DNA from: a virus
Lineage: Duplodnaviria; Heunggongvirae; Uroviricota; Caudoviricetes
Strand: one strand, 5' to 3'
Virus record (IMG/VR): IMGVR_UViG_2541047881_000004
Coordinates: 1-44,376 of that record
DNA length: 44,376 nucleotides
Shown: positions 1-44,376 of the stretch, one piece after another
Numbering within the stretch: position 1 is the stretch's first letter
How the letters are laid out: every line of letters begins with the position of its first letter
The notes under the pieces: generated by a model
What the model was told of the DNA's origin: nothing
Seen by the model: only the letters and a program-made list of their open reading frames with translations
The model's database searches: none
Position numbers and translations under genes: made by a program

Positions 1-906
1 GTGGATAGCGCACGCGCCCTTATTGCCCGGGGATGGGGAGTAAGCTTAGTCAGCCGTTGTCTCCGGGTGTCGCGTGCGCAGTTGCACGTAATTCTCAGAC
101 GAACCGATGACTGGAAAGATGGTCGCCGCAGCCGTCACTCAGATGATACGGATGTGCTTCTCCGTATACACCATGTTATCGGAGAGCTGCCCACGTATGG
201 TTATCGTCGGGTATGGGCGCTGCTTCGCAGACAGGCCGAACTTGATGGTATGCCTGCGATCAATGCCAAACGTGTTTACCGGATCATGCGCCAGAATGCG
301 CTGTTGCTTGAGCGAAAAACCGCTGTACCGCCATCGAAACGGGCACATACTGGCAAAGTGGCCGTGAAAGAAAGCAATCAACGATGGTGCTCTGACGGGT
401 TCGAGTTCCGCTGTGATAACGGAGAAAAACTGCGAGTCACGTTCGCGCTGGACTGCTGTGACCGTGAGGCACTGCACTGGGCAGTCACTACGGGCGGCTT
501 CGACAGTGAAACAGTACAGGACGTAATGCTGGGAGCGGTGGAACGCCGCTTCGGCAACGAGCTTCCGGCGTCTCCAGTAGAGTGGCTGACGGATAATGGT
601 TCATGCTACCGGGCTAATGAAACACGGCAGTTTGCCCGGATGTTGGGGCTTGAACCGAAGAACACGGCGGTGCGGAGTCCGGAGAGTAACGGCATAGCAG
701 AGAGCTTCGTGAAAACGATAAAGCGTGACTACATCAGTATCATGCCTAAACCAGACGGGTTAACGGCAGCAAAGAACCTTGCAGAGGCGTTCGAGCATTA
801 TAACGAATGGCATCCGCATAGTGCACTGGGTTATCGCTCGCCACGGGAATATCTGCGGCAGCAGGCCAGTAATGGGTTAAGTGATAACAGGTGTCTGGAA
901 ATATAG
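1..906 (+). CDS. insD: IS2 transposase OrfB (InsD), 5' end lies outside the window
   Basis: 301-aa ORF from the track; integrase-core transposase ending ...[31 protein letters not shown]. Confidence 0.9.
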
Positions 907-917
907 GGGCAAATCCA
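1..917 (+). mobile_element. IS2 insertion sequence, 3' portion (window starts inside the element); right terminal repeat ends at 917
   Basis: InsD-type transposase ORF followed by terminal sequence ...GGTGTCTGGAAATATAGGGGCAAATCCA, which matches the IS2 right end as I recall it. Confidence 0.85.
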
Positions 918-1477
918 CATATATTGAAGATAGGTATAAATATCTAACAAGCCTAAAGGGTTCCGTAATAGCAATCCGTATAAAACATTACAGCACCCTA
1001 TCCAAACAGATTATACCGTCTACTGATAACATTCATGCTGAGTTAAAGTTGCTTCTTTCAGAAGTTGCGGTGCGAGGTGATAACGATTATTACCGAATGG
1101 AAGTGGAAGAGTTAATAAAGTTGTTCGAGGGGAATGTTAAAGAGGCACATCTCAAGGATGAAGCTGACGTATTTTTAAGTAAACTACATCCAATTGCAGT
1201 AGAGATTAGATATAATCTTCAGGAAATGAATATTGAGGATTTAGCAACTAAGCATGGCGTGTTGATTTCAACACTTCCGAAAAATGCCCTGCATTACGTT
1301 CTTCAGAAAATGTTTACTTGGCTCCACTCTGATAGATATGACCCAATGGGTGGCTTTTACTTGGACAAGTTAAATGAATATTCAGGCGGGCGATACAATT
1401 TTTGTTCTGAGGATGATGACAGTACAACTCTATTGAAGCTCCGGATGATGTTGCATTGGTATCATCAACAAAAATAG
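918..1477 (+). pseudogene. AT-rich ORF of unknown function whose reading frame runs straight out of the IS2 end; probably a gene remnant disrupted at its 5' end by IS2
   Basis: ORF 881..1477 is open across the IS2 boundary at 917; first ATG outside IS2 is at 1097 and has no RBS. Confidence 0.3.
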
Positions 1478-1710
1478 GCTTAGCCACGAAAACAAGCAAT
1501 ACAGTTGGAAGTTCGTGTGACCTATGCGCTAGGTATTCTGAGACGACAGTGTGACCTGCTCCCTGTTGATTAACATAGGCTGACACTAGCAACGTCCTCT
1601 ACTGGCACATAGCAGCCCCAGAGACAGTGGTGTAAAGTCATGGAGGGTCGGTGGGAGGATATTCAGTTTCATTCATGCCGAAATACGGTAAAATCTATAA
1701 TAGATGGAAA

Positions 1711-1989
1711 TCATTCAATACTCGCACTAAAGTCCACCATCCAGCCGCAGCAAGTTCTTGCATACGACGTGTCTGCGGTTTTATATAATCCCAGCCGGTC
1801 CAGTTTCCAGACAATCAACTCATCTCCACTTTTCATCACCGTAATTAATTCCTTTAACACAGGGCGATTAGCTGTTCTGCCACTGGCATATTCTTCATAA
1901 ATTCGCTCACAGCCAGCTGACTCAAGTGCAAGACGTTGCAACTCTGTATCCTGATGATTTGTTGATACACGAACATACCCGTAAATCAT
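1711..1989 (-). pseudogene. pin: Truncated serine recombinase / DNA invertase (Pin/Gin/Hin family); only about the first 68 residues are invertase-like
   Basis: N-terminus MIYGYVRVSTNHQDTELQRLALESAGCE...DELIVWKLDRLG has the catalytic Ser motif of small invertases; similarity ends near nt 1786 and the ORF stops at 92 aa, so the C-terminal HTH domain is missing. Confidence 0.6.
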
Positions 1990-1994
1990 GAGTG

Positions 1995-2021
1995 CTTCTC
2001 CTGTTGTAAAAACAGGAGAAG
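1995..2021. repeat. 27-bp near-perfect palindrome CTTCTCCTGTTGTAAAAACAGGAGAAG directly upstream of the invertase start codon
   Basis: 13-bp arms with one mismatch around a central A; contains the AGGAG RBS of pin on the minus strand; candidate recombination site remnant or regulatory hairpin. Confidence 0.35.
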
Positions 2022-2056
2022 AGGCGAAATATCACCTGATTCAGAAAAATATTTGA

Positions 2057-2530
2057 AAGGTTGGTTTGGGAGAAACGATAAATAAAGCCTCCGGAGCTAT
2101 GCAGAAATCGGCTAATGGAGCTGATATTTCTGATGTATCAGCCTTCCGAAATGCGCTCCAGTTAGGGATCGCCGCAACACGAGATGTTGGAGCAGATAAT
2201 GCCTCGAAGTTACTGGATTTAGACAGCTTCAGGTCAATGATGTCAGGGAATGGCTACATCTACATTCCATGCATTGCGACGACAGGAAACCCGGTGAAAC
2301 TTATGTTGCAGTGGGGAACGGTGGCAACACAAAAGGGAGCTGATGCTGGATATGCCTTACCATTTGCTTTTCCCTATGCAGGCTTATTTGCGACCGGAAA
2401 CCGTGGAACATCTGGCTACAATGCCGCGATGAATGTGCGTATTGCCAGCAGAACGCATATCAGTATTCAGAACTGGTCGCCATCCGGAGAGGGCACCGAA
2501 GATTGTTGTTTTATCGCGCTGGGGTATTAA
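2057..2530 (+). other. Alternative side-tail-fibre C-terminal cassette, promoterless and oriented opposite to stf
   Basis: ORF 2066..2530; like stf it ends in ...GY and shows loose similarity to the stf C-terminal region; upstream in-frame stop at 2054-2056; arrangement typical of Mu G / e14 P invertible segments. Confidence 0.55.
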
Positions 2531-2532
2531 GA

Positions 2533-2943
2533 ATGAATAAATTTTATAAAGGCTCTTTCTATCCGAAAGCACTAAAAGAGGTATATATCAGCGCCGGTTC
2601 ATGGCCTGAAAATGGCGTTGATGTTGATGATGAAACAATGGCAATTTACACAGGCGTAGCGCCACAAGGCAAAACGCTGGGGGCTGATAAAAATGGTAAT
2701 CCTGCGTGGATTGATATCCCGCCACTCTCCGCTGAACAACAGATTATTCAGGCTGAACAGAAAAGAACGGTATTGCGTTCTATGGCTGATAAGGAAATAG
2801 CCTGGAGACAGGATGCTTTTGATGCGGAAATCGCGACGGCAGAAGAAACCGCCGCGTTATCTGAATGGAAAAAATACCGGGTCTTGCTGATGCGCGTTGA
2901 TACAGCAAAACCCGTATGGCCTGTCAATCCGCAGGATATTTAA
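2533..2943 (+). CDS. tfa: Tail fibre assembly chaperone (Tfa) belonging to the alternative cassette
   Basis: 136 aa from ATG 2533; C-terminus ...[27 protein letters not shown] matches the conserved Tfa C-terminal motif (lambda Tfa ...[22 protein letters not shown]...WP). Confidence 0.7.
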   Translation: [136 protein letters not shown]

Positions 2944-3157
2944 CGGGGGCGTTGTAGGTGGTGACATATTCAAGCAGTTCTGTTGGATATGTCACCGTTG
3001 CTGCATCTCGCTCTACGTTAAATGTATCCGCTCCCCAGATAACACACTCCCTCAAAAATGCCTCCACCTCTGGCGAGACTTCAACCGCATCATCAGGTCG
3101 CTCTTGTTCAGAAACATAAAAACCAACGGTCGTTGGGCTGAAATACATATTCTCCAT
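2924..3157 (-). CDS. Short Tfa-like ORF directly downstream of stf; probably a truncated tail fibre assembly gene
   Basis: 77 aa, MENMYFSPTTVGFYVSEQERPDDAVEVSPE... resembles the N-terminal motif of small Tfa chaperones, but the conserved C-terminal region is absent; its 3' end overlaps the 3' end of the plus-strand tfa. Confidence 0.4.
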   Translation of the reverse strand: MENMYFSPTTVGFYVSEQERPDDAVEVSPEVEAFLRECVIWGADTFNVERDAATVTYPTELLEYVTTYNAPVKYPAD

Positions 3158-3159
3158 AT

Positions 3160-6030
3160 TTAGTATCCTATTGCTTCAAAATGCAAAGTCGGAATTTCGC
3201 CGAGATTGGGTGTCGTATACGACACAGTGAATCGCGTTCTTGATACGTCAGTGCCAGAATCAGTATCGCGATGCGTTGCCAGTGATTTCCCAGCCATTGA
3301 TGACTGGGTCGAAAAGCTGTAACTCGCTAGTGTTGCCAGCGTTGCTATTTGTGCATTTGGGAATTGTCTGGGGAAATTAACCCTGTAGTAATGGGTGTAG
3401 TACAGCACTCCACCAAGAGTAATTGCGTTGAAATTACCAACAGGCGTCAGTGTCACAGTACCAACCTGTCGAATCATACCATTTGGGAGAATATCCCAGG
3501 CAGTTTGTCCGTTTCGCGACATACCAAATGCGGACATGTCCGGGAGTTGATTATTACCGGTTCCGACATTACGTTTTGCCGCTTCTCCCAATTGAAGGTA
3601 TGCGAGAAGACCAGCTACATCCTTTCCACTCAAATTAGTCAGCGTATTGTCCAGCGGTTGTTTGCCCGCCAGTGCGCTCTGTACTTCGCTTTTGCTGTAG
3701 GCATCCAGATCTTTAGGCGTAAGCGTAATATCCTTCGTGCCGTCAAACGGAACGCCGTTGATATTCCGTGCAGTCTGTAGTTTTGTGGCAGTTGCAGCAT
3801 TACCAGTGGTGTTCTGATTACCCGTAGTGTTTACACCTGGAAGGTTAATATTTGCAGAACCGTCGAAAACAACTCCACCGATAGATCTTGCCGTCTGCAA
3901 TTTCGTGGCTGTAGCAGCATTTCCTGAAAGACTTGAAATAAATGGATGTGAACAGTAATAACCTCGTCCATTTTTAAAGTCCAAAATTATCTGTGCATTC
4001 GTACTTTCTGATAAAGGATCAGTTGCCCCCCACTTATAAGTGGTTTGACCAACTGCATAATCAGCCGTTGGAACAATCACATTTAATCCTTCCTCAGCAA
4101 AAATATGGATAGGGAATGCTCTTGTCTCAACGTAAAATACACTACACAAATCATCATCTTTCACGCTTGCGATAATCGAGTGTATAGCTCGCTCAGCAGT
4201 AGAATATATTGAGAAAAAACCAGCCGCATATGAATCGCGATCAGACCAACCGCCAGGCATAACAAACCCATTAAATTCACAATTATTCATGGCGTATCCG
4301 CCAGCTGAGGAATAAGTGGTGATAACCACTCGTGAGGCTAATTCATCTGCGCCACCACCAGTTCGGCGAAAGACTACAGGATACCACTTACCGCTTACTG
4401 CATTTGCAGGAGCAGAGAAAGTGTATTTTCGCATCCCCTTTTTCTTATCCACTTCACCTTTGCTGTAAACATTAATGTTACTCAGGAAGCGGCCCTTGTC
4501 TGGGATATCAGCGCCATTCTGATTCTTCGCCAATCGGCTATTCGCATTGTCATTCGCAGCTTTAACTGCCTTTGGAGTTGCGGCCAGCGATTCACTGGTG
4601 CTATCAACAGCACTGCTAAGTTTCACAACACCTTTAGTTGTAAGGCTTGCGTCTTCCATCGCAACTGCACCGGCAATCTCTTCAGCACGATCAGCAGCAG
4701 CTTCCGCACGGGTCGCAGCGGATTCAGCAGCAGTTTTGCTCTGAGATGCTGCCGTCGCACTGCCTGCCGCCTCTGTTGCTTTCGTGGATGCCGTCGTGGC
4801 GCTGCCCTTCGCTGCTGACGCCTGTCTGGTCGCCTCATCTTTTGAAGCAGACGCAGATGATGCCGATGACGCTGCCGAACTGGCGGACGATGCGGCTGCC
4901 GTTTTTGAGGATTCTGCACGGGTTTCCGACGCTTTCGCATTCGTTTCGGATGTCTTCGCTGTGGAAGCAGACCTCGCTGCTGCGCTGGCCTGTACAGCGG
5001 CTTCGCCAGCCTTCGTTGTGGCTGTTGAAGCGGACGATGCAGCACTTTCTGCCGATTTTCCGGCGGCGGTGGCACTGGCTGAGGCCTGCCCGGCACTTGT
5101 TGACGCGGCACTGGCAGACGACGCAGCCGCTGTTTTTGAGCCTGCCGCAGCTGAGGCACTCTGTCCCGCTGCCGTTTCAGAAGCCTTGGCGTTCGTCTCG
5201 GACGTTTTTGCCGCCTTCGCAGAATTTGCTGTCGCCGTTGCCGAGGAAGCTGCGCTGCTGGCGCTCGAGGCTGCGCTCGTTTCTGATGATTTTGCCGCCT
5301 CTTTTGAAGCCGACGCATCCCGGGCTGAGGTGGCAGCTTCTGACGCTTTCGTGGTTGCGGTGGATGCTGAAGTGGCTGCTGATTGTTGTGACGCTGCCGC
5401 ATTCGTTTCTGACGTTTTTGCCGCAGCGGCACTGGTGGCCGCCGCGCTTTTTGAGGACTCTGCAGCGGCAGCACTTTTTGATGCTTCAGTGGCCTTTGCT
5501 GATGCCGTTCCTGCGCTGGAAGACGCTGACTGAGCCGACGAAGCGGCCTGTCCGGCTGACGTGCTGGCTGCGCGTGCTGAGCCTGCAGCATCAGTCGCAT
5601 GGGTTGCCGCCTCACGGGCAGATGTGCCGGCATCGCCGGCTGACTTCTTCGCGGCTGCCGTGTTCTGTGCCACTGCGGACGCGTTACGCGCCACCTCTTC
5701 CACCATCAGTTCAAAACGGCGCAGTGCCTCTGGCCGGACATCATCCTCCGTCATTGCACCGAGGAAATCATTCAGTGTGCCCGGCTTTGAGTCCTCATAT
5801 ACGGTGATAATCCCGGCGTGTGACGGCGGGAATCCCTCCACCAACAGACTGACGCTGTACTGACCATACTCGACGTCCATTGTGTAACGCCCGGCTTCAT
5901 CCGGGTTTTCTGAGGCCACTGTGTTCACCACCACCGTGGTGCTGTTGCGCCTGGCCTTTAGCTGAATGGTGCAGTTTTGTATCGGCTTACCTGCGCCATC
6001 TTTCAGTACACCTGAAATCCGTACTGCCAT
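3160..6030 (-). CDS. stf: Side tail fibre protein Stf with long Ala/Ser/Thr-rich repeat region
   Basis: 956 aa; N-terminus MAVRISGVLKDGAGKPIQNCTIQLKARRNSTTVVVNTV... close to lambda Stf; internal low-complexity repeats (AKTSETNAKASET..., TSAGQASSA...). Confidence 0.9.
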   Translation of the reverse strand: MAVRISGVLKDGAGKPIQNCTIQLKARRNSTTVVVNTVASENPDEAGRYTMDVEYGQYSVSLLVEGFPPSHAGIITVYEDSKPGTLNDFLGAMTEDDVRPEALRRFELMVEEVARNASAVAQNTAAAKKSAGDAGTSAREAATHATDAAGSARAASTSAGQAASSAQSASSSAGTASAKATEASKSAAAAESSKSAAATSAAAAKTSETNAAASQQSAATSASTATTKASEAATSARDASASKEAAKSSETSAASSASSAASSATATANSAKAAKTSETNAKASETAAGQSASAAAGSKTAAASSASAASTSAGQASASATAAGKSAESAASSASTATTKAGEAAVQASAAARSASTAKTSETNAKASETRAESSKTAAASSASSAASSASSASASKDEATRQASAAKGSATTASTKATEAAGSATAASQSKTAAESAATRAEAAADRAEEIAGAVAMEDASLTTKGVVKLSSAVDSTSESLAATPKAVKAANDNANSRLAKNQNGADIPDKGRFLSNINVYSKGEVDKKKGMRKYTFSAPANAVSGKWYPVVFRRTGGGADELASRVVITTYSSAGGYAMNNCEFNGFVMPGGWSDRDSYAAGFFSIYSTAERAIHSIIASVKDDDLCSVFYVETRAFPIHIFAEEGLNVIVPTADYAVGQTTYKWGATDPLSESTNAQIILDFKNGRGYYCSHPFISSLSGNAATATKLQTARSIGGVVFDGSANINLPGVNTTGNQNTTGNAATATKLQTARNINGVPFDGTKDITLTPKDLDAYSKSEVQSALAGKQPLDNTLTNLSGKDVAGLLAYLQLGEAAKRNVGTGNNQLPDMSAFGMSRNGQTAWDILPNGMIRQVGTVTLTPVGNFNAITLGGVLYYTHYYRVNFPRQFPNAQIATLATLASYSFSTQSSMAGKSLATHRDTDSGTDVSRTRFTVSYTTPNLGEIPTLHFEAIGY

Positions 6031-6041
6031 ATTCCCCCCAC

Positions 6042-6068
6042 AAAAAAGCCCGCCTGAACCGGCGGGCT
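6042..6068 (-). terminator. Intrinsic terminator between lom and stf
   Basis: Minus-strand RNA AGCCCGCC-GGUUCA-GGCGGGCU followed by UUUUUUG. Confidence 0.6.
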
Positions 6069-6094
6069 GTCATAACACTGTGTTACCTGGCTAA

Positions 6095-6694
6095 TCAGAA
6101 TTTATAACCAACACCCACGATGAAACCGTCAGTGCGCCAGTCGCCACTGCCGGAGCCTTCATAAGCAATATCAATGGCCACGGATTCGATCGGGTTAAAC
6201 TGCACGCCAGCTCCCCACGCCAGAGACGTGTTGCTGTGGCGACCGTCATCACTTCCGGTCAGCACATCGTGCGTTTTCCCCTTGTTGTCAGTTACGCGGA
6301 GATAATCCCCGGAGAACGTCGAAACACGGCTGTAAGCCACACCTGCCATCGCATAAGCACTGAACCATTCATTCACGCGTACAGATGGCCCCGCCATCAT
6401 GCTGAACCAGCGGTTACGCACTGAATCTTCATGCCAGCGGGTATCGCTGTAATGCGTTTTTTGCTCATCTTTGGCATTGGCATAACTGAATGACGTCACC
6501 AGCCCCAGCGTGTCCGTAAATTCATAACGGTATTTCACGTTAATGCCCTTCAGGTCATCACTGCCTGGCATATCAGTATGGGCCTGAAGATACCCGGCGC
6601 TTAGTGTGGACTGATGCTCTGCTGCGCTCGCTGGCGTACCAGCGGCAACCAGCCAGACTACTGCGGACAGAATAACAGCACATAATTTACGCAT
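6095..6694 (-). CDS. lom: Lom-family outer membrane protein (Ail/OmpX/PagC beta-barrel family)
   Basis: 199 aa with signal peptide; C-terminus ...IAYEGSGSGDWRTDGFIVGVGYKF as in lambda Lom. Confidence 0.85.
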   Translation of the reverse strand: MRKLCAVILSAVVWLVAAGTPASAAEHQSTLSAGYLQAHTDMPGSDDLKGINVKYRYEFTDTLGLVTSFSYANAKDEQKTHYSDTRWHEDSVRNRWFSMMAGPSVRVNEWFSAYAMAGVAYSRVSTFSGDYLRVTDNKGKTHDVLTGSDDGRHSNTSLAWGAGVQFNPIESVAIDIAYEGSGSGDWRTDGFIVGVGYKF

Positions 6695-6715
6695 AATTAC
6701 CTCTCGCTTTTCTGC

Positions 6716-6741
6716 AATAAAAAGGCGTCATTTCTGACGCC
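6716..6741 (-). terminator. Intrinsic terminator downstream of J
   Basis: Minus-strand RNA GGCGUCA-GAAA-UGACGCC followed by UUUUUAUU. Confidence 0.6.
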
Positions 6742-6760
6742 CGTATTGGGGTTATAAAAT

Positions 6761-9700
6761 TCAGCTGATACTGATGCCTGCGGTGGCTTTCTTCATCACC
6801 ACAACCAGCAAATCGCTGATACTTGCTGTGGGATACCAGCCATTTACCCACCATGCTGATACCGAAAACTCCAGTGTCATTACGCCACTGCCTGCAGGCA
6901 TATCAATAACACCCGTGTAAATCAGAGTATTATCCAGAGCCGTTCGGTTATAAATTTCAGCCCCGTTTTTCTTCACTATCAGGCGGCATGACGAATAAGT
7001 ATCGCTATTCTCCCGTTCATGTCTGGCACCGCTGAAAGCCACCGCTGGAATAACAATTTGCCGGTCAAACGGCTGATCGTCATAAACCCTGACGGTAATG
7101 GTCCCTGATGGCCACCGTTCCGGTGCACGGGAGTCACGGGGGAAAGCTTTGCCCACTGTTTTAACGAGATCGCCTTCAATCTGGTTCGCGGACAGTTTTC
7201 CCAGAACCCGGCAGTTCTCGTTAATCGTGACGTTGTTGAGCGTCCCGGAGTTCGCATTCACGTTACCGCTGATATCGGCATTTTTTGCCGTCAGCCGCCC
7301 GTCCGGTGTCAGGGAAAATGCCGGAGGATTACCGCCGCTGGTAATGGTGGGAGCCGTCAGATATTTCAGGAACACTTCATTCATAAATATCTGATCGCCC
7401 TGACCAACAAACATCGGCTTTGTGTTGCCATTCGCAGGATTAATCATCGCAATCCTGTCCGCCGCCAGCAGCACCTGACTCTGCATACCGTCAGGGGTAT
7501 TCTCAATACCGGCACCAATACCCGCGATATAAAGGCGTCCGTCCTGCATCTGCTGCAGCTTCACAGCCCACATGCTGTTCAGGTTATTATTTGTATCAAC
7601 CTGAACCTTCTGTATCTGCTGAATTGCCGCACTCTGGTCTTCCAGTTTCTTATTGACGGTCTGCGTGATTTCATTGCTGACATCCGTAATGGACGTCCTG
7701 ATTTCAGCCAGGTCAGGCGCAAGCTGACCGTTATCAATCTGCGTCCACAGCTCCTGAGCCAGATGGCTTTTCCCTATCTCTCCTTTGAAAAAATCCAGAT
7801 AGCCGGATGCATCATCACTCGGCTGGCCAACAGCCTCCACAAATGCCGATTTGCCAACGGTGTTCACACTGCGGATGTAAAAATAATAATCATGGCCCGG
7901 TTTGATATTGATACTGGCGGCTATCCAGTACAGCGCCGTGCCAAGATAGCGGGCTGTGGTTTCAACCTGCCTGATATCGGTAATCCGCGTTTCCGAGAAC
8001 CAGAACTCAAACTGTACCGTCGGATCATAAACCGCAAGATGCGGCGTGGCAGTTATCTGAAAATAGCCCGGCGTCAGCTCAATCCGCGACGGCGCTGCCG
8101 GTGCGGCAATCCGGAACGATACCGACGCCGGATCGCCCTGCTGCCCCCACGCATTTACTGCCCGGACTGTCAGCCTGTAGTTCCCCAGCGCCAGTTGCCT
8201 GAAGCGGTATGTGGTTTCCGTCGTCCTGGCCGTGCTGACCAGCCGCTCACTGCCGTCGTCCGCTGCCACGGTCAGACGGAGCAGGAAGCTCACGCCCTTC
8301 ACCACCTTCGGCGTGTCCCAGCGCGCCAGCACCTGGTATTCCCCGCTGTCTGCGGTGACTTCGGCGGTCAGGTGCTGCACCGCTGGCGGCGTGACACCAT
8401 TCACCGTGCCGCTCTGGTCGCCGTCAAAGTGCGCCCCGTTATCCACGATGGCCTCTTTTTCCGGTACATGCTGCACGGCAGTGATGGCATACGTGCCGTC
8501 GTCGTTCTCACGGATACTCACGCAGCGGAACAGGCGCTGGCGCAGCGTCGGCAGCTTCAGCCCCCACACGCTGTATTCAGCAACACCGTCAGGAACACGG
8601 CTCACTTTTACCTTCACGCCGTCGGTGACGGACTGAACCTCCACGCTGACCGGATTGCCACTTCCGTCAACCAGGCTTATCAGCGTGGTACCGGAGGATG
8701 GCAGCGTGATTTCACGGTCGAGCGTCAGCGTCCGGGTCTGGCTGTTCACCGCCAGCACGCGCCCGCCGGTGCTGATACCGGCATAGTCATCATCGCAGAT
8801 TTCAATGACATCGCCCGGCACATGGCGAAGCCCTTCTGCGCCCACGCTGAAATCCACGGTCTGCGTTTCCAGCAGTTCCGTTTTAATCAGCCACAGCCCG
8901 GCGCGGTGTGCCTGCCCCCGGCTGGTACAGCCAAAGGCATCCATCTTCGTAACATTACGACCGTAACGGGCAATGGCCTGCGTATCTTCAACAAGCTCTG
9001 TCGCCGTCTCCCAGCCGTTATCCGGGTCAATCCAGTTCACCTCAACGGCATTATGGCGGTCCTTCAGGGCGCTGAAGCTGTAGCGGAACGGCGCGCCATC
9101 ATCCGGCATCACCACATTACTGCGGTTATAGGTCCACACCTTATCCGACGGTCGGTCCTGCACGAACGTCAGCGTCTGCCCGTTCCATACCGGCATACAG
9201 CGCATCGCCGAGCAGAAATCGCTGAGCACATCCCACGCCTTACGTTGTGTGGTCAGCCAGGCATTACAGGTGATGCGCGGCTCCGTGCCGCCAAAACCGT
9301 CCGGCACCGACTGGTCGCAGTACTGGCCGATGACATACAGCGCCCATTTATCCACATCTGCCGCACCAAGACGTTTCCCCATGCCGTAGCGCGGATGGGT
9401 CAGCATATCCCACAGACACCAGGCCATGTTGTTGCTGTATGCTGGCTTAAACGTTCCATCCCAGATACCGCTGTATTGCCGCGTCTGCGGGTTATAGTTC
9501 GACGGCACCTGCAGAATACGCCCGCGAAGATGATAATTACGGCTCACCTGCTGGCTGCCGAACTGCTCCGAATCCACCTGTACGCCGACCAGTGCCGTGT
9601 TCGGGTAGCACTGTTTCACATCGATGATTTCGGTGTATGACGACCAGAGCGTTTTGTTCTGCAGCTGGTCTGTGGTGCTGTCCGGCGTCATCCTGCGCAT

Positions 9701-10240
9701 CCGGATACTGAACGGGCGCGGCGGCAGGTTATCCACCACCACCGAGGCCAGATACTGTGAAGTGGTTTTACCCTTAATGGTGATGTCTTTTTCCGTCACC
9801 CAGCCACCGTTACGTTGTATCTGAACCAGCAGGCGGACTTCCGATGGATTCCTGTCCCCCTTTGAGGTGGTTTCCACCAGTGCCTGCACGCCGAAGGTAA
9901 AGCGCAGACGGTCGATGTTTGCAGACGTGATGGTCCGGGTGATCGGCGTGTCATATTTCACTTCCGTACCCAGCACCGTCTCGGATCCGGAGGATTCAAA
10001 TCCCTCCGGCGGTGTCTGCTCCTGCTCACCGGCCCGGAACACCACCGTGACGCCGGAGATATTGGTATTCCCCTCACTGTCCAGCACCGGTGTACTGTTC
10101 AGCAGCACGCTTTTTAATCCATCCACCGGACCTTCTATCGGCCCTTCGCTGATGGCATCGATCACACTCAGTAACTGCGTGGATTTCAGGTTGTCCTTCG
10201 CTTCGCGCGGGGTATGCCCCTTACTGCTGCCTTTACCCAT
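6761..10240 (-). CDS. J: Tail tip host-specificity protein J
   Basis: 1159 aa; lambda J-like over its whole length as recalled. Confidence 0.95.
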
Positions 10241-10300
10241 TCGTCATGCTCCATAAACGACAAAACCGCCCGCAGGCGGTTTCACATAAAACATTTTGCA

Positions 10301-10972
10301 TCAGCGACCAATCACCACAACCTGACCACCATCCCCTTCGTCTGCCGTGCTGATCTCCTGAGAAACCACCCGCGACCCCACACGCATTTCACCGTACAGA
10401 ACAGGCAAAACATTGCCCTGGGCAACCATGTTATCCAGTGAGGAGAAATAGGTGTTCTGCTTACCGTTATCCGTTGTCTGTGTGCGGGGAGTTCTGGCTT
10501 TCGGTGCCAGCATCTGAGCCACACCGCCGAGCACCATACTGGCACCGAGAGAAAACAGAATGCCGGTCATACCACCGGCCCCAATGGCTGTCCCCCATGC
10601 TGCAAGGGTGGCTCCGGCGGTAAAGAATGATCCGGCAATGGCGGCTGCCCCCAGGACAATCTGGAATACGCCACCTGACTTGGCCCCGGCGACTCTGGGA
10701 ACGATATGAATCACAGCGCCGTCAGGCAGAGCCTCATGTAACTGCGCCGTTAATCCGGACGTGCTGACATCCTGCCCGGCAATACGTACCTGATACCAGC
10801 CGTCGCTCAGTTTCTGACGAAACGAAGGGAGCTGTGTGGCCAGCGCCCGGATGGCTTCAGCCCCCGTTTTCACACGAAGGTCGATGCGGCGGCCAAATCG
10901 TTGTAAATCCCCGTAAAGGCAGATGCGTGCCATGCCCGGTGACGCCAGAGGGAGTGTGTGCGTCGCTGCCAT
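10301..10972 (-). CDS. I: Tail assembly protein I
   Basis: 223 aa, MAATHTLPLASPGMARICLYGDLQRFGRR..., essentially lambda I; overlaps the 3' end of K by about 100 nt as in lambda. Confidence 0.95.
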   Translation of the reverse strand: MAATHTLPLASPGMARICLYGDLQRFGRRIDLRVKTGAEAIRALATQLPSFRQKLSDGWYQVRIAGQDVSTSGLTAQLHEALPDGAVIHIVPRVAGAKSGGVFQIVLGAAAIAGSFFTAGATLAAWGTAIGAGGMTGILFSLGASMVLGGVAQMLAPKARTPRTQTTDNGKQNTYFSSLDNMVAQGNVLPVLYGEMRVGSRVVSQEISTADEGDGGQVVVIGR

Positions 10973-11607
10973 TTGTCGGTATACCTCTCTCGTTTGCTCA
11001 GTTGTTCAGGAATATGGTGCAGCAGCTCGCCGTCACCACAGTAAATGGCGGCATGATTCGGCACAGATGAACCAAAACAGCACAGCAGCACATCGCCCGG
11101 CTGCGCCGCTGACAGCGGCACCTGATACAGCCCTGTGGCCTCCAGATTATCCAGATAGAGATTCTGACCGTTACGCCACCAGTCATCCTCACGATGAAAA
11201 TCCGGCATCTCAATCCCCGCCAGATGGTAAGCATCCCGGAACAGCGTGTAACAGTCCGTCACCCCGTGCTCAAAGAGCCGCCCGGTGAGATGCGGCACAC
11301 AGCGGAACTTATGAATCGCCCCCCGGCAGACCAGCCACCACGGCAAATCACTCTGCACCTGCAGTCGCCGGTCGGCCTCACTCAGCCAGGGCAGACCACC
11401 GGGGTGGCTGTGGACCAGCGCCACAACCTCACCCTGCATTTCTGCCTGCAGCCAGTCTTCCGGCGACATACGGAAATACGCCTCCGGCTCACCGGAGATA
11501 TTCACGCAGGGGAAATATCTTTCCCCCTCCGGCGCTCTCACCACGAAGCCGCACGACTCCGCTGGCGCACATCGCCGGGCGTGCGCCAATATATTGCTAT
11601 AGAGCAT
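10870..11607 (-). CDS. K: Tail assembly protein K (MPN/JAMM plus NlpC/P60-like)
   Basis: Lambda K-like (…VCGFVV…HSHPGG…); start set at ATG 11607 with an AGGAG RBS 5 nt upstream; the ORF is open to 11646 and lambda K is annotated shorter, so the start is uncertain. Confidence 0.85.
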   Translation of the reverse strand: MLYSNILAHARRCAPAESCGFVVRAPEGERYFPCVNISGEPEAYFRMSPEDWLQAEMQGEVVALVHSHPGGLPWLSEADRRLQVQSDLPWWLVCRGAIHKFRCVPHLTGRLFEHGVTDCYTLFRDAYHLAGIEMPDFHREDDWWRNGQNLYLDNLEATGLYQVPLSAAQPGDVLLCCFGSSVPNHAAIYCGDGELLHHIPEQLSKRERYTDKWQRRTHSLWRHRAWHASAFTGIYNDLAAASTFV

Positions 11608-11618
11608 GAGAACTCCTG

Positions 11619-11642
11619 ATAAAAAACCCAGCCGAAGCTGGG
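11619..11642 (-). terminator. Intrinsic terminator between ant and K
   Basis: Minus-strand RNA CCCAGC-UUCG-GCUGGG followed by UUUUUUAU. Confidence 0.6.
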
Positions 11643-11661
11643 TCATTTCGTTGGCAATCTG

Positions 11662-12597
11662 TTAGTAGTGATGCAGTGAAGGAGGTAATTCTTTGTTCTT
11701 AAGCCTTACCCATGCGGAAAGATTCGTTGGTCCGTCTGGCTCATTAATATCAACATCTCGTGTGTGATTGATTAAAACGTCTCTCGCCATTCCAATAACA
11801 TACGAGAACTCATGGCCGTAGTCGTAGCACCTGCCAAAATAGTTTGATTGAATTTGCTTTAGCGCCGGATACAGTTCGCGGAATAATGCCTGTGAGCGGT
11901 TGGCATAATCCCATAACCATACAAGGCTGTTTGCTTCTTTTGCAGAAAGCTCGTTGGTTTTCTTCTCTTGTTTTCCGATGAATTCGCCTTCAAGTGGAAT
12001 ACGAGCAGCAAGTGACAGTGCTTCGGTAAACTGCTCCTCACTGATTTCTTTGTACGAACATCCAAAATGGGATTTCAGTGACGACCACATGGTGATCATC
12101 GCCTTCGCCTGTTTTTCTTTTGGCAGAGACTGACCGCGACTCATGACGAGTTGTTTAATAGCTTCCTGCTGTTCAGTGGTGATTTTACCCGGCAACGCCT
12201 TTTTAGCTTTGCGCGGGTTAACCACATGGCCTTTAGTCCAGTAGTCATGCAGCACAGTAAAGCATTCTTCCTGGTACTGAATCAGTTTATCGCGGATGTC
12301 AGCACGAACTTTCTCAGGGTTGATGCTGAACAGCCATCCATTTAACTTCTTCAAAGGAAGGCAGAGTAGCTTACGAAGCTTCCCATCAGCAGCAACCATA
12401 TTCATATGAATACAGTTGAACTTATCTAGTTGTTTCATAAGTTTTTGTTGCTGAGTACCCCAGCTCATTCCGAGGTTTTCAACGATTGGCTTCATCGCAA
12501 CATATGCAACTCCTGCAGCCATGGCGGTGATAATTTGCTGACCGTTGAAGGATACGTAAGAGGTGCTCACTGCTTCTAAAATTGCTATACTATTCAT
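11662..12597 (-). CDS. ant: Antirepressor (P22 Ant-like)
   Basis: 312 aa from ATG 12597 ([10 protein letters not shown]...); sits downstream of an arc-like gene as in the P22 immI operon; longest ORF extends to 12720 but those codons overlap arc (alternative start 12678). Confidence 0.7.
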
Positions 12598-12669
12598 ATC
12601 AGTTTTCTCGTAGTTAACTGGTAATTTAGAAGCCTCAATGGTTGCAGCCATTGAGGCTTCGCTGTTTTT
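12598..12669 (+). ncRNA. sar: Candidate sar-like antisense RNA covering the ant translation-initiation region
   Basis: Plus-strand extended -10 element TGCTATACT (12583-12591) inside the 5' end of ant; about 72 nt downstream a 13-bp perfect stem (12629-12641 / 12648-12660, GAAGCCTCAATGG...CCATTGAGGCTTC) followed by GCTGTTTTT; by analogy with P22 sar. Confidence 0.35.
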
Positions 12670-12841
12670 AGCGACCATTCGCCACCTCTTCCCTAACACC
12701 TTTTGCCAGCAAACGAACAATTGCAGAGTTCAGAGATATACAGTCCATTTCCGCCAGGCGGCGAAGGTCTTCATTCAGCCGTGATGGAAGGCGAAGGTTG
12801 AGTTTGATATTTTTGCGCTCAGTGAAAAGTGTATCTTGCAT
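12668..12841 (-). CDS. arc: Arc-like ribbon-helix-helix repressor
   Basis: 57-aa ORF below the track size cutoff, translated by hand: [57 protein letters not shown]; matches the Arc/Mnt pattern NLR.P...L....AE....S.NS.I; GGAG RBS 8 nt upstream. Confidence 0.65.
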
Positions 12842-12948
12842 TATCTAATCTCCTTTATGTGGTGCCAAAGTGACGCCATGAAGGCCATAATGCCACCATT
12901 GAAATCGTATGGCAATATGGCACCATGATTTTTTTTGAGAGATTTGCA
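12842..12948. promoter_or_regulatory. Divergent promoter/operator region between arc-ant and mnt
   Basis: On the minus strand TTGCCA-17 nt-CATTAT reads toward arc; repeated ATGGTG(C/G)CA motifs are operator candidates. Confidence 0.4.
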
Positions 12949-13269
12949 ATGGCCGAAAAACAAGTAAAAGACTACGACAAGTTCAACCTCCGTTTTCCTG
13001 ACGGAATGCGAGATGCTATAGCTGAACGAGCCAAACGAAACGGGCGCTCTATGAACTCAGAGATTGTTCAGATACTGGAAGATGCCTTGAATGCAGAAAA
13101 TACACTCGGGGAAATAGCAGATAAAATTAACAGCGTCTCGGTTCCGCTAAATGTTGATGCGCTAGTTCAACTTCAAGCCCAGGTTATCGCCATGCAAAAA
13201 GAAATACAGGAAAAGTTCAGAGAGCAGAACGAAAAGTTGAGAGAACTGCTAAACAAAAAACCCACCTGA
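12949..13269 (+). CDS. mnt: Mnt-like ribbon-helix-helix repressor
   Basis: 106 aa from ATG 12949; ...FNLRFPDGMRDAIAERAKRNGRSMNSEIVQILEDAL closely matches P22 Mnt (...NGRSMNSELLQIVQDAL); transcribed divergently from arc-ant. Confidence 0.75.
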   Translation: MAEKQVKDYDKFNLRFPDGMRDAIAERAKRNGRSMNSEIVQILEDALNAENTLGEIADKINSVSVPLNVDALVQLQAQVIAMQKEIQEKFREQNEKLRELLNKKPT

Positions 13270-13276
13270 CGGTGGG
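13251..13276 (-). terminator. Intrinsic terminator downstream of L, overlapping the mnt stop codon
   Basis: Minus-strand RNA CCCACC-GUCA-GGUGGG followed by UUUUUUGUUU. Confidence 0.55.
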
Positions 13277-13285
13277 CATAATCCA

Positions 13286-13984
13286 TTACTGCGAAAGTTT
13301 GTTAATGGAAAGGAAGCCGCCAAAGTTGCCGACGTTATTGCGAAACTTACAGCCGCTCAGGCATTTGCTGCATTTATCCTTCGTGATATCGGACGTCGGC
13401 TGGTCATATTCATCCGCGACAGCCGGACCGTGATAACCGCACTCATCACCGCGATAGGTCCAGGTGCAGGTGTTGGCCAGCATGATACGTCCCGGAAAAA
13501 CAGCGCCGTCCGTTTCCGTCGGCGTGGACAGTACAAAGGAGGCACTGACCGCGCTCAGTTCGCTGCACTGCTCGATGCGCCAGCGACTGATCACCTCCTG
13601 CTCCGGATCGGCGTCGCTGTTTCCGTTGACGAAGTTCACCGCATCCAGAAAACGGGCGTAAACCTTACGCCTGACCACCGTTCCGCCGACCAGACTCTGC
13701 AGATCTTCCGCCATCCCGGTGACCATACCGTACAGGTTAGAAACCGTCAGCGTGGGGCGCGTACTGGTGCCTTTGCCATTCAGTTCAAAACCGCTCCCCT
13801 GAATGGGATACGCCTGATACTGTCGCCCCTGCCAGGTGACCGGCTCACCTTTTTCGTTCTGCTCATTACAGAAAAAATAACGTTCTCCACCGACCTCTGT
13901 CAGATCGATCTCCCAGAGCACCACGCTGGCCGACTGCTCCGCACGGGTGCATTCATTCAGTGTTTCCTGCCGGATATCCTGCAT
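13286..13984 (-). CDS. L: Tail tip protein L
   Basis: 232 aa, MQDIRQETLNECTRAEQSAS..., lambda L-like. Confidence 0.95.
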   Translation of the reverse strand: MQDIRQETLNECTRAEQSASVVLWEIDLTEVGGERYFFCNEQNEKGEPVTWQGRQYQAYPIQGSGFELNGKGTSTRPTLTVSNLYGMVTGMAEDLQSLVGGTVVRRKVYARFLDAVNFVNGNSDADPEQEVISRWRIEQCSELSAVSASFVLSTPTETDGAVFPGRIMLANTCTWTYRGDECGYHGPAVADEYDQPTSDITKDKCSKCLSGCKFRNNVGNFGGFLSINKLSQ

Positions 13985-14313
13985 CAGTTCACCACCTGTT
14001 CAAACTCTGCGCTGAACTCAACACGCAGCATACTGACCCGCGACGACCATTTTGCGCAGGTCACCTTTATCTGCCGCCACTCATAAGGCGGCGTCCACAG
14101 AAAGGCTTTCCAGCCCCCGTGCTCTTCCAGAAATGACTCCAGTACCGTGGCCTCCTCACGGGGGACAGAAAGCGTCACGCTGTACGTTTTCAGGTTGGCA
14201 TTCAGCCCGGCAGGCGCTCGCTGTGAATAGCCATCACCAAAGCGCACCTTTCTTACAGAAGGGGCCGAAGCCACATCCATACCGGGTTTCACTTTCCAGC
14301 GGAAGGTTTTCAT
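13984..14313 (-). CDS. M: Tail tip protein M
   Basis: 109 aa, lambda M-like; stop overlaps the L start. Confidence 0.95.
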   Translation of the reverse strand: MKTFRWKVKPGMDVASAPSVRKVRFGDGYSQRAPAGLNANLKTYSVTLSVPREEATVLESFLEEHGGWKAFLWTPPYEWRQIKVTCAKWSSRVSMLRVEFSAEFEQVVN

Positions 14314-16889
14314 CGTCCACCTCCGGAGAACAGGCCACCATCACGCATCTGCCCGGTCACAACATCCATTGCCGCCTTACGGGCTACGTCATAAACCGCC
14401 TTCAGCGCCTGTGGCCCTATCTGACCGTTCGTGCCGTCGTTGTTAATCACCACATGGTTATTCTGCTCAAACTTCCCGGACGCCTGCGACCGGCTGTCCG
14501 CCATGCTGCCCGGTGTACCGACATAACCGCCGGTGGCATAGCCGCGCATCAGCCGGTAAAGATTCCCCACGCCAATCCGGCTGGTTGCCTCCTTCGTGAA
14601 GACAAATTCACCACGATGAACAATCCCCGCAGGCTCATATTTGCCGCCGGTTCCCGTAAATCCTCCGGTCGCAAAATGGAATTTCGCCGCAGCTGCCTGA
14701 ATGGCTGTACCGCCTGACGCCGATGCGCCACCACCAACAGCTCCGCCAATGGCGCTGCCAATACTCCCGACAATCCCCACCATTGCCTGCTTAAGCAGAA
14801 TTTCTGTCATCATGGACAGCACGGAACGGGTGAAGCTGCGCCAGTTCTGCTCACTGCCGGTCAGCATCGCCGCCATATTCTGTGCAATACCATCAAAGGT
14901 CTGCGTGGCTGCACTTTTAACCTGCGACATACTGTCCGTGGCGCTCTCTTCCCACTCACTCCAGCCGGACTTCAGGCCTGCCATCCAGCTCCCGCGAAGC
15001 TGGTCTTCAGCCGCCCAGGTCTTTTTCTGCTCTGACATGACGTTATTCAGCGCCAGCGGATTATCGCCATACTGTTCCTTCAGGCGCTGTTCCGTGGCTT
15101 CCCGTTCTGCCTGCCGGTCAGTCAGCCCCCGGCTTTTCGCATCAATGGCGGCCCGTTTTGCCCGTTGCTGCTGTGCGAATTTATCCGCCTGCTGCGCCAG
15201 CGCGTTCAGGCGCTCCTGATACGTAACCTTGTCGCCAAGTGCAGCCAGCTGGCGTTTGTACTCCAGCGTCTCATCTTTATGCGCCAGCAGGGATTTCTCC
15301 TGTGCAGACAGCTGGCGACGTTGCGCCGCCTCCTCCAGTACCGCGAACTGACTTTCTGCCTTCCACAAATCCCGGCGCTGCTGGCTGATTTTCTCATTCG
15401 CTCCGGCATGCTTCTCCAGCATCCGGAGTTCTGCCTGAAGCGTCAGCAGGGCAGCATGAGCACTGTCTTCCTGACGATCGCCCGCAGACACTTTCACGCC
15501 GGACTGCTTCGGCTTTTTCAGCGTCGCTTCATAGTCCTTTTTCGCCGCCGCCATCAGCGTGTTGTAATCTGCCTGCAGGATTTTTCCGTCTTTCAGAGCC
15601 TTATTCAGTTCCTCCTGGCGGGCGGTATATTTCTCCAGCGGTGTCTGCAGGCGTTCGTAAGCCTTCTGCGCCTCTTCGGTATATTTCAGCCGTGATGCCT
15701 CAGACTCGGCCCAGTCCTTTGCTGCCATCTCTCTGGCCTTTTCAAGATCGGCCTGCAACGTGGCGGCTGAAAGCCCAAGTTGCGCATTCGCTCTGTCCTC
15801 CCATGCTCCCCGGAGATTGGCAAGAAATGCTGAGGTTTTACCGCGCCGGTGGCTCCGGCTCTGATACCACTGCCATTTTTTGTCCGCCTCATCAAAAGCC
15901 TTTTCTGCTTTCTCCAGCATTCCCTGGGCAGTGTCCGGGCGACCAATATCCAGCACCGAATCCCACATGGATTTGAATGCCCGCGCTGTCCTGTCTGCCC
16001 AGGTCTCCAGCGTGCCCATGTTCTCTTTCAGGCGGCGGGTCTGGTCATCAAACCCTTTCGTTGCGGCTTCGTTCGCCGCCTGCAATGCCCCGGCTTCATC
16101 TCCGGAACGCTGCAACTGAGCAACATACGCAATCTGCTCCGCCGTCACGTTATGGAACTGACGTGCCATCGCTGTCAGTCCCGACGTCGGGTCTGTGGTC
16201 AGCTTCCCGAAGGCTTCAGCGACCTTGTCCACCTCCACGCCGGATGCAGAGGAGAAACGCGCCACACTCTGGCTGATCGCCTCAAACTGCTCACCACCAC
16301 GCACACCGGCATTCACCAGCGCCGTCAGTGACTCGCTGGTCTGGTTAAACGTCAGCCCTGCCGCCTGCCCGGCTCTGGACAGGGCCAGAATACGATCTGC
16401 CGTCAGTCCCGCCTGATTGCCGGAAAGGACCAGCGTTTTGTTGAAATCGGACAGGGTTGAGTTGCCCTGATACCAGGCATACGCCAGCGCACCGGTCGCC
16501 ACCGCCAGCGAGGTGGCCCCCACCATCGGCAGGGTGATCGCACCGGCAAGCCCCCTGAACATGGGGATCATCCCGCCGAAGGAGTCCTTAACCTGACCAC
16601 CCTGTTGCAGCAGGATCAGCCACGGACTTTGCCCGCCTGCAAGCTGCGTGGCCACGTCGGTGAACTGTGCAGGCAGCATACGCATGGCGGCTTTATACTG
16701 CCCGACGGAAATCCCCGCTTTCTGTGCAGCCAGCGCCTGTCGGCTCAGCGACTGTTCAACGACTGCCGCTGTTTTTTTCGCATCAGTTTCCGTACCGGAA
16801 AAATGACGCCTGACTCTGGCCATCTGCTCGTCAAATCTGGCCGCATCCAGACTCAAATCAACGACCAGATCGCCTACCGGTTCAGCCAT
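14310..16889 (-). CDS. H: Tail tape measure protein H
   Basis: 859 aa, MAEPVGDLVVDLSLDAARFDEQMARVRRHF..., lambda H-like. Confidence 0.95.
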   Translation of the reverse strand: MAEPVGDLVVDLSLDAARFDEQMARVRRHFSGTETDAKKTAAVVEQSLSRQALAAQKAGISVGQYKAAMRMLPAQFTDVATQLAGGQSPWLILLQQGGQVKDSFGGMIPMFRGLAGAITLPMVGATSLAVATGALAYAWYQGNSTLSDFNKTLVLSGNQAGLTADRILALSRAGQAAGLTFNQTSESLTALVNAGVRGGEQFEAISQSVARFSSASGVEVDKVAEAFGKLTTDPTSGLTAMARQFHNVTAEQIAYVAQLQRSGDEAGALQAANEAATKGFDDQTRRLKENMGTLETWADRTARAFKSMWDSVLDIGRPDTAQGMLEKAEKAFDEADKKWQWYQSRSHRRGKTSAFLANLRGAWEDRANAQLGLSAATLQADLEKAREMAAKDWAESEASRLKYTEEAQKAYERLQTPLEKYTARQEELNKALKDGKILQADYNTLMAAAKKDYEATLKKPKQSGVKVSAGDRQEDSAHAALLTLQAELRMLEKHAGANEKISQQRRDLWKAESQFAVLEEAAQRRQLSAQEKSLLAHKDETLEYKRQLAALGDKVTYQERLNALAQQADKFAQQQRAKRAAIDAKSRGLTDRQAEREATEQRLKEQYGDNPLALNNVMSEQKKTWAAEDQLRGSWMAGLKSGWSEWEESATDSMSQVKSAATQTFDGIAQNMAAMLTGSEQNWRSFTRSVLSMMTEILLKQAMVGIVGSIGSAIGGAVGGGASASGGTAIQAAAAKFHFATGGFTGTGGKYEPAGIVHRGEFVFTKEATSRIGVGNLYRLMRGYATGGYVGTPGSMADSRSQASGKFEQNNHVVINNDGTNGQIGPQALKAVYDVARKAAMDVVTGQMRDGGLFSGGGR

Positions 16890-17720
16890 ACCGGACTCCT
16901 CCTGCGATCCCTTCTGATACTGTCATCAGCATTACGTCATCCTCCGTCATGTCCGCCACATCCGGGGAAACGGGGATAACTTCATTCCCGTCCGGACCAA
17001 AGCGGACGCCTCCGGCAAGCCCTGCCGCTTTCTGCATCAGCACATCATCTTCAGGCTCTTCGTCAGCCTCACGCCGGTTCAGCAGACTGAAATCCAGCGG
17101 ATGCATATCCGGATCGCTGAAAAACAGGCTGAGCACGGTGTACGTCAGCCCGGAAAAGTGCATATCCAGCAGAACATCATGAAAATAATGGGTACTGTAA
17201 AAGCGGTGCCAGTCGGCATACTCCGTGGATGACATCCCGGCAAGCATGGCACGCCAGTCGGGTCGCCCCATCTCTCGCGCCAGTTTCAGGGCAAAACTCA
17301 GCTCACCATCGAACACTTTCCCGCAGAAACAGGCTCTGCAGGCCCGGCGTCCTCTGTCTGTTCAGGAGCATCATTCACCACAAACTCATACATACCGGAC
17401 AGCCGGTACACCACGTTTTCAGCATGAGAAATTGCCTCCGTGGGCCAGGTGGTAAGCACTTCCTGCTCAATCTGTTTAACGGCTTCATTCATAGAAGGCA
17501 GCTTTGTCTTCTGCGGATGGTTATGCCACAGGGACATCGCCACCACAAAAGCGCCGGTTCTGATGGCGTCTTCCACAGTAAACTTCCGGTTGCTGTCTGA
17601 CTCCGCCTGTTCTGCCTGTCGTTTCATCAGGGCGAGATGCTCAATACGCTGCAGGGCTGACAGTTCAGAAAGCGTGACGGTCACACCGTTATGTTCAAAT
17701 GATTCGGTTTTCAGGAACAT
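16882..17720 (-). CDS. T: Tail assembly chaperone G-T, made by a -1 programmed ribosomal frameshift from G into the T frame
   Basis: T-frame ORF 16882..17316 (…VFDGELSFALKLAREMGRPDW) overlaps the 3' end of G; slippery heptamer G GGA AAG at 17316-17322 (minus strand). Confidence 0.85.
17298..17720 (-). CDS. G: Tail assembly chaperone G
   Basis: 140 aa, lambda G-like, ending ...SAGKCSMVS. Confidence 0.95.
   Translation of the reverse strand: MFLKTESFEHNGVTVTLSELSALQRIEHLALMKRQAEQAESDSNRKFTVEDAIRTGAFVVAMSLWHNHPQKTKLPSMNEAVKQIEQEVLTTWPTEAISHAENVVYRLSGMYEFVVNDAPEQTEDAGPAEPVSAGKCSMVS
17316..17322 (-). promoter_or_regulatory. G-T -1 frameshift slippery site GGGAAAG
   Basis: Read directly on the minus strand in the G frame as G GGA AAG, as in lambda. 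Confidence 0.85.
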
Positions 17721-17735
17721 CGCTGACTCTCCGGA

Positions 17736-18476
17736 TTAACTGGCGGTGACGTTGATTTCTGCAACCGCAGCAAGTTCACCATTACCGGATACGACCGGAA
17801 TGTTGACCTTGCCTGCAGCAACACCTTTCACGGTGATGGTCATACCACTGACCGACACGGTGGCTTTTGTTTTATCCGCAGACACCGCACGGAAGCTCTT
17901 GTCGGTTGCGCCTTCCGGCTGGAATGCCACGGTCAGCGTCGTGCTCTGCCCTTTCACCACCGAGGTGCTGGCAGGCGTCACGGTCATGCCGGTTGCCGCT
18001 GTTACCGTGCTGCGATCTTCTGCCATCGACGGACGTCCTACGTTGGTGACTTTCACCGTGCGGGTAATCACTTCCTTCGCCGTCACCGCCTTACCGATAC
18101 TGCTGACCCAGCCGCGGAACACATCGACCGTGCCGTTCGGGAAGCGGATTTTATAGGCACGGGTATCGCCTTCATTAAACCACGCCAGCAGCGCCTGCTG
18201 CCCCTGCTCTCCGGGCATCCACGCCAGCGTGAAGCTGGTATCTCCGGCAGATTTCTGCCCCTGCCCGGTCGCAGTCCAGTCTGCATCTTCATCATCGAGA
18301 TAGCTGTCGTCATAGGACTCAGCGGTCAGTTCGCCGGGCGTCAGGTCTTTAACTTTTGCCAGACGCGACCAGTCAACGTCTGAAAGCGGATTCGCATAAG
18401 GGTCACCGTTCCCCTTATAAACCCACAGGGTGGTCCCGGCACCTTTCACCGGTGCCAGAGGATTTGGTGTTGGCAT
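17736..18476 (-). CDS. V: Major tail tube protein V
   Basis: Lambda V-like with C-terminal Ig-like domain; start set at [14 protein letters not shown] by comparison with lambda V. Confidence 0.9.
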
Positions 18477-18483
18477 ATCGTCC

Positions 18484-18879
18484 TCACATTTCATAGGTAA
18501 TGACATAAGTCAGATCGGCTGAACTCCACAGGCCCGCATCATCGTCGCGCCGGTAGTCATAGCCACTGGCCACCATACTGGTGATCAAATCTGACAGTGC
18601 CGGGATATCGCTCATCACCGGATAAATCCGGGACTCCATCCACGAATCCAGCTCTGAATCCGGCACCTGAGCAGGCAGGAAAACTTCAATATGCAGCTCC
18701 GCCTGCCAGGTATCGCTGTCCAGCTCTTCGCCCGTGTATTCAGCGCCGGTGAGATAAACGGCAATTGCCGGAAAATCTTCCTCATCAAAAACAGCGGGGC
18801 GACCATCAAAAAGCGTCGCCCCGGTGTCATGCTTCTCCAGTGCATCCAGTACGGCTGCACGGAGTTCAGTATGTTTCAT
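18484..18879 (-). CDS. U: Tail terminator protein U
   Basis: 131 aa, lambda U-like. Confidence 0.95.
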
Positions 18880-19454
18880 CGCTTTATTACCATTCTCAGT
18901 TGATGCTGCAGCGCATAGCCCAGCTCTTTCGGGAGACGTTCACGCCGTATCCGTTCAATATTCTGTTTAAACGCCGTGGTCAGCGGCACCGCCATCGGGA
19001 TTTTCACCACATCAATGGGGTAACGGTTTTTCCCGGCCACACGCTGCATGACATGCCACCGGCCATTTTTCAGTTGCTGAATAAACGCGCCGGGAATACG
19101 ACGGTTTCCCACCACAAGCACACTGCCGCCACCTTTCAGGGCTGAACGCTGCCCCTTTTTACGACGCCTGCGTCGGGACAGGACAACCCGCGCGTTACCC
19201 AGCTTTATTACGGGCAAATCCCCCCGGTTAACCCTGATTCTGGCCTGCGGATTTTTGACCGTGGCCCTTTTCAGCCTGGCCCTTTCCTTTACCAGTTTCC
19301 GGCGTACCTTTGTCTCACGGGCAACCTGTGCCACCGACTGCGATATCGCGGATGAAGCAACGCGGTTAATGGCCATTGCGGCGGCACCGGGCACCGCCGT
19401 TCTGCTGATACGGCTGAGGTTTTCAACGGCCTGCTCAAGACCTTTTATGGCCAT
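18876..19454 (-). CDS. Z: Tail completion protein Z
   Basis: 192 aa, lambda Z-like. Confidence 0.95.
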   Translation of the reverse strand: MAIKGLEQAVENLSRISRTAVPGAAAMAINRVASSAISQSVAQVARETKVRRKLVKERARLKRATVKNPQARIRVNRGDLPVIKLGNARVVLSRRRRRKKGQRSALKGGGSVLVVGNRRIPGAFIQQLKNGRWHVMQRVAGKNRYPIDVVKIPMAVPLTTAFKQNIERIRRERLPKELGYALQHQLRMVIKR

Positions 19455-19465
19455 ACATCCCCCTT

Positions 19466-19819
19466 TCAGCGGCGACGGTTAACGGCAGGCGGTACGCCCC
19501 GCCCAAGCCAGAGATGACAGCTTCCGCCATCATCCGGCGAAATCCGGTCTATCCAGAAGTTTTCCTCACCGATGGTCAGCGTGTCGCCGCGCCGCAGCTG
19601 CCGCACATCATCAGTCCGGACAAACAGGGACGGGCTGGAGCCTTCAACGCGCACGCCCTGTCCGGCATAGCTGATATTTTCAGGGTCATCAAAAACACCA
19701 CGTATCACAGCACCGGACTGCTCACCGGATGTCATGGTGGCTGACGTTCCCATGTACCCGCGTATCGTTTCATCGGCGCAGGCAATGGCAGCATCGAACA
19801 GGTTATCGAAATCAGCCAC
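19466..19819 (-). CDS. FII: Head-tail connector protein FII
   Basis: 117 aa, lambda FII-like. Confidence 0.95.
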   Translation of the reverse strand: MADFDNLFDAAIACADETIRGYMGTSATMTSGEQSGAVIRGVFDDPENISYAGQGVRVEGSSPSLFVRTDDVRQLRRGDTLTIGEENFWIDRISPDDGGSCHLWLGRGVPPAVNRRR

Positions 19820-19830
19820 AGCGCCTCCCG

Positions 19831-20226
19831 TTATTGCATTCTGGCCAGGCCGCGCGCTGTCATTTCGGCTGCCACACCGGCAGAGACACGGAACGCCGTT
19901 CCCGGCAGCACAAATGCCACAGCCTCATCCCGCGTGGCGTGAAGTGCATCAGTATGCAGCGTCACCAGTGCCACAACCGTGACCAGAGCAGCCGTATCAG
20001 TCACGGTATCCGTCTGTGCTGATACCACCTCATTTTCATGTCCGGTCAGTGCATTTTCCGGGCTGACAGACGTGTCCTGACCGGCTGCGTCATCCGTGTC
20101 ATCAAGCTCCTCTTCCAGCTCTGCCACACGGAGCGCCAGTTCTTCTTTCGTCCCCGTCAGGCTGACATCACGGTTCAGTTGCTCACCCAGCGACCGGAGA
20201 CGGGCAATCAGTTCATCTTTCGTCAT
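19831..20226 (-). CDS. FI: DNA packaging protein FI
   Basis: Start at MTKDELIARLRSLGEQLN..., lambda FI-like with some central divergence. Confidence 0.9.
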   Translation of the reverse strand: MTKDELIARLRSLGEQLNRDVSLTGTKEELALRVAELEEELDDTDDAAGQDTSVSPENALTGHENEVVSAQTDTVTDTAALVTVVALVTLHTDALHATRDEAVAFVLPGTAFRVSAGVAAEMTARGLARMQ

Positions 20227-20267
20227 GAACTCCTCCACAGAGAGAAAATGGCCCCGAAGGGCCACGA

Positions 20268-21293
20268 TTACGCCAGTTGTACGGAAACGAACTCATCAGG
20301 GTCAGCCAGCAGCATCAGCGGTGCTGACTGAATCATGGTGAACTCACGCGCCGGATCGCCGGTGGTCACCCAGTTTTTCGGGTAACGGGCAGAGGCGTTA
20401 ATGCCTTCGCGCTGTGCGTCCGCATCCTGAATGCAGCCATAGGTGCGCAGACCGCGAGCCTGAGTGTTCCCCAGCACCATCGTGTTGTCCGGCAGGAAGT
20501 TCTTTTTGACGCCGTTTTCCACGTACTGTCCGGAATACACGACGATGGCCACATCGCCATACATTCCCTTATAGGACACCGCTTTGCCCAGGTCTTTTAC
20601 CGCTGTCTCCAGCTCGGAATGAGAGCCGCGACGGGTATCCAGCTTCTCCTTGACGGCTTTGAAGGAACGGAACAGCGCCCAGCCTTTCGGATCGAACACG
20701 ATGATATTCACCACGCCGCTGGCGTTCAGCGCGTAGGCTTCGATATCGTCGGTCGGGTCATACGTGGACTTGTCACGCTTGCTCCACTCCGTGCCGCCGG
20801 ACTGCGTGATGTTGTTCGCCGCACTGCGGCCCATATCCACCTCAACCGGATCGAAGGCTTCACCGGTCATGGTGTATTTGCCCTTGAGCACGGCAGAAAC
20901 GGCCTGCATCTCTTCGACCTGAGCAATGGCCAGCTCTTCGTCTCGCATGTTCTGCATGATGATGCGACGGCGGCGGTAAGCCGGGTCCGCCAGATTCTGT
21001 GGATCTTCATCCGGCAGGCGACGCAGGGTCATCTGCGGATTCACCTCATGCTTCGGCTTGACATATCCCGGTGTAAATTCAGAGGTGGAGCCGCCACGGG
21101 AGCGGATAACCTCACCGGAAACAATCGGCGAAACGTACAGCGCCATGTTTACCAGTCCAGGAATTTGTGAGAGATAGACTTTCTCCGTGGTGAAGGGATA
21201 GCTCTCACGGAAAAAGAGACGCAGAAACAGCGGATCAAACTTAAATTTCTGCTCATTTGCCGCCAGCAGTTGGGCGGTTGTGTACATCGACAT
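20268..21293 (-). CDS. E: Major capsid protein E
   Basis: Start at MSMYTTAQLLAANEQKF..., lambda E-like. Confidence 0.95.
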   Translation of the reverse strand: MSMYTTAQLLAANEQKFKFDPLFLRLFFRESYPFTTEKVYLSQIPGLVNMALYVSPIVSGEVIRSRGGSTSEFTPGYVKPKHEVNPQMTLRRLPDEDPQNLADPAYRRRRIIMQNMRDEELAIAQVEEMQAVSAVLKGKYTMTGEAFDPVEVDMGRSAANNITQSGGTEWSKRDKSTYDPTDDIEAYALNASGVVNIIVFDPKGWALFRSFKAVKEKLDTRRGSHSELETAVKDLGKAVSYKGMYGDVAIVVYSGQYVENGVKKNFLPDNTMVLGNTQARGLRTYGCIQDADAQREGINASARYPKNWVTTGDPAREFTMIQSAPLMLLADPDEFVSVQLA

Positions 21294-21348
21294 AAAAAAA
21301 TCCCGTAAAAAAAGCCGCACAGGCGGCCTTTAGTGATGAAGGGTAAGG

Positions 21349-21681
21349 TTAAACGATGCTGATTGCCGTTCCGGCAAACGCGGTCCGTTTTTTCGTCTCT
21401 TCGCTGGCAGCCTCCGGCCAGAGCACATCCTCATAACGGAACGTGCCGGACTTGTAGAACGTCAGCGTGTTGCTGGTCTGGTCAGCAGCAACCGCCAGAA
21501 TGCCAACGGCAGCACCGTCGGTGGTGCCATCCCATGCAACCAGCTTACGGGTGGAGGTGTCCAGCATCAGCGGGGTCATTGCAGGCGCTGTCGCACTCAA
21601 TCCGCCGGGCGCGGTTGCGGTATGAGCCGGGTCACTGTTGCCCAGCGGCTGGTAATGGGTAAAGGTTTCTTTGCTCGTCAT
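21349..21681 (-). CDS. D: Capsid decoration protein D
   Basis: Start at [12 protein letters not shown]..., lambda D-like. Confidence 0.95.
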
Positions 21682-21690
21682 AAACATCCC

Positions 21691-22296
21691 TTACACTGGT
21701 GTGTTCAGCAAATCGTTAACGGCATCTGATGCCGGGTTACCTGCAGCCAGAGGTGCCGGTGCACCCTGCATCAGACGATCCAGCGCAGTATCACTGCGCG
21801 CCTGTGCACTCTGTGGTGCTGCGGCCAGAATGCGACGGGCCGTTTCCACGGTCATTCCGGGGGTTTCTGCCAGCACGCGTGCCTGTTCTTCGCGTCCGTG
21901 AGCCTCCTCACAGTTGAGGATCCCCATAATGCGGCTGTTTTCTGCCGCAACCGCTGCGGTGATCTGCGCGTTCACGTCCGGCTGCGCCGCGCTGGCGTTC
22001 TCGCCCTCCGTCGCTTGCACCACGGTGGTGATGTCAGCCTGCGAGGCAGTAGCTGAAACAGTTGTTGATTGAGTCTCTTTGGTCATTCGCCCTCCTGAGA
22101 GACGGGATTTACGTGCATCCAGTGCATCACGCATGACGGTGATCGCATCGGTGCTGTTAACAAGTTCATCAGCCAGTCCGGCATCAATGGCCTCCTGACC
22201 GCTGTACACTGCAGCCTCGGTATCCAGCACAGCCTGCACAGACAGGCCGGTATATGCCGACACCTTCTGCGCAAACATCTGGCGGGTTGCATCCAT
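21691..22296 (-). CDS. Nu3: Scaffolding protein Nu3, nested in-frame in the 3' part of C
   Basis: In-frame internal ATG 22296 giving MDATRQMFAQKVSAYTGLSVQ..., placed by offset from the lambda map. Confidence 0.8.
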   Translation of the reverse strand: MDATRQMFAQKVSAYTGLSVQAVLDTEAAVYSGQEAIDAGLADELVNSTDAITVMRDALDARKSRLSGGRMTKETQSTTVSATASQADITTVVQATEGENASAAQPDVNAQITAAVAAENSRIMGILNCEEAHGREEQARVLAETPGMTVETARRILAAAPQSAQARSDTALDRLMQGAPAPLAAGNPASDAVNDLLNTPV

Positions 22297-22990
22297 CCGG
22301 GACTGCAGTGTCTCCCGGACGTCATCCGGAAGATGGCTGTAGGGGTTGCCATCCACCTTATGGCTGCCGCTGTAAATCAGCGTGATTTCCACACCCTGTT
22401 TCTCCAGCGCAGCACCGTAATTGCTGTGAGCCATCATGACGCCGATGGAGCCTGTCCGGGCGGTCTGCGTGACCAGACGCCGGGAGGCGGCACTGGCAAG
22501 CAGCTGACCTGCACTGCAGTTCATGTCGTTGGCCAGCGCCCATACCGGTTTTATGTCACGCACACGGGCGATGATGTCAGCGCAGTCAAATGCTCCCGCC
22601 ACCATTCCGCCTGGCGTGTCCATATCGAGCAGAATGCCGTCCACCATCGGATCGCTGGAAGCCTGTTGCAGACGGGCGATAATGCCGTTGTAACCGGTCA
22701 TCCCCGAATACGGCTGCAGCGCCCGCGTCCGGCTGACCAGCGTGCCGGACACCGGCAGCACGGCGATGCCGTTCATGACCTGATAACTGCGGGCCTGTCG
22801 TGGTCCGTCATCATCACCGGATAACGCCAGCGTCGCGGGTGCCTCTCCGGCAGTCAGGCTGTCGCCGGACACCGCATCCGTCAGGCGGCTGATCCCAAGC
22901 TGGCCTGCAAGTGCACAAAAGAAAACCCGCGCATAGGCGGGTTCAAGCATCAGCGGCTCATTAAAGGCCATGCTGGCAATATGCGGGAGA

Positions 22991-23010
<20 letters not shown>
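21691..23010 (-). CDS. C: Capsid assembly protease C (GTG start)
   Basis: GTG at 23010 gives VTAELRNLPHIASMAFNEPLMLEPAYARVFF... as lambda C; overlaps the 3' end of B. Confidence 0.9.
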
Positions 23011-26691
<3,681 letters not shown>

Positions 26692-26717
<26 letters not shown>

Positions 26718-27237
26718 TCAGCAACCCCGGTATCAGTTCATCCAGCGCGGCTGCTTTGTTCATGGCTTTGATGATATCCCGTTTCAGGAAATCAACATGT
26801 CGGTTTTCCAGTTCCGGAAAACGCCGCTGCACCGACAGGGGGATCCCGTCGAGAATACTGGCAATTTCACCTGCGATCCGCGACAGCACGAAAGTACAGA
26901 ATGCGGTTTCCACCACTTCAGCGGAGTCTCTGGCATTTTTCAGCTCCTGTGCGTCGGCCTGCGCACGCGTAAGTCGATGGCGTTCGTACTCAATAGTCCC
27001 TGGCTGGAGATCTGTCTCGCTGGCCTGCCGCAGTTCTTCAACTTCCCGGCGCAGCTTTTCGTTCTCAATTTCAGCATCCCTTTCGGCATACCATTTTATG
27101 GCGGCGGCAGAGTCATAAAGCACCTCATTACCCTTGCCACCGCCTCGCAGAACGGGCATTCCCTGCTCCTGCCAGTTCTGAATGGTACGGATACTCGCAC
27201 CGAAAATGTCAGCCAGCTGCTTTTTGTTGACTTCCAT
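26692..27237 (-). CDS. Nu1: Terminase small subunit Nu1
   Basis: 181 aa, MEVNKKQLADIFGASIRTIQNWQEQGMPVLRGGGKGNE..., lambda Nu1-like. Confidence 0.95.
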
Positions 27238-27299
27238 TGTTCATTCCACGGACAAAAACAGAGAAAGGAAACGACAGAGGCCAAAAAGCCCGTTTTCAG

Positions 27300-27460
27300 C
27301 ACCTGTCGTTTCCTTTCTTTTCAGGGGGTGTTTTAAATAAAAACATTAAGTTACGGCGAAGAAGAACGGAAACGCCTTAAACCGGAAAATTTTCATAAAT
27401 AGCGAAAACCCGCGCGCCTTCCGCCCCGTAACCTGTCGGATCGCCGGAAAGGACCCGCAA
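27300..27460 (-). other. cos packaging site; cosN 12-nt cohesive-end segment at 27415-27426
   Basis: Minus strand reads ...GATCCGACAGGTTACG GGGCGGAAGGCG CGCGGGTTTTCGCTATTTATGAAAATTTTCCGG; flanks match lambda as recalled, the cohesive-end 12-mer differs in its last six bases; lies about 190 nt upstream of Nu1 as in lambda. Confidence 0.8.
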
Positions 27461-27625
27461 AATGATAATAATTATCATCTGCATGTCACAACGTGCATCT
27501 ACGCCATCAAACCACGTCAAATAATCAATTATGACGCAGGTATCATATTAATTGATCTGCATCAACTTAACGTAAAAACAACTTCAGACAATACAAATCA
27601 GCGACACTGAATACGGGACAACCTC

Positions 27626-27859
27626 ATGTCAACGAAGAACAGAACCCGCAGAACAACAACCCGCAACATCCGCTTTCCTAACCAAATGATTGAACAAATT
27701 AACATCGCTCTTGATCAAAAAGGGTCCGGGAATTTCTCAGCCTGGGTCATTGAAGCCTGCCGCCGGAGACTGTGCTCAGAAAAAAGAGTTTCTCCTGAAG
27801 CAAACAAAGAAAAGAGTGACATTACTGAATTGCTCAGAAAACAGATCAGACCAGATTGA
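27626..27859 (+). CDS. Ribbon-helix-helix protein, homologue of the lambda cos-proximal hypothetical gene (recalled as orf-79)
   Basis: 77 aa, MSTKNRTRRTTTRNIRFPNQMIEQINIALDQKGSGNFSAWVIEACRRRL...; near-identical to the lambda right-end ORF as recalled. Confidence 0.8.
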   Translation: MSTKNRTRRTTTRNIRFPNQMIEQINIALDQKGSGNFSAWVIEACRRRLCSEKRVSPEANKEKSDITELLRKQIRPD

Positions 27860-27915
27860 AGCAATTTAGATAATCGTGCAGACTACGCCCCTCATATCAC
27901 ATGGAAGGTACTACA

Positions 27916-28326
27916 ATGGCTCAGGTTGCCATTTTTAAACAAATATTCGATAAAGTGCGAAATAATTTAAACTATCACTGGTTTTATTCTGAACTAAAAC
28001 GTCACAATGTCTCACATTACATTTACTATTTAGCCACAGAGAATATTCATCTTGTTCTTGAAAACGATAATACGGTTTTAATAAAAGGACAGGGTAAGGT
28101 TGTAAATGTAAGATTTTCAAAAAATAAATGCCTTATAGAAGCCACCTTAAAAGGATTCAAATCAGGAGAGTTATCATTTTACGAATACAGGAAAAATCTT
28201 GCTACAGCAGGGGTTTTCAGATGGATTACAAATATCCACGAAAACAAAAGGTATTACTATACCTTTGATAATTCATTACTCTTTACTGAGAACATTCAGA
28301 ACACTACACAAATATTTCCGCACTAA
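27916..28326 (+). CDS. Hypothetical protein of the YbcV family (DUF name recalled as DUF1398), homologue of the lambda cos-proximal gene (recalled as orf-78)
   Basis: 136 aa from ATG 27916 (GGAAGG RBS); AT-rich; lambda-like. Confidence 0.7.
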
Positions 28327-28612
28327 ATCATAACGTCCGGTTTCTTCCGTGCCAGAACCGGACTCGCTGGCATGATGAAATATGTGTACCCGGTAACCCC
28401 GGTGTGCATCGTTTTTGATTATTCCCACACACTCGCGCAGAAGGAGTTCCCCGTCGGGCTACGGTCTCTGTTAATACGGGAATACGGCGACGATACAGCG
28501 CATGATGTGTCAGGCTTGAATACCTTTATCCTTTAAAAGGGATATCAGTTAAGTTATCCCGTGTAGGGTATAAGCCATTATCAAGCCCACCCGTAGATAG
28601 GCTTTGTAATGG

Positions 28613-28870
28613 CTACTTCGCTTTTGCTTCCGCTCGCTTACGCCGGCGCTCTTCTTTCCTCTCGGCTTTTGCCATGTCCATGAATGCCTGCATGATCGAG
28701 TTCCGCATCATGTAGCTAACAAAGTGATGATTGACACAGCCGTTGAGGCGCAGCTGCTCGCCAAACTCGTCCACCGAGGCCAATGCTTCCATCATGCCCT
28801 TCTCGCCTTTCATGAACTCTGAGAAGTCGCGCCCCGCTCTGGAGGCGCATTCAATAACATGATCACTCAT
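28613..28870 (-). CDS. Hypothetical protein (85 aa, basic C-terminal tail)
   Basis: ORF coupled to the upstream KilA-N gene (stop/start overlap); no family recognised. Confidence 0.55.
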   Translation of the reverse strand: MSDHVIECASRAGRDFSEFMKGEKGMMEALASVDEFGEQLRLNGCVNHHFVSYMMRNSIMQAFMDMAKAERKEERRRKRAEAKAK

Positions 28871-29364
28871 CCCGGAAGCCCGGGGATCGTAATCTGCAGC
28901 TGGTTAGCCAGGGAGTTAATCTCAGCGACCAACACTGGCTTCGTATAGCGCCATGCTGCCAGCCCTTGTCCGCAGAAGCTCGCCATGTCTTTCTTCTGGT
29001 CAAACTCATGACATTTCATGTTGAGCTGCGCACTTAAGCTGTTGCGATGCTGAAGTTCTCCGGTGAAGTAGTCATCGAGGACTTTATAGGCCGCGTACTT
29101 GAACCCGGGGTTTAACCAAGCCGCATAATCGTAAGCAACAAACTTCCCGCCATATGTTCCACCGTGTACACCGCGCTCAGTAAAAACCACAGATTCGTGG
29201 TTTTTCTCCAGCTCGGCTAAGAACTCTTTGGTCTGCTTGTTTCGCAGGTAGTGGTAAGGCGATTCAGATTCACTTTTACCACTGGCTTTCCACATATCAG
29301 TGAGGCAGATCATGCCATCTTCACCGATACGAATTGGTTGATTGAAGAGGGTTAATGATTTCAT
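28867..29364 (-). CDS. KilA-N domain protein
   Basis: 165 aa, MKSLTLFNQPIRIGEDGMICLTDMWKASGK... resembles the KilA-N / Bro-N DNA-binding domain; occupies the slot that bor holds in lambda but on the opposite strand. Confidence 0.55.
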   Translation of the reverse strand: MKSLTLFNQPIRIGEDGMICLTDMWKASGKSESESPYHYLRNKQTKEFLAELEKNHESVVFTERGVHGGTYGGKFVAYDYAAWLNPGFKYAAYKVLDDYFTGELQHRNSLSAQLNMKCHEFDQKKDMASFCGQGLAAWRYTKPVLVAEINSLANQLQITIPGLPG

Positions 29365-29479
29365 AGCGTGTACCTACTCTTTGAAATGAACCTTTGCCGC
29401 ACAGGAAACCAGCCCACCGAGGCTCGCCAGCACTAACTGGTATCCTCAAAGGCCCATTCCAAAGGGGCAGGTTCGGTGT

Positions 29480-29534
29480 AAAAAACATGCGTTGCGGTAC
29501 GCATTTATTGCAAAAAGCCCCGCATCGCGAGGCT
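29480..29534 (-). terminator. Two tandem intrinsic terminators downstream of Rz
   Basis: Minus-strand RNA AGCCUCGCGAUGCGGGGCU + UUUUUGC (29511-29534), then AUGCGUACCGCAACGCAU + GUUUUUUAC (29480-29504). Confidence 0.6.
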
Positions 29535-29565
29535 CATTAAATGGACTTTGTGATTTGCAAAAAAA

Positions 29566-30003
29566 TTATTTCAGGCACTGAGTCCTGATGTACTCCTGCA
29601 GGTAGTTAACCTGCGCGGTTATCCTGTCGATTCCACTTCGGAGACGGTAATAATTGAGTTCAGCATCTGCTGTAAGTCTTGGGCTTTCTCCATCGCCCAT
29701 GCCGCTGGCTCCGGTCGTTGGCTTTGCACAGGTGGCGGCGACTTGCAGGCGCTTACGACCAGCAGAAACATCAGCACGGAGACTTTCGATAGTCGCGTTA
29801 GCATCAGCAAGCTCCTTTGTGTATCTGGCGTCGAGTTCTGCTACATCACGTTGACGCTTCTGCATGTCAGCGATGATGTACGTGGCTTTATCGCGCTGGG
29901 TTTTGTAGGTAATGGCGTTATCACGGTAATGATTAACAGCCCATGACAGGCAAACGATGATGCAGATAACCAGAGCGGAGATAATCGCGGTTACTCTGCT
30001 CAT
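29566..30003 (-). CDS. Rz: Spanin, inner-membrane subunit Rz
   Basis: 145 aa; N-terminus [34 protein letters not shown] as lambda Rz, central region divergent. Confidence 0.9.
29619..29810 (-). CDS. Rz1: Spanin, outer-membrane lipoprotein subunit Rz1, embedded in Rz in another frame
   Basis: 63-aa ORF with lipobox LLVVSAC and Pro-rich region, nested within Rz. Confidence 0.75.
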
Positions 30004-30476
30004 ACCTCAATCTCTCTGACCGTTCCGCCTGCTTCTTTGAATTTTGCAATCAGGCTGTCAGCCTTATGCTCGAACTGACCATAACCAGCCCCCGGCAGTG
30101 AAGCCCAGATATTGCTGCAACGGTCGATTGCCTGACGGATATCACCGCGATCAATCATCGGCAAAGCGCCACGCTCTTTAATCTGCTGCAATGCCACAGC
30201 GTCCTGGCTTTTAGGAGAGAAGTCTTTCAGAGCAAGCTGCTTACGGTAGGCATCCCACCAACGGGAAAGAAGCTGGTAACGTCCGGCGGCTGTTGATTTG
30301 AGTTTGGGGTTTAGCGTGACAAGTTTGCGAGGGTGATCGGAGTAATCAGTGAATAGCTCTCCGCCAACAATGACGTCATAACCATGATTTCTGGTTTTCT
30401 GTCGTCCGTTATCAGTCCCCTCTGACCACGCCAGCATATCGAGGAACGCCTTACGTTGATTATTGATTTCCACCAT
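30000..30476 (-). CDS. R: Endolysin R (lytic transglycosylase)
   Basis: 158 aa, [35 protein letters not shown]..., lambda R-like. Confidence 0.95.
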
Positions 30477-30783
30477 CTTCTACTCCGGCTTTTTTAGCAG
30501 CGAAGCGTTTGATAAGCGAACCAATCGAGTCAGTACCGATGTAGCCGATGAACACGCTCGTTATATAAGCGAGATTGCTACTTAGTCCGGCGAGGTCGAG
30601 AAGGTCACGAATGAACCAGGCGATAATGGCGCACATCGTTGCATCGATTACTGTTTTTGTAAACGCACCGCCATTATATCTGCCGCGAAGGTACGCCATT
30701 GCAAACGCAAGGATTGCCCCGATGCCTTGTTCCTTTGCCGCGAGAATGGCAGCTAACAGGTCATGTTTTTCTGGCATCTTCAT
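30460..30783 (-). CDS. S: Holin/antiholin S (dual-start motif Met1-Lys2-Met3)
   Basis: 107 aa, [34 protein letters not shown]..., lambda S-like. Confidence 0.95.
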
Positions 30784-31180
30784 GTCTTACCCCCAATAAG
30801 GGGATTTGCTCTATTTAATTAGGAATAAGGTCGATTACTGATAGAACAAATCCAGGCTACTGTGTTTAGTAATCAGATTTGTTCGTGACCGATATGCACG
30901 GGCAAAACGGCAGGAGGTTGTTAGCGCAGCCTCCTGTCACCCGCTTTCACGAAGGTCATGTGTAGAAGGCCGCAGCGTAACTATCACTGATGAATTCAGG
31001 ATAGCCAGTGGATACGGCTCAGTTTGGGTTGTGCTGTTGCTGGGCGGCGATGACGCCTGTACGCATTTGGTGATCCGGCTCTGCTTCCGGTATTCGCTTA
31101 ATTCAGCACAACGGAAAGAGCACTCAATGCATTTAAACCAAGCCCATAAAGGAGAATGCTCTTACCTGTTGCACAGATAT

Positions 31181-31237
31181 AAAAAATCCCGAAACCGTTA
31201 TGCAGGCTCTAACTATTACCTGCGAACTGTTTCGGGA
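31181..31237 (-). terminator. tR'-like terminator ending the short late leader (6S) transcript
   Basis: Minus strand AATCCCGAAACAGTTCGCAGGTAATAGTTAGAGCCTGCATAACGGTTTCGGGATTTTTT, matching lambda tR' as recalled. Confidence 0.8.
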
Positions 31238-31379
31238 TTGCATTTTGCAGACCTCTCAGCCTGCGATGGTTGGAGTTCCAGACGATACGTCGAAGTGACC
31301 AACTAGGCGGAATCGGTAGTAAGCGCCGCCTCTTTTCATCTCACTACCACAACGAGCGAATTAACCCATCGTTGGGTCA

Positions 31380-31408
31380 AATTTACCCAACTTTATTCAA
31401 AAAGTCAA
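31380..31408 (-). promoter_or_regulatory. Late promoter pR' (-35 TTGACT, 17-nt spacer, -10 TAAATT) with adjacent Q-utilisation region
   Basis: Minus strand ...ATATTGACTTTTTGAATAAAGTTGGGTAAATTTGACCCAACG matches the lambda pR' region as recalled. Confidence 0.8.
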
Positions 31409-31450
31409 TATTATGCCGTTAATATGTTGCCATCCGTGGCAATCATGCTG

Positions 31451-32074
31451 CTAACGTGTGACCGCATTCAAAATGTTGTCTGCGATTGACTCTTCCTTGT
31501 GGCATTGCACCACCAGAGCGTCATACAGCGGCTTAACAGTGCGTGACCAGGTGGGTTGAGTAAGGTTTGGGATTAGCATCGTTACAGCGCGATATGCGGC
31601 GCTTGCTGGCATTCTTGAATAGCCGACACCTTTGCATCTTCCGCACTCTTTCTCAACAACTCTCCCCCACTGCTCTGTTTTGGCTATATCAACCGCCCGA
31701 CCTGTACCGTGGCAATCCCTGCATCTTGCGCCCGGCGTCGCGGCACTACGGCAATAATCCGCATAAGCGAATGTTGCGAGCACTTGCAGTACCTTTGCCT
31801 TAGTATTTCCTTCAAGCTTTGCCACACCACGGTATTTCCCCGATACCTTGTGTGCAAATTGCATCAGATAGTTGATAGCCTTTTGTTTGTCGTTCTGGCT
31901 GAGTTCATGCTTACCGCAGAATGCAGCCATCCCGAATCCGGCCTGTGATTGTGCCATCCCCATAGCAGCCATCACATCAGTACCGGAAAGAGAGTCAGAA
32001 GCCGTAGCCCGTGGTGAGTCGCTCATCATCGGGCTTTTTGGCGAATGAAATTTAGCTACGCTTTCGAGTCTCAT
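31451..32074 (-). CDS. Q: Late gene antiterminator Q (lambda type)
   Basis: 207 aa, MRLESVAKFHSPKSPMMSDSPRATASDSLSGTDVMAAMG..., matches lambda Q as recalled. Confidence 0.95.
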   Translation of the reverse strand: MRLESVAKFHSPKSPMMSDSPRATASDSLSGTDVMAAMGMAQSQAGFGMAAFCGKHELSQNDKQKAINYLMQFAHKVSGKYRGVAKLEGNTKAKVLQVLATFAYADYCRSAATPGARCRDCHGTGRAVDIAKTEQWGRVVEKECGRCKGVGYSRMPASAAYRAVTMLIPNLTQPTWSRTVKPLYDALVVQCHKEESIADNILNAVTR

Positions 32075-32259
32075 GGCCTTCCCCTTTTGCCCTGTTTGAC
32101 CATCAGGACGCCGTTAACTATTACGTGACGCTCGCCTTTGCTGTCTCGGTTGTACTTGAGCACTGTTCCTCTTGCGCAGGAAAGCATCCTCGCCACTTCG
32201 GTCTGATTGCCTCGTGTCTGGATAAGAAGCTCTGGTATCGTTTGAATTGTGGCGTTCAT
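32071..32259 (-). CDS. ninH: NinH-like protein
   Basis: 62 aa, ...IPELLIQTRGNQTEVARMLSCARGTVLKYNRDSKGERHVIVNGVLMV similar to lambda NinH. Confidence 0.75.
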   Translation of the reverse strand: MNATIQTIPELLIQTRGNQTEVARMLSCARGTVLKYNRDSKGERHVIVNGVLMVKQGKRGRP

Positions 32260-32618
32260 GCGTTCTCCAGTTCGGTGATTTTTATTCCAAGCCTTCCGCC
32301 TGGTACTTTCACACCACGAATTACGCGAATGTCATCGAATTGCTCGTCGTCTTCCGCAAATCCGGCGTGGATAAGGGAGTCGAGTAAACCCTTCAGGATG
32401 TTATCGAGGTCGCGGCGGCGGGAGTCTGGAACGTCTGCGATGACTTTGATGCGGAGTCTTGATTTGGTGAAAATGTCTAACTTGAGTTGGCGGATGATTT
32501 GCTGAACGTCTTTTCGGTATTTCTGGCCTTTATCGCTGATGTAGTATTGGCTTCCCCGTCTTCGCCAGTAGGTGTTCACCGACGGCGGGTAAGGAAGCAC
32601 AAACTGATATTCTTTCAT
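32256..32618 (-). CDS. rusA: Holliday junction resolvase RusA
   Basis: 120 aa with the RusA motif PDSRRRDLDNILKGLLDSL. Confidence 0.85.
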   Translation of the reverse strand: MKEYQFVLPYPPSVNTYWRRRGSQYYISDKGQKYRKDVQQIIRQLKLDIFTKSRLRIKVIADVPDSRRRDLDNILKGLLDSLIHAGFAEDDEQFDDIRVIRGVKVPGGRLGIKITELENA

Positions 32619-32905
32619 GGCTTAATCTTCCCCTCCTTCAGCAGGATCGCCTGCGTCCTGATCACGCCTTCGAGGTGATAAAGTCTGGCGTCTTTGTTGT
32701 CGAGATTATGGGTGCGTCGGTCGATTTCATCGTGACACGCGCTACAAGCCCATGCGCCGATCAGGTCGTCAGGCTTCATTCCCGTTCCGCAAATTCCAGC
32801 CATCCGGTAATGTGCCAGAACTGTAGTTTCAGGATTGCCATTGCATACGCCGTAAATACGTACCTGGCATTCTCTGCCGCGTGCTTCTTTGCGTAGATTA
32901 GCCAT
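32615..32905 (-). CDS. Cys-rich nin-region protein of the YbcO family (DUF name recalled as DUF1364)
   Basis: 96 aa, MANLRKEARGRECQVRIYGVCNGNPETTVLAHYR...CSACHDEIDRRTH. Confidence 0.7.
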   Translation of the reverse strand: MANLRKEARGRECQVRIYGVCNGNPETTVLAHYRMAGICGTGMKPDDLIGAWACSACHDEIDRRTHNLDNKDARLYHLEGVIRTQAILLKEGKIKP

Positions 32906-32957
32906 TAAGCAGCCTCCCCTGTTACTTTCAGCATTCCGTTATCGAGCAGCTTTCTGG

Positions 32958-41234: not shown

Positions 41235-41486
41235 ATGGAATTTCATGAAAGTGCGATTTGTGATTTTCGCGCTAACGCAAATTCAGTAAAACCACAGCCA
41301 ATTGCAGTTCTTTTTAAAACAATGGGTGCGTGGGCTGTTTTATGCTTCGCCGCTGATGACACTGACGCAAGAATGGCAATAGGCCAAGAGATGGAGATGG
41401 ACCCGACAAACGATGAATTCATAATTTATGGCGCTCCATCTAATTACTTACTTGATACCTGCAACATTTACAACAAGGCTGCCTGA
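41235..41486 (+). CDS. Hypothetical protein (83 aa) immediately downstream of N
   Basis: ORF with GAGGTG RBS; no family recognised. Confidence 0.5.
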   Translation: MEFHESAICDFRANANSVKPQPIAVLFKTMGAWAVLCFAADDTDARMAIGQEMEMDPTNDEFIIYGAPSNYLLDTCNIYNKAA

Positions 41487-41622
41487 TGGTGGCCTTTATT
41501 TTTGGCATAAATAACAGAATAAACACTGCACTGTGTATTCATTCCAACGAGTGAATACACGGAGCAATGTCGCTCTTAACTAAACAGGAGCCGACTTGTT
41601 CTGATTATTGGAAATCTTCTTT

Positions 41623-41646
41623 GCCCTCCAGTGTGAGGGCTTTTTT
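41623..41646 (+). terminator. Intrinsic terminator in the pL operon (tL1-like)
   Basis: GCCCTC-CAGTGT-GAGGGC followed by TTTTTT. Confidence 0.7.
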
Positions 41647-41712
41647 ATATGCATACCAATAACGCTTCACTCGAGGCGTTTTCGTTATGCAATCAAATAT
41701 AAGGAGTTACCC

Positions 41713-41847
41713 ATGATGCACTTTCAGCTCGCGGGTAGCGGCGTCATGTCCGCTTTCTACCCGCACGAATCTGAATTATCACGCCGAGTTAAACAATTAA
41801 TCAGAGCAGCAAAGAAACAACTGGAGGCGTTATGCGCAATGAAATAG
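41713..41847 (+). CDS. Possible CIII-like small protein
   Basis: 44 aa from ATG 41713 (AAGGAG RBS 6 nt upstream): MMHFQLAGSGVMSAFYPHESELSRRVKQLIRAAKKQLEALCAMK; loosely resembles lambda CIII. Confidence 0.4.
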   Translation: MMHFQLAGSGVMSAFYPHESELSRRVKQLIRAAKKQLEALCAMK

Positions 41848-41984
41848 CCATCAATCACCAGATGCTTCGTGCAGCACAAAACAAAGCAGTAATAGCCAGA
41901 TTTATTGGTGATTCCAAAATGTGGCTTGAAGCAAATAAAGCGATGAAATCAGCTATCAACCTTCCGTGGTATCGCAGGAAATGA
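41832..41984 (+). CDS. kil: Kil-like small protein (host cell-division inhibitor family)
   Basis: 50-aa ORF below the track cutoff: MRNEIAINHQMLRAAQNKAVIARFIGDSKMWLEANKAMKSAINLPWYRRK; the segment IARFIGDSKMW resembles lambda Kil as I recall it; GGAGG RBS. Confidence 0.45.
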   Translation: MRNEIAINHQMLRAAQNKAVIARFIGDSKMWLEANKAMKSAINLPWYRRK

Positions 41985-42240
41985 GTTTTACAGATAACTG
42001 GTCAGACGAAGAATTCATTCGTCAGATGAAAGAATTAATCGGTAACGAAGGAGATATTCATGTCACTTGCAACCACAGTGAAGGAGAGCAAGTTACAGAG
42101 GCGCATGTACACGCAGCAGGCGTAAATGTATCGCCAGAAGGGAGATCGTGAAGGTGTTCGCGTATTTTTAAATGCGGCAAAGACTGAAGTATTAAATCAG
42201 CGTTATTTCCTTGGGCCATGTCCATTCTGAGAACAATCAT

Positions 42241-42846
42241 ATGAGCAAAGAATTTTACGCAAGACTGGCAGCTATTCAGGAGAATCTGAACGCGCCAAAG
42301 AATCAATACAACTCATTCGGCAAATATAAATACAGAAGCTGCGAAGACATTCTTGAGGGTGTTAAGCCGTTACTGAATGGCCTGTTTTTATCAATCAGCG
42401 ATGAAGTTGTGTTGATTGGTGAACGGTATTACGTGAAAGCCACGGCAACTATTACTGATGGCGAAAACAGTCATACAGCAACCGCTCTTGCACGAGAGGA
42501 AGAAAGCAAGAAAGGAATGGATTCTGCACAAGTTACGGGAGCCACAAGCTCTTATGCACGCAAGTATTGCCTCAATGGTTTGTTCGGCATTGATGATGCG
42601 AAAGATGCAGATACAGACGAGCATAAACATCAGCAGAACGCAGCAGCAAAGCAATCAAAACCATCACCTACACCTGAACAGGTTCTAAAAGCATTCACTG
42701 ACGCAGCAATGCAGAAAAACACCGTAGAAGAGCTTAAACAGGCGTTCGCCAAAGCGTGGAAGATGCTCGAAGGCACACCGGAGCAGCACAAAGCGCAGGA
42801 CGTTTACAACATCAGACGAGACGAATTAGAAGGAGCGGCTGCTTAA
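42241..42846 (+). CDS. erf: ERF-family single-strand annealing recombinase
   Basis: Start at MSKEFYARLAAIQENLNAPKNQYNSFGKYKYRSCEDILEGVKPLL..., typical of the P22 Erf superfamily; takes the place of lambda exo/bet. Confidence 0.7.
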   Translation: MSKEFYARLAAIQENLNAPKNQYNSFGKYKYRSCEDILEGVKPLLNGLFLSISDEVVLIGERYYVKATATITDGENSHTATALAREEESKKGMDSAQVTGATSSYARKYCLNGLFGIDDAKDADTDEHKHQQNAAAKQSKPSPTPEQVLKAFTDAAMQKNTVEELKQAFAKAWKMLEGTPEQHKAQDVYNIRRDELEGAAA

Positions 42847-43229
42847 TGGCACATTCGATTACTGTAAGACTAAACAAGCCCGCAAGAGAGTTTCAGGCCG
42901 GGGAAAATATCGGATTCAACATCCGTGCTGGCGTTCAGTATTACGATCGCCAGACAAAAAAGAAAGAATGGACAAACTACAGCGCCGTTGTATTTGCCAA
43001 GCCGGGAGCGCAAGCGGATTACTACCGTAGTGTTCTTGTTGAAGGTGGCATTGTTGAAATTACCGGAGAAAACATCAGGGTTGATGTTTATCAGGGGCAA
43101 AATGGTCAATCAATCAATCTTGAATTACTGAATGCAAAGATTGGATTTGCAACTTCAGGAAACAGCCAACAGCAGCAAAGTAGCAATCATCAAAATCATC
43201 CTGAATACGACGATTCAATTCCCTTCTAG
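42846..43229 (+). CDS. ssb: Phage single-stranded DNA-binding protein with acidic C-terminal tail
   Basis: 127 aa; OB-fold-like N-terminal region and C-terminal ...PEYDDSIPF (compare the DDDIPF tip of E. coli SSB); TAATG overlap with the erf stop. Confidence 0.7.
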   Translation: MAHSITVRLNKPAREFQAGENIGFNIRAGVQYYDRQTKKKEWTNYSAVVFAKPGAQADYYRSVLVEGGIVEITGENIRVDVYQGQNGQSINLELLNAKIGFATSGNSQQQQSSNHQNHPEYDDSIPF

Positions 43230-43252
43230 ATTTGCAAAATAAGGATTCCATT

Positions 43253-43546
43253 ATGCCAGCGCCTCTGTATGGTGCGGATGACCCGCGCCGCTGTTCCGGC
43301 AATTCCGTATCGGAGGTGCTGGATAAATTCAGAAAAAACTACGATCGGATAATGTCGCTACCGCAGGAAACGAAAAAGGAAAAGGAATTTCGCCACTGTA
43401 TATGGCTTGCAGAGAAAGAAGAACGCGAGCGAATTTACCAGACATCAATCCGACCATTCCGCAAAGCCACATATACCCACTTCCCTGAAATTGACCCGCG
43501 CCTGCGTAATTACCGCTCACGCTATGGCGCTATCAGTAATGACTGA
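43253..43546 (+). CDS. Hypothetical protein (97 aa)
   Basis: ATG 43253 with AAGGA RBS; no family recognised. Confidence 0.5.
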
Positions 43547-43556
43547 GGAATTTACC

Positions 43557-43724
43557 ATGAGAGGACTTGCATACAATCCCGGCATTCTTCCGGCAGAAAT
43601 GATTATTCGCCAGCGCGTAAAGCCAATGCCATCGAGAGAGGAATTGCTTAAGAGAAATTCTTTTCCGTCAGTAAATCAAAACAAATATCTGAATGCGATG
43701 TGGCGTAAAGGAGGCAAGCAGTGA
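43557..43724 (+). CDS. Hypothetical small protein (55 aa)
   Basis: ATG 43557 with GAGGAA RBS; stop overlaps the next start (GTGA). Confidence 0.4.
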
Positions 43725-44020
43725 GTGTATGTCTTATTGATAAACGTCGACGTGGGCAACAAATATCATCTGTTGGAATGCCGAATCACACATGGTTTTG
43801 CGTACTTGATATCGATGGTATGGATGCGTTGGTTGACACTCGTCATTACTGCGATACCGCAACAGCTACTCCGGCGAAAGCAAAGAAAATGGCTGCTCTG
43901 ATAGAAAACTGGACTCCACCTGATGGTTGGTGCAATGGGAATGATCGAGATTGGCACGAAAAAATGAAGGGCTATATCTGCGATTTTTTACGTAAATGCA
44001 ACGGATTCAGGGTGATGTGA
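43721..44020 (+). CDS. Hypothetical Cys-rich protein (99 aa)
   Basis: GTG start overlapping the upstream stop; no family recognised. Confidence 0.45.
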
Positions 44021-44184
44021 TATGACCAAAATTAACTATCAGGCACTGCGTGAGATAGCAAAGCACCAGAGACTTACAGAAGAATCAGCGAGCTACGCAA
44101 GGACTAACGCCTCACACTCGATTAGGCCTGTACATATCTGATAGAGCCGCTATATGGCGGTTTTTTCTTGCCTGGAGAATTAAG

Positions 44185-44376
44185 ATGACCGATACCAGCC
44201 TGATTCCTGAGAAAGAAGTGATGAACAAGCTCGGTGTTTCATCACGTCAGACAATCTGGAACTATACCAAACGGCACGGATTTCCGAAGCCAGTCAGAAC
44301 CCACCCCAAATCATACCTTCGTGAAGCTGTTGAGTGGTGGATTCTTAACGGTGGCGTTAATCAGAAATGCTCCTGA
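44185..44376 (+). CDS. AlpA / excisionase-like small DNA-binding protein
   Basis: 63 aa, ...MNKLGVSSRQTIWNYTKRHGFPKPVRTHPKSYLREAVEWWIL, AlpA/Xis-family HTH; GGAGAA RBS; stop codon is the last triplet of the window; an integrase would be expected just beyond. Confidence 0.65.
   Translation: MTDTSLIPEKEVMNKLGVSSRQTIWNYTKRHGFPKPVRTHPKSYLREAVEWWILNGGVNQKCS

Follow-up and report, generated by a model that had tools for sequence, protein, structure and literature searches.

The ynfO-ydfO-type right end of a lambdoid phage genome: two neighbouring genes as candidate separable modules

Genes and sites between cos and the lysis region

Two small genes lie one after the other on the + strand of the window, i.e. 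the whole stretch of 44,376 nucleotides of phage DNA that was analysed (Table 1). Both belong to families that are already catalogued and named, ORF1 to YlcI/YnfO (DUF3950) and ORF2 to DUF1398. The - strand carries Nu1, terminase A, Rz, R, S and two further late-strand ORFs, and the ORF strands together with the mapping of cosN confirm the position that had been read from the sequence alone, between cos and the lysis genes and antisense to the late operon. The AT-richness noticed for ORF2 also holds (31.4% GC; the window as a whole has 51.6%, Nu1 and A have 53-54%), as does the resemblance of both genes to uncharacterised right-end ORFs of lambda, where p78 is 76% identical to ORF2 and a homologue of ORF1 is present as well. 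The length of 77 aa given to ORF1 was right, whereas the combination of a 41-nt gap with a 136-aa ORF2 was not: the gap of 41 nt belongs to a 141-aa product of an alternative upstream ATG at 27901 (27901..28326, +) and a gap of 56 nt to the 136-aa form, and therefore two starts had been mixed. The 136-aa form begins at the second ATG (27916), with a Shine-Dalgarno-like GGAAGG sequence 7 nt upstream, and has the start that RefSeq gives for the identical protein. Selection identifies both ORFs as real coding genes, with pN/pS values of about 0.07-0.3 for codons 1-50 of ORF1 and dN/dS values of about 0.2-0.4 for DUF1398; these ratios indicate that both genes are under purifying selection.

Table 1 Features of the two genes and their surroundings, in window coordinates
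Feature	Position	Strand	Basis
Nu1, small terminase subunit, divergent neighbour of ORF1	26692..27237	-	Pfam Phage_Nu1, E 5.5e-101
cosN, 12-nt cohesive-end segment, placed by homology (CGCCTTCCGCCC; lambda AGGTCGCCGCCC)	27415..27426 (about 27415-27427)		alignment with lambda right end, Qin, DLP12
Fur box, putative, between cos and ORF1	27458..27476	.	16/19 matches to consensus
Sigma-70 promoter-like site, GTGACA-16-TATCAT, toward cos/Nu1	27462..27489	-	consensus match only, 10/12
ORF1, YlcI/YnfO-family gene (DUF3950), 77 aa, pI 10.6	27626..27859	+	ORF list, Pfam, NCBIfam
ORF1 core, codons 1-50: Arg/Thr-rich N-terminal arm and putative ribbon-helix-helix	27626..27775	+	conservation, model
ORF1 tail, codons 51-77: variable, AT-rich, C-terminal; left edge of cargo module	27776..27859	+	GC, homology break
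PdhR-box-like site, putative, AACAGATCAGACCAGAT, 60 nt upstream of DUF1398 start	27840..27856	.	comparison with Qin site
ORF2, DUF1398 (YbcV/YdfO-like) gene, 136 aa	27916..28326	+	Pfam, 2HH8, AF2 model
Conserved stem-loop TCCGGTT..AACCGGA, 10 nt after DUF1398 stop codon	28336..28362	+	comparison with homologues
Terminator-like hairpin followed by CGTTTTTGATT, low confidence	28384..28417	+	fold of 28318-28420, z = -2.2

The putative Fur box is unique in the window, was matched 0 times in shuffled sequences and is overlapped by the sigma-70-like site; a consensus sigma-70 promoter on the + strand was found upstream of neither gene. Homologous Fur sites upstream of nohA and nohB are reported to be among the strongest predicted ones, and Fur causes a gel shift of the nohA site. 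The PdhR-box-like site, also unique in the window at 0.02 chance matches expected, differs by one mismatch from the Qin ynfO/ydfO site, which was reported by genomic SELEX. PdhR sites occur at both K-12 loci and ybcV mRNA is down 10-fold in a pdhR mutant. From the match to the Qin site we infer that PdhR may bind here as well. Downstream, the conserved stem-loop recurs behind ydfO, ybcV and lambda p78, and its pairing is preserved in Qin by a compensatory change from T-A to C-G; it is not followed by a T-run on the + strand and may either be a weak terminator or serve to form or stabilise the 3' end. The second hairpin was not called by a consensus scan and is conserved neither in Qin nor in lambda. 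Rfam matches were restricted to spurious miRNA models on an inverted repeat (27256-27323) and were discarded.

The two proteins

ORF1 is assigned to its family by Pfam (DUF3950, E 4.9e-21, 74.8 bits at a cut-off of 25) and by the NCBIfam model YlcI_YnfO_N (NF041551, 35.7 bits at a cut-off of 30), and is 96% identical to YnfO of the Qin prophage of K-12. The lambda homologue, 94.5% identical over residues 1-55 and starting at lambda position 48303 on the complement, is unannotated in J02459. The core (pI of residues 1-50, 11.5) is almost invariant across the family and the tails differ. In K-12, ylcI is transcribed and convergent with ybcW, and YlcI/YnfO is among the proteins listed for capsid-forming PICIs with a terminase of their own. 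Matches to YlcI in Kitasatospora, Cohnella, Pedobacter and similar taxa, which would imply a broad taxonomic range, were rejected as they are on contigs of ~3.5 kb or ~48.5 kb that represent lambda control DNA.

The sequence-only reading had called ORF1 a ribbon-helix-helix (RHH) protein. Its small size and RHH-like pattern agree with this: in the monomer model residues 19-32 and 34-55 are helical and G33 lies in the turn between them, the best Foldseek matches of the model are all RHH folds (TCP, ParD2, ArtA, NikR), and hhalign places NIRFP..G33 on NLRWP..G30 of Arc, in the expected register. The statistical support is weak, however, with Foldseek E values of at least 2.3 and an hhalign probability of 2%. 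A significant sequence or structure match to the RHH superfamily was not found, no Pfam RHH family being matched at E values up to 10 and a PDB profile search returning nothing. The monomer model (pLDDT 65, with a low-confidence C-terminal helix) contains no beta-strand; the beta-sheet of RHH proteins forms in the dimer only. Like Arc and Mnt of P22, ORF1 is a small phage protein in which a basic N-terminal arm precedes two helices of corresponding length, and its N-I-R-F-P ... G-x-x-x-x-S motif is in register with N-L-R-W-P ... G-x-x-x-x-S of Arc, although the similarity to these proteins is not significant and a Pfam RHH match is lacking. Judging from the model and this register, ORF1 is probably a small protein of the RHH type.

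ORF2 matches the entire Pfam profile of DUF1398 (PF07166; positions 1-119 of 119, E 3.3e-43, 147 bits at a cut-off of 22). It is 76-78% identical to YdfO, YbcV and lambda p78, the structure of YdfO (PDB 2HH8) being recovered at E 1.4e-69, and its AF2 model (pLDDT 86) agrees with 2HH8 in Foldseek at E 7.7e-17, with TM scores of 0.84/0.90 and an rmsd of 1.7 Å. This structure is the sole PDB match of the model, and nothing significant was found in BFVD. The structure prediction left DUF1398 a fold orphan with no toxin-like neighbour, and the model suggests a soluble cytoplasmic protein of duplicated alpha-alpha-beta-beta-beta fold in which neither an enzyme-like nor a toxin-like signature is present. 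As the model is globular and the hydropathy over 19 residues peaks at 0.39, a location in the envelope or membrane was rejected, and since there is no hydrophobic segment the label 'envelope protein' is unsupported. The matches of ORF2 to HEPN_AbiA_CTD (15.8 bits, below the cut-off of 27) and to Csx23 in PADLOC (E 0.025, 12.6 bits, below threshold) were discarded. A published oxidative-stress resistance of YdfO was also set aside, since the cited paper names YfdK, YfdO and YfdS of CPS-53 and not YdfO, which points to a mis-citation of YfdO. Divergence between DUF1398 alleles centres on residues 57-92 (pN 0.25-0.29, as compared to 0.04-0.14 elsewhere), and pN/pS exceeds 1 nowhere along the gene. 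As to the homologues, lambda p78 was found to be non-essential by CRISPRi, ydfO is inducible, and the K-12 genes are transcribed from cryptic prophages.

A junction inside ylcI and the occurrence of each gene without the other

Terminase A, Nu1, cos and the ORF1 core are part of a block (24704-27788) that is 97.6% identical to lambda. The homology breaks at 27788, inside ORF1, and resumes at 82.5% from 27843. From ylcI codon ~51 the GC content drops, from 48.7% in the core to 35.7% in the tail (GC3 25%) and 31.4% in the DUF1398 gene. The ORF1 tail and ORF2 can be described as a cargo module of ~31-36% GC, and the anatomy fits a moron slot.

A survey of the YlcI core in 80 sampled IMG/VR phage loci showed it to be 100% identical in all of them and followed by nine tail variants of about three unrelated types. 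The 77-aa form with DUF1398 directly adjacent accounts for 38 loci, with one further 77-aa locus lacking DUF1398; another 22 are of the lambda type, in which ybcW lies on the opposite strand between ylcI and DUF1398, and a total of 19 lack DUF1398 within ~4 kb of YlcI. What follows the same core may be ybcW, DUF1398 and bor, or ybcW with small ORFs and a cold-shock gene (csp), or other small genes, or nothing. Upstream, a divergent Nu1 gene was present in every locus with upstream sequence, even where Nu1 was only 36-53% identical, and for lambda-like Nu1 its start is 388-389 nt from that of ylcI in loci with enough upstream sequence. In Stx-like phages without DUF1398, a YlcI variant of 77% identity and an HNH gene are divergently arranged. 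The core itself does not change with the terminase of the phage or with the cargo that follows. Cargo that varies between relatives at a fixed slot, with a composition different from that of the flanking genes and a lambda homologue that is non-essential, agrees with the moron arrangement that had been mentioned as one reading of the locus.

The distribution in bacterial genomes also separates the genes. DNA similar to the locus occurs in lambda and in 4864 of 5426 complete E. coli genomes; DUF1398-like DNA is present in 5376 complete genomes of this species as compared to 4184 for the ylcI core, and at least 1192 carry DUF1398 without a detectable ylcI core. Exact-protein look-ups yielded seven divergent DUF1398 loci (one between Q and the holin gene), all seven without a YlcI-like ORF in any frame, and DUF1398 homologues are found in ordinary chromosomal neighbourhoods. 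In lambda and DLP12, where both are present, ylcI and the DUF1398 gene are ~650 bp apart with ybcW in between. The description of the genes as a conserved but unstudied pair thus gives way to that of two independent modules that are often neighbours, each of which occurs without the other. Apparent DUF3950-DUF1398 fusions (P0014, P0010) that could have served as a 'Rosetta stone' were dismissed, as the junction RPD-W-SNL is a TGA stop codon translated as Trp by the gene caller.

These data bear directly on the toxin-antitoxin analogy drawn in the sequence-only reading. In a type II module of this kind DUF1398 would be the toxin, neutralised by the C-terminal tail of YnfO as an RHH antitoxin, and the complex of the two would autorepress the operon. 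The locus does resemble ParD-ParE, CcdA-CcdB and RelB-RelE in that a small putative RHH gene is closely followed by a gene for a ~15-kDa protein on a mobile element; gene order, sizes and spacing (77 aa, then 136 aa after 41-56 nt) are of this kind, the putative N-terminal RHH of ORF1 is followed by the low-confidence C-terminal helix, and weak matches include ParD2 among the structures and a HicB-like PHROG (E 0.007). However, searches with Pfam, PADLOC and Foldseek (against PDB and BFVD) gave no toxin family or fold for DUF1398, and linkage is not obligate, with YlcI lacking DUF1398 in 19 of the 80 loci and DUF1398 standing alone in at least the seven sampled loci and at least 1192 genomes. 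Nor do tail and partner co-vary: one identical YnfO tail of 28 aa is combined with DUF1398 alleles 100% and 75-76% identical to that of the window, i.e. 24% apart, and DUF1398 is also found behind another tail. The intervening ybcW breaks up the gene order in lambda and DLP12, and ybcV is under PdhR control together with ybcW. Furthermore, an ASKA clone over-expressing ybcV was sufficiently viable to receive a score in a phenotype screen, and YdfO alone, presumably over-produced on its own, gave the solution NMR structure 2HH8. A toxin-antitoxin pair is therefore considered extremely unlikely, and the data favour a small DNA-binding gene that stays in place with an exchangeable accessory gene behind it.

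A two-gene operon of another type, in which YnfO is a dedicated regulator with DUF1398 as its only target, would explain why all 77 informative viral loci with the DUF1398 allele of the window (those with enough upstream sequence) have YlcI upstream on the same strand. The two genes are still adjacent in a third arrangement with the other tail, and no independent consensus promoter was found for DUF1398. On the other hand, the YlcI core is identical whatever follows and is maintained where DUF1398 is absent, and with the mosaic junction inside ylcI the cargo arrives without its supposed regulator. In addition, ybcV of DLP12 has its own PdhR-dependent expression, and a PdhR-like box is retained here. 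Such an operon is considered unlikely.

Possible functions of the two modules

We consider it reasonably probable, though far from certain, that the locus is the ynfO-ydfO-type version of a lambdoid right-end accessory region, composed of two separable modules with a host-regulated, moron-like cargo. The first module would consist of the first ~50 YlcI/YnfO codons and the ~200 bp to cosN, move together with cosQ, the right side of cos, and be kept under strong purifying selection. Its product is most likely an Arc/Mnt-like RHH dimer, from which we infer that it could act as a small DNA-binding transcriptional (auto)regulator. The second module, which would begin inside the 3' end of ORF1 and include the 27-aa tail and the DUF1398 gene, has a low GC content and would have been acquired horizontally. 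By analogy with lambda p78, DUF1398 would be dispensable for lytic growth. Its transcription most probably takes place in the prophage, antisense to the silent late operon, and starts at a host-regulated promoter of its own with a PdhR-type box; with such expression it would be a lysogenic-conversion ('moron') gene like its lambda neighbour bor. Our best guess is thus a small (auto)regulator next to a non-essential accessory protein that is expressed in lysogens under host control.

The closest known arrangement is ynfO-ydfO (b4533-b1549) of Qin in K-12, with the same order and orientation: nohA/Nu1 (-), a cos remnant, ynfO (+, 77 aa) and, after a gap of 57 nt, ydfO (+, 136 aa). YnfO is 96% and YdfO 76-78% identical to the proteins of the window, and the PdhR box has the one mismatch mentioned above. 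The differences are in the DUF1398 allele, mostly at residues 57-92, and in the state of the element, Qin being a decayed prophage and the window an apparently intact lambdoid genome. Lambda (p78, annotated as 'putative envelope protein', and p79) and DLP12 (ylcI-ybcW-ybcV-borD) have the same cos-ylcI core and the same strands relative to the late operon, but three of their features are absent from the window: an insert of ~560 bp that holds ybcW on the other strand, a different YlcI tail of 15 aa, and a downstream bor gene. Morons such as lambda bor and lom, as reportedly defined by Hendrix and colleagues, offer a further comparison. Like these, the cargo is an extra low-GC gene at a fixed slot in only some relatives, antisense to or independent of the lytic operons, with homologues that are non-essential for plaque formation and transcribed from prophages. 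Unlike in morons, the left junction of the cargo is inside the preceding gene, and a promoter and terminator are predicted at most.

DUF1398, alone or with YlcI, might also protect the lysogen against other phages, through superinfection exclusion or defence. A variable lysogen-side cargo slot in a temperate phage, the deviant composition, the amino-acid divergence centred on residues 57-92 and the very wide distribution in E. coli are compatible with such a role. PADLOC, however, gave no significant match for DUF1398 and none at all for ORF1, a defence phenotype was not reported in the literature searched, pN/pS is never above 1, and the homologues in ordinary chromosomal neighbourhoods do not fit well either. 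An anti-phage function is thus quite unlikely.

Lambda and most sequenced E. coli carry both genes, which adjoin cos in lambda and in most E. coli prophages; they are named but uncharacterised, and lambda ylcI is missing from the reference annotation. Considering them as two independent modules instead of a toxin-antitoxin pair makes YlcI a candidate for a cos-side DNA-binding protein and DUF1398 a candidate for a host-regulated lysogen accessory protein. This is a tidying of the annotation of a model phage more than a discovery, and would be of wider interest only if the YlcI core has a role in packaging, insulation or early entry. For example, YlcI might bind beside cosQ or at the Fur-controlled promoter and modulate packaging or terminase expression, such as by silencing Nu1-A transcription in the prophage. 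It keeps a fixed distance to the packaging gene whatever the terminase type, the HNH-type module included, the ~200 bp between cos and ylcI are nearly identical in lambda, Qin, DLP12 and ev099, a predicted divergent Fur-box promoter is 150 bp away, and the PICIs in which YlcI/YnfO is listed have a terminase of their own. In the lambda-like cases, however, the conservation belongs to the larger 3.1-kb block of 97.6% identity, so that the spacer was largely rejected as a conserved DNA element. It is not conserved in the HNH-type context, and phylogenetic footprinting gave no repeat that survives in all contexts, which leaves no definable operator. Minimal cos fragments without ylcI are also packaged. 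A cos-linked role of YlcI is therefore distinctly improbable.

A last, very unlikely option is that the YlcI core, and not the pair, is what is conserved, and marks a right-end platform for 'first-in' or prophage-side expression, in which the RHH protein would gate the cargo slot or insulate the cos and terminase genes from the Fur-controlled promoter, with DUF1398 as one of several payloads in conflicts between phage and host or between phages. Lambda DNA enters the cell right end first, and ylcI, which reads inward from a position ~200 bp away from the right cohesive end, would thus be the first gene to enter.

Two catalogued genes between cos and the lysis cassette

The sequence is that of a lambdoid phage, in reverse reading direction. 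The positions and strands of ORF1 and ORF2, together with the low GC content of ORF2 (31%, against 52% for the window), confirm the observation of a sequence-only reading, which had placed an AT-rich gene and its partner on the strand opposite the late genes, between cos and lysis. Two ORFs are present as described, although the 41-nt spacing and the 136-aa product that were reported belong to different starts: 41 nt fits the start that gives 141 aa, whereas 136 aa fits a gap of 56 nt. This second ATG is preceded at 7 nt by a ribosome-binding sequence, GGAAGG, and is also the start in RefSeq.

ORF1 belongs to the YlcI/YnfO family (Pfam DUF3950, E 4.9e-21; NCBIfam model above cut-off) and is 96% identical to YnfO of the K-12 prophage Qin. 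ORF2 is a DUF1398 protein (E 3.3e-43), 76–78% identical to YdfO, YbcV of prophage DLP12 and lambda p78. The pair is real, was correctly recognised, and is already catalogued as ynfO/ylcI and ydfO/ybcV, with an NMR structure of YdfO (PDB 2HH8). The proposed likeness to lambda right-end ORFs also holds, as lambda carries both p78 and a YlcI homologue. The latter starts at 48303 on the complement strand (L006 2904..2740), is intact and identical to the 64-aa DLP12 copy, and is annotated neither in the reference record J02459 nor in HK629/HK630.

Of 5426 complete E. coli genomes, 4864 contain DNA resembling 27240–28620, as do 262 phage records. The pN/pS ratio of ORF1 codons 1–50 is 0.07–0.3 where pS is 0.3–0.7, and dN/dS of the DUF1398 gene is 0.2–0.4; judged from such sequence comparisons, both are genuine genes. 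Amino acid divergence among DUF1398 alleles lies mostly in codons 57–92, the central linker and helix 3 (pN 0.25–0.29, versus 0.04–0.14 elsewhere), and codons 1–30 of the window and DLP12 alleles differ with pN 0.11 at pS 0.00. Local diversifying selection or recombination may have produced this pattern.

DUF1398 is a very small family, which at 50% identity makes up 189 clusters in a set of 1.84 billion representative proteins. Many supposed "homologues" in databases come from unrelated taxa, among them Kitasatospora, Cohnella, Pedobacter and Pseudomonas (loci L186–L221 plus ENA proteins), and lie on contigs of about 3.5 or 48.5 kb whose start is the lambda right end. They appear to be contamination with lambda control DNA, with ORFs often frameshifted, and inflate family counts. 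The apparent DUF3950+DUF1398 fusions (proteins P0014 and P0010; one cluster has 761 members) are not real, since a gene caller translated the ynfO TGA stop as Trp.

Predicted structures and reported phenotypes

ORF1 was earlier called a ribbon-helix-helix (RHH) protein, a fold that is likely, as far as modelling goes. The protein is very basic, with pI 11.5 over residues 1–50, and the model has helices at 19–32 and 34–55 and a low-confidence one at 63–74. The top Foldseek matches are all RHH folds (TCP domain, ParD2, ArtA, NikR), none of them significant. With hhalign, NIRFP...G33 of ORF1 aligns onto NLRWP...G30 of Arc in the expected register at a probability of only 2%, and no Pfam RHH model matched.

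In its AF2 model (pLDDT 86), DUF1398 folds as a duplicated alpha-alpha-beta-beta-beta unit, for which 2HH8 is the sole significant PDB neighbour (TM 0.84/0.90); predicted viral structures gave no significant match. The protein has no hydrophobic segment, and a divergent alignment showed no conserved catalytic-looking residues. Defence-system models did not match DUF1398, and an anti-phage role is possible, but less likely than that of accessory cargo.

The literature searched assigns no function to either family. Lambda p78 was non-essential by CRISPRi, ydfO was strongly induced by ionic liquid, ybcV was up in a sabinene-tolerant strain, and a ybcV ASKA clone altered glycogen content. In K-12 RNA-seq, ylcI and ybcW transcripts overlap convergently, and YlcI/YnfO is among the genes listed for capsid-forming PICIs of Enterobacter. 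The often repeated claim that cells over-expressing YdfO are protected from oxidative stress is a mis-citation: PMC4077768 cites PMC3105296, which names YfdK, YfdO and YfdS of prophage CPS-53.

Constant core and exchangeable cargo

The best-supported interpretation is a two-module accessory region. The window matches lambda in a single unbroken block of 97.6% identity from terminase A via Nu1 and cos to 27788, about codon 54 of ORF1, where homology stops, to restart at 27843 at only 82.5%. The GC content drops at the same break: 48.7% in codons 1–50, 35.7% in the tail (codons 51–77) and 31.4% in DUF1398. Throughout the YlcI/YnfO family residues 1–50 are nearly invariant and the tails unrelated. 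Qin has exactly the window order, Nu1(-), cos, ynfO(+), ydfO(+), whereas in DLP12 and lambda, whose YlcI tails are unlike that of ORF1, the two genes are separated by ybcW on the other strand.

Among 80 IMG/VR loci selected by the YlcI core, Nu1 is divergent upstream of ylcI wherever upstream sequence is present, even at 36–53% Nu1 identity; with a lambda-like Nu1 the two starts are 388–389 nt apart. A cos-linked role for YlcI would suit this constancy and is possible, though less likely than regulation.

The cargo varies. The 77-aa ORF1 form occurs in 39 loci, with DUF1398 directly adjacent in 38 and absent from one, and the lambda type (ybcW, DUF1398, usually bor) in 22. Altogether 19 of the 80 lack DUF1398 within about 4 kb and have a ybcW variant, small ORFs, a cold-shock gene or others ahead of the lysis cassette. 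In Stx-like phages without DUF1398 (L092–L094), a 77% identical YlcI variant and an HNH endonuclease gene diverge from each other at a distance of 40 bp; a variant with a third tail type has DUF1398 downstream. Conversely, seven loci with divergent DUF1398 (25–44% identity) contain no YlcI-like ORF in any frame. They include ycgX beside bluR, genes in several ordinary surroundings on chromosomes, and one in a phage (L178, 1531–1923) that lies between the Q antiterminator and holin, the stx-type moron slot. In complete E. coli genomes, DUF1398-like DNA was found in 5376 and the ylcI core in 4184.

The two genes are thus frequent neighbours and no obligate pair, so that the idea of one conserved unit is not sustained, each being found without the other. 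A toxin-antitoxin pair, also suggested earlier, is superficially resembled in gene order and size; it is not supported, as three defining features examined are missing: DUF1398 matches no known toxin family or fold, linkage is not obligate, and tail and partner show no co-variation. A dedicated regulator–target operon is possible, but less likely than two modules. The suggested moron likeness fits the deviant GC content and the swapping of cargo behind a constant core. In the two-module interpretation, the YlcI core, anchored on the cosQ side of cos, would be a small DNA-binding (auto)regulator, and the AT-rich tail with DUF1398 would be moron-type cargo, dispensable for lytic growth, with host-controlled expression from the prophage. 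What remains novel is the invariant cos-side core rather than the gene pair.

Regulatory signals and neighbouring features

Features of the window around cos, ORF1 and ORF2
Feature	Position	Strand	Remarks
S, R, Rz, KilA-N/ORF11CD3 gene, 85-aa ORF, Nu1, terminase A		-	
cosN	~27415-27427		placed by aligning with lambda ends
Fur box	27458-27476		16/19 consensus positions matched
Candidate sigma-70-like promoter		-	directed towards cos and Nu1; overlaps Fur box (together 27458-27489)
ORF1	27626-27859	+	77 aa; between cos and lysis cassette
PdhR-box-like sequence	27840-27856		60 nt upstream of DUF1398 start; one base off Qin site
ORF2	27901-28326 or 27916-28326	+	141 aa, or 136 aa from second ATG; between cos and lysis cassette

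The Fur box corresponds to known sites upstream of nohA and nohB, the K-12 Nu1 counterparts; these sites are among the strongest predicted for Fur, and the one at nohA is shifted by Fur in gel assays. By analogy, iron may regulate the terminase genes in lambdoid prophages. The Qin PdhR site was identified by genomic SELEX, and in a pdhR mutant the mRNAs of ybcV and ybcW (DLP12) were down about 10-fold. A consensus promoter was not detected on the + strand. Directly 3' of the DUF1398 stop lies a conserved stem-loop that Qin, DLP12 and lambda also have; one change in its stem is compensatory.

An ORF of 54 aa at 28372–28536 (+), a hypothetical protein in the annotation of phage ev099, has no family match and overlaps non-coding DNA that is homologous to the lambda p78–bor spacer, and is therefore, by sequence, probably not a gene. 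Two late-strand genes at 28613–29364 (-), between Rz and cos, take the position of lambda bor: one encodes a KilA-N + ORF11CD3 protein of 165 aa that weakly matches PADLOC PDC-S22 (E 1.2e-8), the other an 85-aa protein (phrog_875).

Rfam gave no relevant match, only spurious miRNA-model matches at 27256–27323. These come from a perfect inverted repeat of 15 nt, GAAAGGAAACGACAG ... CTGTCGTTTCCTTTC, that lies in this stretch between cosN and the Nu1 start and probably represents the terminase-binding cosB repeats. The inferred 12-nt cohesive end (27415–27426) reads GGGCGGAAGGCG versus GGGCGGCGACCT in lambda, and several of the last six bases differ; on both the cosQ and the cosB side, the adjoining sequence is lambda-like.

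Follow-up and report, generated by a model that had tools for sequence, protein, structure and literature searches.

In phage lambda the interval between Rz and the DUF1398 gene is filled by bor, and the lambda-like virus analysed here raises the question of what has taken its place, how the replacement is expressed and what it might be for. Within the window (the whole stretch of DNA that was analysed, 44,376 nt), positions 31460-29755 align with lambda 44500-46235 and positions 28502-27843 with lambda 46868-47527. Since the flanks align to lambda on both sides, lambda 46236-46867 (the 3' end of Rz plus bor, 46459-46752) has been swapped for window 29754-28503; the segment from Q to mid-Rz, Q-S intergenic region included, is 93% identical to lambda. 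The alignment, together with a tblastn search that returned no significant match to bor anywhere in the window, bears out the replacement of the bor interval proposed in a sequence-only reading of this DNA, and the coordinates and - strand placement which that reading gave for all elements also hold (Table 1). On the late (-) strand downstream of Rz, the cassette runs in the order T1, H2, H3, ORF165, ORF85.

Table 1. Position, strand and basis of the cassette features within the window.
Feature	Position	Strand	Basis
ORF165: KilA-N + ORF11CD3 protein, 165 aa	28867-29364 (stop codon counted)	-	sequence
ORF85: phrog_875, small three-helix protein, basic (AK)n tail	28613-28870	-	sequence, model
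ATGA overlap of ORF165 stop and ORF85 start, 4 nt	28867-28870	-	sequence
Terminator T1, directly past Rz stop	29512-29535	-	sequence, RNAfold
Hairpin H2, terminator-like in window	29480-29504	-	terminator scan, dG
Leader hairpin H3, ~100 nt	29372-29472	-	MFE, covariation
KilA-N domain, aa 9-101 of ORF165	29062-29340	-	Pfam
ORF11CD3 domain, aa 109-161 of ORF165	28882-29040	-	Pfam, model

The KilA-N assignment of ORF165, made earlier from the letters of the sequence, was confirmed by a domain search (PF04383, E 1.3e-15) that scored 57.6 bits against a curated cut-off of 23.8, and the domain has the features of an APSES-like beta-alpha DNA-binding fold. What the sequence-only reading overlooked is the second domain, ORF11CD3 (PF10549; Pfam E 2.4e-13), modelled as two long antiparallel helices (residues 86-130 and 132-156) in a hairpin that probably has a role in oligomerisation. 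The same domain forms the C-terminus of the Rha proteins of P22 and POCJ13 and lies at residues 123-164 of the 190 in POCJ13 Ant. ORF165 combines two domains of the Bro network (whose list comprises Bro-N, KilA-N, Rha, ANT, AntA, P22_AR, ORF11CD3, T5orf172 and others; PMC10111431). Neither ORF165 nor ORF85 belongs to an NCBIfam family or has a match in a sequence search of the PDB.

The second gene is the constant partner of the first. The ATGA stop/start overlap supports the translational coupling that had been claimed, and either a 4-nt overlap or a gap of 0-2 nt between the two genes is retained in all related loci. Among the ORF85-family members of the fetched loci (106, of which 104 were evaluable) every evaluable one lies immediately 3' of a KilA-N gene, and the family also partners KilA-N proteins bearing another C-terminal domain; ORF85 would thereby serve the KilA-N domain as its dedicated partner. 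The structure model has three helices (pLDDT 92.7), for which Foldseek returned only generic helical bundles in the PDB (E > 1), and the protein ends in KEERRRKRAEAKAK, the basic tail already described for the 85-aa product. A profile search over 1.8 billion representatives recovered 21 proteins, mostly of the same family or fragments, of which only P0190 and P0192, both fused to T5orf172, were informative. P22 orf80 was ruled out as an ORF85 homologue, as the two have no similarity.

Between Rz and ORF165 the sequence-only reading had placed tandem intrinsic terminators, and both hairpins indeed consist of a stem-loop followed by a U-tract (U5 in T1, U6 in H2), as predicted for Rho-independent termination. 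T1, the stronger of the two, has a GC-rich stem of 8-9 bp (AGCCTCGC/GCGGGGCT), the loop GAT and then five T (RNAfold dG -13.7 kcal/mol); its equivalent is annotated 'terminator' in the phi80, mEp235, HK106, ES18 and Emek records, and 108 of 114 distinct sequences upstream of the leader have a terminator-like hairpin with a T-run no more than 110 nt away from it. H2 (6-bp stem ATGCGT/ACGCAT, loop ACCGCA, then G and six T; dG -6.9 kcal/mol) was detected by the terminator scanner and is terminator-like here, and it is a conserved part of the leader: a homologous GCGC(A)-loop-GCGC hairpin occurs in essentially all relatives, the T-run is absent in P22 and usually absent elsewhere, and the stem has one compensatory change (U-A in the window, C-G in P22). 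The tandem arrangement of terminator-like hairpins holds.

The remaining interval upstream of ORF165 forms a conserved RNA leader, absent from Rfam, whose fold conceals the ribosome-binding site. Its single copy in the window, H3, has a minimum free energy of -48.7 kcal/mol (z -3.84), with none of 200 dinucleotide shuffles folding equally well, and the basal helix pairs 29472-29467 with 29377-29372, covering the Shine-Dalgarno (SD) region GUAGGU. An 18-bp helix stacked on a 4-bp helix makes the window's hairpin resemble an RNase III substrate; the helices of other leader sequence types are more interrupted. An Rfam search of the window and of four related loci gave no family overlapping H3 (E up to 1); the only match nearby, a weak one to asX2 (32 bits; gathering score 70), lies on the opposite strand and covers T1/H2 in L089.

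At least five sequence types of the leader exist, and the covariation among its copies is strong. Over the MAFFT and covariance-model (CM) alignments 87.5-88.9% of cells are paired (slid controls, 35-59%); the 80-sequence MAFFT alignment alone gives 87.5% (slid, 37-59%), a value attained by 0 of 500 shuffles, and the same holds for the compensatory changes, which affect 8 pairs in the MAFFT alignment and 19 of 27 pairs in the CM alignment (0 of 500 shuffles). On the raw 80-sequence alignment RNAalifold returned the inner helices only, because type A and the other types are one column out of register; the named structure and the CM alignment resolved the outer stem. As the IMG/VR leader set was gathered with a pattern that fixes CCTTT, TGAG and GGGC, the invariance of these motifs within that set is by construction. 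The SD core has a mean pairing probability of 0.71, the SD pairing probability exceeds 0.8 in only 59% of the leader sequences, and in some types (e.g., L005) the SD is unpaired in the MFE structure. Divergent copies found by the CM only end exactly at the ATG of HK97 p60, POCJ13 Ant and a Trabulsiella KilA-N gene, and CM-only matches keep a fixed 3'-end phase relative to SD and ATG; even these largely retain the CUGUGNG internal loop and, in the apical region, the GGGC side. Conserved loop and bulge nucleotides beside covarying stems hint that a specific factor acts on the leader in trans, for instance a nuclease such as RNase III or a protein of host or phage origin; cleavage of H3 by RNase III itself is a guess, and the leader could instead serve for RNA processing, protein binding or mRNA stabilisation.

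The genes behind the leader are exclusively Bro-network (KilA-N, Rha, Ant-type) or HNH genes in late operons (KilA-N 18, Phage_pRha 17, ORF11CD3 12, HNH_3 5, P63C 2, and one each of P22_AR_N, AntA and T5orf172, among 43 gene classes), and the leader stays nearly invariant while the adjoining genes vary. It is shared with rha of P22 (orf201), whose leader is 95% identical to that of the window over 119 nt, and whose annotated start is probably 23 codons too far upstream. The rha genes of P22 and phi80 share with ORF165 the slot right after Rz in the late operon, the ORF11CD3 C-terminus and a similar size; they differ in their N-terminal domain, which is Phage_pRha there (P22 Rha consists of Phage_pRha and ORF11CD3, and POCJ13 Rha has Phage_pRha too) and KilA-N in ORF165, and P22 is without an ORF85 homologue. 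Because Pfam found no match to Phage_pRha (PF09669) in ORF165, the protein is an analogue and not a member of Rha; with ORF11CD3 as its second domain, behind the same leader, the cassette is the analogue of P22 rha in the same position, with the N-terminal domain swapped. In P22 and phi80, Rha is produced from the late operon and is detrimental to lytic growth when IHF is absent (summarised in PMC4936722). Since KilA-N stands in place of the Phage_pRha domain, this phenotype may not transfer to ORF165; the IHF consensus was not found in the cassette, its sole match in the window being at 33462.

As to expression, two routes had been put forward, an own promoter and Q-antiterminated read-through, of which the latter is the better and the former is not supported: no sigma-70-like promoter was found on the - strand in 29365-29565 (Rz to ORF165), and the interval that had been named for promoter mapping (29365-29480) is taken up by the conserved, covarying, SD-occluding hairpin. 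The P22 annotation places rha in the late operon, after P late and the gene 23 antiterminator.

Nor is the module unusual: it recurs widely as a mosaic cassette and had already been annotated in classical phages. It was found in 260 phage records (HK620 hkbK/hkbL, Stx2 phages 1717 and 2851, and PhiR49_1 included) and in 1204 of 5426 complete E. coli genomes; a scan of genome contigs returned only 5 loci. The ORF165-ORF85 pair sits behind Rz alleles 50-97% identical and ahead of differing packaging modules, the leader directly follows an Rz homologue in 137 of 193 evaluable cases, and several contigs carry tandem-stacked cassettes, at varied late-operon positions. The gene pair is a common, probably non-essential accessory cassette of lambda-like phages. 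The earlier reading had named as grounds against itself a common conserved late gene of known structural function; the commonness of the cassette counts in part against that reading, although a known structural function did not emerge. As a gene pair ORF165-ORF85 is ordinary, thousands of sequenced prophages already containing it. The literature search found no experiment on the pair or its leader, and nothing on PhiR49.

Considering the observed anatomy and domains, the leader's homology to the P22 rha leader and its covariation, the mosaic distribution and the ORF85/KilA-N pairing, we favour, at a probability of roughly 55%, a Bro-network accessory cassette that is dispensable to the lambdoid late operon and shuffled by horizontal exchange, transcribed by late read-through, throttled in translation, and delivering a DNA-binding protein with its obligate small partner. 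By analogy with lambda and P22 biology, the cassette would be promoterless and transcribed only when Q-modified RNA polymerase from pR' passes T1 and H2; with read-through as the sole transcription, it would not be expressed in the lysogen and would be switched on only towards the end of the lytic cycle. The leader would then hold translation low through occlusion of the ribosome-binding site, ORF165 may bind DNA as an oligomer, and ORF85, produced in step with it, would be its putative cofactor or modulator. In a Rha-like manner, the product might be a non-essential factor directed against the DNA of the host or of competing elements and not at virion production; that lambda carries bor in the cassette's place speaks for dispensability. 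A broader proposal, to which we give somewhat less than even odds, is that T1-H2-H3 represents a type of cis-regulatory RNA not described before, by which temperate phages of enterobacteria would control an entire family of shuffled late-operon accessory genes (KilA-N, Rha, Ant-type, HNH/T5orf172), with a trans-acting partner timing their translation and ORF85 as the dedicated KilA-N partner.

Two other readings of the proteins are unlikely, if still worth weighing. The T1-H2-H3 flank and its gene may be a selfish cassette, spread among co-infecting lambdoid phages by recombination or homing, with a mainly self-propagating protein: an identical leader precedes HNH_3+AP2 and T5orf172 genes, of homing-endonuclease type, remote ORF85 relatives are fused to T5orf172/MUG113, and the tandem stacking, the varied positions and the near-invariant leader beside variable flanking genes fit this as well. 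Pfam, however, detected no nuclease domain in ORF165 or ORF85, and a shared regulatory element predicts conserved flanks equally, so that this picture is compatible with the accessory cassette preferred here. A comparably small probability goes to an antirepressor function, in which ORF165, together with ORF85, would inactivate by binding the repressor of other prophages or satellites in the same cell, as Ant or the Gifsy antirepressors do. Ant, AntA and P22_AR are all families of the Bro network, the leader also precedes P22_AR_N and AntA genes, there are weak PHROG matches to the 'anti-repressor' families phrog_20738 and phrog_2127, and P22 rha is labelled 'anti-repressor' in RefSeq (labels only in both instances). 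Against it, Pfam found no ANT, AntA or P22_AR domain in ORF165 or ORF85, no LexA box (CTGT-N8-ACAG, at most 1 mismatch) occurs in 28501-29700, and derepression has no obvious use late in a committed lytic cycle.

Readings that require expression in the lysogen fare worse. A defence or toxin-antitoxin pair, in which the KilA-N protein is an abortive-infection or killer effector (as BstA or P1 KilA) and ORF85 its neutraliser, would suit the strict two-gene coupling, the KilA-N-like domain of BstA (PMC8585504) and a PADLOC match to the candidate PDC-S22 via the KilA-N core (E 1.2e-8). That match, the sole one returned, spans only some 30 residues and the BstA model was not matched, ORF85 also accompanies KilA-N proteins with another C-terminal domain, and a location in the late operon, behind terminators and with the SD occluded, is the opposite of what lysogen-expressed defence needs; we regard this pair as very unlikely (KilA is not mentioned in Vassallo et al. 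2022). Equally long odds apply to a moron which, like bor, is expressed from its own promoter in the prophage to the benefit of the host (superinfection exclusion, virulence regulation): the bor slot is a classic moron position and the upstream terminators could insulate an autonomous unit, yet the cassette lies on the late strand, the stretch from T1 to the ATG is devoid of promoter-like sites and filled by the covarying SD-occluding hairpin, and P22 rha, annotated as a late-operon gene, has the same leader. Least probable is that the hairpins function at the DNA level (forming a cruciform or marking a recombination boundary) or in the opposite strand, and not as a sense RNA leader, for although they are located at mosaic junctions and a palindrome covaries whichever strand functions, many pairs are sense G-U pairs that become A-C mismatches in DNA or antisense RNA (in the CM alignment one pair is UG in 85 of 90 sequences, and another alternates between GU, AU and GC), the sense strand outfolds the antisense in 62 of 80 leader sequences, and the 3' end is fixed in phase to SD and ATG, CM-only matches included.

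Bro-network proteins (KilA-N, Rha, Bro-N, Ant-like) are among the commonest accessory genes of phages, and a role is known for almost none of them. The locus shows a standard mode of cassette delivery (with terminator and leader both shared, the leader masking the ribosome-binding site), the one-for-one replacement of Rha by a KilA-N version, and a constant 85-aa partner carried by KilA-N genes. For annotation, it also matters that the intergenic 'promoter' space is structured RNA.

Compared with known systems, lambda bor fills the same interval between Rz and the DUF1398 gene, but it is a lipoprotein gene, on the opposite strand and lysogen-expressed, with no sequence or functional relation to the cassette found. 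Hairpins that occlude the ribosome-binding site precede free-standing and intron homing-endonuclease genes of T4-like phages, and the lambda N leader is processed by RNase III. Like these, the leader described here is a long hairpin, lying within a larger transcript, in which the SD of an accessory gene with the potential to do harm is sequestered; it differs in that the sequence is unrelated and that an internal late promoter by which the SD would be freed is not seen. BstA, too, is an accessory protein of prophages with a KilA-N-type domain at its N-terminus (PMC8585504), but it is a single protein of ~307 aa with its own C-terminal domain, encoded beside the repressor locus, expressed in the lysogen and containing an internal aba DNA element, none of which applies to the cassette. 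HK97 p60/p61 comes closer, with a KilA-N gene past Rz, an ORF85-family gene directly next to it and a divergent leader copy upstream, although p60 ends in P63C instead of ORF11CD3, its KilA-N domain is only ~23% identical to that of ORF165, and p61 has a diverged C-terminus. Finally, HK620 (hkbK/hkbL), the Stx2 phages 1717 and 2851 ('kilA'), PhiR49_1 ('KilA-N-ORF11CD3') and ECP1 carry both genes at 93-99% DNA identity in the same position and show no material difference, their names being domain labels.

The window is organized as a lambda-like phage with the late genes on the minus strand, and from Q to mid-Rz (Q-S intergenic region included) it is 93% identical to lambda. Alignment of the two placed window 29754-28503 in the stead of lambda 46236-46867, which comprises the 3' end of Rz and bor; lambda homology restarts at the DUF1398 gene (lambda p78), and no bor homologue was found in the window. 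The replacing segment carries ORF165 (KilA-N and ORF11CD3 domains) and its small downstream partner ORF85, the stop of the former overlapping the start of the latter (ATGA), and past the three plus-strand ORFs the order continues with cos, followed by Nu1 and then A, the terminase gene. Since coordinates, hairpins, lambda alignment and bor absence all agree, every factual element of the sequence-only reading (a late-strand, overlapping pair after Rz, behind two hairpins, in place of bor) is borne out.

Coordinates of the features discussed (window positions unless a locus or accession is named)
Feature	Position	Strand	Remark
Q	31451-32074	-	
S	30460-30783	-	
R	30000-30476	-	
Rz	29566-30003	-	
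T1, strong intrinsic terminator	29535-29512	-	AGCCTCGC-GAT-GCGGGGCT, then T5; dG -13.7 kcal/mol
H2, weaker terminator-like hairpin	29504-29480	-	ATGCGT-ACCGCA-ACGCAT, then G + T6; dG -6.9 kcal/mol
Segment shared with P22 rha	29478-29360		119 nt, up to and including the ORF165 start
H3, ~100-nt leader hairpin	29472-29372	-	from folding of the Rz-ORF165 spacer
rha start region	29433-29365		with P22 NC_002371 39575-39646; annotated GTG start of P22 rha and shared ATG
ORF165	28867-29364	-	
ORF85	28613-28870	-	(AK)n tail repeat at 28613-28640
54-aa ORF	28372-28536	+	between ORF85 and DUF1398 gene
DUF1398/YbcV homologue	27901-28326	+	
DUF3950/YlcI homologue	27626-27859	+	
Long inverted repeat	27257-27323		just upstream of Nu1, near cos
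Terminator-like site	27307-27330	+	called at the inverted repeat
Divergent or doubled leader copies (covariance model)	L003 2057-2174; L089 3148-3261; L008 201-312		compared loci
Further loci in the same covariance-model listing	L157, L127, L186, L047, L056, L118, L123, L159, L180, L194		
Leader copy without start codon and ORF	L186 1084-1191		both lost
Leader and gene in Klebsiella phage RothD	L092 1300-1985		

Some observations concern the surroundings. The 54-aa ORF is kept at ~81-100% amino acid identity across many related loci ('hypothetical' in PhiR49_1) and had no match in Pfam, NCBIfam or PADLOC. The DUF1398/YbcV homologue is labelled 'head protein' in RefSeq lambda (p78, 47042-47575) and in phrog_413; this label was apparently carried over in error for what is an accessory gene lying on the non-late strand. 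The inverted repeat is near-perfect and gave spurious Rfam microRNA matches. PhiR49_1, the closest phage relative, has an OmpD-like porin gene (6942-8084) between Q and S, the stx slot of Stx phages; the window's Q-S spacer is shorter than, and unlike, that of PhiR49_1.

The KilA-N assignment of the 165-aa protein was upheld by Pfam (aa 9-101, E 1.3e-15), which also recognized ORF11CD3 (aa 109-161, E 2.4e-13); the AF2 model (pLDDT 84.5) shows a beta-alpha domain at the N terminus and a pair of long helices (86-130 and 132-156). ORF85 (phrog_875) is modelled as three helices, the last one long and basic (pLDDT 92.7), and had no structural neighbour in the PDB. Its family is tiny and restricted to Enterobacterales (clustering at 90% identity gives 137 clusters; 21 representatives in a search over 1.8 billion proteins), with the near-invariant motifs ECASRAGRDFSEF and GCVNHHF. 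Tail length is set by an (AK)n repeat, in the window and in IMG/VR loci, running from AEAKAK (85 aa) through AE(AK)2VK up to AE(AK)6VK (proteins of 85, 87, 89, 91, 93 and 95 aa). As two remote relatives join an N-terminal portion resembling ORF85 to a T5orf172/MUG113 domain, we place ORF85 among the domain-shuffling proteins of the 'Bro network' (its domains are listed in PMC10111431).

The pair is common and already annotated. The 1.3-kb cassette region is matched by 260 phage records and by 1204/5426 complete E. coli genomes (388 of these at >=80% coverage), PGAP naming the two genes 'KilA-N domain-containing protein' and 'hypothetical protein'; carriers include PhiR49_1 (99.4% identity, annotated 'KilA-N-ORF11CD3'), Stx2 phages 1717 and 2851 ('kilA'), ECP1, HK620 (hkbK/hkbL) and Salmonella P22-like phages. 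In all 80 IMG/VR loci compared, which were selected via ORF85, ORF165 lies directly upstream of it with a 4-nt overlap, while the upstream Rz alleles share 50-97% identity and the downstream packaging genes belong to several unrelated types; this constancy between variable flanks marks a discrete mosaic cassette. Over all fetched loci, a KilA-N gene directly precedes the ORF85-family gene in 104/104 evaluable cases (106 found), being either of the KilA-N+ORF11CD3 type or of a KilA-N+P63C type (HK97 p60/p61, Scandinavium, Raoultella, Trabulsiella). Because ORF85 is conserved at the latter loci (53-100% identity to the window protein) despite only ~23% identity between the KilA-N domains of the two types, it tracks KilA-N and not ORF11CD3. 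ORF85 probably acts on or with the KilA-N domain. What the analysis adds is the strict KilA-N/ORF85 pairing, the link to Rha and a conserved, covarying leader absent from Rfam (no match in Rfam 15).

In the leader, the SD region GUAGGU is predicted to pair with ACCUGC in the basal helix of H3 (MFE -48.7 kcal/mol, z -3.84; 0/200 shuffles fold as well). The three-part T1-H2-H3 shape, in which CCUUU pairs with AAAGG of the SD, recurs in leaders of only 63-79% identity (from ES18, POCJ13, Enterobacter MII_001, Klebsiella RothD, Leclercia, Scandinavium and Raoultella loci). Searched with a degenerate pattern, each locus gave a single leader match, with none elsewhere, and a stricter pattern was found in at least 120 IMG/VR stretches; over all loci compared we counted at least 204 instances (~80-90 distinct sequences, at least five sequence types), each with a start codon 8-10 nt past it. 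As the pattern fixes CCTTT, TGAG and GGGC, their invariance in the pattern-derived set is by construction. Of 114 distinct upstream sequences, 108 have a terminator-like hairpin with a T-run no more than 110 nt before the leader. The 'second terminator' proposed from sequence is indeed terminator-like in the window; yet H2-type hairpins (GCGC-loop-GCGC) are nearly universal and the T-run follows mainly in the window's type, hence H2 is a conserved leader element that in this case resembles a terminator.

A Pfam scan of 43 classes of gene downstream of the leader recovered KilA-N (18), Phage_pRha (17), ORF11CD3 (12), HNH_3 (5, three with AP2), P63C (2), and P22_AR_N, AntA and T5orf172/MUG113 (1 each). 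The leader directly follows an Rz homologue in 137/193 evaluable cases, and is found elsewhere between R and Rz, between tRNAs and holin, or after tail genes; several contigs bear two cassettes (covariance-model search). In RothD it precedes a homing-endonuclease-type gene (HNH_3+AP2) between post-Q tRNA genes and holin, so the cassette is not bound to the post-Rz slot. The HNH and T5orf172 occupants lend support to a selfish homing-type cassette, a proposal compatible with our main explanation that we nonetheless consider unlikely; that ORF165, with ORF85, serves as an antirepressor is similarly improbable.

The sequence-only reading had also allowed the pair its own promoter between the terminators and ORF165, an idea that lost ground, as no sigma-70-like site was found on the minus strand of the Rz-ORF165 spacer; neither a LexA box nor an IHF consensus was found at the cassette. 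In lambda and P22, Q- or gp23-modified polymerase passes intrinsic terminators along the late operon. By analogy, the cassette would be transcribed only late, by Q-modified polymerase, and would stay off during lysogeny, when pR' transcripts end at tR' and T1/H2 would block stray transcription; this switch is expected because the modified polymerase ignores such terminators. The SD-occluding helix would keep ORF165 translation low, ORF85 would be produced by translational coupling, and, as a guess, the window's 18+4-bp helix might be an RNase III substrate. Among the rivals to this late-expression model, we find it very unlikely that the cassette is a lysogen-expressed moron, and give equally little credence to a BstA-like defence or toxin-antitoxin pair.

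Two covariation tests addressed the leader structure. With 80 distinct leaders aligned by plain MAFFT and the structure taken from one non-window member, 87.5% of cells were paired (37-59% with partners slid), both sides had changed in 163 cells (at most 60 in controls) and the covariation score was 0.254 (at most 0.143 in controls), values attained by 0/500 shuffles. A covariance model built from this alignment found 94 copies; among them are divergent ones from outside the seed that stop precisely at the ATG of HK97 p60, of POCJ13 Ant (located between R and Rz) and of a Trabulsiella KilA-N gene. Its alignment, which is biased towards the model's own structure, showed compensatory changes in 19/27 pairs and a score of 0.321 (at most 0.106 in controls; attained by 0/500 shuffles). 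The frequent G-U pairs in its helices, the better folding of the sense strand (62/80 sequences) and the fixed phase of the leader 3' end with SD and ATG argue for a sense-strand RNA, not a DNA or antisense structure, and make hairpins acting at the DNA level the least credible proposal.

The nearest known system is rha of P22, whose start region is 95% identical to the 119-nt segment ending at the ORF165 start; in the alignment, the start codons coincide, as do the Shine-Dalgarno sequences. For P22 rha (orf201) the annotated GTG lies 23 codons upstream of the shared ATG, within the conserved leader hairpin, in a stretch that holds an in-frame TAG in the window; as SD and ATG are common to both, the shared ATG is the likely true start, and P22 Rha would probably measure 178 rather than 201 aa. 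PMC4936722, with reference to Mozola and Friedman (1985) and to Henthorn and Friedman (1995), states that phi80 and P22 Rha are harmful to lytic growth without IHF. Within its annotated late operon, P22 has rha after gene 15 (Rz), as ORF165 follows Rz in the window; P22 Rha combines Phage_pRha with ORF11CD3, whereas ORF165 combines KilA-N with ORF11CD3. Leader, position and ORF11CD3 being common to both, we regard ORF165 as the same cassette with its N-terminal DNA-binding domain swapped.
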